DNA from: Betaproteobacteria bacterium RIFCSPLOWO2_02_64_14
Lineage (GTDB): Bacteria > Pseudomonadota > Gammaproteobacteria > Burkholderiales > SG8-41
DNA: 64,000 nucleotides
Assembly (NCBI GenBank): GCA_001770325.1
Contig: MEQT01000068.1
Location: 26,741 to 90,740, forward strand
Direction: 5' to 3'
Part shown: positions 1 to 64,000 of the stretch, in pieces
How positions within the stretch are numbered: position 1 is the first letter of the stretch
How the letters are laid out: every line of letters starts with the position of its first letter
Translations under genes and position numbers: made by a program
The notes under the pieces: model-generated
What the model saw: the letters and a program-made list of their open reading frames with translations, nothing else
Told to the model about the DNA's origin: nothing
The model's database searches: none

Positions 1-135
1 CGCGCGGTGTGAACGATTCAGGCGCCACTATCGCGGTTGCATCAATGTCGCACTCGGTGCGCCCGCGAATACGCGCGCACCGCTTGCCCCGGCGAACGCA
101 TTTGCTGCAACCGCGAACCGCCGGATCCGGTCAGC

Positions 136-1290
136 TCACGCGCGGGGGCCGAACACCATGCGTCGCATCACGAAATCCCGCGCCGGCGGCACGCACCCCA
201 GGGCGGTGAGGGCAATCCCGCGTGCCGTGCGCAACGGCGCGAGATCGTTCGAAAACCCCCGCACCAGCGCGTCTGTGAAACCGATGCCTCCGCTGCGGTC
301 AAGGCGCCGTCGCGCGCGAAACGCGGAACACGCAGCGCTGCTGCCAATGTCGCGTGGAGCCGTGCGCGCAAGTTCGGCGGCGAGTTCCCAGGCATCACGC
401 AACCCGAGGTTCAGGCCTTGGCCGGCGACCGGATGCAGCGTTTGGGCAGCATTGCCGACGCGTACCACACGGGGCGACCCGGAGTCGGCGGTCACTTTCA
501 GTATAAGCGGGAAAGCCGCGCGTTGCGCGACACCGCTGAACGCGCCCAGCCTGCCGCCAAACTCCCGCTCGAGCTCGCAGGCAAATTCCGCCGCCGGCAG
601 TCCGCACAAGGCCTGCGCATGCTCGGGCGCAACGCTCCATACCAGAGCATAGTGCTCGTCGTAAGGCAGTAACGCCAGCGGCCCCGCCGGCGTAAACCGT
701 TCGAACGCGGTATTTCGGTGCGGTTTCTCGGTGCTCACTACCGCCACCACCGCATTTTGCCGGTAATCGACCGTATGCGACGGAAAATCGTCGCCTATGG
801 CTCCGCCATCCGCGATCACAACGAGCTTGGCTTCGATCTGTCCGCTCGCGTCGCCGCACGAATACTCGACACGGGCCCGGTCATGACCCGGCACGACCTT
901 CGTCACCGCCCCGCGCATCACGCGGGCGTGCGCTCGGGCCGCGAGCAGCCCGGCGAGCGCCGTACGCAGGCCTCCGTAGTCCACCACATAACCGAGCGCG
1001 GGCAGCCCGGCATTCCGGGCGGTGAGCATGACGCGGCCCAACCCCGAGCGCTGCGACACATGGATGTGAGTGATCGCTGTCGCGGGCGCAAGGCGCGCCC
1101 AGGCGTCGAGACGATCGAGAATGAGGCGGCTGCCATACGAAAGAGCCACCGGACGCGTCGGGCCCGCAATGTCGTCCGCGGCATGAGGCTCAACAACCAC
1201 CGCCGCGCGACCGGCGTTGCCCAGCGCGAGCGCGAGCACCGCGCCGACCGGCCCGCCTCCGACGATCACGACGTCGGCCGTGTTACTCAC
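136..1290 (-). CDS. ubiH: FAD-dependent ubiquinone-biosynthesis hydroxylase (UbiH/UbiF/UbiI family)
   Basis: 384-aa ORF with an N-terminal Rossmann motif VVIVGGGPVGAVLALAL. Its GTG start overlaps the pepP stop (GTGAGTAA), matching the pepP-ubiH order known from E. coli. The paralog assignment rests on synteny only. Confidence 0.8.
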   Translation of the reverse strand: MSNTADVVIVGGGPVGAVLALALGNAGRAAVVVEPHAADDIAGPTRPVALSYGSRLILDRLDAWARLAPATAITHIHVSQRSGLGRVMLTARNAGLPALGYVVDYGGLRTALAGLLAARAHARVMRGAVTKVVPGHDRARVEYSCGDASGQIEAKLVVIADGGAIGDDFPSHTVDYRQNAVVAVVSTEKPHRNTAFERFTPAGPLALLPYDEHYALVWSVAPEHAQALCGLPAAEFACELEREFGGRLGAFSGVAQRAAFPLILKVTADSGSPRVVRVGNAAQTLHPVAGQGLNLGLRDAWELAAELARTAPRDIGSSAACSAFRARRRLDRSGGIGFTDALVRGFSNDLAPLRTARGIALTALGCVPPARDFVMRRMVFGPRA

Positions 1291-2608
1291 GATCCGCCCG
1301 CATCAATGCTTCGATGTCGGCAACCTGCTTGGGCGCGCCCGCCGACAAGACCTCGCAGCCTGCAGCGGTAACCACGACATCGTCCTCGACGCGCACGCCG
1401 ATGTTGGCAAAACGCTCGGGCACCCCTTCACCGGGACGAACATAGCAGCCGGGCTCAACCGTCAACACCATGCCGGGCTCGAGGGCGCGCCACGCGCCGT
1501 CGCGTTTGTAGTCGCCCGCGTCGTGCACGTCGAGTCCGAGCCAATGCCCCGTGCGATGCATGTAAAACTTCTTGTAGGCCTCCGTTTCCACGGCGGAATC
1601 GACGGCGCCCTGCAAGAGGCCCAGATCGATCATGCCCTGCGCCAGCACTCTTACTGCCGCATCGTGGGGCATGTTCCACGTATTGCCGGGCCGCACGGCG
1701 CCGATCGCGGCCGCCTGCGCCGCCAGCACCAATTCGTAGATGTCGCGCTGCGGCCCGCTGAAGGTGCCGTTCACCGGAAACGTCCGCGTGATATCCGATG
1801 CGTAACCCTCGAGTTCGCACCCGGCGTCCACGAGCAGCAGGTCTCCGTCCTTCAGCACCCCGTCGTTGCTGACATAGTGCAGCACGCATGCGCGCTCGCC
1901 GGCCGCGACGATGGGCGTGTAGGCCGGGGCGTCCGCCCCGTGGCGGCGGAACTCGTGCACGATCTCGGCTTCGATCTCGTACTCGCGGCGGCCGGCCCGG
2001 CTCGCGCGCATCGCGCGCTGGTGCGCCTGGACCGAAATGGCCGCCGCGCGGCGCATGGTGTCGATCTCCTCCGGGCGCTTGATCAGGCGCATTTCGTCGA
2101 GCACGGCATGCAGGTCGCGCACGTCCCGCGGCGCGGTCACCCCGCTCCGGGCCCGGGAGCGCACCTGGTTCACCCAGTCGATCACGCGCGCATCCCACGC
2201 CGGGTCGTCTCCCAGATGGCTGTGGACCGTGGCCTGATCGGCAAGCAGGTCGGGCATGCGCGTGTCCAGCATGCCGATCGCGTACGCCTCATCGAACGCG
2301 AACGCGGTGCGCGCCTCGCCCGGGCCGTAACGATAACCGTCCCAGACTTCGCGCTCCGGATCCTTTTCGCGGCAGAACAGGATGCTGCGCCGGTCCTTCC
2401 CCGCTACCACCACCAGCACCGCGTCGGGTTCGCGGAAACCGCAAAGGTGATAAAAGTAGCTGTCAAAGCGATACGGATAATGCGCATCGCGGTTCCGAAT
2501 GCGCTCCGGCGCCGTGGGGAGCACTGCCACACCGCCGCCCATGGCATCCATGAGCCGGCGGCGTCGCTCGACATAAATATCGATCGGGATCATGAGCGCT
2601 CGATTCAA
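1283..2608 (-). CDS. pepP: Xaa-Pro aminopeptidase
   Basis: 441-aa ORF with M24B metallopeptidase signatures (HRTGHWLGLDVHD, VLTVEPGCY) and the typical PepP N-terminal domain. Confidence 0.9.
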   Translation of the reverse strand: MNRALMIPIDIYVERRRRLMDAMGGGVAVLPTAPERIRNRDAHYPYRFDSYFYHLCGFREPDAVLVVVAGKDRRSILFCREKDPEREVWDGYRYGPGEARTAFAFDEAYAIGMLDTRMPDLLADQATVHSHLGDDPAWDARVIDWVNQVRSRARSGVTAPRDVRDLHAVLDEMRLIKRPEEIDTMRRAAAISVQAHQRAMRASRAGRREYEIEAEIVHEFRRHGADAPAYTPIVAAGERACVLHYVSNDGVLKDGDLLLVDAGCELEGYASDITRTFPVNGTFSGPQRDIYELVLAAQAAAIGAVRPGNTWNMPHDAAVRVLAQGMIDLGLLQGAVDSAVETEAYKKFYMHRTGHWLGLDVHDAGDYKRDGAWRALEPGMVLTVEPGCYVRPGEGVPERFANIGVRVEDDVVVTAAGCEVLSAGAPKQVADIEALMRADRE

Positions 2609-2686
2609 AACCCTTATTTAACGTCGCGAACAGCGCTTGCGCAAGCCGCATCGTTGGCCACGGCGCAGTGTTGGGATTGCCGGCAG

Positions 2687-3367
2687 TTATCGTCCCGCCA
2701 GATGCTGATCGAGCTCCGCGAGGCGCTGCGGGGTCCCGACGTCGAGCCACAGTCCGTGGTACTGCTCACCGCCGATCTCGCCCCGGCTGATGGGCTCACG
2801 CAACAGCGCGGCCAGGGAATGCCGGGCGCCCGGCGCGAGTGGCGAAAATAGCTCGGGGCGGTACACGCCGATCCCGGAGAACGTCAGGCGCGGTTCACCC
2901 TCGAGCGCCAGCACGCCCCGCCGCAGGCAGAAGTCTCCCGCGCGGTGGTGCGGCGGATTGGCAACCAGCACCAGGTGCGCCAGGCTGCCGCGCGCGAGCT
3001 GGCGGGCAATGGGACGCAGACGCTCGAACTCGTATTCGCTGTAAATGTCGCCATTGGCAACGACAAACGGCCGATCGCCGAGCAGCGGCAGCGCTGCTGC
3101 AATGCCACCGGCGGTTTCCAGCGCCTCGGCCTCGCGCGAATAGACGATGCGCACGCCGAGCGCCGCGCCGTCGCCCAACGCGCCCTCGATCGCAGCGCCG
3201 AGATGCGAGACGTTGATCACGATGTCGTCGAATCCCGCCCCCCGCAGCCGATCGATGAGATGCGCAATAAGGGGCCTGCCGCATACCGGCAACAGCGGCT
3301 TGGGCGTGGTATTGGTCAGCGGACGCATTCTCACGCCCCTGCCCGCTGCCAGTATCATCGCCTTCAA
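2687..3367 (-). CDS. murU: N-acetylmuramate alpha-1-phosphate uridylyltransferase (sugar nucleotidyltransferase)
   Basis: 226-aa ORF starting MKAMILAAGRGVRMRPLT (NTP-transferase G-rich loop). It sits directly downstream of an AmgK-like kinase and beside lptD, as in Pseudomonas. The start is TTG. Confidence 0.75.
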   Translation of the reverse strand: MKAMILAAGRGVRMRPLTNTTPKPLLPVCGRPLIAHLIDRLRGAGFDDIVINVSHLGAAIEGALGDGAALGVRIVYSREAEALETAGGIAAALPLLGDRPFVVANGDIYSEYEFERLRPIARQLARGSLAHLVLVANPPHHRAGDFCLRRGVLALEGEPRLTFSGIGVYRPELFSPLAPGARHSLAALLREPISRGEIGGEQYHGLWLDVGTPQRLAELDQHLAGR

Positions 3368-3467
3368 AGCAGCCGCGCCTCGCCGGGAGTGCCGTTGCGC
3401 CCTTGCACGCAGACGCGGACTCGAACCGGTCCCGGCCGGTTGCGAATTGCAGGCATTGCCTGGTCGC

Positions 3468-4466
3468 TCAGGTCAAGGCCGGCTTGAGTTCCTCAAGCCG
3501 GTCAAACAATCCGAGCAGCGGAGCAAGCTCCCGGTAACGCCGGCACACTGCGCGCACGTACTCCACAAAGCGCGGGGCATCTTCCACGTAGCCGGATTTT
3601 CCGTCGCGATGGCGAATCCGCGCGAAGATCCCCAGCACTTTCAGGTGCCGCTGCAGCCCCATCCACTCGAAGTCGCGGTAAAGGGATGCAAAATCCGCGG
3701 CGACCGGCAGCCCGGCGCGCCGGGCGCTTTCCCAGTAACGCACGGTCCAGTCCAAGACACGTTCTTCGGACCAGCTCACGAACGCATCGCGAAACAGCGA
3801 GGCCAAGTCGTAGGTGATCGGGCCGTACACCGCGTCCTGGAAGTCCAGGATGCCGGGGTTGGGATGCGCGACCATGAGGTTGCGCGGCATGAAATCGCGA
3901 TGCACGTAGACCTGCGGCTGGGCAAGGTTGCTGGACACCACGCGGTCGCAGACATCACGGAAAGCCTGTGCCTCCGCGGCCGTGAACGTCGTTCCGAGGT
4001 GGCGATCGACGTACCACTCCGGGAACAACCCGATCTCACGCCGCAACAACGTTTCGTCATATGGCGGCAGCACGCCCGCGCGGCTCGCGAGCTGGATCCT
4101 GATCAGCGCATCGAGCGCGTCGCGGAACAGAGCATCGGCGTTCGATCCATCGAGCGCTTCGAGATACGTGGTCGTGCCCAGGTCGGAGAGCAGCAGAAAG
4201 CCAAGATGCAGGTCCTGCGCGATAATGTCAGGAACGTGCACCCCGGCGCCGCGCAGCAAACCGGCGACCTTCAGGAACGGCCGGCAGTCCTCGCGCGGCG
4301 GCGGTGCGTCCATGGCGATCCACGTTTCGCATCCACACTCCACGCGAAAATACCGGCGGAAACTTGCGTCCGCGGATGCCGCGTACAGCGAAAATGAACT
4401 GCGTCCGAAGTGGGACGTCAACCATTCCTCGAGCAGCTGCAGGCGAGTATCGGAGCGCGTCTCCAA
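3468..4466 (-). CDS. amgK: Anomeric MurNAc/GlcNAc kinase (aminoglycoside-phosphotransferase fold)
   Basis: 332-aa ORF with the APH/choline-kinase catalytic motif VHRDFMPRNLM. It is divergent from lptD and upstream of murU. Confidence 0.7.
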   Translation of the reverse strand: METRSDTRLQLLEEWLTSHFGRSSFSLYAASADASFRRYFRVECGCETWIAMDAPPPREDCRPFLKVAGLLRGAGVHVPDIIAQDLHLGFLLLSDLGTTTYLEALDGSNADALFRDALDALIRIQLASRAGVLPPYDETLLRREIGLFPEWYVDRHLGTTFTAAEAQAFRDVCDRVVSSNLAQPQVYVHRDFMPRNLMVAHPNPGILDFQDAVYGPITYDLASLFRDAFVSWSEERVLDWTVRYWESARRAGLPVAADFASLYRDFEWMGLQRHLKVLGIFARIRHRDGKSGYVEDAPRFVEYVRAVCRRYRELAPLLGLFDRLEELKPALT

Positions 4467-4528
4467 GCGGTTGCCTAAACACCGAATTTGTGCGATTTTA
4501 GCACCTCACCCCAGGTTGCCCTTCCACG

Positions 4529-6835
4529 ATGTCCAAGCTGTTTGCACGCGTATCGTTCGCAGTGTGTTGCGCGCTGCCGCTCACTGCATACGCGCAGGAG
4601 GGACTCAGGCTCAAGAGCCAGCCATCGCTTACGCTCGATCCGCCCGCCCCCGGAAACGCGGTGCCGGTCTTTATCGAGGCCGACCGCCTCCAGGGACACG
4701 CCGAGCGCGACACCGAAGCCGAGGGCAGCGTGAGGTTGCGCAGCCGGGGCCAGACGGTGTTTTCCGACTGGCTGCGGCACGACGCGTTAAAGGATGAGAT
4801 CACGGCGGTTGGAAACGTGCGCATCCAGCGGGGGGGCGACGTCGTAGAAGGCGCGCGGCTGCGTTACAACCTGGGGACCGACCGCGGCTTCATGGATGCG
4901 CCCCGTTATACGCTTACGCAGGTTCCGCGTGACACGCGTCCGATCACCGCGCCCACGCCCGCCCCGCCGCGCTTCAGCAGCGGTGATGCCCGCGGCCGCG
5001 CGCAACGCCTGCTGTTCGAAGGGCGAGGCCAGTATCGCGCACAGGGCGCCGAGTACACGACCTGCGAGCCGGGCAACGACGATTGGTACATACGAAGCGC
5101 ACAACTGCACATCGACAAGGACCGCGATGTCGGGACCGCCCGTGATGCCAGCATCGTATTCATGGGTCAGACGATACTTTACTCGCCGTACCTGTCGTTC
5201 TCCCTGCACCAGCAGAGGAAGTCGGGATTCCTGACACCGCATTACGGCAGCTCCAGCAAGACCGGAACCGAACTCACCGTACCGTATTACTGGAATATCG
5301 CCCCCAATTACGATGCGACCTTTTACCCGCGCACGATGACCAAGCGGGGGCTGCAGCTAAGCGGTGATTTCCGTTACCTGGATCCGGCTTTCCGGGGCGA
5401 CTTGCGGCTGGAATTGCTTCCGAGCGACCAGCAGCGCAATCAGGACCGCTATGCGATGTTTCTCAAACACACGCACGTCCTGCCTGGCGGCTGGAATGCA
5501 GCGCTCAATCTGAACCGCGTCTCCGACGGCCAGTACTTCACGGACCTCTCGACCTCGATCGCGCTCACGTCGCAGACGATTCTGCCGCAGGAAGGCACGC
5601 TCACCCGGGCCGGCGCCTGGGGAAGGGGCGGCATCTATGGATTCACCGCGCACTATCAGCGATGGCAGACTTTGCAGACCGATCCGCTGGCTCCGGTCAC
5701 GGCACCCTATGACCGGCGACCGCAACTCACTCTCACCGCGCAGCACCAGAACGTCCTGAAGAGCGATTTCCACTTTTTGGGCAATTTCGTCGCTTTCGAC
5801 CACCCGACCCTGGTCACCGGCCGGCGCCTGCTGGCATATCCCAGTCTGAGTCTTCCGCTGCAGACCTCGTACGCGCACCTGATTCCCAAGGTCGGTGCTC
5901 ACCTGACGCACTACGCGCTCGACCGGCGCACGACCGTGCTGCCGGACGCGACGCGCACCCTGCCGATCGTCACGGTCGACACGGGCCTCGTGTTCGAGCG
6001 CAATACCGTGCTCGCGGGGCAAGCACTCGTCCAAACCCTCGAGCCCAGAGTCTATTACGTCTACATTCCGTTCCGCGATCAAAGCCTGCTGCCGAACTTC
6101 GAGAGCGGAGTGCAGGACATCAACATGGCGACGATCTTCGCGGAGAACCAGTTCAGCGGACACGATCGCATCAATGACGCGAACCAGGTGACGTATGGCG
6201 TCACGTCACGCCTGATCAGCTCGGACACCGGGGTTGAGCAACTGCGCGGGGCGCTCGCCCAGCGCTATTACTTTCAGTCGCAGCGCGTGACAATTCCGGG
6301 CGTGCCGCCGCGCTCGGATCAGAGTTCGTCCTCGGATCTGCTCGCCGCATTGAGCGGCACGGTGGCGCCCAACTGGGTCGCCGACGCGGGCTGGCAATAC
6401 AATACCGACATGTCGCAGACCCAGAAATTCAACGTGGGCGTCCGCTATCGACCGCAGCCGGGGAAGGTCCTCAATCTGGTCTATCGCGACACCATCAACT
6501 CGGTTCGGCAGACGGACATCTCCACGCAATGGCCGCTCACCCCGCAATGGACCGCGCTCGCGCGCTGGAACTATTCGCTCCGTGACGATCGGACCCTCGA
6601 AGCCCTGGCTGGCTTCGAATACAACGGCGGCTGCTGGGCGCTGCGCATCGTGGGACACCGCTTTGCGACGGCGACGCAGCAGGCGTCCACCTCGGTGTTT
6701 ATGCAACTCGAACTGAACGGAGTCTCCCGCATCGGGTCTAATCCGATGGATACCCTGCGCAACAACATAAGTGGATTTGTGCGGCCGGATCCCCGATCGA
6801 GCTGGTCGGAGGAATCCCGAGTGCCCTATCGCTGA
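4529..6835 (+). CDS. lptD: LPS-assembly outer membrane protein LptD
   Basis: 768-aa ORF with a signal peptide (MSKLFARVSFAVCCALPLTAYA), OstA-like N-terminal domain sequence and a long beta-barrel region. It is followed by surA-pdxA-rsmA. Confidence 0.9.
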   Translation: MSKLFARVSFAVCCALPLTAYAQEGLRLKSQPSLTLDPPAPGNAVPVFIEADRLQGHAERDTEAEGSVRLRSRGQTVFSDWLRHDALKDEITAVGNVRIQRGGDVVEGARLRYNLGTDRGFMDAPRYTLTQVPRDTRPITAPTPAPPRFSSGDARGRAQRLLFEGRGQYRAQGAEYTTCEPGNDDWYIRSAQLHIDKDRDVGTARDASIVFMGQTILYSPYLSFSLHQQRKSGFLTPHYGSSSKTGTELTVPYYWNIAPNYDATFYPRTMTKRGLQLSGDFRYLDPAFRGDLRLELLPSDQQRNQDRYAMFLKHTHVLPGGWNAALNLNRVSDGQYFTDLSTSIALTSQTILPQEGTLTRAGAWGRGGIYGFTAHYQRWQTLQTDPLAPVTAPYDRRPQLTLTAQHQNVLKSDFHFLGNFVAFDHPTLVTGRRLLAYPSLSLPLQTSYAHLIPKVGAHLTHYALDRRTTVLPDATRTLPIVTVDTGLVFERNTVLAGQALVQTLEPRVYYVYIPFRDQSLLPNFESGVQDINMATIFAENQFSGHDRINDANQVTYGVTSRLISSDTGVEQLRGALAQRYYFQSQRVTIPGVPPRSDQSSSSDLLAALSGTVAPNWVADAGWQYNTDMSQTQKFNVGVRYRPQPGKVLNLVYRDTINSVRQTDISTQWPLTPQWTALARWNYSLRDDRTLEALAGFEYNGGCWALRIVGHRFATATQQASTSVFMQLELNGVSRIGSNPMDTLRNNISGFVRPDPRSSWSEESRVPYR

Positions 6836-6868
6836 AATCCGCCACCTGCGCAAACCCGGCGTTACCTG

Positions 6869-8194
6869 ATGAAAAGACGCTTGTTGCATCTCGTGCGCGC
6901 AGGCCATGCGGCCGCGCTCGTCGTGCTGCTCGCATGGCATGCTGCCGCGTGGGCACAGAAACCGCCACCGATCGTGGTGCTCGACCGCATTGTCGCAGTG
7001 GTCAACGACGAGGTCGTGACCCGCCTGGACCTCAATGAACGAGTGCAGCTTGCAATGAGGCAGCTCAAAGCCCAGGGCACGCCGCCCCCGCCGCGCGACG
7101 TACTGGAACGACAGCTCCTCGACCGCATGATCACGGACCGCGTGCAGTTGCTGTACGCAAGGGACACCGGGTTGCGTGTCGACGACACGGAGCTTGACCG
7201 GGCGCTTGGCCGCATCGCGCAGGGCAACCGCCTTACGCTGCAGGAGATGCGCCGCGCCATTGAGAAGGACGGCATCCCGTTCGCCAAGTTTCGTGAGGAT
7301 ATTCGCGGTGAAATTGTGATGGGGCGGCTGCGCGAGCGCGAGGTCGAGGCGAGGATCGTCATCACCGAAAGCGAAATCGACAACTTCCTCAAGACCCAGC
7401 AAAGCCGCAAGGGCGGCAACGATGAATTCAACCTGTCGCACATCCTTGTCGTGGTGCCGGAAAACGCCAGCCCCGAGCAGGTTCAGGCGCGACGCGCACG
7501 CGCGGAAGAAGCCCACGCGCAGGTCAGGAAAGGCGTGGATTTCCGGCAGGTGGCGGCGGCATACTCAGATGCGCCGGACGCCTTGCAGGGTGGCGCCATG
7601 GGCTGGCGGCAAGCGTCGCGGCTGCCGACGCTTTTTTCCGACGCGCTCGCGTCGATGCGTTCTGGTCAGGTGAGCGATATCCTGCGCAGCTCGAATGGTT
7701 TCCACATCCTGAGGCTCAATGACCAACGGGGGGGCAGCGCGCCGGTGCTGGTCGATCAGACGCGCGCGCGGCACATCCTGATCAAGGCCAACGAAGCCGT
7801 ATCGGAGTCCGAGGCCCGCAACCGCCTGCGGGCGCTGAAGGAACGGCTCGACAACAACGCGAATTTCGCCGAGCTTGCGCGCGTACATTCCGAGGATGCC
7901 AGCGCCTCCAAGGGCGGGGAACTGGGCTGGCTGTCGGCAGGCGACACGGTCCCGGAGTTCGAGCACGCCATGAACGCCCTCAAGCCAGGCCAGGTGAGCG
8001 ACCCCGTGCAATCCCCCTTCGGATGGCACTTGATCCAGGTGCTCGAGCGGCGCACCGAGGACATGTCGCGGGAACGCCAGCGTCTGGTGGCGCGGCAGGA
8101 GTTGCGCGCCCGCAAGTCCGATGAGGCCTACCAGGAATGGGTGCGGCAGCTGCGTGACAAGGCGTATGTCGAATTGCGTCTCGAAGAGCGCTGA
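6869..8194 (+). CDS. surA: Periplasmic chaperone / peptidyl-prolyl isomerase SurA
   Basis: 441-aa ORF with a signal peptide and two parvulin-type PPIase domains (e.g. GGELGWLSAGDTVPEFEHAM, FGWHLIQVLERR). Confidence 0.9.
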   Translation: MKRRLLHLVRAGHAAALVVLLAWHAAAWAQKPPPIVVLDRIVAVVNDEVVTRLDLNERVQLAMRQLKAQGTPPPPRDVLERQLLDRMITDRVQLLYARDTGLRVDDTELDRALGRIAQGNRLTLQEMRRAIEKDGIPFAKFREDIRGEIVMGRLREREVEARIVITESEIDNFLKTQQSRKGGNDEFNLSHILVVVPENASPEQVQARRARAEEAHAQVRKGVDFRQVAAAYSDAPDALQGGAMGWRQASRLPTLFSDALASMRSGQVSDILRSSNGFHILRLNDQRGGSAPVLVDQTRARHILIKANEAVSESEARNRLRALKERLDNNANFAELARVHSEDASASKGGELGWLSAGDTVPEFEHAMNALKPGQVSDPVQSPFGWHLIQVLERRTEDMSRERQRLVARQELRARKSDEAYQEWVRQLRDKAYVELRLEER

Positions 8195-9206
8195 TATCCC
8201 GCTTGTGGCGATCACGGCCGGTGAGCCCGCCGGCATCGGTCCTGATCTGTGCGTCATGCTGGCGTCGCATGACCTGCCCGCCCGCATCGTGGTGGTTGCG
8301 GACCGACACTTGCTGCAAGCGCGCGCGCGGCTGTTGGGTGCGCCCGTAAGCTGCGTCGAGTTCGACGCACGCGCGGCGCCTGCCGCCGCGCGCGGGCGCT
8401 TGGTGGTCGTGCATGTGCCGCTTGCGGCATCTGTCACCCCGGGCAGGCTCGATCCGGCCAACAGCCAGTATGTCCTGCGTACTCTTGAACTCGCCGCGCG
8501 GGGGTGCCTCGACGGGACGTTTGACGCGCTGACGACTGCCCCTGTGCACAAGGGCGTCATCAACGACGCCGGTTATCCTTTTACCGGCCACACGGAATTC
8601 CTGGCTGAACGCACCGGTGCTCCACACGTGGTGATGATGCTCGCCGGAGGCGGACTTCGCGTGGCGTTGGTCACCACTCACCTGCCGCTGAAGGACGTGG
8701 CGCGGCATATCACGCGGGAGCGCCTGGAAACAACGCTCCGAACGCTGCGCCACGACCTCGTCCTCCGCTTTGATCTCGCGCATCCGCGCATCGCAGTCGC
8801 GGGATTGAATCCCCACGCCGGCGAGTCCGGGCACCTCGGCCGCGAGGAAATTGAGGTCATTATTCCCGTGCTCGAGGCCCTGCGCAATGAAGGCTTTGAT
8901 CTGGTGGGGCCGCTGCCTGCTGACACGCTGTTCAATCCGGAACGGCTGCGCGGGACGGATTGCGTGCTGGCGATGTACCACGACCAAGGGCTCCCCGTCC
9001 TCAAATATGTGAGTTTCGGGGCGGGCGTGAACGTGACGCTCGGTTTGCCCATGATTCGCACGTCGGTCGACCACGGCACGGCGTTGGACCTTGCGGGCAC
9101 GGGAGCGGCGAACCCCGGCAGCCTGATCGAGGCCGTCGGGTGCGCCGCCGAGCTCGCCGGACGACAAGCCGCGCGCAAACGCCGCGCGGCGATTGCATCC
9201 CGGTGA
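8166..9206 (+). CDS. pdxA: 4-hydroxythreonine-4-phosphate dehydrogenase
   Basis: Contains TAGEPAGIGPDL, GHTEFLAE, GLNPHAGE and MYHDQGLPVLK...IRTSVDHGTA, which align along E. coli PdxA. The start is uncertain: ATG at 8166 overlaps the surA end, GTG at 8205 is an alternative, and the ORF opens at 8121. Confidence 0.85.
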   Translation: MSNCVSKSADIPLVAITAGEPAGIGPDLCVMLASHDLPARIVVVADRHLLQARARLLGAPVSCVEFDARAAPAAARGRLVVVHVPLAASVTPGRLDPANSQYVLRTLELAARGCLDGTFDALTTAPVHKGVINDAGYPFTGHTEFLAERTGAPHVVMMLAGGGLRVALVTTHLPLKDVARHITRERLETTLRTLRHDLVLRFDLAHPRIAVAGLNPHAGESGHLGREEIEVIIPVLEALRNEGFDLVGPLPADTLFNPERLRGTDCVLAMYHDQGLPVLKYVSFGAGVNVTLGLPMIRTSVDHGTALDLAGTGAANPGSLIEAVGCAAELAGRQAARKRRAAIASR

Positions 9207-10009
9207 TGCAACACGTTCCGCGAAAGCGCTTCGGACAGCACTTTCTCGCCGATGAACGCGTGATCGCGCAGATCGTGCGCGCGATTGAACCGCAGTCCGA
9301 CGACCTGCTGGTGGAGATCGGCCCGGGCCTGGGCGCGCTGACCGCGCCGCTTGCCGCGCGCCTGAACCAACTCCACGTCGTGGAATTGGACAGGGATATC
9401 GTCGCGCGCCTCAGAAGCGACTACCCCGAGGACAAGCTCGTGATGCATGCGGGCGATGCGCTAGCCTTCGATTTCTCCGCGCTGGGTTCCGGACTGCGTG
9501 TCGTCGGCAATCTGCCCTACAACATCTCGACGCCCATCCTGTTCCACCTCATGCGCCACATCGCCGCCATCCGCGACGTGCACGTCATGTTGCAGAAAGA
9601 GGTCGTGGCGCGCATCGTCGCGCGCCCGGGCACGCCCGAGTACGGGCGGCTCTCGGTGATGCTGCAGCACCACTTCGACGTCAAAAAAATCCTCGACGTC
9701 ACGGCGGCGGCGTTTCGCCCCCGACCGAAGGTGGAATCCGCGGTGGTGCGCATGTCACCCCGGGAACCCACAAACCAGTGCAGCTGTGACGAAGCGGTGT
9801 TCGGGGAGGTGGCAAGAGCCGCATTCTCCCAGCGCCGCAAGACACTGCGCAACGCACTCAGGGCCTACCTGCAGGCGGACGACTTCGCGGTGCTCGGGAT
9901 CGCCCCGGCCGCACGCGCGCAGGAATTGCGCGTTGACGACTTCGTGCGCATCGCAAACCACCTCGTTGCACGGCGCGCCGCGCACGCGCAGGAACCGCGA
10001 CCACACTAA
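9206..10009 (+). CDS. rsmA: 16S rRNA (adenine1518/1519-N6)-dimethyltransferase
   Basis: Begins MQHVPRKRFGQHFL with the SAM motif VEIGPGLGALT. Its ATG overlaps the pdxA TGA (TGATG). The ORF extension back to 8960 is Arg-rich and implausible. Confidence 0.9.
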   Translation: MQHVPRKRFGQHFLADERVIAQIVRAIEPQSDDLLVEIGPGLGALTAPLAARLNQLHVVELDRDIVARLRSDYPEDKLVMHAGDALAFDFSALGSGLRVVGNLPYNISTPILFHLMRHIAAIRDVHVMLQKEVVARIVARPGTPEYGRLSVMLQHHFDVKKILDVTAAAFRPRPKVESAVVRMSPREPTNQCSCDEAVFGEVARAAFSQRRKTLRNALRAYLQADDFAVLGIAPAARAQELRVDDFVRIANHLVARRAAHAQEPRPH

Positions 10010-10015
10010 AGGCGG

Positions 10016-10395
10016 TCACGCTGGCGCGGGCCCGCGCTCAATGAACTCGATCTTGTAGCCGTCAGGATCCTCGACGAAGGCGATCACCGTCGTCCCGTGC
10101 TTCATCGGCCCTGCCTTGCGCGTGACCTTGCCGCCGCGCGCGCGCACCGCATCGCATGCCGCGCGGGCATCGTCCACCTGAATAGCGACGTGGCCGTAGC
10201 CCGCCCCCAGGTCGTAGGACTTGGTGTCCCAGTTATGTGTGAGCTCCAGCACTGCCGATCGCGACTCGTCATCGTAGCCGACGAAGACATTGGTAAATCG
10301 GCCCGCCGTAACAGCTTCATGCCCAGCACATTGGTGTAAAAATCTATCGACCGCTCAAGATCACCCACGCGGATCATGGTATGCATGATGCGCAT
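10016..10395 (-). pseudogene. gloA: Glyoxalase I (lactoylglutathione lyase), disrupted by a frameshifting deletion
   Basis: The N-terminal 33 aa ([33 protein letters not shown]) lie in the 10102..10395 frame. The rest ([24 protein letters not shown]...TVIAFVEDPDGYKIEFIE) lies in the 10016..10252 frame. The junction is near 10295-10302. Confidence 0.75.
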
Positions 10396-10396
10396 C

Positions 10397-10585
10397 TCAA
10401 ACCTCCACCATCTCGAAATCCTCCTTGCGCGCGCCGCACTCGGGGCAGGTCCAGTTCATCGGCACGTCGTCCCACCGCGTTCCGGGCGCGAGGCCTTCGT
10501 CGGGCAGGCCGGCGGCCTCATCATAGATAAAGCCGCAGATGAGGCACATATAGGTCTTGAACACTTTGCTGTCGGTTGCTGTCAT
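10397..10585 (-). CDS. Rubredoxin
   Basis: 62-aa ORF with the two canonical Cys pairs CLICG and CPECG, and the motif [20 protein letters not shown]. Confidence 0.9.
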
Positions 10586-10699
10586 GCACGAGTCGATGGC
10601 GGGGAAAAGTGGGCTAGAATCTGATTTTAAACGAATCGCCTCCTGTGCTCACGAACGCGTTCGCTGACCGGCATTTCCGCCGGACGTTTCGCCCCCCGC

Positions 10700-11542
10700 A
10701 TGGCTGATCTTCCCCCAATTGTTCTCGTGTTTGCGGCGACCGACCCGAGCGGCGGCGCTGGGCTCCAAGCCGACATCATGGCGCTTTCAAGCATGGGCTG
10801 CCACCCGTTGACCTGCGTGACCGCGCTCACGATCCAGGACACGATGGGGGTCGAGGACATGATGGCGATCGATGCGGAGTGGATCGCGGATCAGGCGCGC
10901 TGCGTGCTCGAGGACATGCCGGTGTCGGTCTTCAAGGTCGGGCTGCTCGGCAGCGTCGAAGCGATCACCGCGGTCGCCGAGGTCGTATCCGACTATCCGG
11001 AAATCCCGCTGGTGCTGGACCCGGTGTTGGCATCGGGCAGGGGCGACGAGATCGCGAATGACGAGATGATCGCCGCGCTGCGCGAGCTGCTGATTCCGCA
11101 ATGCACGATCGTCACTCCCAACAGTATCGAGGCGCGGCGCCTCGCGATCAACGAGTCGGACGATAACGACCACCCGGACCTCGCGGAATGCGCGCGCCGC
11201 CTGATCGCGAGCGGCTGCGAGCACGTGTTGATCACCGGCACCCACGAGAACACGGCGGAAGTCATCAACACGCTGTATGGCGAGGGCGGCGTCCTTCGCA
11301 CCGACTCCTGGGCGCGGCTGCCGGGTTCGTATCACGGCTCCGGCTGCACGCTCGCCTCGGCAATAGCCGCTACCCTCGCAAACGGCCTTGCCATCACCGA
11401 CGCCGTGAAGGACGCGCAGGAATACACCTGGCAGACGCTGAAGGCGGGATTTCGGCCCGGCATGGGCCAGCACATACCCGACCGCATGTTCTGGGCGCGC
11501 GAGGATCCCCCTGCAGGGGAGCACGAACCAGGCGACTCGTGA
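10700..11542 (+). CDS. thiD: Hydroxymethylpyrimidine / phosphomethylpyrimidine kinase
   Basis: 280-aa ORF. VLVFAATDPSGGAGLQADI and the C-terminal GSGCTLASAIAA are ribokinase-family ThiD motifs. Confidence 0.9.
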   Translation: MADLPPIVLVFAATDPSGGAGLQADIMALSSMGCHPLTCVTALTIQDTMGVEDMMAIDAEWIADQARCVLEDMPVSVFKVGLLGSVEAITAVAEVVSDYPEIPLVLDPVLASGRGDEIANDEMIAALRELLIPQCTIVTPNSIEARRLAINESDDNDHPDLAECARRLIASGCEHVLITGTHENTAEVINTLYGEGGVLRTDSWARLPGSYHGSGCTLASAIAATLANGLAITDAVKDAQEYTWQTLKAGFRPGMGQHIPDRMFWAREDPPAGEHEPGDS

Positions 11543-12195
11543 TGGAACAGGCGGCAGTCTCTATAGCGGGCCGCCGCATCCGCGGCCTGTATGCGGTGAC
11601 GCCAGATGAGCGCGACACGGCGGTGCTTGCCGCCAAGGTGCGCGCGGCGCTTGCCGGTGGCGCGAATCTCGTCCAGTATCGGAACAAGGCCGTCGATCCC
11701 GCCACACGCCGCGAGCAGGCCATCGCGCTGCTCGAAATCTGTCGTGAACGCGAGGTGCCTCTGATTATCAATGATGACCTGCGCCTTGCACTCGATATCG
11801 ATGCCGACGGCGTGCACCTGGGAGAGGACGACGGTTCCCTCGAGGCCGCGCGCGCGCAGCTGGCTACGGACAAAATCGTCGGGGCATCGTGCCATGACCG
11901 CCTGCCCTTGGCGCGGGCGGCGCAGCGCAGCGGCGCATCGTATGTCGCGTTTGGCAGTTTTTTCCCGTCGAACGTCAAGCCCGCGGCAGTGCGCGCCCCA
12001 TTGCAGCTGCTGCGCGACGCGAAGGCATCGATGGCGATCCCCGTGGTGGCGATCGGCGGAATCACCGCCGTCAATGCCCCGCAGCTCGTTGCAGCGGGCG
12101 CGGACTGCATTGCAGTCATCTCGGCGCTGTTTGCAGCCGGCGATGTGGAAGCCGCTGCGCGACAGTTTGTCCGGCTTTTCTCGCCCGCGCGATGA
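11542..12195 (+). CDS. thiE: Thiamine-phosphate synthase
   Basis: Starts [23 protein letters not shown] with its ATG overlapping the thiD TGA. Motifs include [19 protein letters not shown] and VAIGGI. The upstream part of the 335-aa ORF overlaps thiD out of frame. Confidence 0.85.
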
Positions 12196-13487
12196 AACGC
12201 AGCCAGAAATTGTTCCAGCATGCCCAGCTCGTCATCCCGGGCGGGGTCAATTCACCGGTGCGTGCGTTCCGCGCGGTAGGGGGCACCCCGCTTTTTCTCA
12301 GGCGCGGCAAGGGCGCCTGGGTGTGGGATGCCGACGGCAACCGCTACATCGATTATGTCGGTTCATGGGGTCCCCTGATTGCGGGTCACGCTCATCCGGA
12401 CGTATTAAAGGCGGTCGAGGAAGCGGCGAGCCGCGGATTGAGCTTCGGTGCGCCCACCGAATCGGAGGTCGAGATCGCGGCCCTGCTGTGCAAGCTAGTG
12501 CCCTCAATGGAGCAGGTGCGGCTGGTGAGTTCGGGCACCGAGGCCACAATGAGCGCGATCCGCCTCGCCCGCGGCCATACCGGACGCTCGAAGATCCTGA
12601 AGTTCGAAGGGTGTTATCACGGTCACGCCGATTCGCTGCTGGTGAAGGCCGGTTCAGGTGCGCTTACCCTGGGTCAACCGTCGTCCGCCGGGGTGCCCGC
12701 GGAGATCGCCGCGCAGACGATAGTGGTCGACTACAACGACATCGGCGCCGTGGAGCGGGCGTTCCAGGAAGACGGGAAAAACATTGCGGCCGTCATCGTG
12801 GAGCCGGTCGCGGGCAACATGAATCTGGTGACACCGCGAGCAGGGTTTCTCGAGGCGATGCGAAAATTGTGCACCAAACACGGGACGCTGCTGATCTTTG
12901 ACGAAGTCATGACGGGTTTTCGTGTCGCGCTGGGAGGCGCGCAGGCGCTCTTTGGAATAAGTCCGGATCTGACGACACTCGGCAAGGTGATCGGCGGAGG
13001 CATGCCGATGGGCGCGTTCGGCGGCTGCCGCGCCATCATGCAGTGCATCGCGCCCCTCGGACCGGTTTATCAGGCGGGTACCCTCTCCGGCAATCCAATC
13101 GCGGTTGCGGCGGGACTCGCCACGCTCAAGCTGGTGCAAGCCGCGGGTTTCTACGAGCGATTGACTGCGACAGCGCTCGACCTGTGCGAACGGTTGACCG
13201 CGGCCGCGCGGCAGCACCGCGTCGCGTTTTCAGCTCAGAATGTCGGTGGGATGTTCGGGATGTATTTTCGCGCCACCCCCCCCTCGACCTACGCCGAGGT
13301 CATGCAATGCGACCGCGCGACTTTCAGCCACTTCTTTCACGCGATGCTCGCCGACGGTGTGTATTTTGCCCCATCCGCATTCGAGGCATGCTTCCTCTCG
13401 GCTGCGCACGGGGCGCCGGAGGTGGAGAAAACCATCAGGGCGGCGAAGAGATTTTTCGCTACGCTGAATGCGCCGCACAGTACGTAA
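12192..13487 (+). CDS. hemL: Glutamate-1-semialdehyde 2,1-aminomutase
   Basis: 431-aa ORF with [20 protein letters not shown] and [11 protein letters not shown] (PLP lysine region). It overlaps thiE through ATGA. Confidence 0.95.
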
Positions 13488-13562
13488 TGGGCGGAGCCGG
13501 CGTTCTGGATTTGGCGTGCGCGCCCGGCGCCGGCTGAACTCGGGTAAGGCGGCGCGTTCAAA

Positions 13563-14228
13563 TCAGCGCAACCCGGCGACGTACTCTGCGACCGCCCTGA
13601 TTTCACCATCCGACAGTTTGGCCGCCACACCACGCATCATGCCGTTCGGGTCGTTCCTGCGCTCGCCGCTGCGAAACGCCTTGAGTTGCGTTTCTGTATA
13701 TTCTGTGTGCTGGCCCGCGATCCGCGGGAACTGCGCTGGGACGCCGGCGCCGTTGGGCGCATGGCAGGACGCGCAGGCGGCGACTCCCTTGGACACGATG
13801 CCCCCGCGGTAGATTGCCTGCCCCAGTCTTGCGAGCTCGGGATCACGCGCCGCTCGGAGGGCGGGCTTCTGTCCGGCAAAGTACGCCGCAAGATTGGGCA
13901 GGTCATCGTCTTTCAAATTTGCGACCATGCCAGCCATGACTGCGTTGCTGCGTTCAGGCGGTTTCCCGCCCTGTGGCCGGAAGCTCATGAGCTGCCGCAG
14001 GACATACTCCGGATGTTGCCCGGCAAGGTCGGGATTCACGGCTGCCGTGCTGATGCCGTCTTTACCGTGACAGGCGGCGCACACCTGTTCGACGATGGGC
14101 CGGGCCTTGGCGGGATCGCCTTTTAAAGCCCCTTGAGGCAGCGTGGCCGTCGACATCATTGCCATCATGGCACCTGCAACCATCATGACAACTCGGCGGA
14201 AATTCATGTGCTCCCTTCGCGACGGCAC
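13563..14228 (-). CDS. Di-haem cytochrome c4
   Basis: 221-aa ORF with a signal sequence and two CxxCH haem sites (CAACHG, CASCHA). The start may be the internal Met at about 14207. Confidence 0.85.
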   Translation of the reverse strand: MPSRREHMNFRRVVMMVAGAMMAMMSTATLPQGALKGDPAKARPIVEQVCAACHGKDGISTAAVNPDLAGQHPEYVLRQLMSFRPQGGKPPERSNAVMAGMVANLKDDDLPNLAAYFAGQKPALRAARDPELARLGQAIYRGGIVSKGVAACASCHAPNGAGVPAQFPRIAGQHTEYTETQLKAFRSGERRNDPNGMMRGVAAKLSDGEIRAVAEYVAGLR

Positions 14229-14298
14229 GTATAAAAAGAGAGGTATTGTATATTAACCACCACTACTCCGGCCAGTTCATCAACGAAAACAAGCACTC

Positions 14299-14922
14299 AT
14301 GCCACAACCTGCACGCGCAAGCTGGGATCGCGCTATCGGTGATCTGGATCGACTGCCTCCGGATGGGGGCGCGGAAGTCGCCTTCGTCGGGCGGTCAAAC
14401 TCTGGAAAATCAAGTGCCATCAATGCCATCACCGGTCTCAAGCATCTCGCATATGTGAGCCGAACTCCCGGGCGCACGCAATCGATCAATTTCTTCGGGT
14501 GGGGTCCAAACCGTCGTCTGGTTGATTTGCCCGGCTATGGCTATGCGGCGGTGCCTGCACGGCAAACGCGTCTCTGGGCAATGTTAATAAGTCCTTACCT
14601 ACAAACACGCGCATCGCTTCGAGGTTTGGTCTTGGTAATGGATGTGCGTCATCCATTCATGGAGCGGGACCGCCTGCTCCTCGAGTGGGTGGCGCCGCTG
14701 AAGCGACCGGTGCTGGTTTTGCTGACGAAATGCGACAAATTGGGCAGGCAACAGGCATTGCGGGCGCTTGAACTCGGCCGGGCCACTCTGGCTTCGGTTT
14801 ACCCACGCGGAGGTATTCAACTCTTCTCCGCAACCTCGGGATTGGGGGTGGCAAACGCGCGGGCTGCCATCATCCGATGGTTGGAGTCAGGCAAAAAAAA
14901 TCCCCCGGTTAAAGGGGAGTAA
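14299..14922 (+). CDS. engB: Ribosome-biogenesis GTPase EngB/YihA
   Basis: 207-aa ORF with G1 GRSNSGKSS, G3 DLPGYG and G4 TKCDK motifs. Confidence 0.85.
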   Translation: MPQPARASWDRAIGDLDRLPPDGGAEVAFVGRSNSGKSSAINAITGLKHLAYVSRTPGRTQSINFFGWGPNRRLVDLPGYGYAAVPARQTRLWAMLISPYLQTRASLRGLVLVMDVRHPFMERDRLLLEWVAPLKRPVLVLLTKCDKLGRQQALRALELGRATLASVYPRGGIQLFSATSGLGVANARAAIIRWLESGKKNPPVKGE

Positions 14923-14936
14923 AACCGGGGGCAAAT

Positions 14937-16089
<1,153 letters not shown>

Positions 16090-16163
16090 ACCGCCCACCC
16101 GGGTGTCGCGCCGCGCGCCGCGCAGGTCCCGCGCTGCGTTCAGCCCTGCCGCAACGGCGCAGC

Positions 16164-16766
16164 TCAGCCCGCGGCGAGAAGCTCCACCACCACCTGCAGC
16201 TTCGCACGCTCGATCGACTTTCCGCCGGGAGTGCTCTTCAGCGGTACGCGCAAGGCGTGTCCCGGGAGCACCGTAATCTGGAAGTCGACGGTTCCGTCGC
16301 TCACGGTAAATACCGGGACCGCGCACGGACTGTCTCCGAAGTAAAGCCTGCTTTGCGACGTCCTGTAAGGAATCCGGTGTTCGAGGAGAAAGAGTTCCAC
16401 TGCCTTGGCATTATCGGTGAACAGATGCAGATCGATGTCGGCATACCGTCCCGCATTGCCGCTCAGCACCGGGCCGGTCAGGTATGGATTGAATTGTGCG
16501 AACTCCTGCATGACGCCAAGCGCGCGGCGGCGCAGATCGTGCAGGCGCTCGCCGTGCTCCGGGTGCTGGTAGAGCGTCTGATGCACCCGCAACGCCGCGT
16601 CTATTTCCTCGTTGCTCGGCAGCTGCCCGGTATCCGCCATGCCGGCCTGGCGCGCCGCCTTGCGCTTGGCGCGCGCGTAGTCCTCGATACCGTCCTCGGC
16701 CATGAGCCGCGCCGCCAGATGAGCGATGCGGCTTCGGGTGTCGTTACGCGCGTAATCCCTTCCCAC
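16164..16766 (-). CDS. Conserved-looking hypothetical protein with a Pol-beta-type nucleotidyltransferase-like signature
   Basis: 200-aa ORF with a GTG start 10 nt after the mrcA stop. The segment LSGNAGRYADIDLHLF resembles the hG[GS]x(7-13)DxD NTase motif. There is no signal peptide. Function is unknown. Confidence 0.55.
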   Translation of the reverse strand: MGRDYARNDTRSRIAHLAARLMAEDGIEDYARAKRKAARQAGMADTGQLPSNEEIDAALRVHQTLYQHPEHGERLHDLRRRALGVMQEFAQFNPYLTGPVLSGNAGRYADIDLHLFTDNAKAVELFLLEHRIPYRTSQSRLYFGDSPCAVPVFTVSDGTVDFQITVLPGHALRVPLKSTPGGKSIERAKLQVVVELLAAG

Positions 16767-16776
16767 GTCTTGCCCG

Positions 16777-19095
16777 TCAGAACAGTTGATTTCTCACTTC
16801 CTCCGCCGCGGCCCCAGTGCTGGGAGCTCCGGCGAGGGCCTGGTCCGTCGGCGGAAACTCGTGGAAGAAGAAATCCACTATGCCGGGCTGGCCGTCGTCC
16901 ACCCTTAGCCCCGAGTCCGGGTCCACGCGAAGCGCCACCACACCGTCCGGCGGCTTGAACGGCTGTTCCGGCACGCCGGGCAGTACGCTCCCCATGTAGC
17001 CCATCCAGAAGGGCAGTGCGGTGCGCGCCCCTGTTTCATTGCGCCCCAGGGTCTGCGGCTTGTCGAAGCCGATCCATGCGACTGCCACGAGGCTGGAATT
17101 GAATCCGCAGAACCATGCATCTATGAAATCATTAGTGGTCCCGGTTTTCCCGGCAAGGTCGTTCCGACCCAGCTTCATCGCGCGCGCGCCCGTGCCCATG
17201 CGAACCACATCACGCATGATGCTGTTCATGATGAACGCATTACGCGGATCAATGACGCGCCGGGCGCCCTCGCCCGCGCGCTGTGGAACCGTTTCCGCCA
17301 CGACATTCCCGCGGCCGTCCTCGATACGCACGATGAAATAAGGCGTGATGCGGTGACCGCCATTGGCGAATACCGCATAGGCCGCGACCATCTGAAGCGG
17401 GGTCACGTTGCCTGCCCCGAGTGCCATGGTGAGATACGGTGGGTGCAGCTTGGGATCAAAACCAAAACGTGCGATGTAGTCCTGCGCGTACTGCGGGGTG
17501 ATCGCCTGGAGTATGCGTACCGATACCACGTTCTTCGATTTCACCAGCCCGGTTCGCAACCGCATCGGGCCCTCGAACGTGCCATCGTAGTTCTTCGGTT
17601 CCCATGGCTCCGAACCGGTCTGCGCTGCGGTAAACGTCAGCGGCGCGTCATCGATCACCGTTGCAGTGGTAAACCCCTTCTCAAGCGCCGCCGAGTAGAT
17701 GAACGGCTTGAAACTCGACCCCGGTTGACGCAACGCCTGAGTCGCGTGGTTATACTGGTTACGCGCGAAGTCGAATCCCCCCGCCAGCGCGCGAATCGCC
17801 CCGTCGCGCGGGTCGAGCGATACCAGCGCCGCCTCCACCGCCGGAAGCTGGGTGATCTGCCAGCGCCCTTTTTCGTTCTTCTGCACCCGAACGATCGCGC
17901 CACGCCGGATGCGCTGGTTCGGACTCGCCTTTTCCCCAAGCATGCGCCCGACGAACTTGAGCCCCTCTACCCCGATATCCAGCATCCCGCCGCCACGGCG
18001 ATAAACCCTGACCCGCGCCGGGCTCGCCTGAAGCACGATCGCGCCGAAAATGTCTTCGCTGTCCGTGATTTCCTGCAATGCCTCCTCGAGCGCTTCCTCC
18101 GGAGCACCCGCCGGCAGGTCGGCATAGCCCTCAGGTCCGCGGTATCCATGGCGCTGGTCATACTCCAGAACGCCACGCCGTAGTGCCGCGTGGGCTGCTT
18201 GCTGGTGCGTTACCGACAGGGTCGTGTAGACCCTCAATCCCCTAGTGTAGGCGGCGTCCTGGAAGCGCTCGTAGAGGGCTTGCCGCACCATCTCGGCAAA
18301 ATGCCCCGCTTTCGCTGAGTAATCGGCGAGTTCCTTTTTTACCACGAGCGACTGGTTGTCCGCCGCCTCGAACTGCGCCGGCGTTATCAGTTCGAGTTCA
18401 CGCATGCGGCGTAACACGTACTGTTGCCTCTGTTTCGCCCGTCGCGGGCTTGCCACCGGATTGAAGCGCGAGGGCGCCTTGGGCAATCCGGCCAGCATTG
18501 CCTGTTCGGCAAGCGTCAAAGCCATGAGCGGCTTTCCGAAATAGATCTGGGCGGCGGCGGCAAAACCGTACGCGCGCTGGCCGAGGTAGATCTGGTTCAC
18601 GTAGAGCTGGAGAATCTGGTCCTTGGACAGGCTATGCTCGATCTTGAAAGCAAGGAGAATCTCGTTGAACTTGCGCGTCAGCGTTCTTTCCTTGGAGAGA
18701 AAAAAATTCCGGGCCACCTGCATCGTGATCGTACTCGCGCCCTGACGCACACCGCCCGACACTAGGTTGGAAAGCGCGGCGCGCGCAACGCCGACGTAGT
18801 CCACCCCGCCGTGCTGGTAGAAGCGCTCGTCTTCCGCGGCGAGAATCGCGGAAACCATGGATTGCGGCACGTCCGCGATTGCCACCACCGCGCGCCGTTC
18901 CTCGCCGAATTCACCGATAAGTTCGCCCTCGGCACTGTAGATGCGCATCGGAATCTTGGGCTGATAATCTGTAAGTACCTCAAGCGATGGGAGTGTTGGA
19001 TAAATGATAATGGCCGCAAAGGCGGCAAGGAGAGCCGCGGCAATGGCTGAACCAACCACAACTAATAGGGGCAAGAACCAGAAACGGCTGCGCAT
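16777..19095 (-). CDS. mrcA: Penicillin-binding protein 1A (bifunctional glycosyltransferase/transpeptidase)
   Basis: 772-aa ORF with an N-terminal membrane anchor, GT51 motifs (EDERFYQHGGVD, GASTITMQ, RKFNEILLA) and transpeptidase motifs (SSFKP, KTGTT). It is divergent from pilM, the classical ponA/pilMNOPQ layout. Confidence 0.9.
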   Translation of the reverse strand: MRSRFWFLPLLVVVGSAIAAALLAAFAAIIIYPTLPSLEVLTDYQPKIPMRIYSAEGELIGEFGEERRAVVAIADVPQSMVSAILAAEDERFYQHGGVDYVGVARAALSNLVSGGVRQGASTITMQVARNFFLSKERTLTRKFNEILLAFKIEHSLSKDQILQLYVNQIYLGQRAYGFAAAAQIYFGKPLMALTLAEQAMLAGLPKAPSRFNPVASPRRAKQRQQYVLRRMRELELITPAQFEAADNQSLVVKKELADYSAKAGHFAEMVRQALYERFQDAAYTRGLRVYTTLSVTHQQAAHAALRRGVLEYDQRHGYRGPEGYADLPAGAPEEALEEALQEITDSEDIFGAIVLQASPARVRVYRRGGGMLDIGVEGLKFVGRMLGEKASPNQRIRRGAIVRVQKNEKGRWQITQLPAVEAALVSLDPRDGAIRALAGGFDFARNQYNHATQALRQPGSSFKPFIYSAALEKGFTTATVIDDAPLTFTAAQTGSEPWEPKNYDGTFEGPMRLRTGLVKSKNVVSVRILQAITPQYAQDYIARFGFDPKLHPPYLTMALGAGNVTPLQMVAAYAVFANGGHRITPYFIVRIEDGRGNVVAETVPQRAGEGARRVIDPRNAFIMNSIMRDVVRMGTGARAMKLGRNDLAGKTGTTNDFIDAWFCGFNSSLVAVAWIGFDKPQTLGRNETGARTALPFWMGYMGSVLPGVPEQPFKPPDGVVALRVDPDSGLRVDDGQPGIVDFFFHEFPPTDQALAGAPSTGAAAEEVRNQLF

Positions 19096-19323
19096 CTAGT
19101 GTATCGATCCTCCAACTGACGCCGCGATGCCGGAGTTTTCATGGCATGCCGCCGGTGCTGAAATCGTTGCCAAAAGTGCAAATTTGATGCAGTGTAGCCT
19201 TTGTGCCACGTACCGCGCGAAAATACCATTCCCGGGCAGCGTAGCAAGAACGAAAAACTTTACACGCATGATAGTTGTTGGTAGCATTTAAAGTAAACTA
19301 TGGGTATGCTGTCCTAGAGACCT

Positions 19324-20430
19324 ATGTTCAAAGGAAAATTAAGCTTTAACTTGGATGCGATAGAGGCTTTGCTCAAGCCCCGGACGCCGCCGCTCATCGG
19401 GGCGGATATCAGCTCCTCGGCGATCAAGATGGTGGAAATCGCTGACGCGGGGAAGGGGCTTTATCGGGTCGAACGCTATGCTATCGAGCCGCTTCCTAAG
19501 GACTCGGTGGTGGACGGCAATATCAATAATCTCGATGCGGTAAGCGAGGCGCTGAAGCGATGCCACAAGCGCTTGGGGACCGGCCTTAAGAGCGTGGCCA
19601 TGGCTCTGCCCAACGCAGCGGTCATCACCAAAAAGATCCAGGTCCCGGCCGGTCAACGCGAGGAAGATCTCGAGTTGCAGGTGGAAACCGAGGCAAACCA
19701 GTATATCCCGTTTGCGCTCGACGAGGTAAATCTCGACTTCCAGGTTATCGGGCCGGCGCCCAACAACCCGGAGGATGTCGAGGTGATGATCGCGGCATCT
19801 CGCAAGGAAAAGATCGAAGACCGTATCGCCGCTGCCGAAGTCGCCGGCCTGAAGACGGTCGTCATGGACGTCGACATCCTCGCCAGTCAGACCGCCTTCG
19901 AGCTGATGCAAAATCAGTTTCCCGACAACGGCAAGGACCAGAACATTGCCATCGTCGATGTCGGCGCCACGATGATGAACGTCAACGTCCTGCGCAACAG
20001 TCAGTCGATTTATATGCGCGAGCAGCCGTTTGGCGGGATGCAGCTTACGCAGGAAATCCAGAATCACTTCGGCCTGTCGGCCGAGGAGGCCGAGGCGGCT
20101 AAGCGCGCGGGTGGGTTGCCGGAAAATTACGAATCGGACGTGCTGCAGCCGTTTCTCGACACATTCGGATTGGAAGTGGCGCGAGCGCTGCAGTTCTTTT
20201 TCACCTCGACGCAGCACAACCAGGTGAACCACATCGTGCTGTCGGGAGGGTGTGCGGCAATCCCCGGGGCGGATGTAGCGGTCACCAAACGCACCCAGGT
20301 CAATACCATCATCGCCAATCCGTTCGTGAATATGGCCCTTTCGTCAAGAATCAAGCCCAAGAGTTTGACGCAGGACGCGTCCTCGCTGATGGTGGCGTGC
20401 GGTCTGGCGATGCGGAGGTTTGACCCATGA
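19324..20430 (+). CDS. pilM: Type IV pilus assembly ATPase-like protein PilM
   Basis: 368-aa actin-like fold ORF (IGADISSSAIKMVEI). It is the first gene of an overlapping pilMNOPQ set. Confidence 0.9.
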   Translation: MFKGKLSFNLDAIEALLKPRTPPLIGADISSSAIKMVEIADAGKGLYRVERYAIEPLPKDSVVDGNINNLDAVSEALKRCHKRLGTGLKSVAMALPNAAVITKKIQVPAGQREEDLELQVETEANQYIPFALDEVNLDFQVIGPAPNNPEDVEVMIAASRKEKIEDRIAAAEVAGLKTVVMDVDILASQTAFELMQNQFPDNGKDQNIAIVDVGATMMNVNVLRNSQSIYMREQPFGGMQLTQEIQNHFGLSAEEAEAAKRAGGLPENYESDVLQPFLDTFGLEVARALQFFFTSTQHNQVNHIVLSGGCAAIPGADVAVTKRTQVNTIIANPFVNMALSSRIKPKSLTQDASSLMVACGLAMRRFDP

Positions 20431-21023
20431 TACGCATCAACCTGCTGCCGCATCGTGAAGAACGCCGCAAGAAGCAGCAACAACAGTTCTTCATCATGCT
20501 GGGAATCGTGGTGGTGATAGGGGCCGCCATCTGGGGATCGGTGCACACGTATTTTTCCGACCGCATCGAGAACCAGATCAGTCGTAACAGGTACCTGAAC
20601 GAGGAAATCGCCAAGCTCGAGAAACAGATTGCGGAAATCAAGACGCTCCAGGATCAGATTGCGGCACTGCTCGCCCGCAAGCGCGTCGTCGAGTCGTTAC
20701 AAAGCAACCGCGCTCAGACCGTCCAGCTGCTCGATCAGCTGGTACGACAGTTGCCTGACGGCATCTATCTCAAAGCCATCAGGCAAACCGGGCAGAGGGT
20801 CACGATCACCGGGCTGACCCAGTCCCAGGCGCGGGTATCGACGCTGATGCGCAACATCGAAGCCTCGCCGGTGCTTGCGAAACCCGGCTTGATCGAAATC
20901 AAGGCGGTTCAGCAGGGCGCGCTCCGGAACAACGAATTCACCCTCAACATGGTACTCAAGCAGCCGCAGGAAGAAGAGAAGAAGCCAGCACCGAGGCCGG
21001 TCTCCGCGGGGGGCAAGAAATGA
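20427..21023 (+). CDS. pilN: Type IV pilus alignment protein PilN
   Basis: 198 aa starting MIRINLLPHREERRKK, followed by a single TM helix. It overlaps pilM through ATGA. Confidence 0.9.
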   Translation: MIRINLLPHREERRKKQQQQFFIMLGIVVVIGAAIWGSVHTYFSDRIENQISRNRYLNEEIAKLEKQIAEIKTLQDQIAALLARKRVVESLQSNRAQTVQLLDQLVRQLPDGIYLKAIRQTGQRVTITGLTQSQARVSTLMRNIEASPVLAKPGLIEIKAVQQGALRNNEFTLNMVLKQPQEEEKKPAPRPVSAGGKK

Positions 21024-21664
21024 CACTCGACGAACTGAGGCGCCTCGATCCCAAGCAAATCGGCAGCTGGCCCATTCTGCCCAAGTTGGGCGTGTTGCTG
21101 ATCCTGCTGCTCGTCATCGTCGGCTTGAGCTACTGGCTCGACTGGCAGCATCAGATCGACGCTCTGAGCGCAGAAGAACAGAAAGAAGTCCAGTTGAAGA
21201 CAACGTTCATCGACAAGAAGAAGGTGGCCATAAACCTGCCGGCTTACAGGAAACAGCTCGACGACATCGAGAAGCAGTTCGGGTCGCTGCTGAAACAGCT
21301 CCCCGGCAAGTCGGAAATGGACGCTCTTCTGACTGATATCAACCAGGCCGGGCTGGGGCGCGGGTTGCAGTTCGAGTTGTTCAAACCTGCAGCCGGCGAG
21401 GCGGTGAGGGATTTCTATGCCGAGCTTCCGATCACCCTCAAGATCAGCGGTAGCTACCACGACATGGGCGCTTTTGCGAGCGACATCGGCAAGTTGTCGC
21501 GGATCGTGACGCTGAACGACGTCGCCATCAGCCCCGCCCCGGCTAAAGGCGGGGGGCTGACCATGGATGCCACTGCGCGTACCTATCGCTATCTCGATGA
21601 CGACGAAGTGAGCCAACAACGGAAGGCGGCCGCGAAAAGCAAGCCCGCGCCGGGGAAAAGATGA
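21020..21664 (+). CDS. pilO: Type IV pilus alignment protein PilO
   Basis: 214 aa with a TM helix and a coiled-coil. Position and length fit PilO, and it overlaps both neighbours. Confidence 0.85.
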   Translation: MTLDELRRLDPKQIGSWPILPKLGVLLILLLVIVGLSYWLDWQHQIDALSAEEQKEVQLKTTFIDKKKVAINLPAYRKQLDDIEKQFGSLLKQLPGKSEMDALLTDINQAGLGRGLQFELFKPAAGEAVRDFYAELPITLKISGSYHDMGAFASDIGKLSRIVTLNDVAISPAPAKGGGLTMDATARTYRYLDDDEVSQQRKAAAKSKPAPGKR

Positions 21665-22173
21665 AACGCGCGATATCGGTCATCGTTCTGGGGCTGCTCG
21701 CACTGGCCGGTTGCGGCGAACAGCACTCGGACCTGAAGCAGTTCGTGAAGGATTCCGACAGCCTCCCGCGCGGGCGGATACCTCCATTACCCGAGGTCAA
21801 ACCCTACGAACCCGTTGCATACAATGCGTTTGACTTGGTCGATCCGTTCACACCACGGAAGATCGAGCCTCCGAAAGGTGCCGCGGCCGGAGGCGGACTG
21901 CAACCGGATTTCAACCGGCGCAAGGAACCGCTTGAAGCCTATCCTCTCGAAAACCTCAAGATGGTGGGCGTCCTGGTGCAGAATCGGGTCGCGCACGCGC
22001 TGGTCAAGGCACCTGACAACAACTTGTATCGCGTGAGGGCGGGAAATTACCTTGGGCAAAACTTCGGGCGCATCGTGAATGTCACCGAGTCGGCTGTGCT
22101 GCTCAAGGAAATCGTGCAGGACAGCGGGGGCAGCTGGGAAGAGAAAGAACAGAGTCTGCAGCTGCAGGAATAA
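21661..22173 (+). CDS. pilP: Type IV pilus lipoprotein PilP
   Basis: 170 aa with a lipoprotein signal (LLALAGC). It sits between pilO and pilQ. Confidence 0.85.
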   Translation: MKRAISVIVLGLLALAGCGEQHSDLKQFVKDSDSLPRGRIPPLPEVKPYEPVAYNAFDLVDPFTPRKIEPPKGAAAGGGLQPDFNRRKEPLEAYPLENLKMVGVLVQNRVAHALVKAPDNNLYRVRAGNYLGQNFGRIVNVTESAVLLKEIVQDSGGSWEEKEQSLQLQE

Positions 22174-22187
22174 CAGGAGGCTAGGAA

Positions 22188-24314
22188 ATGAGATTCAAGG
22201 CACTTACGACGATTCAAGCATGGGTTGCCTGCGCGACGTTCCTGGTCGCCGCCGCCAGCGCGTCGGCCTGGGCACAGACCAACAGCATCGAGGCGATCAG
22301 CATATCGCCGCAGGCCGCCGGCACGATCATCGTACGAGTGACGCTCAAGGAGGCGCCCGCGAATCCTCCCGCCGGGTTTACCGTCAACAATCCGCCGCGT
22401 ATTGCTTTCGATTTCCCGAACACGACGAATGCCCTCGGACGCAGCGTCGAGGACGTCGGAGGTGGTGATCTCCGTCGAATCAATGTGGTGCAGTCCGGTG
22501 GGCGCACGCGCATGGTCCTGGAACTAAGCCGCACCCTGAGTTATGACGCGAAGGTGGACGGTAAGTCGGTGCTGATCACCCTCCAGGGCGGCACGGCCGC
22601 GGCGGGAGCGGCGAGCTCCGGCCTGAGCCAGCAATTCGCCGAAGCGCGCCCGGGCGACCAGAGACACGGTTTGCGCAATATCGATTTCCGGCGCGGCGAC
22701 GCCGGCGAGGGACGCGTCATCGTCGATCTGTCGGACAACAATATAGGGATCGATCTGCGACGGCAGGGGAGCTCGATTATTGTGGATTTTGTCAATACGC
22801 AGCTGCCGAAGAACCTGGAGCGACGCCTGGACGTCAGCGACTTTGGCACGCCGGTGCGGATGGTGGACGCCGTGTCCCAGGGCAGCAACGCGCGGCTGAT
22901 CATCACGCCTCGCGGCAATTGGGAACATTCCGCCTACCAGACCGATAACCGGTTTGTCATCGACGTCAAGCGCATCGTGGAAGACCCCAATAAGCTGGTG
23001 CAAGGAAGCCGCCCGGGGTACCAGGGTGAGAAACTGTCACTCAATTTCCAGAGCGTCGAGGTGCGGGCGGTGCTGCAGGTGCTCGCCGACTTCACCGGCC
23101 TCAATATCATTACGAGCGACACGGTCAGCGGGAATGTCACCTTGCGCCTGAAGGATGTGCCTTGGGATCAGGCACTCGACATCATTCTGCAGACCAAGGG
23201 GCTCGACATGCGCAAAAGCGGCAACGTGGTCTGGATCGCGCCACGGGACGAGCTTGCGACACGCGAAAAGCTGGCGCTGGAGGCGAAACAGCAAATCGCC
23301 GATCTCGAGCCCACCCGCACCGAAGGGTTTCAGCTCAACTACCAGAAAGCCCAGGATGTGCAGGCATTCCTGAGTACCGGCACTCAGAGGATACTTTCCA
23401 AGCGCGGCAGCGCGGTCGTTGATGCGCGCACGAACACGGTATTCGTACAGGACACTCCGTCGCGGCTGGACGAGGTGCGGAGACTGATCCGCCAGATCGA
23501 TGTCCCGGTTCGACAAGTGATGATCGAATCGCGAATCGTCGAGGCCTCGGATACGTTCAGTCGTAACCTGGGAGTGCGCCTGGGGTACAACGCCAGCGGC
23601 GAGGGGATGCAGTTTCCCGGTGGCGGTGACCAGCGCTTTACGGTCGGCGGGCAATTATCGAACACTGGCGCACAGACCGGTCAGGTTCTCGGGACCCCGC
23701 TTTTCAACGAGTCGCTTAGCGTAAATCTGCCCGGGGGCAGTACCTCTGGAGCCAATCCAGGGGTGTTTTCGTTCATCCTGTTCAATGCCAACAGGTCGCG
23801 CTTTCTCAACCTCGAACTGAGCGCGCTGCAGGCGGACGGCAAAGGCAAGATCATATCGAGTCCGCGGGTCATCACGGCCGACAAGAATGAGGCCACGATC
23901 GAACAGGGAACCGAGATCCCGTTTCAGCAGGCCACTTCGAGCGGTGCGACGAGCGTTCAGTTCAAGAAGGCCACGCTGTCACTCAAGGTCAAGCCCCAGA
24001 TCACGCCGGACGACAACGTGATCATGAACCTTAAGGTCAACAAGGACAGCGTGGGGCAGGTTACCGCTGCCGGCCCGAGTATCGACACCAAGCAGGTTTC
24101 GACCGAAGTGCTGGTTGAGAATGGCGGCACCGTCGTAATCGGGGGGATCTACACCCAGGAGGAGCGTTCAACGACCAACAAGGTGCCAGTGCTGGGCGAT
24201 CTACCCTACGTCGGTTTTCTGTTCAAGAACAACATCAAGTCGGATGATCGCCGCGAACTTTTGATCTTCATCACCCCCCGTATCCTCAAGGAGGGCATCA
24301 GCACGCGGCCCTGA
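22188..24314 (+). CDS. pilQ: Type IV pilus secretin PilQ
   Basis: 708 aa with a signal peptide, AMIN-like N-terminal repeats and the secretin C-domain (VPVLGDLPYVGFLFKN...ELLIFITPRIL). Confidence 0.92.
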   Translation: MRFKALTTIQAWVACATFLVAAASASAWAQTNSIEAISISPQAAGTIIVRVTLKEAPANPPAGFTVNNPPRIAFDFPNTTNALGRSVEDVGGGDLRRINVVQSGGRTRMVLELSRTLSYDAKVDGKSVLITLQGGTAAAGAASSGLSQQFAEARPGDQRHGLRNIDFRRGDAGEGRVIVDLSDNNIGIDLRRQGSSIIVDFVNTQLPKNLERRLDVSDFGTPVRMVDAVSQGSNARLIITPRGNWEHSAYQTDNRFVIDVKRIVEDPNKLVQGSRPGYQGEKLSLNFQSVEVRAVLQVLADFTGLNIITSDTVSGNVTLRLKDVPWDQALDIILQTKGLDMRKSGNVVWIAPRDELATREKLALEAKQQIADLEPTRTEGFQLNYQKAQDVQAFLSTGTQRILSKRGSAVVDARTNTVFVQDTPSRLDEVRRLIRQIDVPVRQVMIESRIVEASDTFSRNLGVRLGYNASGEGMQFPGGGDQRFTVGGQLSNTGAQTGQVLGTPLFNESLSVNLPGGSTSGANPGVFSFILFNANRSRFLNLELSALQADGKGKIISSPRVITADKNEATIEQGTEIPFQQATSSGATSVQFKKATLSLKVKPQITPDDNVIMNLKVNKDSVGQVTAAGPSIDTKQVSTEVLVENGGTVVIGGIYTQEERSTTNKVPVLGDLPYVGFLFKNNIKSDDRRELLIFITPRILKEGISTRP

Positions 24315-24331
24315 TTCGCACGAGTCACGGG

Positions 24332-24356
24332 AAGGCGGCCCGGGGCCGCCTTTTTT
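24332..24356 (+). terminator. Rho-independent terminator after pilQ
   Basis: GC stem GGCGGCC / GGCCGCC with a 3-nt loop, followed by TTTTTT. It starts 18 nt after the pilQ stop. Confidence 0.7.
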
Positions 24357-24420
24357 GTTGGTGCACAGCGAATGGGCTCGCGGCGCAGTGCAAACGACGC
24401 GATTCCGCTAGAATCTCTGC

Positions 24421-24996
24421 ATGGAGTCCCCGCCCCCGAAGGCGCCGCCCGCGCACGGCGTACCCGAGAATATCTACCTGGTCGGCCTGATGGGTGCCGG
24501 CAAAACCGCCGTTGGCCGGGCGCTTGCGAAGCATCTGGGCAAGGAGTTCTTCGACACCGATCAGGAGATCGAGCGCGCGACCGGCGTGCGGATTCCGTTG
24601 ATCTTCGATATCGAGGGCGAAGCCGGGTTTCGTGCCCGCGAATCGAAGGTTCTCGGAGAACTCACCCAACACGCAAATATCGTACTTGCGACCGGCGGCG
24701 GTGCCGTGCTGTCGGCGCACAATCGACGGCTTCTCACCGAGCGCGGCACGGTCGTCTATCTGCGCGCGACGGTAGCCGACCTTGCGAAACGCACGCGGAA
24801 CGATCGGAATCGTCCCTTGCTCAGCGTGCCGGACCCGCTGGTCGTATTGCAGCGACTTCACGGGGAACGCGATCCGCTGTACCGCGAGGTGGCGGACCTC
24901 GTGATCGATACCGGCAGCCAGAGCGTCGCCGTTCTGGTGCGCAAACTTACCGGACAACTGGCGACATTGCGCCGGTCCGCCGCGGCTTCCACGTGA
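24421..24996 (+). CDS. aroK: Shikimate kinase
   Basis: 191 aa with P-loop [12 protein letters not shown], and ATGGGAV in the shikimate-binding region. Confidence 0.9.
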
Positions 24997-25016
24997 AATG
25001 CCCCGCTGATCAGAAG

Positions 25017-26108
25017 ATGCGGACTTTGACAGTTCAGCTGGCTGACCGGAGCTACCCGATCCATATCGGCCCGGGCCTGCTGAAACGGGTCGAGCTCATG
25101 ATTGAGCGTATGCCCCAGAAGGCGGCGGCCCTTGTTACCAACACCACAGTTGAGCCGCTCTACTCCCGCGGGCTTGTGGCAGCGCTCGAGGCCAACGGCG
25201 TGCGCGTGGTGCCTGTCGTCCTACCTGATGGCGAAGCTCACAAGAATTGGGAATCTCTCAACCGGATATTCGACTTGCTCATCGCCGGCCGCTGCGAGCG
25301 CAACACGACCGTCATTGCTCTCGGCGGGGGGGTAATCGGTGATCTGGCGGGCTTCGCCGCCGCGATATACCAGAGAGGCACCCCCTTCATACAGGTACCC
25401 ACGACGCTGCTCGCCCACGTGGATTCGGCGGTGGGGGGCAAGACGGCGATCAACCATCCTCTGGGTAAGAACATGATCGGGGCGTTCTATCAGCCCCGGG
25501 TGGTCGTCATCGACACCGATACGCTGGAAACCCTCCCCGCGCGCGAGTTCGCAGCCGGTATTGCCGAGGTCATCAAATACGGAGCGATCCGTGACGCGGC
25601 GTTTTTCGCCTGGTTGGAGCAGCACATCGAGCGGCTGATAGCCCGCGATCCGGATGCACTCGGCTACGCGATCGAGCGCTCTTGCATCAACAAGGCGGAA
25701 GTCGTTGGGCAGGATGAGCGCGAGACCGGGCAGCGTGCGCTGCTCAACTACGGCCATACCTTCGGCCATGCGATCGAGGCCGGTGTCGGCTACGGCGCCT
25801 GGCTCCATGGGGAAGCGGTCGCAGCGGGCATGGTACTTGCCGCGAAACTGTCCCGGCGCCTGGGGTTCCTGGGCGAGCCGGAGGTTACGCGTATCACCTC
25901 GCTCTTGCGGCGCGCCCGATTGCCCGTGGATGCGCCCGAACTCAGCAGGGAACGCTATTTCGAACTCATGGCGCACGACAAGAAGGTGGAGGGCGGCCGG
26001 CTGCGATTCATACTTTTGAGGGGCCTCGGGGAGGCATTTTTGGCGTCCGACGTACCTGTAGTAGCGGTTGAGGAAGCACTGGCGCAGCGTCACGCATCCG
26101 ATGTCTGA
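25017..26108 (+). CDS. aroB: 3-dehydroquinate synthase
   Basis: Starts [18 protein letters not shown]. Motifs [31 protein letters not shown] and HTFGHAIE are present. The upstream part of the 578-aa ORF is out-of-frame overlap with aroK. Confidence 0.9.
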
Positions 26109-27222
26109 GTGCGCGCCCTACGCCGCCTCGAGCGCTGCTTCCCGGGGACGCCGCTATCGGGAGCCGCCGCCGCGGAATCGCTCAGAGTTCCAGCGCGATC
26201 GCGACCGCATCATTCATTCCACGGCATTTCGGCGCCTGGAGTACAAGACGCAGGTCTTCGTGAATCACGAGGGGGATCTGTTCCGAACGCGTCTGACGCA
26301 CAGCCTGGAGGTCGCCCAGATCGGGCGCTCGGTGGCGCGCAGCCTGCGCCTCGACGAGGATCTTACCGAGGCGATCGCCCTCGCCCACGACTTCGGGCAT
26401 ACCCCTTTCGGCCATGCCGGGCAGGATGCGCTCAACCGGTGTATGCGTGCCTATGGCGGCTTCGAGCACAACCTGCAGAGCCTGAGAGTGGTCGATGTGC
26501 TTGAACAGCGCTACGCCGCATTTGACGGGCTGAACCTTACGTTCGAGACGCGCGAAGGGATACTCAAGCATTGTTCGCGCAAAAACGCTCGCATGCTGGG
26601 AGAAATAGGCGAGCGCTTCCTCCGGGGCGGACAGCCGTCTCTGGAGGCCCAGATCGCCAATCTGGCTGACGAGATTGCGTACAACAATCACGACGTGGAT
26701 GACGGGCTCCGTTCCGGACTGCTCTTGCTCGAAGAGCTGGCCGAAGTGCGCCTATTCCGGCGCCACATGAAGGCCGCGTTGCGGAACTTCCCGCGGCTCA
26801 CGGGACGACGGCTCATACATGAAACCGTGCGGCGCATGATCGATATGCTGGTGACCGACCTCGTTGCGCACGCCGGGCGCAATCTTCGCCTGCATCGACC
26901 AACCAGCATCGCGGATGTGCGAAACGCGCCGTCCCTCGTCGGTTTCAGCAGCGCTGTCGAGAAGCTGCACCTCGATCTCAAGCAGTTCCTTCGTGAGAAA
27001 CTGTACCGCCATTACCGCGTCGCACGCATGAGCGCCAAAGCGCGGCGCATCGTGAGTGATCTGTTTGGGGCATTCCTCACGGACCCGAGGCTCATGCCGC
27101 CCGAGTTCCAGGCGCGCGCGACCGATGACGCGCCACGTGCCATTGCCGATTACGTCGCCGGGATGACTGATCGTTATGCGATTCTTGAGCATCGCCGCCT
27201 GTTCGCGATCGAGTCCAACTAA
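26101..27222 (+). CDS. dgt: dGTP triphosphohydrolase-like HD-domain protein
   Basis: Carries [23 protein letters not shown] and the HD motif [12 protein letters not shown]. Its ATG overlaps the aroB stop by 8 nt (ATGTCTGA). Confidence 0.85.
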
Positions 27223-27257
27223 ATCTGTAAGTGGGCACTTGCGTACTCTCGTGTACG

Positions 27258-27286
27258 TTGAAGCAAGCCCTTGAGCCATGTAGAAT
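27258..27286 (+). promoter_or_regulatory. Candidate sigma70 promoter for gltBD
   Basis: TTGAAG (27258-63), a 17-bp spacer, then TAGAAT (27281-86), about 110 nt upstream of the likely gltB start. This is a pattern match only. Confidence 0.4.
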
Positions 27287-27394
27287 TATCGGGTTTCGCT
27301 CGGCATTTGCTGGTGCTTGGCGGCGGCGCTTGTTGCGGCGCGTCAATCAGCCCATGACAAGGCCGGGATCCACGACTTACGCAATGGGGGCTTT

Positions 27395-30300
27395 GTGAGC
27401 GCAGACCATTTCGGGCCGCCGGTTGCCCAAGGGTTATACGACCCAAGGTATGAGCACGATGCATGCGGCGTGGGGTTTGTCGCGCACATCAAAGGCCGCA
27501 AGAGCCATGCGATAGTCGAACAAGGGCTCACCATCCTTCGCAACCTCACGCATCGCGGTGCAGTGGGATGGGATCCCAAGCTCTCCGACGGCGCGGGCAT
27601 CCTGATCCAGGTGCCGGACCGCTTCCTGCGCGACGAGATGGCGAAGCAGGGCGTGAGGCTGCCACCGGTCGGGAGCTATGGCGTCGGGATGGTATTCCTG
27701 CCACGAGAGCCGGCTTCGCGTCTCGCGTGCGAGTACGAGCTCGAGCGCGCGATCAAGGATGAGGGGCAGAGGTTGCTGGGGTGGCGCGACGTGCCGGTCG
27801 ACAATTCCGACATCGCCGAGCCCGCCCAAAAGCTGGAACCGGTGATCCGCCAGATTTTCATCGGGCGAGGCGAAGCGATCACCACCACCGACGGTCTTGA
27901 GCGCAAGCTCTATATCATCCGCAAGAGCGCCGGCCACGCCATTCAGGCGCTCAAGCTCGCCCACGGCACGGAGTTCTACGTGCCGTCGCTGTCGGCGCGC
28001 ACGATCGTATACAAGGGCATGCTTCTGGCACGCCAGGTCGGCGAGTATTATCTCGACCTCAAAAATGCGCGCGCGGAGTCTGCGCTGGCGATGGTGCACC
28101 AGCGGTTTTCGACGAATACGTTCCCGTCATGGGGCCTGGCGCACCCGTTCCGCATCATCTGCCATAACGGCGAGATCAACACTCTGCGCGGCAATGTCAA
28201 CTGGATCCGTGCCCGGCAGGGCGCGATTTCGAGCCCGGTATTGGGAGACGATCTGGCGAAGCTGTGGCCGCTGATCTACGACGGGCAGTCGGATTCGGCC
28301 TCGTTCGACAACGCGCTGGAACTCCTGGTCATGGGCGGTTACTCCGTGGCGCACGCCATGATGCTGATGATCCCGGAGGCGTGGGAGAACCACACCCTTA
28401 TGGATCCGTCGCGCCGCGCGTTCTACGAGTACCACGCCGCGATGATGGAACCGTGGGATGGCCCGGCCTCGATCGCGTTCACCGACGGGCGACTGATCGG
28501 CGCGACCCTCGACCGCAATGGCCTGCGGCCTTCGCGCTACATCGTGACCGATGACGACCTCGTGATCATGGGTTCGGAGTGCGGCTGCCTGCCGGTGCCA
28601 GAGGAGCGGATCGTCAGGAAGTGGCGCCTGCAGCCGGGCAAGATGTTCCTCGTCGACCTCGAAAAGGGGCGCATAGTCGACGACAAGGAACTCAAGGACT
28701 CGCTCGCCGGCGCCAAGCCGTACGCCGAATGGATCGAGCGCATCCGCGTCAAGCTCGACGAGGTCGATACGGAGAAGACCGCGCCGCTCAAGTCGGACGT
28801 GCCGTTGCTCGACCGGCAGCAGGCGTTTGCCTACACGCAGGAAGAGATCAAGATCATCATGGAGCCGATCGCGGCGATCGGCGAAGAACCGGTCGGTTCG
28901 ATGGGCAACGACTCGCCGCTTGCGGTGCTCTCGAGCAAGGACAAGACCCTTTACCACTATTTCAAGCAGCTCTTCGCGCAGGTCACCAACCCGGCGATCG
29001 ACCCGATCCGCGAAGAGCTGGTGACTTCGCTGGTGTCGTTTATCGGACCGAAGCCGAACCTGCTGGGCATCGACGAGATGAACCCGCCGCTTCGCCTCGA
29101 GGTAAGCCAGCCGGTGCTCGACTTCTACGAGATGGAGAAGATCCGGCACATCGAGCGTTACACGGGCGGCAAGTTTCGGTCCCTCGAACTCGACGTTACC
29201 TATCCCGTTGCCTGGGGCAAGGAAGCGATCGAGGCGCGACTGGCGTCGCTCGCCGCGCAGGCGGAGGACGCGGTGCGCGCCGGCTTTTCGATCATCGTGA
29301 TCTCCGACCGGCTGGTGAACGCCGAGAGGCTCGCCATTCCGGCCTTGCTTGCACTGTCGGCAATACACCAGCACTTGGTGGGCAAGGGCTTGCGCACCAG
29401 CACCGGACTCGTGGTCGAGACGGGCAGTGCGCGCGAGGTGCACCATTTCGCCCTGCTCGGCGGCTACGGCGCGGAAGCGGTGCATCCTTACCTCGCGATC
29501 GAGACGCTGCTCGCGATGCACCCGGGGGAGCCCGCTGCGGGCACCAAGGCGATCAAGAATTTCGTCAAGGCGGTCGGCAAGGGGCTGAAGAAGGTCATGT
29601 CGAAGATGGGCATCTCGACCTACATGTCCTACACCGGCTCGCAATGCTTCGAAGCCGTGGGGCTTGCGAAAAGCCTGGTGGACAAATACTTTACCGGCAC
29701 GGCATCGAACATCGGAGGCATCGGCGTGTTCGAGGTCGCCGAGGAGGCGATCCGCATCCACAAGAGGGCTTTCGGCGGCGACCCGATACTCGCCACCGCA
29801 CTCGATGCGGGTGGTGAATACGCATACCGCGTGCGCGGCGAGGAACACATGTGGACGCCGGATGCGATCGCGAAGCTGCAGCACGCGGCGCGCGCCAATT
29901 CGTATTCGACCTACAAAGAGTACGCGAACATCGTCAACGACCAGGCGCAGCGGCACATGACGTTCCGCGGCCTGTTCGCGTTCCGCTTCGACCGCTGCAA
30001 TCCGGTAGCAATCGAAGAGGTCGAGCCGGCCGCCGAAATCGTAAAACGCTTCGCCACCGGCGCCATGTCCCTCGGTTCGATCTCGACCGAGGCACACACA
30101 ACCCTCGCGGTGGCGATGAACCGCATCGGCGGGAGGTCGAACACGGGCGAAGGAGGAGAGGACCGCAAGCGTTACGCGCCGGTGCAGGCGGGTGAGACCC
30201 TGATGACACGGCTCGGCCGCGACCGTGTTGAGACCGACATCGCGCTGCACGAGGGCGACTCGCTCAATTCCAAGATCAAGCAGGTCGCCTCCGGCCGTTT

Positions 30301-32047
30301 TGGCGTGACCGCCGAGTATCTGGCCAACGCAAAAATGCTGCAGATCAAGATCGCACAGGGGGCGAAGCCCGGCGAAGGCGGACAGTTGCCGGGGCGCAAG
30401 GTGTCCGAGTACATCGCCGAGTTACGTTATTCAACGCCCGGCGTCGAGCTGATTTCGCCGCCGCCGCACCACGACATTTATTCGATCGAGGACATCGCGC
30501 AGCTCATCCACGACCTCAAGAATTCAAGTCCGGAGGCCGATGTCTCCGTGAAACTCGTCTCCGAGGTCGGCGTCGGCACCATCGCGGCGGGCGTCTCGAA
30601 AGCCAAGTCCGATCACGTCACGATCGCCGGGTTCGATGGCGGTACCGGCGCTTCGCCCTGGTCCTCGATCAAGCACGCCGGCACCCCGTGGGAGCTCGGG
30701 CTCGCCGAGACCCAGCAGACGCTGGTGCTGAATCGCCTGCGCGGGCGCATCGCCGTGCAGGTGGACGGTCAAATCAAGACCGGGCGCGATGTAGTGGTCG
30801 GTGCAATACTGGGCGCCGACGAGTTCGGCTTTGCCACTGCGCCGCTGGTGGTCGAGGGCTGCATCATGATGCGCAAATGCCACCTCAACACCTGCCCGGT
30901 GGGAATAGCCACGCAGGATCCGGTGCTCAGGCGCAGGTTCGAGGGCAAGCCGGAGCACGTGGTGAACTATTTCTTCTTCGTCGCCGAGGAAGTACGCGAG
31001 CTGATGGCGAAACTCGGCATCCGGAAACTCAATGATCTCATCGGACGCACGGATCTGCTCGACACGAGCAAGGGGATCGAACACTGGAAAGCCAAAGGAC
31101 TCGATTTCTCGAAAATCTTCTACATGCCGAAGATGCCTCCCGAAGTGGCGCTCTACCACTGCGAGACGCAGCAGCACGGCCTGGAAAAAGCGCTCGATAA
31201 CCGTCTCATCGAGCTGGCGCGGCCGGCTCTCGAGCGGCGCGAGAAAGTAACGATCGAAATGCCGATCCGCAACATCAATCGCACCTTCGGCACGATGTTA
31301 TCTTCGCGGATTGCCAAACGCTATGGGCATGAGGGGCTGCCGGAGGACACGATTCACGTGCGCCTCGCTGGCTCGGCCGGACAGAGTTTCGGCGCGTTCC
31401 TCGCGCGCGGCGTCACGCTGGATCTGATCGGCGACACCAACGACTACTGTGGCAAGGGGCTCTCAGGCGGGCGTATTTCGGTGCAGCCTTCGCCCAAGTT
31501 TCGCGGCGAGCCGACCGAAAACATCATTACCGGCAACGTTGTGCTTTACGGAGCGGTCGCGGGCGAAGCGTATTTCCGGGGCGTCGCAGGCGAGCGTTTC
31601 GCGGTGCGTAACTCCGGTGCCCGGGCGGTAGTTGAGGGCGTAGGCGATCACGGCTGCGAGTACATGACCGGTGGCACCGTCGTAGTACTGGGAACGACGG
31701 GGCGGAACTTTGGCGCCGGGATGTCCGGCGGCATCGCCTACGTACTTGACGCAGATGGTGAATTTATCAAGCGCTGTAACACCGCGATGGTGGACCTTGA
31801 ACCGGTGCTGACGGAATTGGAACAGCAGGCAAAACTTGCTCCCGAGTTCTGGCACGGCGGACGCTCCGACGAGACGATACTGCGTGCCCTGATCGAGAGG
31901 CACGCCCGGCATACCGGCAGCCGCCGCGCACAGGCGATACTCGATGGCTGGTCCGAGAACCGGGGGCGCTTCGTGAAGATATTCCCGAAGGAATACCGCC
32001 GAGCGCTCGGGGAGCTCGCCGCGGCACGCAAGAAGGTGGCTGCGTAG
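27395..32047 (+). CDS. gltB: Glutamate synthase (NADPH) large subunit
   Basis: Has the N-terminal amidotransferase Cys in [12 protein letters not shown], the FMN and 3Fe-4S regions ([26 protein letters not shown]) and the C-terminal GXGXG beta-helix repeats. The ORF opens at 27317 (TTG). I prefer the GTG at 27395, preceded by GGGGG, but the start is uncertain. Confidence 0.93.
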
Positions 32048-33505
32048 ATGGGCAAAATTACCGGCTTTCTCGAGTTCGGGCGCGTCGAGGAGACCTACGA
32101 GCCGAAGGAAGTTCGCAAGAAACATTACCGCGAATTCATCCAGCACCTTACGGATGAACAGGCGAAGATCCAGGGCGCGCGCTGCATGGACTGCGGCATT
32201 CCGTTCTGCATGAGCGGCTGCCCGGTCAACAACATCATCCCCGACTTCAACGATCTGGTATTCAGGCAGGACTGGAAGACTGCGATCGAAACGCTGCATT
32301 CGACAAACAACTTTCCCGAGTTCACCGGCCGCATATGCCCGGCACCGTGCGAGGAAGCATGCGTATTGCGCATCAATGAAGACCCGGTCGGCATCAAGTC
32401 GATCGAACACGCGATCATCGACAAAGCCTGGGAAGCGGGCTGGGTGCGGCCCACGCCCGCCGCGCACAAGACCGGAAAGAAAGTAGCCGTCGTTGGTTCC
32501 GGCCCCGCGGGGCTCGCGTGCGCCCAGCAGCTTGCCCGCGCCGGGCACGAAGTCGTGTTGTACGAGAAGAATGACCGTATCGGAGGGCTGCTGCGTTACG
32601 GCATCCCGGATTTCAAGCTGGAGAAGTGGATCATCGACCGGCGCCTCGAGCAGATGGCGGCCGAGGGCGTCGAATTCAGGGCCGACCACGTCGTGGGCGA
32701 CGCGCCGCTCGGCGCGGGCAACAGCGCGGCCACGCGAATCGACCCGCAGTGGCTGCTCGAGGAATTCGACGCTGCGGTGCTTGCGGGCGGCGCTGAGGTG
32801 CCACGCGATTTGCCGGTGCCCGGGCGCAATTTGCGGGGCATCGAATTTGCGATGGATTTCCTGCCGCTGCAGAACCGCCGGGTAGCGGGCGATGCCGGCG
32901 TGCCCGACCTGTGGGCAACTGGCAAACACGTGGTCATCATCGGCGGAGGCGACACGGGCTCGGATTGCGTCGGCACTTCCAACCGCCATGGTGCGGCCTC
33001 GATTTCGCAGTTCGAACTGCTGCCGATGCCGCCGGATGTCGAGCGCAATCCAGTCTGGCCGTACTGGCCCGTACGGCTGCGAACCTCGTCTTCGCACGAG
33101 GAAGGCGTCGAGCGCGACTGGTCCATCACCACCAAGCTGTTCCTGGGTGAGAACGGAAAGGTGAAGGCGCTCAAGGCGGTGCGCCTTGAGTGGAAGGAGG
33201 GCAAACCGAGCGAAATTCCCGGTTCGGAATTCGAGGTTCCCGCTGACCTGGTGCTGCTCGCCATGGGTTTCGTGTCGCCCGTGCAATCGGTGCTCGATGC
33301 CTTTGGCGTCGCGAAGGATCCCCGCGGCAATGCCAGAGCCACGACCGATGGCGTGGGTTGCTATGCCACCAACGTCCCGAAGGTATTCTCGGCGGGCGAC
33401 ATGCGCCGCGGGCAGTCGCTGGTGGTCTGGGCCATCCGTGAAGGCCGGCAATGTGCCCGCGCCGTGGACGAGTTCCTGATGGGAAGCTCGGAGCTTCCGC
33501 GATGA
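32048..33505 (+). CDS. gltD: Glutamate synthase small subunit
   Basis: 485 aa with Fe-S Cys clusters ([18 protein letters not shown]) and two Rossmann motifs ([25 protein letters not shown]). Confidence 0.93.
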
Positions 33506-33600
33506 AACGTGAAAAGTGAAAGGTGAAGGGTAACATCACTCTTGCGCGCCCCCATCTCGGCGCGCCCACTCTGCCTGACGTTTCATGTTTCACGTTTCAC
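33502..33600. repeat. Inverted arrays of 7-bp repeats (ATGAAAC GTGAAAA GTGAAAG GTGAAGG ... GTTTCAT GTTTCAC GTTTCAC) around a central GC hairpin
   Basis: I read the heptads directly: left array 33502-33529, right array 33580-33600 in opposite orientation. The inner stem is GCGCGCC (33544-50) / GGCGCGC (33559-65). The first heptad contains the gltD TGA stop, and the last ends 4 nt before the hemE ATG. Confidence 0.8.
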
Positions 33601-33604
33601 GCTC

Positions 33605-34666
33605 ATGTCCCGCCTGAAGAATGACACGCTGATCCGGGCTCTGCTACGGCAGCCCACCCCATACACGCCGGTATGGATCATGCGCCAGGCCGGGCGCTAT
33701 CTCCCCGAATACAACCGCACGCGGTCGCGCGCCGGCAGCTTTCTTGATCTTTGCCGCAATCCCGACCTTGCCACCGAAGTCACGCTCCAGCCGTTGTCGC
33801 GGTTTGCGCTGGATGCCGCCATCGTCTTCTCCGACATTCTTACTATCCCCGACGCGATGGGTCTCGGTCTGTACTTTGCGGAAGGGGAGGGTCCACGTTT
33901 CGACCGCCCGCTGCGGGACCAGGATACGATCCACCGCCTGCCGATTCCCGACCCCGAAGAACAGCTGGGCTACGTGCTCAATGCCGTGAGGCAGATTCAG
34001 CGGGCGCTAGCCGGTAAGGTTCCACTCATCGGTTTTGCGGGCAGCCCGTTTACGCTCGCTTGCTACATGGTGGAAGGAGGCTCAAGCACGGATTTCCATG
34101 TGTTAAAGGCCATGCTATACGCCCGGCCCGACCTGGTGCATCACATCCTCGATACCAACTGCCGTGCAGTGACCGGGTATCTGAACGCGCAGATCAACGC
34201 AGGCGTGGATGCCGTGATGATCTTTGATACCTGGGGCGGGATCCTTAGCACACCCGCCTTCCGCGAGTTCTCTCTCGCATACCTCGAACGGATTATCGAG
34301 GGTCTTTCGGGCGGAGAAAACGGGGAGCCAGTCCCGAGCATCGTTTTCACCAAGGGTGGCGGTCAATGGCTAAAGGATATTGCGGCGACCGGGTGCGACG
34401 CCGTCGGGGTGGACTGGACGACCGACATCGGCGCCGCGCGCGCGCTGATCGGGCGTGACGTGGCGCTGCAGGGAAACCTCGATCCGGCAGTGCTGTTTTC
34501 GAGCCCGGACGTCATACGAAAAGAGACACAGCAAGTACTGTCAGCATTCGGACCTGGGGGTGGACACGTGTTCAATCTCGGGCATGGGATTTCGCAGTTT
34601 GCCCCGCCCGAGCACGTGGGTGTGTTAGTGGACGCCGTGCACGAGCTTAGTCGCCCGTTCCACTGA
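33605..34666 (+). CDS. hemE: Uroporphyrinogen decarboxylase
   Basis: Starts [36 protein letters not shown], the canonical HemE N-terminus. The remainder is collinear with HemE. Confidence 0.92.
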
Positions 34667-34879
34667 CGCCACCAGAGGCCCTGCCATAGCGCACAAGAAA
34701 ACTTATGCACACCAAGGGCTTGCGCAGGGTCGTCACAGCCCAGGCTCGTGCACGTCGCCAGGAGACACTATCAACCCTTTGTTTTTACAAAGATTTTATT
34801 TTTCATTGTCTGCTGCGCGCGGGCCCGCATGACATCGCCAAGCAAGGACGCAGGGGGTCGACCAGAATCATTCACTTGG

Positions 34880-34903
34880 TTATCCACAAGGCAATGTGAG
34901 TAA
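34880..34903. promoter_or_regulatory. Convergent DnaA-box pair upstream of priA
   Basis: Perfect TTATCCACA at 34880-88, a 6-bp spacer, then inverted TGTGAGTAA (7/9) at 34895-903. A further 8/9 box TTATGCACA lies at 34703-11, and an AT-rich tract at 34778-34809. Confidence 0.55.
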
Positions 34904-35003
34904 GATCGAATTGTGCTGCAGCGTGAGTCACTTGCCACAAATTCGCAGACGCTGCATGAGCAGCGGGTTGTAACTTCCTTTTTGCCGGCCCGTCGCGATT
35001 ACG

Positions 35004-37196
35004 ATGAAAATTGCTCGCGTCGCCATCGACGTGCCGGTTCCAAAACTGTTCGATTACCACGCCGAAGGGCTGGGGCCCGGCGACATCGGGCAGCGTGTTC
35101 TCGTCCCGCTTGGGAACAGGAACGTGGTTGGACTTGTGGTGGCGCTGGACATCGACAGCGCGGTGGCGCCGGAGCGGCTGAAACCCGTGCGCCGCGTGCT
35201 GCGTGAGGTGCCTGCTCTTTCCCCGTGCGACCTCGACCTGCTGAGATTTGCCGCGGCCTATTATCACCATCCATTGGGTGCCGCAGTCATGGCTGCGCTC
35301 CCGGGCGCGCTGCGGCGCGCCCGCCTCCCGCGCGATAGATTGGCCCTCGATTATCTCGTGACTCCGAAAGGCGAAAGCGCCAACCTTGATACCCTGCCGC
35401 GGCGCGCAACCGTGCAGCGCCGACTTCTTGCAGCGCTCAAGCATCACCGCGAGCTGAGCTGGGACGCGTTGAGATCAGCCGCCGGACCCAAGGCAGGGGT
35501 CGCCGTCAAGCAGCTGATAATGCGCGGCTGGGTGCGTAGCGAGCAGCGCGCTGATGCGCCGGCCCAAGCACCGCGCAGCCCGACCGTCGCCGGCGGACCC
35601 GCACTCACGCCGGAGCAAATCCAGGCCACGGGCGCGATAGCCGCCTCGTTCGGCCGGTTCGGGGCATTTGTCCTGCTCGGCGTCACCGGCAGCGGGAAAA
35701 CGGAGGTCTATCTGCACGCGATCGCCGCTGTGCTTCGTGCCGGCGGCCAGGCGTTGCTGCTGGTTCCCGAGATCGTGCTGACGCCGCAGCTCGAGGCATT
35801 AATACACTCGCGCTTTCCCGACACAGTCGTCGCGACGCTGCATAGCCGGTTAAGCGAAGCGGAGCGATTGCAGCATTGGCGCGCGGCCCAGGATGCGCGG
35901 GCAGGGGTGGTGCTGGGAACACGCCTCGCAGTTTTCGCCCCCATCCCCAGGCTCGCGCTGATCATCGTGGATGAAGAGCACGACCTCTCATTCAAACAGA
36001 TGGACGCTTTACGCTACTCCGCACGCGATCTCGCCGTGGTGCGGGCAAAGCAGATGCACGTACCGGTGGTCCTGGGGTCCGCGACGCCCGCGCTCGAAAC
36101 CTATCACAACGCGGTCAGCGGCCGTTATCAGCTTCTGCACCTCACGAAGCGGGTCGGTGCCGTGATGCCGCAGATCGAATGCATCAATACGCACGGCGAG
36201 CGCCTCGTGGACGGCCTCTCACAACCGCTGCTGCAGGCGATCGCGGCACGTCTCGGCGGACATGAACAGAGCCTGGTATTCATCAACCGCAGGGGGTACG
36301 CGCCGGTGCTGATGTGCCGGGCTTGCGGCTGGCTCTCCGCATGTCACCGCTGCACGGCACAGCTCGTTCTGCACGTTGCCGACCATCGGCTACACTGCCA
36401 CCACTGCGGCTCCCAAGCCCGTGTGCCCGTTGCGTGCCCGGACTGCGGCAATCAGGACCTGGCGCCGCTTGGCCAGGGAACGCAGCGCGTGGAGGTCGCG
36501 CTTGCCAGGCAGTTTCCTGCCGCACGAATCATGCGGATCGACCGTGACAGCACTCGCCGCAAGGACGTGTGGCCGACCGTGCGCCAACAGATCCAGGCGA
36601 GGGAGATCGACATTCTCGTCGGCACCCAGATTCTCGCGAAAGGGCATGATTTTCCCCATCTGAGCCTCGTTGGAGTACTGAATGCTGACAGCCTGCTCTA
36701 CAGCACCGACTTCCGCGCGCCCGAGCGGCTTTACGCGTTGCTCACGCAGGTCGCCGGTCGCGCAGGGCGTGGTGACAAACGTGGCGAGGTCATGATCCAG
36801 ACCGAGTTCCCGCGTCATCCGCTCTACGAAGCGCTGCGCAGGCAGGACTACGCCTCGTTTGCTGCAGCCGCGTTGACAGAACGTCGTCAGGCGGGTTTCC
36901 CGCCGTTCGTGCACCAAGCATTGCTGCGGGCGGAAGCCGCCGGGCTCGAGACATCTCTGGCGTTCCTGGACGATGCCGCCCGGGCCGGCAAAGCGCTGTC
37001 GCAACACGTTGTCATCTACGACCCGGTTCCCGCAGGCATGGTGCGCCGCGCCGGTCGTGAGCGCGCGCAGCTCCTGGTGCAGGCGGCATCGCGCAGCCGA
37101 TTGCGTGAATTCCTCGGCAAATGGTACGAGCGACTGTCCGCAGCGCCCTCGACCCGCGCGCGCTGGTCGCTCGACGTGGATCCGGTGGAGTTCTAG
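35004..37196 (+). CDS. priA: Primosomal replication-restart helicase PriA
   Basis: 730 aa with Walker A GVTGSGKTEVY, DEEH box IVDEEHD and the Cys-rich zinc region (CRACGWLSACHRCTAQL...CHHCG...CPDCG). Confidence 0.92.
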   Translation: MKIARVAIDVPVPKLFDYHAEGLGPGDIGQRVLVPLGNRNVVGLVVALDIDSAVAPERLKPVRRVLREVPALSPCDLDLLRFAAAYYHHPLGAAVMAALPGALRRARLPRDRLALDYLVTPKGESANLDTLPRRATVQRRLLAALKHHRELSWDALRSAAGPKAGVAVKQLIMRGWVRSEQRADAPAQAPRSPTVAGGPALTPEQIQATGAIAASFGRFGAFVLLGVTGSGKTEVYLHAIAAVLRAGGQALLLVPEIVLTPQLEALIHSRFPDTVVATLHSRLSEAERLQHWRAAQDARAGVVLGTRLAVFAPIPRLALIIVDEEHDLSFKQMDALRYSARDLAVVRAKQMHVPVVLGSATPALETYHNAVSGRYQLLHLTKRVGAVMPQIECINTHGERLVDGLSQPLLQAIAARLGGHEQSLVFINRRGYAPVLMCRACGWLSACHRCTAQLVLHVADHRLHCHHCGSQARVPVACPDCGNQDLAPLGQGTQRVEVALARQFPAARIMRIDRDSTRRKDVWPTVRQQIQAREIDILVGTQILAKGHDFPHLSLVGVLNADSLLYSTDFRAPERLYALLTQVAGRAGRGDKRGEVMIQTEFPRHPLYEALRRQDYASFAAAALTERRQAGFPPFVHQALLRAEAAGLETSLAFLDDAARAGKALSQHVVIYDPVPAGMVRRAGRERAQLLVQAASRSRLREFLGKWYERLSAAPSTRARWSLDVDPVEF

Positions 37197-37277
37197 GCGC
37201 CAGGCGTATTCCGGCACGGCAAACTCGGTCCGCGTATGCGGCTCGTTTATAATGGCGCGCTTCCGGCACGTCCCCAC

Positions 37278-39023
37278 ATGAACTCCCCGGCTTCCCCCGA
37301 CCTTCGCGCCCACCTGCGAGAGCTTTTCGAAGCGGCGCTGCACGAAGTCGCACCGAACATGCGCGGCGCGAGCATCGTCCTGGAGCGGCCGAAGCTCGCG
37401 AAGCACGGCGACTACGCCTGCAATCTCGCCCTGCAAGTTGCAAGGCAGCTGCGCGCGAAGCCGCGCGAGATCGCGGCGCGGCTGCTCGACGCGCTGCCGG
37501 TTTCACCCTGGATCGAGAAAGCGGAAGTCGCGGGCGCCGGATTCATCAATGTGTTTCTGCGCCCTACCATCAAGAAGCAGGCGGTGAACCGCGTTTTGAC
37601 GGCGGCCGCGTCGTACGGCACAACCACGCTGGGGCAGGGCAGGCGTGCGCAGATCGAGTTCGTGTCGGCCAACCCGACGGGCCCGCTACACGTGGGTCAC
37701 GGCCGCGGTGCCGCATTTGGAGCGAGTCTCGCCAACGTGCTCGCTGCCGCGGGCTTTGCAGTTACGCGGGAGTTCTACATCAACGACGCCGGCCGGCAGA
37801 TGGACATACTGGCGTTGTCGACCTGGCTGCGTTATCTGGAACTCGCGGGCGAGCGCGTGCCGTTTCCGCCCAATGCGTACCAGGGCACCTACGTCGCCGA
37901 TATGGCGCGCCAGATCCTCGCGGCACACGGCACCCATTATGCGCGCCGCGCCACGGAGTTCACTGCCGGGCTCCCCGACATGGACGCCGACGCCGAGAGC
38001 TACCTCGATGCCCAGATCGGCAGGTCCAAATCGCTGCTGGGGCCGGATTTCGCCTATTTTCACAGCTTCTCCCTCAACGAGCAGCTTGCCGACTGCCGTG
38101 ACGATCTTACGGAATTCGGCGTCACCTTCGATCACTGGTTCTCCGAGCGCTCGCTCTACGACTCGGGTCTCATCGAGCGCGCGATACGCGATCTCGATCA
38201 GCGAGGACACCTTTATCAGCAGGATGGCGCACAGTGGTTCAGATCGTCGGCGTTCGGCGACGAGAAGGATCGCGTGATTCAGCGCGAAAACGGGTTCTAT
38301 ACCTACTTTGCGGCCGATATCGCCTATCACCTGAACAAATTCGAGCGCGGATTTGATCTGCTGATCGACGTCTGGGGCGCCGATCACCATGGTTATATCG
38401 CACGCGTCAAGGCGGCGCTCGGCGCGCTCGGCCGCAATCCCGAGCAGCTGACCATCGCGCTGGTGCAGTTTGCGGTACTCTATCGCAATGGCCAGAAGGT
38501 CCCCATGTCCACGCGCTCAGGAGAATTTGTGACGTTGCGCGAACTGCGCAATGAGGTCGGGAACGACGCCGCACGTTTCTTCTACGTGTTGCGCAAGAGC
38601 GACCAGCATCTCGATTTCGACCTCGATCTTGCGAAATCGCGGAGCAACGAGAATCCCGTTTACTACATTCAATATGCGCACGCCCGCGTCTGCAGCGTTC
38701 ACGAGCAGTGGGGTGGCGATGCCGCTTCGCTGACGGACGCCGACGCGGCACCGCTCGCCTCCGAGCAGGAGCTGGGCCTCCTTCAAAGACTGATTGATTA
38801 TCCCGATATCGTCGAGGAAGCTGCCCGCGAACTGGCCCCGCATCTCGTCGCGTTCTACTTGCGCGACCTCGCCGCGGATTTCCACGGTTACTACAATTCG
38901 ACGCGCCTGCTGGTGGACGACCCGCCGGTGAGGCTGGCGCGACTCGCCCTCGTTACTGCGGTGCGCCAGGTGTTGCGCAACGGGCTGGCACTGCTGGGTG
39001 TTTCAGCACCCGAAAAAATGTAA
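37278..39023 (+). CDS. argS: Arginyl-tRNA synthetase
   Basis: Class I signature SANPTGPLHVGHGR (HIGH) and the C-terminal anticodon-binding domain. I prefer the ATG at 37278 over the ORF opening at 37236. Confidence 0.92.
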   Translation: MNSPASPDLRAHLRELFEAALHEVAPNMRGASIVLERPKLAKHGDYACNLALQVARQLRAKPREIAARLLDALPVSPWIEKAEVAGAGFINVFLRPTIKKQAVNRVLTAAASYGTTTLGQGRRAQIEFVSANPTGPLHVGHGRGAAFGASLANVLAAAGFAVTREFYINDAGRQMDILALSTWLRYLELAGERVPFPPNAYQGTYVADMARQILAAHGTHYARRATEFTAGLPDMDADAESYLDAQIGRSKSLLGPDFAYFHSFSLNEQLADCRDDLTEFGVTFDHWFSERSLYDSGLIERAIRDLDQRGHLYQQDGAQWFRSSAFGDEKDRVIQRENGFYTYFAADIAYHLNKFERGFDLLIDVWGADHHGYIARVKAALGALGRNPEQLTIALVQFAVLYRNGQKVPMSTRSGEFVTLRELRNEVGNDAARFFYVLRKSDQHLDFDLDLAKSRSNENPVYYIQYAHARVCSVHEQWGGDAASLTDADAAPLASEQELGLLQRLIDYPDIVEEAARELAPHLVAFYLRDLAADFHGYYNSTRLLVDDPPVRLARLALVTAVRQVLRNGLALLGVSAPEKM

Positions 39024-39032
39024 GATAACCGT

Positions 39033-39635
39033 GTGACCAAGGACTACAAGAAAACAGAACGCACGAAGGGTCGACGCTCGGGGGGCGGTTCGCTGTTGCT
39101 GGGTATTCTGATCGGCCTGATACTCGGACTCGGCATTGCGCTTGCTGTCGCGTGGTATATCAACAAGGTTCCGAGTCCGTTTCTCGGGCGTCAGCCGCCC
39201 GCCGCCAAGAGCGAGGCGCCCGACACCGCAACCGGTACACCTCCGGCCAAGAGCGATGACAAGGCGGCTAAATCGATCGAGGCGAAACCGCGTTTCGATT
39301 TCTACAAGATCCTGCCCGGCAACGAAGAACCCGCCACCGACCAGCAGCTGAGAGAAGCGCAGACGAGGTCAACGATAACGTCCAAGGAAGCGTTTTTTCT
39401 GCAAGCCGGGGCTTTTCAGAGCCCGGCGGATGCGGACAATCTCAAGGCCAGGCTCGCTCTGCTGGGTATCGAGGCGACAGTGCAGACGACGTCCCTCCCC
39501 GACAAGGGTGTCTGGCACCGGGTGCGCGTGGGTCCTTATACCAGCGTCGAGGAACTGACCCGGACCCGGGATACTCTCAAGCAGAACGGCGTGAGCACCT
39601 CATTGATAAAGGTGCGGGACGCCGGCACGCGCTGA
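39033..39635 (+). CDS. SPOR-domain cell-division protein (FtsN-like)
   Basis: 200 aa with a GTG start, an N-terminal TM helix, a low-complexity linker and a C-terminal SPOR domain (FFLQAGAFQSPADADNLKARLALLG...WHRVRVGPY). Confidence 0.8.
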   Translation: MTKDYKKTERTKGRRSGGGSLLLGILIGLILGLGIALAVAWYINKVPSPFLGRQPPAAKSEAPDTATGTPPAKSDDKAAKSIEAKPRFDFYKILPGNEEPATDQQLREAQTRSTITSKEAFFLQAGAFQSPADADNLKARLALLGIEATVQTTSLPDKGVWHRVRVGPYTSVEELTRTRDTLKQNGVSTSLIKVRDAGTR

Positions 39636-39661
39636 CCTCGCGCACCACTTACGGAGTCGTT

Positions 39662-40324
39662 ATGCGTTCAGTGAAGTCCTGCGGCTGGCTCGTTCCGTTG
39701 CTCTTGCTCCTGTTCGCATCCCGCATCGCTTCGGGGCAGATCGTCCCCGGCAGGGATTTCCGCGTGCTCGACCGGCCGCAACCGACCGCAAGCGGAAAGA
39801 ACGTGGAGGTGATTGAGTTTTTTTATTATGGCTGCCCGCACTGCAGCAATCTTCAGGGGCCGCTTGAGACGTGGCTGAAACGCAAGCCGGCCGACGTGGA
39901 GTTCAAGCGGCAACCGGTGGTATTTGATGATGCCTGGCTGCCGCTTACCAGGGCCTATTACGCGATCGAGGCGATGAAACTCACCGACACGCTTCACCAG
40001 CAGGTATTTGCGGCGATACATGGGCAGAACCTGCGGCTGAACAATACCAAAGTCCTATTTGACTGGATAGCCACCAAGGGGGTGGAACGACAGAAATTCG
40101 CGGATACCTACAACTCGTTTTCGGTTTCCGCCCGCGCCAATGGCGCCAAGGAAATCACCCGCAAATTCGATATTCCCGGCACGCCTGCGATTGTCGTCGA
40201 CGGCCGGTATCTGACTGCCCCGTCGATGACGGTGAAGTCCAACAACGAAGTCGACTTCGTCCGCTACTTCCAGGTTTTGGACCACGTGGTTGCGCTCGCA
40301 CGCAAGGGCGGCGGCGCAAAATAG
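39662..40324 (+). CDS. dsbA: Thiol:disulfide interchange protein DsbA
   Basis: 220 aa with a signal peptide and thioredoxin-fold active site FFYYGCPHCSNL. Confidence 0.88.
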   Translation: MRSVKSCGWLVPLLLLLFASRIASGQIVPGRDFRVLDRPQPTASGKNVEVIEFFYYGCPHCSNLQGPLETWLKRKPADVEFKRQPVVFDDAWLPLTRAYYAIEAMKLTDTLHQQVFAAIHGQNLRLNNTKVLFDWIATKGVERQKFADTYNSFSVSARANGAKEITRKFDIPGTPAIVVDGRYLTAPSMTVKSNNEVDFVRYFQVLDHVVALARKGGGAK

Positions 40325-40327
40325 ACG

Positions 40328-40978
40328 ATGATATCAAGGCGGGTGGTGCTGGCGGGCTTCATCGCCGCCCTCTGGCCAGGCAGCCTTCTGCGCGCCCGGC
40401 TCGCCGCCGGTGCGCAGCTCGATCGACACTATCGCCTGCTTGCCCCGGGTCAGCCGGTCGCTACGGGCGATCACGTGGAAATCATCGAGTTCTTCTGGTA
40501 CGGCTGCCCTTACTGTTTCGAACTCCAACCACTGCTGGAGGCTTGGCTGCGGCGCAAACCCGCAGATACGGCGTTTCGCCGGATTCCGGCGGTGATGCGC
40601 GAAACCTGGGCGCCTCACGTGCGGATCTTCTACACGCTGGCGGCATTAGGCGAGTTGGAGCGGCTTCACCAGAAAGTCTACGATGCCTATCATGTGGACG
40701 CGCTCGCGATGAGCAAGCCCGACGTGGTCGCGCAATGGGCTGCCCGTCATGGCATCGACCGGGAGACATGGCTGGCTGCGTACATTTCTCCTCAGGTTGA
40801 CCAAGGCGTGGATATGGCTCGCGAGTCCACCTCGCGCTACCAGGTACCGGGAACGCCTTCGCTTGTGGTTGACGGGCGGTACATGACGTCCAGCGCGCTC
40901 GCGGGAAGCGTGCCCGGTGTCATCCCCATACTTGACGAACTGATACGCCTCGCCCGCTTGGATCGTGCCCCTCGCTAG
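40328..40978 (+). CDS. Second DsbA-family thiol:disulfide oxidoreductase (paralog)
   Basis: 216 aa with active site FFWYGCPYCFEL. It starts 3 nt after the first dsbA and is collinear with it (e.g. PGTPSLVVDGRY versus PGTPAIVVDGRY). Confidence 0.85.
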   Translation: MISRRVVLAGFIAALWPGSLLRARLAAGAQLDRHYRLLAPGQPVATGDHVEIIEFFWYGCPYCFELQPLLEAWLRRKPADTAFRRIPAVMRETWAPHVRIFYTLAALGELERLHQKVYDAYHVDALAMSKPDVVAQWAARHGIDRETWLAAYISPQVDQGVDMARESTSRYQVPGTPSLVVDGRYMTSSALAGSVPGVIPILDELIRLARLDRAPR

Positions 40979-41095
40979 GGGGCTTCCTGCCGCCGGCCAG
41001 TCAGAGCAAGCTCGACGAACGCGGATCCCTCGCGCTCGCACGCCGCCCCCTTCGAGCGCAAACACTTTGCGGCGGCACACGAATCATGACTTCGG

Positions 41096-42937
41096 CTATT
41101 CGACCGTCACGGACTTGGCAAGGTTGCGCGGTTTGTCGACGTCGGTGCCGCGCCGCAGCGCCGCGTGATACGCAAGCAATTGCAGCGGGATGGTGTGGAG
41201 AATGGGAGACAGCAGTCCCGCGTGATCGGTAAGGCGTATGACGTGCAAGCCGTCGCCCGGCTCAATGCAGGATTCCTGGTCCGCCAGCACATGCAGCTCA
41301 CCCCCGCGGGCTCGCACTTCCTGCAGATTGGACTTGAGCTTTTCCAGCAACGCGTCGTTGGGCGCGATTGCCACCACCGGCATGGAGCGGTCCACCAGCG
41401 CCAAGGGGCCGTGCTTGAGTTCTCCGGCAGGGTAGGCTTCCGCGTGAATATACGAGATCTCCTTCAACTTCAGCGCCCCTTCCATTGCAATCGGATAGTG
41501 AATGCCGCGCCCCAGAAACAAGGCGTGATTGCGCCCGGCAAACTTCTCCGCCCATGGGAGGATTGCCTGCTCGACCTGTAGCACCCGAGACAACGCGAGA
41601 GGCAGATGCCGAAGGCTCCTGATAAGCTGCTGCTCGGACTCCAGCGATAACCTGCGTCGCAGCCGCGCGAGCACCACGGCGAGCAGGACGAAGGCCGTCA
41701 GCTGCGTGGTAAAGGCCTTGGTCGAAGCGACGCCGATTTCCGGGCCCGCGCGCGTGAGAAAGCGCAGCTCGCTTGCCCGCACCAGCGAGCTTTCAGGGGC
41801 GTTGCAGATCGCCAGGCAATGCTCGTGCCCCAGCGATTGCGCGTGCTTGAGCGCAGCGATCGTATCCGCGGTTTCTCCTGATTGCGACACCGTCACTACC
41901 AGCGCCCTGGGATTCGGCACCGATTTGCGGTAGCGGTACTCGCTCGCGATCTCCACGACACAGGGGATGCCGGCAATCGCCTCAAGCCAGTAACGGGCGA
42001 CCAAGCCGGCATGGAAACTGGTTCCACAGGCGAGTATCAGCACGGCGTCCGCCTCGCGCAGGACACGCTCCGCGTCTACGCCAAAAACCTGCGGGGAGAT
42101 CGATTGTGCGCCCGCGACCATCTCGAGGGTGGCGGCAACGGCGCTCGGCTGCTCGAAGATCTCCTTCTGCATGTAGTGCGAGTAGGTCCCCAATTCCACT
42201 GCATCCGCCGAAAGTTGACTCCGGGTCACAGCGCGCTGCACGCCGCGTCCTTCGCCGTCGCATACGCGCACGCCGCCCGGCCGCACTTCCACCACGTCGC
42301 CTTCCTCAAGGTAAATCACGTCGCGGGTCTGCGCCACGAGTGCGCTCGCGTCCGAAGCGATGTAGTTCTCGCCTTCGCCCAGCCCGACGAGCAACGGTGA
42401 ACCCTTGCGTGCCCCGATCACGACATCCGGCTCACCGCTCGACACAAATCCGACGGCGTAGGCTCCCTCCCATTCCCGGCTCGCCCGTCTTACGGCTTCA
42501 AACAGCGGCATGCCTTGTGCAACCAGGGAATGCACATGGTGCACCATCACCTCGGTATCGGTTTCCGACGAGAAGTGGTATCCCAGCGCCTTCATGCGGG
42601 CGCGGATCGGCTCGTGATTCTCCACTATGCCATTGTGAACGATGCCGATTTCGAGGCCGTCGCGCGCGGAGAAGTGAGGGTGTGCATTCGTCTCGGTCGG
42701 CGCGCCGTGAGTCGCCCAGCGCGTGTGCGAGAGGCCGGTTCTTGTGTGCACGCCCTGCCGGCGCGCAAGTTCGTCGAGATGCGCGACCCGTCCCGTGGAG
42801 CGCAGCCGCGCGAGGTGCCCGTCCTCGACATAGGCGATGCCGGTCGAATCGTAGCCACGGTACTCGAGCTTACGGATGCCCTCTATGAGGACATCCACCA
42901 CGTCGCGCGTGGACGCCGCACCGACGATGCCGCACAT
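41096..42937 (-). CDS. glmS: Glutamine--fructose-6-phosphate aminotransferase
   Basis: 613 aa with N-terminal MCGIVGA (catalytic Cys2), two SIS domains and the C-terminus [12 protein letters not shown]. Confidence 0.95.
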
Positions 42938-42948
42938 AAATTTCAGTG

Positions 42949-43025
42949 ATGAATTATGAATGATGAATGATGAATGGCGTCTCTTGTTGGAGCGATCGGC
43001 ATTTCACTCCGCATTCCGCATTCAT
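42949..43025. repeat. Inverted heptad arrays in the glmU-glmS spacer (4x ATGAAT[T/G] ... CATTCCG CATTCAT)
   Basis: ATGAATT ATGAATG ATGAATG ATGAATG at 42949-42976, and the inverted units CATTCCG CATTCAT at 43012-43025. The last unit contains the glmU stop. The left array ends 11 nt from the glmS ATG. Confidence 0.75.
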
Positions 43026-44389
43026 CGTTGTTTCTTCGCCGGGCGCTTCCATCCCGGCCGGGTGACCTGGGTCTTCTCGTTGATGGTTAGCGCACCCGCC
43101 GGCGCGCGCTTCCACACCGTGGTGCCGGCCCCGACCGTGGCGCCTTTGCCGACCGTGACCGGCGCCACGAGCTGGACGTCAGAGCCGATCTGCACGTCGT
43201 CCTCGATCACCGTGCGGTGCTTGTTCGCGCCGTCGTAGTTGCAGGTGATCGTACCGGCGCCGATGTTTACGCGGGCTCCAACCGCGGCGTCCCCTATGTA
43301 AGCAAGATGGTTCGCCTTGGAATGCTCGCCGATGGTGCTGTTCTTGACCTCGACGAAATTGCCGATGTGAACGTCGCGCGCGAGCCTTGCGCCGGGCCGG
43401 ATGCGGGCATAGGGCCCGATCCGGCAGTCGGCCCCGATCACCGAATCCTCGATCAGCGTATACGGTTCGACCACGGTACGGTCTCCGATCGCGACATTTT
43501 TCAGCACGCAGTTGGGTCCGATGCTGACATCTGCGCCAAGCGAGACTGCGCCCAGGAAAACGCAATTGATGTCGATTGCCACATCGTCTCCGCATTCGAG
43601 TTCGCCGCGCACGTCGATGCGCGCCGGATCGGCGAGCGAGACGCCCCGCTCGAGGAGGTTCTGCGCGTAACGGCGTTGATAGGTGCGCTCAAGCTGCGCG
43701 AGGTGGTCCCGGCTATTCACGCCGAGCACTTCCGCGGGATCCGCGGCCGTGGCGGCCTCCACCGGCACACCGTCTGCCCCCGCCTGAGCGAGCACGTCGG
43801 TGAGATAGTATTCGCCTTGGGCGTTGCGAGTCTCGAGCCTGCCAAGCCACGAGGCGAGCCTCTTCGTCGGCAGCGCCATGATGCCGGTGTTGATTTCGCG
43901 AATGCGCCTCTGCACCGGGGTTGCGTCCGCGTCCTCGATGATGCGTTTGATCCTTCCCCTGCGGTCGCGCAGCACGCGCCCGTAACCCGACGGATCATCC
44001 GGCATGGCGGTGAGCACCATCACCCGCTCGATCTTGCCCGCAACCATCGGCGCAAGCGTCTCGGCACGAACCAGCGGTACGTCGCCGTACAGTACTAAGG
44101 TAACGTCCGATTCTCCGATCATCGGCAATGCCCGCCGCAGTGCGTCGCCGGTCCCCAATTGAGGCGCCTGCCGGACGAATACTACGTCTCGTGCCCCGAT
44201 TGATTGCCGCACCAGTTCGCCGCCATGCCCGTAAACCACGCAGATTGTCGCGGACTTCAGCCGACGCGCGGTGGTTATCACCCGATCGATGAGCGTCGTT
44301 CCGCCAACGCGGTGCAGCACCTTGGGCAAGCGCGAAACCATGCGCTTACCCTGACCCGCTGCAAGAATCACGACGCTCAACGACATCAT
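43022..44389 (-). CDS. glmU: Bifunctional GlcNAc-1-P uridylyltransferase / GlcN-1-P acetyltransferase
   Basis: Starts MMSLSVVILAAGQGKRM and has C-terminal left-handed beta-helix hexapeptide repeats. The 498-aa ORF extension upstream overlaps glpD and I rejected it. Confidence 0.93.
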   Translation of the reverse strand: MMSLSVVILAAGQGKRMVSRLPKVLHRVGGTTLIDRVITTARRLKSATICVVYGHGGELVRQSIGARDVVFVRQAPQLGTGDALRRALPMIGESDVTLVLYGDVPLVRAETLAPMVAGKIERVMVLTAMPDDPSGYGRVLRDRRGRIKRIIEDADATPVQRRIREINTGIMALPTKRLASWLGRLETRNAQGEYYLTDVLAQAGADGVPVEAATAADPAEVLGVNSRDHLAQLERTYQRRYAQNLLERGVSLADPARIDVRGELECGDDVAIDINCVFLGAVSLGADVSIGPNCVLKNVAIGDRTVVEPYTLIEDSVIGADCRIGPYARIRPGARLARDVHIGNFVEVKNSTIGEHSKANHLAYIGDAAVGARVNIGAGTITCNYDGANKHRTVIEDDVQIGSDVQLVAPVTVGKGATVGAGTTVWKRAPAGALTINEKTQVTRPGWKRPAKKQR

Positions 44390-44406
44390 AAAATTATCGC
44401 ACAGCG

Positions 44407-45900
44407 TCAATGAACCTGCTGACGGACGTAGTCCTCGACCGCCTGCCGCTCGGTCGCGGTGAGGTGCAGCCCGCACTTGGTGCGACGCCACAAGACATCT
44501 TCTCCCGTGCGCGCCCATTCACGGGAAATGAAGTAATCGACCTCCCTGGTATAGAGATCCGCCCCCAGGTGCGCGCCCAGGGTGCCGGTCGATTCGGCAT
44601 CGCCCAGGACCTCCCCGATCAGCGTGCCGTGGCGGCGGAGCAGTGCGGCGACGAGTTGGCCTGGCAGCCCGGAATAGCGTCCACCGAGCGTGTCCGTCGC
44701 CGCTGCGGGTCCGCCCGCAACGGCCTCGCCGCCCGGCAGCGGCGCGCTTGCTGTCCACGGGCCCCGCGCCCCCGGAAACCACGGCGCAAGGGCTTCAAGA
44801 GCGCGCTCGGCAAGCCGCCGATAGGTCGTAATTTTGCCGCCAAACACCGATAGCACCGGCGCCTCACCTCTTGTCCCATCGACGCGCAATACGTAATCGC
44901 GCGTGATCGCGGATGGATTGCTCGATCCGTCGTCGAACAGGGGACGTATGCCACAGTAGCGCCAAACCACGTCGCGCGCGTGCAGTTCACGCGAAAAATA
45001 ACGGTTGGCGGCACGACACAGGTACGCCACCTCCTGCTCGGTCGCCTCACATGGCCCCGGCTTTCCTGAAAACTCGATCTCCGTGGTGCCAATCAGGGTG
45101 TAGTGGCGCTCGTACGGGTAAACGAACACCACCCGGCGGTCGTCGTTCTGCAGAATGAATGCATGCTCGCCGTCGTAGAGCCGAGGCACGACGATGTGAC
45201 TGCCTTGCACCAGCTTGAGATTGAAGGTGGCCGGCTGGTGGACGGTATCGACGAGAAACTTCCGCGCCCACGGACCGCTGACGTTCGCGATCGCTTTCGC
45301 CACCACGTCCGACTCGCACCCGGCCGCGTCCCGCAAGCGGGCGCGCCACCGCCCGTCGGTTCGCACGGCCGCCGTGCACGTCGTATGCGTCGCTATCCGC
45401 GCACCCAAGTCGGCGGCCGCGCGCGCGTTGCAGATTACCAGGCGCGCATCATCGACCCAGCAATCCGAATAGACGAAGCCCAGCTCGAGACCGGGTTTGA
45501 GGCCCGCACCATATGGTGATTTGCGCAGATCCACGCGATGTGATCCCGGCAACGTCTGGCGGCGGGCAAGGTAGTCGTAAAGAAACAGTCCGGCGCGGAT
45601 CATCCACGCGGGCCGCAACTGAGGCACGTGGGGCATCACGAAGCGCATCGGGCGTACAAGATGCGGCGCGCAATGCAGCAGGACCTCGCGCTCCGCCAAC
45701 GCCTCCGCGACAAGACGAAACTCGTAGTGCTCGAGATAGCGCAACCCCCCGTGGATGAGCTTGCTGCTCGCCGAACTCGTCGCCGAACCCAGATCGTGGC
45801 TTTCGCACAGCAGAACGCTCAGGCCACGCCCGGCCGCATCGCGCGCGATGCCCACGCCGTTGATGCCACCGCCGACCACGAGGAGATCGTAAGTGTCCAT
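44407..45900 (-). CDS. glpD: Aerobic glycerol-3-phosphate dehydrogenase (FAD)
   Basis: 497 aa. YDLLVVGGGINGVGIARDAAGRGLSVLLCE...SSKLIHGGLRYLEHYEF aligns closely with E. coli GlpD from the N-terminus to the WRRTK motif. Confidence 0.9.
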   Translation of the reverse strand: MDTYDLLVVGGGINGVGIARDAAGRGLSVLLCESHDLGSATSSASSKLIHGGLRYLEHYEFRLVAEALAEREVLLHCAPHLVRPMRFVMPHVPQLRPAWMIRAGLFLYDYLARRQTLPGSHRVDLRKSPYGAGLKPGLELGFVYSDCWVDDARLVICNARAAADLGARIATHTTCTAAVRTDGRWRARLRDAAGCESDVVAKAIANVSGPWARKFLVDTVHQPATFNLKLVQGSHIVVPRLYDGEHAFILQNDDRRVVFVYPYERHYTLIGTTEIEFSGKPGPCEATEQEVAYLCRAANRYFSRELHARDVVWRYCGIRPLFDDGSSNPSAITRDYVLRVDGTRGEAPVLSVFGGKITTYRRLAERALEALAPWFPGARGPWTASAPLPGGEAVAGGPAAATDTLGGRYSGLPGQLVAALLRRHGTLIGEVLGDAESTGTLGAHLGADLYTREVDYFISREWARTGEDVLWRRTKCGLHLTATERQAVEDYVRQQVH

Positions 45901-46017
45901 GAATGAATAAAGGCAGCGCCGGCGCCGCCTCCTGCTTTTTCCCGGGAGTTGAGCGGCGTATGCGTCCGTTCCAACTCACGGTGGTAAGCCCGCGTCGGAC
46001 GACGTCGGGACTTACCG

Positions 46018-46437
46018 CTATTTCTTGCGCAGCTTGCGAATCGCCGCAAGCTGGGCAGCCATCATCGCGAACTCGGCCTGAAGGGTGGCGATTTCCTGCT
46101 TGTCCTGCGACTTCGCCATGGCCTCCTGGGCGGCGCGCAGTGCTTCGTTCGCCTTCGCCTCATCGAGGTCGTGGCCGCGGATTGCGGTGTCAGCCAGCAC
46201 GGTAATCACCCCCGGCTGCACCTCGAGTATGCCGCCCGCGACAAAAATCAATTCTTCGTCACCGCCTCCCGCCGGAAGAATCCGCACCGCTCCCGGCTTG
46301 ATCCGTGTGATGAGCGGCGTGTGGCGCGGATAGATGCCGAGTTCGCCGGCCTCGCCCGGCAGCACCACGAACTGCGCCTCGCCGGAGTAGATCGACTCTT
46401 CGGCGCTGACAACGTCAACCCGCATGGTGGTCGCCAT
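46018..46437 (-). CDS. atpC: ATP synthase F1 epsilon subunit
   Basis: Starts [21 protein letters not shown], with the ATG 2 nt after the atpD stop. The upstream ORF extension is rejected. Confidence 0.9.
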
Positions 46438-46439
46438 GA

Positions 46440-47888
<1,449 letters not shown>

Positions 47889-47889
47889 T

Positions 47890-48160
47890 TAGAACCTATC
47901 TCAATAATGGACGCGTGATGCGTTGTGGCCAGAACGCGATGAATGCTAGGAGCGGGGCGCAGCCCATATCGCGAATATGGGCAAGCCACGCGACAACGCA
48001 GGCGCGCGTTCTGGCCACAACCCGAAGGGACGGGGCGATCTGGGCGCATTTCGTCGTCGGCCTCCCTTGCAATATTCGCGATATTGCTGCACTCGCCCTC
48101 CTAGAACTGCATCCCACATCGCCTCCGTCGCACACGTGCCCATTATTGAGATAGGTTCTA
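47890..48160. mobile_element. MITE-like non-coding element with 21-bp perfect terminal inverted repeats, inserted between atpG and atpD
   Basis: TAGAACCTATCTCAATAATGG at 47890-47910 is the exact reverse complement of 48140-48160. There is an internal perfect 17-bp inverted repeat (47922-38 / 48005-21) and two 7-bp-stem hairpins (47963-81, 48069-87). No credible ORF is present. The termini are TA-flanked or TA-terminal. Confidence 0.7.
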
Positions 48161-49024
48161 GACGGCGGCCGCGCCGCCGACGATTTCAGAGAGTTCTTTG
48201 GTGATCGCGGCCTGGCGGTTCTTGTTGTAAACGAGCGTAAGCTCGTCGATGAGAGTGGCGGCATTGTCGGAGGCCGCCTTCATCGCCACCATCCGCGCCG
48301 ATTGCTCAGAGGCCATGCTCTCGGCGACCGCATGATAAATGATGGTCTCGACATAGCGCGTCAATACCTGGTCGAGCACCGATTTGGCATCCGGCTCGTA
48401 AATGTAGTCCCAAACCCCCTGCGGCACGCCCAGCCCCTCGGGACCGGCGAGCGGCAGCAGCTGACTGATGGTCGGCTCCTGCTTCATGGTATTGAGGAAG
48501 CGGCTCGACGCGATCATGACCCGGTCGAAGCGGTCCTGCATATAGCCGTCCAGCATGATTTTCACCGCGCCGATCAAGCGGTCCATTTGCGGGCGGTCGC
48601 CCAGCTGGACTGCCGAGGAGACGATGCTCGCGCCGAGTCGCTGCATGAAGCCCAGCCCCTTGTTGCCGATACAGCAGACGTCGATCTCCTCACCCTGCGT
48701 CTGCCAGTCCTTGTACTGCTGCAGCGTCAGGCGCAGCAGGTTCGTGTTAAGCGCCCCGCACAGTCCCTTGTCCGTGGTCACCACGATCACGCCCACGCGC
48801 TTGACGGTGTCGCGTTCGACCAGGAACGGGTGCCGGTACTCGGGATTGGCATGGCTGATGTGCGCCGCAATCGCTCGGATCTTCTCGCTGTAGGGCCGGA
48901 TCGCGCGCATGCGTTCCTGCGCCCGGCGCATTTTCGAGGCCGCGACCATCTCCATCGCCTTGGTGATCTTCCGGGTATTCTGCACGCTCCGGATCTTGAG
49001 GCGGATTTCCTTGGTTCCTGGCAT
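48158..49024 (-). CDS. atpG: ATP synthase F1 gamma subunit
   Basis: 288 aa, from [33 protein letters not shown] to the C-terminal [15 protein letters not shown]. Its TAG stop lies inside the terminal repeat of the adjacent element. Confidence 0.95.
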
Positions 49025-49074
49025 GGGATTATGTCAGCCTGCAAATCGCTCGATGGCGCGGGTGTCGCCGGTTC

Positions 49075-50622
<1,548 letters not shown>

Positions 50623-50631
50623 TGCTGACTC

Positions 50632-51168
50632 CTAGCGGGACAGGGCGGCGGCCATCGCATCGAGTCTGCCGCGCACCGTCCCATCAATGACCTTGTCGCC
50701 TACGATAATCCTGACGCCGCCGATCAACTGCGGATCGATTTCGATCCGGGCGCGCACCTTGCGCTGGTGCCGCGCTTCCAGCCGGGCGACCAGATCGTTC
50801 ACCTGCTCATCCGCCAGCGGCAATGCCGATACGATGCGTGCCTCCAGCACCCCCTCGTAATCCCGGCGCAGCGCTTCGTACTGGGCGCGAATCTCGGCCA
50901 GCAGTTCAAAGCGTCCGCTTTCGATCAGCACCTGAACAAAATTGCGCGCCGAGCCGTCCAGCCTGTCGCCGGCGACCCCGAGCACCAGGCTTTCCAGCGC
51001 CTGCGGGCTCACCTTGGGGTCGCTGATGCATGCCCGCATCAGCGGCTCCTGCACCATGACTTCGAGCAGGCCCAGCGCGTCCGACCACGCAGCGAGCGCC
51101 GACCTCTCCCGGGCCAGCTTGAACGCGGCTTCCGCGTAGGGGCGGGCGACAGTTGCGAGTTCGGCCAT
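50632..51168 (-). CDS. atpH: ATP synthase F1 delta subunit
   Basis: 178 aa starting MAELATVARPYAEAAF. OSCP/delta family, and the position in the operon fits. Confidence 0.9.
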   Translation of the reverse strand: MAELATVARPYAEAAFKLARERSALAAWSDALGLLEVMVQEPLMRACISDPKVSPQALESLVLGVAGDRLDGSARNFVQVLIESGRFELLAEIRAQYEALRRDYEGVLEARIVSALPLADEQVNDLVARLEARHQRKVRARIEIDPQLIGGVRIIVGDKVIDGTVRGRLDAMAAALSR

Positions 51169-51197
51169 GATTCCTGATCGTCCGGCGTGCGCGCCGC

Positions 51198-51668
51198 CTA
51201 CAGCTGGCTCTGCACGCCGCGGAGCATTTCGGCGTGTGCCTTGGCGTCCACCTCGCGCTTGAGGATCTGCTCTGCGCCTGCCACCGCGAGTGCTGCGACC
51301 TGCGTGCGCAGCGCCTCCTTGGCGCGTGAGACCTCCTGCTGGATCTCCGCTTTGGCGCCGGCGACCAGACGCTCACCCTCGGTCCGCGCCATGACCTTGG
51401 CCTCTTCGAGCAACTGCGCGGCGCGCCGGTCCGCTTGGCCGATGATTTCCTGCGCCTGCTGCCGGGTCTGAGCCAGCATCTGGGCCGTCTGCTTCGAGGC
51501 CTGCTCCAGATCCTGCCGGCCGCGTTCTGCCGCGGCCAAGCCATCGGCGATCGTCTTCTGCCGCGCCTCAATCTGTTTCATGAGCCACGGCCAGATGAAC
51601 TTCGCGCAGAGAAAAATGAACACGAAGAACATGATCGCCTGGGCAATCATCGTAACCGTCAGGCTCAT
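51198..51668 (-). CDS. atpF: ATP synthase F0 b subunit
   Basis: Starts [37 protein letters not shown] (TM helix followed by a long charged helix). The ATG at 51668 lies 19 nt after atpE. Confidence 0.9.
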
Positions 51669-51687
51669 GATTTTCCCCCCAGGGAAA

Positions 51688-51975
<288 letters not shown>

Positions 51976-52000
51976 TTAGTTTCAGTCGTAGGACACGAGG

Positions 52001-52810
52001 TCAATGCTGTTCGTGCGCCATCGCGACATAAACGATGGTGAGCATCATGAAGATGTATGCCTGCAGGCCCACGATCAGGATATGGAATATTGCCCAGGCA
52101 AGCCCTAGGGGGATGGCAAACAGGGAACCAATCCAGCCCGTTGCGGCCCACATCCAGAGCAGCAGGAAAATAATCTCGCCAGCATACATGTTCCCATATA
52201 GCCGCAGCGAGTGCGACAGCGGCTTGGAGATATATTCGACGAGATTGAACAGGAGATTGAACGGCCACAGCAGCACGTTGCTGCCGAACGGCGTGCAGAA
52301 CAGCTCGTGCGACCAGCCACCGATGCCCTTGATCTTGAGATTGTAGAAGATCATCAGTCCCCACACCGACAGCGCCAGCGCAAACGTAGTGTTCACGTCC
52401 GAGGTGGGTACCGGCTTCCACTCATGCTGCCGCAGGATGTGGGTGGTAAACCACGCCGCGAGATCGACCGGAATGAAATCCATCGCATTCATCAGAAGCA
52501 CCCAGACACCCACGGTCAGGGCGAGCGGTGTGACGAAGGCGCGGTTGCCGTGGAAGATACCCTTCACCTGGTCGTCGACAAAAACGACGAGAAGTTCCAC
52601 AAAGGCCTGGCGTTTGCCCGGTACACCCGGGGTCGCGCCGCGAACGACCCACCATAGGAAGCCGAAGCCGATGACACCAAGCGCCGCGGCCGTTGCGACG
52701 GTATCCAAGTTGAGCGTCCAGAACGGATCCTCGCCGAGCGCGATGGTGCGGTTGGTCAGATGGTGCCCGATGTAGGAGCTGGGTGTCAGTTCGGCAGCAG
52801 CCATAAACAT
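52001..52810 (-). CDS. atpB: ATP synthase F0 a subunit
   Basis: 269-aa polytopic membrane protein with the conserved [15 protein letters not shown] motif (essential Arg). Confidence 0.93.
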
Positions 52811-52820
52811 TTTCTTGTGG

Positions 52821-53201
52821 CTATTTTCCGCGTACCGCTATCGCCATGCTGAAAATCACGACCGTCAGGATAAAGGTGCCGATGAATACGCCCGGAACCA
52901 CCTGTCGGTAATGCGCGAGCACCAGCCACAACAGGCAGACGACCAGCGCGACCTTGCTGACCTCGGCCCGGATGGCGGTGCGTAGAATCTCCCCTGCTGT
53001 TCTGCCATGACTCCGCGCAGCGACCCAGGCGAATACCGCACCGGCCACGATATTGATGATCCCACCGAGCAACGCGGATATGGCGCCGTGGTGGCCTTGC
53101 CACACCCACGCAATCAACGCCGCTGCAGCCGTAGCGTACACCATGCGCCATAGCGCGGCCTGAATCGGACCGACGCCGCCGGGGTGCGCCACGCGAGTCA
53201 T
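52821..53201 (-). CDS. atpI: ATP synthase protein I
   Basis: 126-aa hydrophobic protein and the first gene of the atp operon. Assigned by position and composition. Confidence 0.7.
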
Positions 53202-53316
53202 CCGCGGAAAAAACCTGCGGATTATACGCTGCGCGCGCGCTCTCCGTCAAAACTCTGCCCCGCACTCGGCCCTGCAAATCGCGAACGTGCCGCGGTGTGG
53301 CGCACCCGGTCGCGAC

Positions 53317-54174
53317 CTAGACGCGGCGCGCTATCCTCTCGATGAAGTCCTGCAACTGATCCAGGCTCTCGTAGTGGATGACCAGCGTACCGTGACCGGA
53401 CTTGCCCCGCGTCTTGATGCGGACTCTCGTGCCGAGACTGCTTGCAAGATCGTCTTCGAGTCGCGCTACGTCGCGATCGACGCGGCGCGGTGCAGAAGCG
53501 CTCCCCGCGCGTCTTGTCGCGTTCCCCACGCGCCGTTCGACATCGCGCACCGACCACTGTCTGGCGGCGGCCTCCCGCGCGAGCTCCACCTGCTGCAGCG
53601 GCGGCAATGCAAGCAGCGCGCGCGCGTGCCCCATGTCGAGCTTGCCTGCCGCGAGCAGCTCGCGCACAGGGGGTGCGAGCTCGAGCAGCCGCAGGATATT
53701 TGTCACTGCGGCGCGCGAGCGTCCGAGGACTTCGGCGATGCTTTGGTGTGTCATCGAAAATTCCTGCACGAGCCGCTGAATGCCGCCCGCCTCCTCGAGC
53801 GGGTTGAGGTCCTCGCGCTGGATGTTTTCAACCAGCGCGGCGGCCAGCGCCTGCCGGTCGGGAATATCCCGTACCAGCGCCGGAACTGCGGTGAGACCCG
53901 CCATGCGTGCTGCCCGCCAGCGCCGTTCGCCAGCGATGATTTCATAGCGCCCGCCAGGGGCCGGGCGCACCAGGATCGGTTGCATGACACCCTGGGACTT
54001 GATCGACTCGGCAAGCTCTGCCAGGCCCTCTCCGCCCGGCCGCACGCGCGGCTGGTACTTGCCGGGCTGCAATTCATCGATGGAGAGGTGACTCAGCCCG
54101 TCTTCGGACCCCGGTCGCGGGTCATCTCCCAGCAGAGCATCGAGTCCACGTCCCAGCCCTTTCGCTTTCACCAT
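53317..54174 (-). CDS. parB: Chromosome partitioning protein ParB
   Basis: 285 aa with the ParB box [10 protein letters not shown], the arginine patch [11 protein letters not shown] and an HTH region. Confidence 0.93.
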
Positions 54175-54180
54175 GACAGT

Positions 54181-54960
54181 CTACGGCCTCCCCGGCGGCG
54201 CATCGCGATTAAGCATCTCGCCCGCGAGCGCCAGATAGGCCTGCGCGCCCTTGGAACCGCGGTCGAACTTCAGCGCCGGCAAACCGTGACTGGGTGCCTC
54301 GGCGAGACGCACGTTGCGCGGGATGACAGTGCGATAAACCCGCTCGCCAAAATGTTCCAGGAGCTGGGCCGATACCTGCTGTGAAAGAATGTTCCGTGGG
54401 TCGTACATGGTGCGCAGCAGGCCCTCGATCTGCAACCCCGGGTTGAGGTGTGCGCGTACCTTGCGGATCGTCGCCACCAGATCGGAGAGCCCCTCGAGCG
54501 CGTAGTACTCGCACTGCATCGGAATCAGTACCGCGTGGGCCGCGACGAGGCCGTTCACCGTGAGCAGGTTCAGCGCCGGGGGACAATCGATGAGTACATA
54601 TTCGTAGTCTTCCTGCACCGTGGCCAGCGCATCCTTGAGGCGCGTCTCGCGGTGCTCAAGGTCGACCAGTTCAACTTCGGCGCCCGCAAGGTTGCGGTTG
54701 GCCGGCACGACATCGTACTCGCCGCTCTCGGAGCGCAGCCGGACTTCGATCATGGTGCGCGCGCCCAAAAGTACCTGGTACACCGTGGCGGTAAGCGCGC
54801 TTTTCTCGACGCCACTTCCCATCGTGGCGTTGCCCTGAGGATCCAGGTCGACCAACAACACCCTGCGTTGGGCCGCAGCGAGGCTTGCAGCAAGATTGAC
54901 ACCGGTGGTCGTCTTGCCCACGCCACCTTTCTGATTTGTGATTGCGACGACCCTCGTCAT
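54181..54960 (-). CDS. parA: Chromosome partitioning ATPase ParA/Soj
   Basis: 259 aa with the deviant Walker A NQKGGVGKTT. Confidence 0.93.
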   Translation of the reverse strand: MTRVVAITNQKGGVGKTTTGVNLAASLAAAQRRVLLVDLDPQGNATMGSGVEKSALTATVYQVLLGARTMIEVRLRSESGEYDVVPANRNLAGAEVELVDLEHRETRLKDALATVQEDYEYVLIDCPPALNLLTVNGLVAAHAVLIPMQCEYYALEGLSDLVATIRKVRAHLNPGLQIEGLLRTMYDPRNILSQQVSAQLLEHFGERVYRTVIPRNVRLAEAPSHGLPALKFDRGSKGAQAYLALAGEMLNRDAPPGRP

Positions 54961-54967
54961 GTTCGGC

Positions 54968-55591
54968 TCACACTGGCTGGATCAGCACCAAGTGGCGTTC
55001 GGCACCCAGGCCAGGAACGGCGAGCGGCACCACGCCTTGAAGCCGGTAGCGTGCAGGCAGCCGCGCGAGTTCCGCGCGAGGATACGCGCCCTTCATCGCC
55101 GCGAGTACGCCGTTGACGTCGCACAACGGCCCGCCCAGCGCCAAGAACCGCGGCAGGTCGGAGAGTGCGCGCGAGATGACCACGTCAAACCGCTGGCCCG
55201 CCTGCCACTGTTCGACGCGGATGCACACGACGTTCACGTTACGCAGTCCGAGTTCCAGGACCGCCTGCCGCAGAAACGCCGCTTTCTTGTGACTGCTCTC
55301 GACCAGCGTCACGGCGGCGTCCGCGCATGCGAGCGCGAGCGGGATTCCCGGCAAGCCCGCGCCGCTGCCGACATCGAGCCAGGAGGCGCCGCGCACATGG
55401 GGAATCACCGCCAACGCGTCCAACAGGTGGTGCGTGAGCATGTCCCGGCGCTCGCGTATTGCCGTGAGATTGTAGGTGGCATTCCATTTTTCGAGCAGCG
55501 CCAGATAGTCCAGGAGTTTCTCCTGCGCTTCACCTGGAAGGCTCAAGCCGAGCGCGGCAATTCCCTCGGCGAGGTCCGCTGCAAGGCTCAT
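54968..55591 (-). CDS. rsmG: 16S rRNA m7G527 methyltransferase
   Basis: 207 aa of the GidB family with SAM motif [15 protein letters not shown]. It overlaps the mnmG end by 4 nt. Confidence 0.9.
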
Positions 55592-57486
55592 GCCATCCTG
55601 GCTCGCGCTCCGGCAAAGCCGCGTTTGGCGTGAACCAGCAGCACGGATATCGCGGCCGGTGTGACACCCGAGATCCGCGCGGCCTGGCCGATCGTCTCGG
55701 GCCGGACGCGATTCAACTTTTGCTGAACCTCGACCGACAGTCCGCCGACCTCGCGATAGTCGATATCCGCGGGCAATGGCACGTGTTCGTGAGCCTCGCG
55801 TCTCTCAACTTCCTCCTGTTGGCGGCTGATGTATCCGTGATACTTCGCCTGGATTTCGACCTGCTCGGCAATCTGCGCATCCTCTACCCCGGGGCCCGCC
55901 CCCGGTAGGCTCGTCAGCGCACCGTAGGACACTCCCGGTCGGCGCAGCAGATCCGCGAGCGTGTAATCGCGCTCGATGCCCTGTCCCAGCACTCTCACCG
56001 CATCGGCTTCAGGCAGCAGGCGCGGATTCACCCACGTCGACCTGAGCCGCTCCTGCTCCCGCGCCAGCGCATCGCGTTTGCGCGAAAACGCTTCCCACCG
56101 ATGATCATCGACCACTCCGAGCGAACGGCCGATTTCAGTGAGCCTGAGGTCTGCATTGTCCTCACGCAGGCTCAATCGATACTCCGCGCGGCTGGTGAAC
56201 ATGCGATAAGGCTCTGACACCCCGCGCGTAATGAGATCATCGACGAGCACCCCCAAATAGGCCTGGTCGCGCCTCGGGCACCAGGGCGTGCGGTCCTGCA
56301 CCGCGCGCGCGGCATTGATGCCCGCCAGCAATCCCTGGGCAGCGGCCTCTTCGTATCCGGTCGTGCCGTTGATCTGCCCGGCGAAATACAGTCCCGCGAT
56401 CGCCTTTGATTCGAGTGAGCTCTTGAGCCCCCGCGGATCGAAGTAGTCGTACTCGATGGCATAGCCCGGCCGCGTGATATGCGCGCGCTCGAGCCCCGTG
56501 ATCGAGCGCACAAGCCTGATCTGCACGTCAAACGGCAGGCTGGTCGATATGCCATTGGGATAGAACTCGTTCACCGTCAGTCCTTCCGGTTCGAGGAACA
56601 CCTGATGCGAGGACTTGTCGGAAAAACGATGTACCTTGTCCTCCACCGACGGGCAATAGCGCGGCCCGATTCCTTCGATCACGCCGGTGAACATGGGTGA
56701 TCGATCGAGCGCGCCTCTGATGATCTCGTGCGTATGCGTGTTCGTGTGCGTGATCCAGCATGGAACCTGCGCCGGATGCTGATCGCGCGCGCCCAGGAAA
56801 GAAAATACCGGCGCCGGGACATCGCCTGGCTGCGCTGTCAGGCACGAGAAATCGATGCTCCGGCCATCGATCCTCGGTGGCGTTCCGGTCTTCAGTCGCC
56901 CCACCGGCAAGTTCAACTCGCGCAGGCGGCGAGCGAGGCTTGCGGACGACGGATCGCCGGCGCGGCCCGCCTCGTAGCGCCGCAGTCCCACATGCACCAA
57001 ACCCGCCAGGAAAGTCCCGGCGGTCAGGACCACCGCGCGTGCATCGAATCGCAAGCCGATCTCGGTCCTCACACCCGTGACGTGGTCGTTCTCAATCGTA
57101 ATGTCATCGACCGCCTGCTGAAAAATCTGCAGATTCGCCTGATTCTCCAGGCGTGCCCGAATTGCCCCCCTGTAGAGGGTGCGATCCGCTTGCGCGCGTG
57201 TGGCGCGAACGGCTGGCCCCTTTCGTGAATTGAGGATGCGGAACTGGATGCCGGCTTCGTCGGCTGCGCGCGCCATGACTCCACCAAGTGCATCTATCTC
57301 CTTGACCAGGTGCCCTTTTCCGATTCCGCCTATGGACGGATTGCAGGACATTTGACCCAAGGTTTCGATATTGTGTGTCAGCAACAGGGTGCGGCACCCC
57401 GTGCGGGCTGCGGCAAGTGCTGCCTCGGTCCCCGCGTGGCCGCCGCCAACCACAATTAGGTCATATTTTTCAGTAAATTGAGACAT
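55588..57486 (-). CDS. mnmG: tRNA uridine-5-carboxymethylaminomethyl modification enzyme MnmG (GidA)
   Basis: 632 aa with N-terminal FAD motif [16 protein letters not shown]. It is collinear with GidA. Confidence 0.95.
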
Positions 57487-57576
57487 GTATTAGATCTCGC
57501 GTCACCAGTGGAATGATACCGTATTTCACGATCCCCATGAAGTAACCATGTTGGCGAATCCACAGCACGGTCGCGA

Positions 57577-57592
57577 TGTTTCACGTGGAACC
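57577..57592. other. parS: parS centromere-like site
   Basis: TGTTTCACGTGGAACC. Its reverse complement GGTTCCACGTGAAACA matches the consensus TGTTNCACGTGAAACA at 15 of 16 positions. It lies in the mnmE-mnmG spacer, about 3.4 kb from parB. Confidence 0.75.
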
Positions 57593-57599
57593 GTAAAGG

Positions 57600-58940
57600 C
57601 TATTTACCGATGCAAAATCGGGAAAAAATGTTTGCCAGTAAATCGTCCACGGAAAATTCGCCTGTAATGCTGGAGAGACTGAGTTGCGCGAGCCGCAGCT
57701 CCTCCGCTACGAACTCGAGCTGCTCCGGGTGCCTTTCAGCCTCCCGCACGTGCGCCTGGGCCCTACCTAGTGCATCCAGGTGACGTTCCCGCGCGAGATA
57801 CAGCCCTTCGTAAGTACCCTTCCAGCCGGCAGCCTCCAGTAATACGCCCCTCAAAAGATCTATACCTGCGCCGGTCTTTGCAGACACCCAGACCGTGATC
57901 GTTTCGCCGACCCGTTCGACCCGTGGAGTTTCCGGTGCCAAGTCAACCTTATTCATAACCTTGATGCAGGGAAGTTTCGCCGGAAGACGCTCGAGAATCG
58001 TCGCGTCCTCTTTTGTCTCACCGCGCCGGACATCGATTATTAGAACCACCAGATCGCCGCGCGCAATCGCCTCCCACGTTCGGGCGATGCCCAGACTTTC
58101 AACCACATCAGTCGGCGTGCGAAGGCCCGCCGTATCCAAGATTCGCACGGGAATTCCATCCAAGTCGATTACCTGCCTGATAACGTCACGTGTCGTTCCC
58201 GGAACCTCGGTCACAATCGCGAGATCTTCTCCTGCCAGGCGGTTCAACAAACTCGATTTCCCGACGTTAGGTTGCCCAGCCAGCACCACATCCATGCCCT
58301 CGCGCAGCAAAGCACCCTGCTGCGAAGCTTCCAGCACAGCCTCAATTTTCTGCAAGACGCCCCGGAGCCGCGCTTGGATATCAATGCCAGCTACGGTATC
58401 CACGTCCTCTTCAGGAAAATCCAAATTCGCCTCCACGAGCGTCCTCAGGTCGATGAGGTAAACTATAACTGATTGAATTTGCGAGGAAAACTCTCCAGAC
58501 AGCGACCGCACAGCGCAGCGCGCCGCTTGCTCTGTGGCGGCATCGATCAGATCGATGACGCCCTCCGCCTGCGCGAGATCGATCCTGTCATTCAGAAACG
58601 CGCGCTGCGTAAACTCGCCCGGTCGCGCGACTCGCGCTCCGAGTTCGAGGCAGCGCCGCAGCAACAGTCGCAGCACTACGGGCCCGCCATGCCCATGGAG
58701 TTCCAGCACGTCTTCGCCGGTATAGGAATGGGGTGTGGGGAAGTAAATCGCAATTCCCCGGTCGATCGCCACGTCCTTGTCATCGTGGAACTCGCACAGC
58801 ACGGCGCGCCGACCGGGCAGCGTACGTCCGATCAGGGCTTCAGTGAGCCACTGGAGGCTTGAGCCGGAAAGGCGCACGATGCCGATCGCTGCGCGCCCGG
58901 GCGCCGTCGCGATAGCGGCAATGATTTCTGAGTGTGCCAT
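57600..58940 (-). CDS. mnmE: tRNA modification GTPase MnmE (TrmE)
   Basis: 446 aa with G-domain motifs GQPNVGKSS and DTAGLR, and the C-terminal FCIGK. Confidence 0.95.
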   Translation of the reverse strand: MAHSEIIAAIATAPGRAAIGIVRLSGSSLQWLTEALIGRTLPGRRAVLCEFHDDKDVAIDRGIAIYFPTPHSYTGEDVLELHGHGGPVVLRLLLRRCLELGARVARPGEFTQRAFLNDRIDLAQAEGVIDLIDAATEQAARCAVRSLSGEFSSQIQSVIVYLIDLRTLVEANLDFPEEDVDTVAGIDIQARLRGVLQKIEAVLEASQQGALLREGMDVVLAGQPNVGKSSLLNRLAGEDLAIVTEVPGTTRDVIRQVIDLDGIPVRILDTAGLRTPTDVVESLGIARTWEAIARGDLVVLIIDVRRGETKEDATILERLPAKLPCIKVMNKVDLAPETPRVERVGETITVWVSAKTGAGIDLLRGVLLEAAGWKGTYEGLYLARERHLDALGRAQAHVREAERHPEQLEFVAEELRLAQLSLSSITGEFSVDDLLANIFSRFCIGK

Positions 58941-58977
58941 CGGCGGCGAGTATACCGCCGCGAATCTGCCGGCGGAG

Positions 58978-60639
58978 CTACCCCTTGCCGGGGTGCTTGA
59001 CGTTGCCGCGCTCGAGAACGCGGTTGATGTGCCACTGCTGGAGTATGGACAGCACGTTGTTCACGAGCCAGTACAACACCAAGCCAGCAGGAAAGAAGAA
59101 GAAAAATATACTGAACGCGACCGGCATGATCTTCATGACCTTGGCCTGCACCGGATCCGGCGGTTCAGGGTTAAGTTTGGTCTGAATGATCATCGTCGCC
59201 CCCATCAACACGGGCAAGATGAACCATGGATCGGGGCTCGAGAGGTCATCGATCCAAAGCATGAAGGGCGCATGGCGCAACTCCACGCTCGCCAGTAGAA
59301 CCCAGTAAAGGGCAATGAAGACAGGTATCTGCACGACGATCGGCAGGCAACCCCCGAGAGGATTGACTTTTTCCGTCTTGTACAGGCCCATCATGGCTTG
59401 CTGTAACCGCTGGCGGTCATCGCCGTATTGCTCCTTCAGGCGCTGCAACTTGGGCGCGAGCACCCGCATCTTGCCCATCGAGCGATAACTCGCCTCCGAC
59501 AGCGGATAGAAAGCGAGCTTGATCAGGACCGTGAGCAAGATGATGGCCATACCCCAATTCCCTACCAATCCATACATCCACGCCAGCACCCAGAACAAGG
59601 GCACCGCAATTACCGTCAGCCACCCATAGTCCACGGCTAGGTCCAGGCCCGGGGCGAGCCGATCCAGCTTGTCCTGTTCTTGGGGTCCGGCGTAAAGGGC
59701 TATCGCGATGCTTCCAGTGCTCCCGGGCGCCACGGTGCCGACCGGCACGATCACCCCTGCGGCGTACAGGCCGCCTTCCAGGTAGCGCGTATAAAACTCG
59801 CGGGGCGCGCCAGGCTTTGCCAACCACGCACTCAAGAAATAGTGTTGCAGCACGGCTATCCAGCCGTCCGCGCTGTTCTTCGCGTGTGACGCCTTTCCCT
59901 TTTCGATGTCGGAAAACGTCAGCTTCTGGAACTTCTCCTTGTCGGTGTAGACCGCCACGCCGGTGAACGTAGGCAACATTGCGGAATCGCCCGCGGGCGG
60001 CTTGCTGTCCCGCAGCATCTGGAAATACGCATGGGATTGCAGTTCGCCGGGGCCGGGATTGCGAATCTGGTGTTCAATGTCGATCACGTAACTGCCTCGA
60101 CGGAAACGATAGATTTTCGCCGCCCCCGCGCTATCCGCGGCTTCGAGGCGCACCTCCAGCGTGTCAGCGCCGGCGGCGAGGCGATACTCGCGCGAACCCG
60201 TGCTATACACGCTACGGTGATTCGGCAGCCCCGCGCCGATGAAGCCGGACTGCGCCACGTAGACATGGTCCGGCTGCCTTTGAAAAAGCACGAAGCTCCT
60301 GCTCTTGTCGACCGTGTCCCTGTGCTGCTTGAACTCCAGCCGCAGTAAGTCACCCCCGAGCGTACTGACCTCGGCGCGCACCAGGTCCGTCTCGATCCGG
60401 ATGCTTTCGCCCCGCTCCGCCGGCCCGGCGCCCTCCGGCGGCTTCGCGCTCTGTGCGGACGTCACTTTGTCCGGAGTGGGCACCGGCACCGGCGACCCGC
60501 CCTTCTGTTCGGGCTTCGCCGCTGTTTCCTTCGTCGCCGGAGCTGGCGCTCCGCCCTGTTGATCACGCTGCCACGCGTCGTACAGCAAGAACACGGAGAA
60601 TGAAAACACGAAAAACAGGATTAATCGCTGCGAGTCCAT
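58978..60639 (-). CDS. yidC: Membrane protein insertase YidC
   Basis: 553 aa with an N-terminal TM helix, a large periplasmic domain and the conserved C-terminal TM core (PLGGCLPIVVQIPVFIALYWVL). Confidence 0.95.
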   Translation of the reverse strand: MDSQRLILFFVFSFSVFLLYDAWQRDQQGGAPAPATKETAAKPEQKGGSPVPVPTPDKVTSAQSAKPPEGAGPAERGESIRIETDLVRAEVSTLGGDLLRLEFKQHRDTVDKSRSFVLFQRQPDHVYVAQSGFIGAGLPNHRSVYSTGSREYRLAAGADTLEVRLEAADSAGAAKIYRFRRGSYVIDIEHQIRNPGPGELQSHAYFQMLRDSKPPAGDSAMLPTFTGVAVYTDKEKFQKLTFSDIEKGKASHAKNSADGWIAVLQHYFLSAWLAKPGAPREFYTRYLEGGLYAAGVIVPVGTVAPGSTGSIAIALYAGPQEQDKLDRLAPGLDLAVDYGWLTVIAVPLFWVLAWMYGLVGNWGMAIILLTVLIKLAFYPLSEASYRSMGKMRVLAPKLQRLKEQYGDDRQRLQQAMMGLYKTEKVNPLGGCLPIVVQIPVFIALYWVLLASVELRHAPFMLWIDDLSSPDPWFILPVLMGATMIIQTKLNPEPPDPVQAKVMKIMPVAFSIFFFFFPAGLVLYWLVNNVLSILQQWHINRVLERGNVKHPGKG

Positions 60640-60651
60640 GCCTTCACCCGA

Positions 60652-60987
60652 CTACCGCTGCCGCTCCTGCATGATCTGCCCAAGCATCGCGGCAAGCCCC
60701 CCGCGCGCGGCGCGCGCCCTGGTACGCCCCCAGGCGCTTCGCACCTGGACCACTACGTCCGCTGGTGGCAGTGCGCCATGCACGGCTCGAAACGTCTCGC
60801 GCACCATACGCTTTGCACGGTTGCGGTCAACCGCACGCCCGAGCACTTTACTGCTCACGATGATACCGAGCCGCGCTGGCCCGGCCGGCCGGGCCAGTGC
60901 ACGCACGATGAAACAAGGACTCACGAGCGCCGGCAGCGGTGACGCGAGAACTGCCTCGAACTCGCCGCGCCGCCGCAGCTTTTCCAT
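60652..60987 (-). CDS. rnpA: RNase P protein component
   Basis: 111-aa basic protein with RLGIIVSSKVLGRAVDRNRAKR (RNR motif region). It lies between rpmH and yidC. Confidence 0.88.
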   Translation of the reverse strand: MEKLRRRGEFEAVLASPLPALVSPCFIVRALARPAGPARLGIIVSSKVLGRAVDRNRAKRMVRETFRAVHGALPPADVVVQVRSAWGRTRARAARGGLAAMLGQIMQERQR

Positions 60988-61028
60988 GCGCCCCGGTGAA
61001 GACGAAGACGGGCGCCCGAGCGTCGTGC

Positions 61029-61163
61029 TCAGACCGCGAGACGGGCGCGCCCTTTCGCGCGCCGCGCCCGCACCACTGCTCTGCCGCCGCGCGTCTTCAT
61101 CCGGACGCGAAACCCGTGGGTGCGCTTGCGACGGGTCTTTGACGGCTGATAGGTCCTCTTCAT
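61029..61163 (-). CDS. rpmH: 50S ribosomal protein L34
   Basis: This gene is below the ORF-track size cut-off. My hand translation of the minus strand gives [44 protein letters not shown] (44 aa, TGA stop), the canonical L34 sequence. Confidence 0.93.
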
Positions 61164-61361
61164 GGTCTCTGCGTCCCTGGCCAAGTGAAAAAGCGTGGTA
61201 TTACACCCTTAGTCCCGAGCCCGTGTCAATTGGAGTCTCGCGATCGGTGCAGCCCTTGCTGTAAGAAACTTCGCGTGTGGATGGGCCGGGGTAAAACCGG
61301 TAAAATCCCCCTCATTCCCCGCTTCCTTGCCACCCCAACATAACACGCTTTCATCCAAGCA

Positions 61362-62687
61362 ATGAAGAATTTCTGGCGCCATTGCCTCACCCGCTTGGAA
61401 CAAGAACTTCCCCAGCAGCAATTCCGCAGTTGGATACAACCGCTGCACTGCAAATTGGACGGAAACATCATTGTCCTGACCGCGCCGAATCGCTTCGTCC
61501 TGCAATGGGTGAGAGACAGGTTTCTCGCGCGCATTCAGGAGCTCGCGGCCGGCGAGATCGGCGAGGGTGTCGAAGTTCAGTTGCGCCTTGGTGAAAAAAC
61601 CGCCTCCTCCGGCGCTGCACCGCCCGCCCAGGCCGAGCCGCCCGCGCCGCGATCCAACGCACGCGAGATCTCGCGACTCAACAACTCGTTCACATTCGAT
61701 ACGTTCGTAACCGGCAAGGCGAACGAACTCGCACGAGCCGCTGCAACCCAGGTCGCAGAGCGGCCCGGTACAGCTTACAACCCTCTGTTCATCTATGGCG
61801 GCGTCGGACTCGGGAAAACCCATCTCATCCACGCCATCGGTAACGCCGTCAAGGCACGCGCGCCCGACAGCAAGATCCGCTACATTCATGCCGAGCAGTA
61901 CGTGTCGGATGTAGTACGGGCATACCAGCACAAGGCGTTCGACGACTTCAAGCGCTACTACCACTCCCTGGACCTGCTGCTGATCGACGACATTCAGTTC
62001 TTTGGAGGGAAGAACCGTACGCAGGAAGAATTCTTTTATGCCTTCAACGCGCTTATCGAGGCGCGCAAACAACTGGTGATTTCCTGCGATACCTATCCGC
62101 GGGAGATGTCGGGAATCGAAAACCGTCTGATTTCCCGCTTTGGCTGGGGACTGACGGTATCCGTGGAGCCGCCTGAACTCGAGATGCGTGTGGCAATTCT
62201 CCTGAAGAAGGCCGAGGCGGAAGGCATCAGCCTGGACGAGCCCGTGGCTTTTTTCCTTGCGAAACACGTTCAGTCAAACGTGCGCGAACTTGAAGGCGCC
62301 CTCAAGCGTGTGCTTGCGTACTCCCGCTTTGCTGGCCAGGAGATTTCCGTTGAAGTTTGCCGCGAAGCGCTGCGCGACCTCCTGGCAACGCACAACCGTC
62401 AGATCTCCATAGAAAACATCCAGCGCACAGTGGCCGACTTTTATAAGATCAAGGTCTCCGAGATGTATTCCAAGAAACGCAGCCGCAACGTGGCGCGTCC
62501 GCGCCAGGTCGCCATGGCGCTGGCAAAGGAACTCACTCAATTGAGTCTTCCGGACATCGGCGAGGCATTCGGCGGGCGCGATCACACCACAGTCCTGCAC
62601 GCCTGCCGGAAAATCGCGCTTCTGCGCTCGAGCAGCAGCGATCTTACGCGGGACATTAATTCTTTGCTCAAGGTCCTGCGCAATTGA
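61362..62687 (+). CDS. dnaA: Chromosomal replication initiator DnaA
   Basis: 441 aa with AAA+ Walker [11 protein letters not shown], the box VII region and the C-terminal DNA-binding helix ([12 protein letters not shown]). Confidence 0.97.
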
Positions 62688-62705
62688 TCAACAGCATGTA
62701 TGGTT

Positions 62706-62714
62706 TGTGCATAA
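62706..62714. promoter_or_regulatory. DnaA box (8/9) in the dnaA-dnaN spacer
   Basis: TGTGCATAA is the reverse complement of TTATGCACA. A weaker box TGGTCCACA lies at 62775-83. An AT-rich tract at 62846-62883 contains a CTTATTA direct repeat. Confidence 0.45.
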
Positions 62715-62883
62715 CCGCGCTTTCCCGGGAGGCGTCCCGATTCATCAACAAACCATCCTCCCTTCTCATCACCATGGTCCACAGGACATTTTGCACCGAT
62801 GTTCCTGATCAGCAAGGAACTAACCACTTACCCCCCGGTTTAGCCGTGCTTATTAATACTTATTACTTAGAAAAGTAAGATAT

Positions 62884-63993
62884 ATGAAGCTGCTCAAGAT
62901 CGAGCGCGATGCCTTCCTCGCACCACTGGCTGCAGTTTCCGGAATCGTCGAGAAACGGCATACGCTGCCAATACTCTCAAATGTCCTCCTGGATTGCAGG
63001 AAGGACGAAGTACTTCTGACGGCGACAGACCTGGAGATACAGATCTCCACGACTTGTCACGCCGCGGGCGCCAATGCAGATGATTCGCGGGTGACTGTTG
63101 CCGCGCGGAAGTTGCAGGACATTCTCCGCGCTTTGCCAGAAGAAGCGAAAGCGACACTGGAGATACAGGGTAATCGCATGCTGGTAAAGACCGCCAGCAG
63201 CCGCTTCAGCCTGCAAACGCTCCCGGCAGCCGATTTTCCCGTCATGGCTGACGGAGGTTCACGGCTGACGAGGGTGAATCTGCCACAGGGCCAGTTGAGG
63301 GAGCTTTTCCACCTGGTTCACTACGCCATGGCGCAGCAGGACATTCGCTACTATCTGAATGGTTTGTTGCTCGTGGTGGAAGGTAGTGAGCTGCGCGTAG
63401 TTGCAACCGATGGACACCGGTTGAGTTATGCAGCAGGCGCGATCTCCAGCCAGGAGGAGAAGAGGGAAGTCATTCTGCCCCGCAAGGCGGTGCAGGAGCT
63501 GGTGAAACTGCTTGCCGACAGCGACGAGGAGATAGCGATCGACCTGTTTCCATCCCAGGTGCGGTTCGTGTTCGGAAAAATCGAGCTCGTGACCAAGGTG
63601 ATCGACGGCAAGTTCCCCGACTATGGTCGGGTCATACCCGTCAACTACCGGAACCAGATAGCCCTCTCGCGTGCGGGGTTGCAACAGGCTCTGCAGCGCG
63701 CCGCCATACTTTCGAACGACAAGGTGCGCGGCGTGCGCTGGCTGCTCACGACCAACATCCTGAAGATTTCATGCAGCAACAACGAGCAGGAGGAAGCCCA
63801 GGAGGAACTGGAGGTCCAATACGCGGGCGACCCTCTGGATATCGGGTTCAACGTGAACTACCTCCTCGATGTCCTCGCCAACGTTTCGAGCGAAACCGTC
63901 AATTGCTCGTTCGGCGAAGCGACCAGCAGCATGCTGGTCACCGTGCCGGACAAGCCCGATTTCAAGTATGTCGTGATGCCGATGCGGATCTAG
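62884..63993 (+). CDS. dnaN: DNA polymerase III beta sliding clamp
   Basis: 369 aa. MKLLKIERDAFLAPLAAVSGIVEKRHTLPILSNVLL and the C-terminal MPMRI are typical DnaN. Confidence 0.96.
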   Translation: MKLLKIERDAFLAPLAAVSGIVEKRHTLPILSNVLLDCRKDEVLLTATDLEIQISTTCHAAGANADDSRVTVAARKLQDILRALPEEAKATLEIQGNRMLVKTASSRFSLQTLPAADFPVMADGGSRLTRVNLPQGQLRELFHLVHYAMAQQDIRYYLNGLLLVVEGSELRVVATDGHRLSYAAGAISSQEEKREVILPRKAVQELVKLLADSDEEIAIDLFPSQVRFVFGKIELVTKVIDGKFPDYGRVIPVNYRNQIALSRAGLQQALQRAAILSNDKVRGVRWLLTTNILKISCSNNEQEEAQEELEVQYAGDPLDIGFNVNYLLDVLANVSSETVNCSFGEATSSMLVTVPDKPDFKYVVMPMRI

Positions 63994-64000
63994 TCGTCCG

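Follow-up and report, generated by a model that had tools for sequence, protein, structure and literature searches.

The atp operon in the window (the whole 64-kb stretch of DNA that was analysed) is located on the minus strand, with the gene order atpH-atpA-atpG-atpD-atpC according to Pfam, and a short palindromic element is inserted between atpG and atpD. As a result, the atpG-atpD spacer is 287 nt long in the window, compared with 18-26 nt in relatives, which bears out the remark in the first-pass annotation that it is unusually long. The features of the locus are as follows:

46440..47870, minus strand: atpD (F1 beta subunit, 476 aa), beside the retained native spacer
47871..47889, minus strand: native atpG-atpD spacer, ATCACCAGGAACCAAGACC, with an AGGA ribosome-binding site, kept downstream of the element
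47890..48160, no strand: the whole MITE, 271 bp, consisting of a 267-bp core (GAACC...GGTTC) with a TA on each side
47890..47891, no strand: left TA, on the atpD side, one of the two target copies; in empty alleles there is just one TA (GTC TA GTCACC)
47892..47917, plus strand: A-side terminal inverted repeat (TIR), GAACCTATCTCAATAATGG(ACGCGTG), of which the first 15-16 nt are the inverted repeats of an IS5-family clade
47922..48021, no strand: A-half branch, a 17-bp perfect stem (47922-38 versus 48005-21) around hairpin 1 (47963-81, CCCATAT-CGCGA-ATATGGG)
48026..48132, no strand: B-half branch, an imperfect long hairpin with hairpin 2 (48069-87, GCAATAT-TCGCG-ATATTGC) at its tip
48133..48158, minus strand: B-side TIR, the reverse complement of the A-side TIR; 28 nt, 93% complementary
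48159..48160, no strand: right TA, on the atpG side, the second of the two target copies
48158..49024, minus strand: atpG (F1 gamma subunit, 288 aa), whose stop codon overlaps the end of the element

Further downstream, the longest ORF that can be drawn for atpC (window positions 46018-46521) encodes 167 aa from a GTG start and overlaps the end of atpD by 82 nt. In the calls made on metagenome contigs, atpC is 139 aa long and begins 3 nt past the end of atpD, so the long ORF has probably been extended too far.

The element is an imperfect palindrome made up of the TIRs, an inner stem and two small hairpins. It can be aligned end to end with its own reverse complement at about 70% identity, in agreement with the earlier description of its halves as inverted copies of each other. 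The other structural details described from the sequence also stood up to comparison: positions 47890-47910 are the exact reverse complement of 48140-48160, the two arms of the 17-nt inverted repeat are 100% complementary, and the cores of the two small hairpins, ATATCGCGAATAT and ATATTCGCGATAT, are exact reverse complements. The TIRs are perfect over 21 nt, and the repeat runs on to 28 nt at 93% complementarity. When up to three mismatches were allowed, the TIR 21-mer was found at only two places in the window, and there were no matches in 100 shuffles. Neither the 21-mer scan nor a self-alignment revealed a second copy of the element within the 64 kb. The element contains only short ORFs that overlap each other, as had been noted, and no transposase, and its copies elsewhere differ by indels and module swaps, which is incompatible with a conserved ORF.

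The element has the general properties of a bacterial MITE, being bounded by TIRs, shorter than about 600 bp, non-coding and multi-copy, with a target duplication and an empty site. For the MITE family to which it belongs, Rfam, the plasmid and viral collections and the literature searched contained no match. A permissive Rfam scan of the element region gave only chance-level matches (E >=2), blastn of the 271-bp element against plasmids and a scan of viral contigs for the TIR gave none, and the TIR string was not found in a full-text literature search.

The atpG stop codon, TAG, is formed by the right TA (48159..48160, minus strand) and the terminal G of the element at 48158. This is how the first-pass annotation had read it, except that it took the ancestral stop to be TAA, which turned out to be wrong, as the ancestral stop was already TAG. 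As G is the first base of the element and C the last, the junctions on both outward strands read TAG, and the atpG stop is thus rebuilt. The native ribosome-binding site and the atpD start are intact, 19 nt downstream of the element. Together with the rebuilt stop, this explains how an insertion in an essential operon could be tolerated. The element entered the TA of the atpG stop within the palindrome C-TA-G, duplicating the TA. Close translational coupling between atpG and atpD would be lost by the insertion, which takes the spacing from 18 nt to 287 nt.

A look-up of the window AtpG protein led to six metagenome contigs, and further AtpG relatives were fetched. Two of the six contigs are filled, one (L006) is empty, and three break or diverge inside the element, as expected for a multi-copy repeat. 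The empty junction of L006 reads GCCGCCGTC TAG TCACCAGGAACCAAGACC ATG. Its atpG is 98.6% identical to that of the window, and on the atpD side there is a single mismatch in 169 nt, located at the base beside the insertion. L057, with an AtpG that is 99% identical, has the same empty site as L006. Empty sites are also found in L058 and L059 (AtpG 90%; GTC TAG CTACCAGGAACC...ATG) and in L055 and L056 (AtpG 91%), where a TGA stop is followed by 26 nt. L054 (AtpG 97%) is filled, with a TIR that has decayed (TAGAGCCTATCTCAATAGTGG). Several strains and samples carry the insertion, and a single species-level population contains both filled and empty alleles.

That close relatives would lack the element at the atpG-atpD junction had been predicted, and the junction alignment shows it for L006 and L057. 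The precise sequence predicted for the empty junction was also found in these two, but for one base: the stop reads TAG TCACC... rather than TAA TCACC.... The empty junctions in the relatives thus indicate an ancestral C-TA-G junction in which the stop was TAG. The filled allele, ...GGTTC TA ATCACC, differs by one G-to-A change directly beside the right TA as read on this strand. At window position 47889 (minus strand), all filled alleles have A and all empty alleles have G.

Copies at the atp locus in two other samples depart from the window element. In L002 (1220-1486), a tract of eight changes swaps hairpin 1 to TTAATAT...ATATTAA, and the copy in L003 (3865-4069) runs into the extra GC-rich module of a 340-bp variant. 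Both could be gene conversion mosaics or metagenome assembly chimeras. The triple compensatory change in the L002 hairpin was considered as evidence for selection on RNA and rejected, as it is part of the eight-change tract in a contig that is otherwise 99.5% identical; gene conversion from another copy or an assembly chimera is the more likely source of the tract.

Species-representative genomes and JGI metagenomes were each scanned once for the exact TIR, and chance hits were removed. The scans yielded about 15 independent sites at unrelated loci in MAGs and metagenomes of uncultured Betaproteobacteria, in line with the earlier claim that this is a non-autonomous, TIR-bounded mobile element. 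The genome matches were in four “Betaproteobacteria bacterium” MAGs and in one contig binned as Streptomycetaceae (CAYYZZ010000055.1), which carries a 335-bp copy (L013:1046-1380). The presence of this copy in an actinobacterial MAG is probably due to mis-binning, or else to horizontal spread. The family lives in uncultured Burkholderiales-like Betaproteobacteria.

All copies are intergenic, and none contains a transposase. Versions of 271 bp are present in the window and in L008, L012, L042 and L044, while versions of 335-400 bp with extra GC-rich modules occur in L009, L013 and L040/L050. An optional GC-rich module of about 70 nt is found in other copies at the junction between the A-half and the B-half. 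At the other extreme are deletion stumps of 49-120 bp that consist of scarcely more than the two TIRs (L027, L029, L036, L038 and L052). The same TIR encloses three different interiors, represented by the window type, L045 and L048, and the sharing of the TIR alone is predicted for an end that is recognised by a transposase. The L042 copy is 98.9% identical to the window element and lies at a different locus; it was rejected as an orthologue of the atp site, since its locus adjoins a rhodanese-like ORF.

The first-pass annotation had proposed counting the copies with TA flanks, and at the roughly 15 sites the GAACC...GGTTC core is flanked by TA/TA in six cases, by TA plus TG or CA in five and by otherwise degenerate dinucleotides in four. 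Outside the TA, the commonest base pattern is C...G. Non-TA flanks account for 11/30, seven of them CA/TG, far above what the divergence inside the copies would lead one to expect. The CA/TG flanks (7/30; for example L008:230-231/499-500 and L042:627-628/896-897) always represent a T to C change at the T of an inward-reading 5'-TAG, for which a VSP-like repair bias at (C)TAG might be one cause. Direct repeats of 3 or 4 bp were not seen at any of the copies. A 3-bp duplication (TNA/TWA) was dismissed because no site has matching 3-mers, and a 4-bp duplication (CTAG/YTAR) because the apparent 4-mers come from the terminal G and C of the element itself. A scheme without any duplication, in which the TA is part of the TIR, is contradicted by the empty sites.

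Because of its ends, TA-G...C-TA, the element restores a TAG stop whichever way round it is inserted into the TA of a TAA or TAG codon. Pfam-verified genes that end on TA plus the first G of the element were found at five sites, comprising six ends (the transposase pseudogene in L050 was counted as an end and not as a functional gene):

Window: atpG
L044: AI-2E transporter gene
L010: T2SS-F gene
L050: SCPU-domain gene at one end and truncated transposase pseudogene ORF at the other end
L009:1183-1582 (MAG SAW11, contig JBQTJV010000100.1): NuoCD/HycE-like gene (fused Complex1_30kDa+49kDa)

The 400-bp copy in L009 is intercistronic, lying between the NuoCD/HycE-like gene and a NuoB-like (Oxidored_q6) gene that follows it, and has the same orientation relative to transcription as the atp copy. 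About half of the stop codons in the host genome are TAA or TAG, and 2/20 of the CTAG sites in the window outside the element are on stop codons. Dedicated targeting of stop codons was rejected, as the landings (5/17 sites) exceed the 10-20% roughly expected by only a small margin; a preference for T(A) targets combined with selection against gene disruption suffices to explain them. With respect to transcription, the copies are oriented 5 versus 2, which is not a significant bias.

The ends of the element point to the kind of transposase that would have mobilised it. The first 15-16 terminal bases of the MITE, GAACCTATCTCAATA, are those of the inverted repeats of a clade of IS5-family ISs (DUF4096+DDE_Tnp_1) with members in Vibrio, Klebsiella, Rhodocyclales and Ca. 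Symbiobacter. When the TIR was compared with plasmid sequences by relaxed blastn, TTAGAACCTATCTCAATA turned up seven times in a single Vibrio campbellii plasmid (NZ_CP026317), where it forms the left terminus of an IS5-family IS of 868 bp that is present in multiple copies. The left repeat of the Vibrio IS (L064), TTA followed by GAACCTATCTCAATAGG, matches the MITE TIR at 15/16 positions, and its transposase, with DUF4096+DDE_Tnp_1, is frameshifted. The ends from Klebsiella, Rhodocyclales, Ca. Symbiobacter and L074, a clade member on a metagenome contig, match at 12-14/16. Taken as a whole, the inverted repeats of the clade, GA(A/G)CCTAT(C/T)(T/C)CA(A/G)TAGG, match at 12-15/16 in register at the terminus. 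The 18-mer match that led to this clade has by itself a BLAST E-value of about 10, and it carries weight because it falls exactly in register at the IS termini in several clade members. At the amino-acid level, the identity of the clade members is 69% for Klebsiella and 57-58% for the Rhodocyclales MAG and Ca. Symbiobacter mobilis, and ISBugl2 and IS1421 are more distantly related. The clade is also present in Burkholderiales.

These ISs share with the MITE the terminus GA(A/G)CCTATC(T/C)CA(A/G)TA..., and their repeats of about 17-19 nt have a G right after a T(W)A target, giving junctions of TAG or TAA. In contrast to the MITE, they are autonomous elements of 870-940 bp (868 bp in Vibrio) that encode a transposase, and their repeats diverge from those of the MITE after position 16 (…TAGG… versus …TAATGG…). 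Every full-length IS with a similar TIR that was examined has a 3-bp TTA/TAA duplication as opposed to the 2-bp TA of the MITE, so that the MITE and its related ISs do not match in the length and type of duplication. However, IS427-group ISs of the IS5 family in Paracoccus mostly make 2-bp direct repeats (PMC3281130), and IS1301 from Neisseria duplicates TA within AYTAG (PMC2193550), which places a 2-bp TA duplication within the range of the IS5 family; these two, both autonomous ISs, were compared with the MITE by their duplications alone.

A transposase-bearing element with the exact TIR was not found in the genome, metagenome, viral and plasmid scans, in which the host genomes were fragmentary. 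No IS of the IS5 clade was found on the MITE-bearing contigs, and tblastn detected no homologue of the Vibrio transposase in the window, nor in the roughly 300 kb of host loci that were fetched. From the terminal 15-16 nt, which are the inverted repeats of this clade, we infer that an IS5-family DDE transposase (DUF4096+DDE_Tnp_1, IS427/IS1031-like clade) would have moved the MITE in trans.

The same terminal 15 nt as in the MITE, GAACCTATCTCAATA, also delimit an unannotated 135-bp MITE in L071 (1201-1341), which corresponds to positions ~2806-2946 of Shigella dysenteriae plasmid pSD197_spA, NC_009344.1 (element ~2809-2943). Its TIRs, GAACCTATCTCAATAGG, are perfect over 17 nt, its target duplication is TTA, and it adjoins a copy of IS1; the same 18-mer is also present in E. 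coli plasmids of about 9-16 kb. Like the atp element, the Shigella MITE is non-coding and TIR-bounded, but it differs in its 135-bp length, its unrelated, AT-rich interior, its 3-bp TTA duplication and its gammaproteobacterial hosts. Judging from its ends, it appears to descend from the IS5 clade that includes the ISs of Vibrio and Klebsiella, which suggests that this clade produces MITEs.

The first-pass annotation had instead assigned the element to the IS630/Tc1 type. According to this view, it would be a MITE of the IS630/Tc1-mariner type, moved by a DDE_3 transposase with the TA of CTAG as its target. We regard this as unlikely, and the attribution is probably wrong. It would account for the TA duplication inside a C-TA-G target, and IS630-family elements from related metagenomes show the same junctions, C-TA-G...C-TA-G. 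However, IS5/IS427-group elements also duplicate TA (PMC3281130, PMC2193550), so that the duplication is not diagnostic of IS630/Tc1, and the TIR matches the ends of the IS630-family elements L061 and L063, which represent one IS630 subgroup, at only 6/16 terminal bases, as against 12-15/16 for the IS5 clade.

A truncated DDE_3 pseudogene (L050:5736-6125; also in L040) adjoins one of the MITE copies, a 340-bp version, and would fit an IS630 origin, but this remnant, which has lost both of its ends, is not part of the MITE and lies beside it. Its frame ends on the TAG of the MITE, and at the other end of the same copy a Spore-Coat-Protein-U-domain gene ends on TAG. The DDE_3 ORF was rejected as the autonomous partner of the MITE, being a pseudogene fragment whose full-length relatives have unrelated TIRs. 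These relatives (L060-L063) end in C-TA-GTACGGTAACAC... and have the same junction pattern as the MITE. They represent a widespread IS630-family IS of about 1.2 kb, with an orfA with HTH domains (147 aa) and an orfB with DDE_3 (219 aa), and their ends, C-TA-GTACGGTAACACATTAATTACG..., also give CTAG junctions.

A precedent for an IS630-type MITE is RUP of S. pneumoniae, which is likewise small, TIR-bounded and intergenic, with a TA target, and whose TIRs resemble those of a resident IS, IS630-Spn1 (PMC2229807). RUP is derived from IS630, is 107 bp long and has a known partner, whereas the TIR of the MITE is unlike the IS630 ends examined.

The element would be transcribed within the atp mRNA by read-through, and it contains no sigma-70-like promoter or intrinsic terminator and no terminator-like T-run. 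The minus-strand transcript (316 nt) is predicted to fold at -164.1 kcal/mol, compared with -116 ± 5.8 for shuffled sequences (z = -8.2). The predicted fold is Y-shaped, with two branches and a TIR closing stem of at least 23 bp that starts at the atpG stop codon. The long double-stranded RNA that had been claimed for the atp mRNA is thus supported by the predicted fold, on the premise of co-transcription. In an alignment of ten copies, 6/85 consensus pairs keep their pairing through changes on both sides. All six are located in the A-half stem and hairpin 1, and there is no covariation in the B-half branch. The covariation in the A-half would fit selection on structure, but also selection on transposition, mutation templated by the palindrome, or gene conversion among the copies.

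A further possibility is that the element was transposed in and is now kept as an exapted RNA module, its double-stranded RNA serving as an RNase III/RNase E processing or stability boundary that would uncouple gamma and beta expression. This is compatible with the best explanation of the origin of the element, but we hold it to be rather improbable. In its favour are the very stable predicted fold, with the atpG stop at the start of the 5' arm of its closing stem, the stem pairs that are kept by double-sided changes, and the second intercistronic copy in a bioenergetic operon, between the NuoCD-like and NuoB-like genes and in the same orientation. However, the element is present in some and absent from other strains that are 98.6-99% identical, which shows that it is not needed, and the TIR in L054 is decaying. 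Moreover, the covariation is confined to one half and may have other causes, the orientation of the copies is not significantly biased, and many copies are deletion stumps.

Precedents for such a role exist in the Correia/NEMIS elements of Neisseria and ERIC of enterobacteria, which are likewise palindromic repeats at TA targets and are co-transcribed within operons (PMC2229807). The RNA hairpins of Correia elements are reported substrates of RNase III, and those of ERIC are reported to modulate decay by RNase E (PMC2229807). They differ from the MITE in length (107-155 bp or 127 bp versus 271 bp) and have no sequence relationship to it. By analogy, the atp copy of the MITE may work like Correia or ERIC RNA. 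Cleavage of the element RNA by RNase III would be possible, as reported for Correia (PMC2229807), and the 5' arm of the closing stem would be melted by ribosomes that reach the atpG stop, resembling the ERIC mechanism. A regulatory effect on atp expression, mRNA processing or translational coupling is hypothetical.

More speculatively, the family as a whole might be adapted to the stop codons and intercistronic gaps of highly expressed operons, with a double-stranded RNA anchored at the stop codon acting as a translation-sensitive processing or stability switch. This we consider very unlikely; if it were true, such a switch would reset the gamma:beta expression ratio in the atp operon and the NuoCD:NuoB ratio.

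Finally, the element could be imagined to be native to the atp operon and not mobile, as a conserved, structured RNA between two cistrons or as a riboswitch or attenuator. Its strong predicted structure and its intercistronic position would fit this notion, but it has practically no probability left. It is refuted by the empty junctions of relatives whose AtpG is 90-99% identical (L006, L057, L058/59 and L055/56) and by the dispersed copies at unrelated loci, and the element has neither an Rfam match nor a terminator-like T-run.

The element is real, is present in only some strains and is of an ordinary kind. The reading that we consider probable is that of a bacterial MITE from an unmatched family that was inserted at the TA of the atpG stop, was mobilised in trans by a transposase of the IS5 clade and is carried as a tolerated passenger. 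The atp element is most likely such a passenger, since nearly identical strains do without it.

With the atp insertion, a further MITE family comes to light, which in these searches was confined to uncultured Betaproteobacteria. The insertion illustrates that a TA duplication alone is insufficient to establish IS630/Tc1 ancestry, as the sequence of the TIR points to a clade of the IS5 family. It also provides a clean natural case of a transposon in an essential, stoichiometry-sensitive operon that was not destroyed by the insertion, because the ends of the element rebuild the stop codon. The filled and empty alleles in near-identical strains constitute a natural experiment on the effect of a 270-nt double-stranded RNA insert on mRNA processing and subunit ratios.
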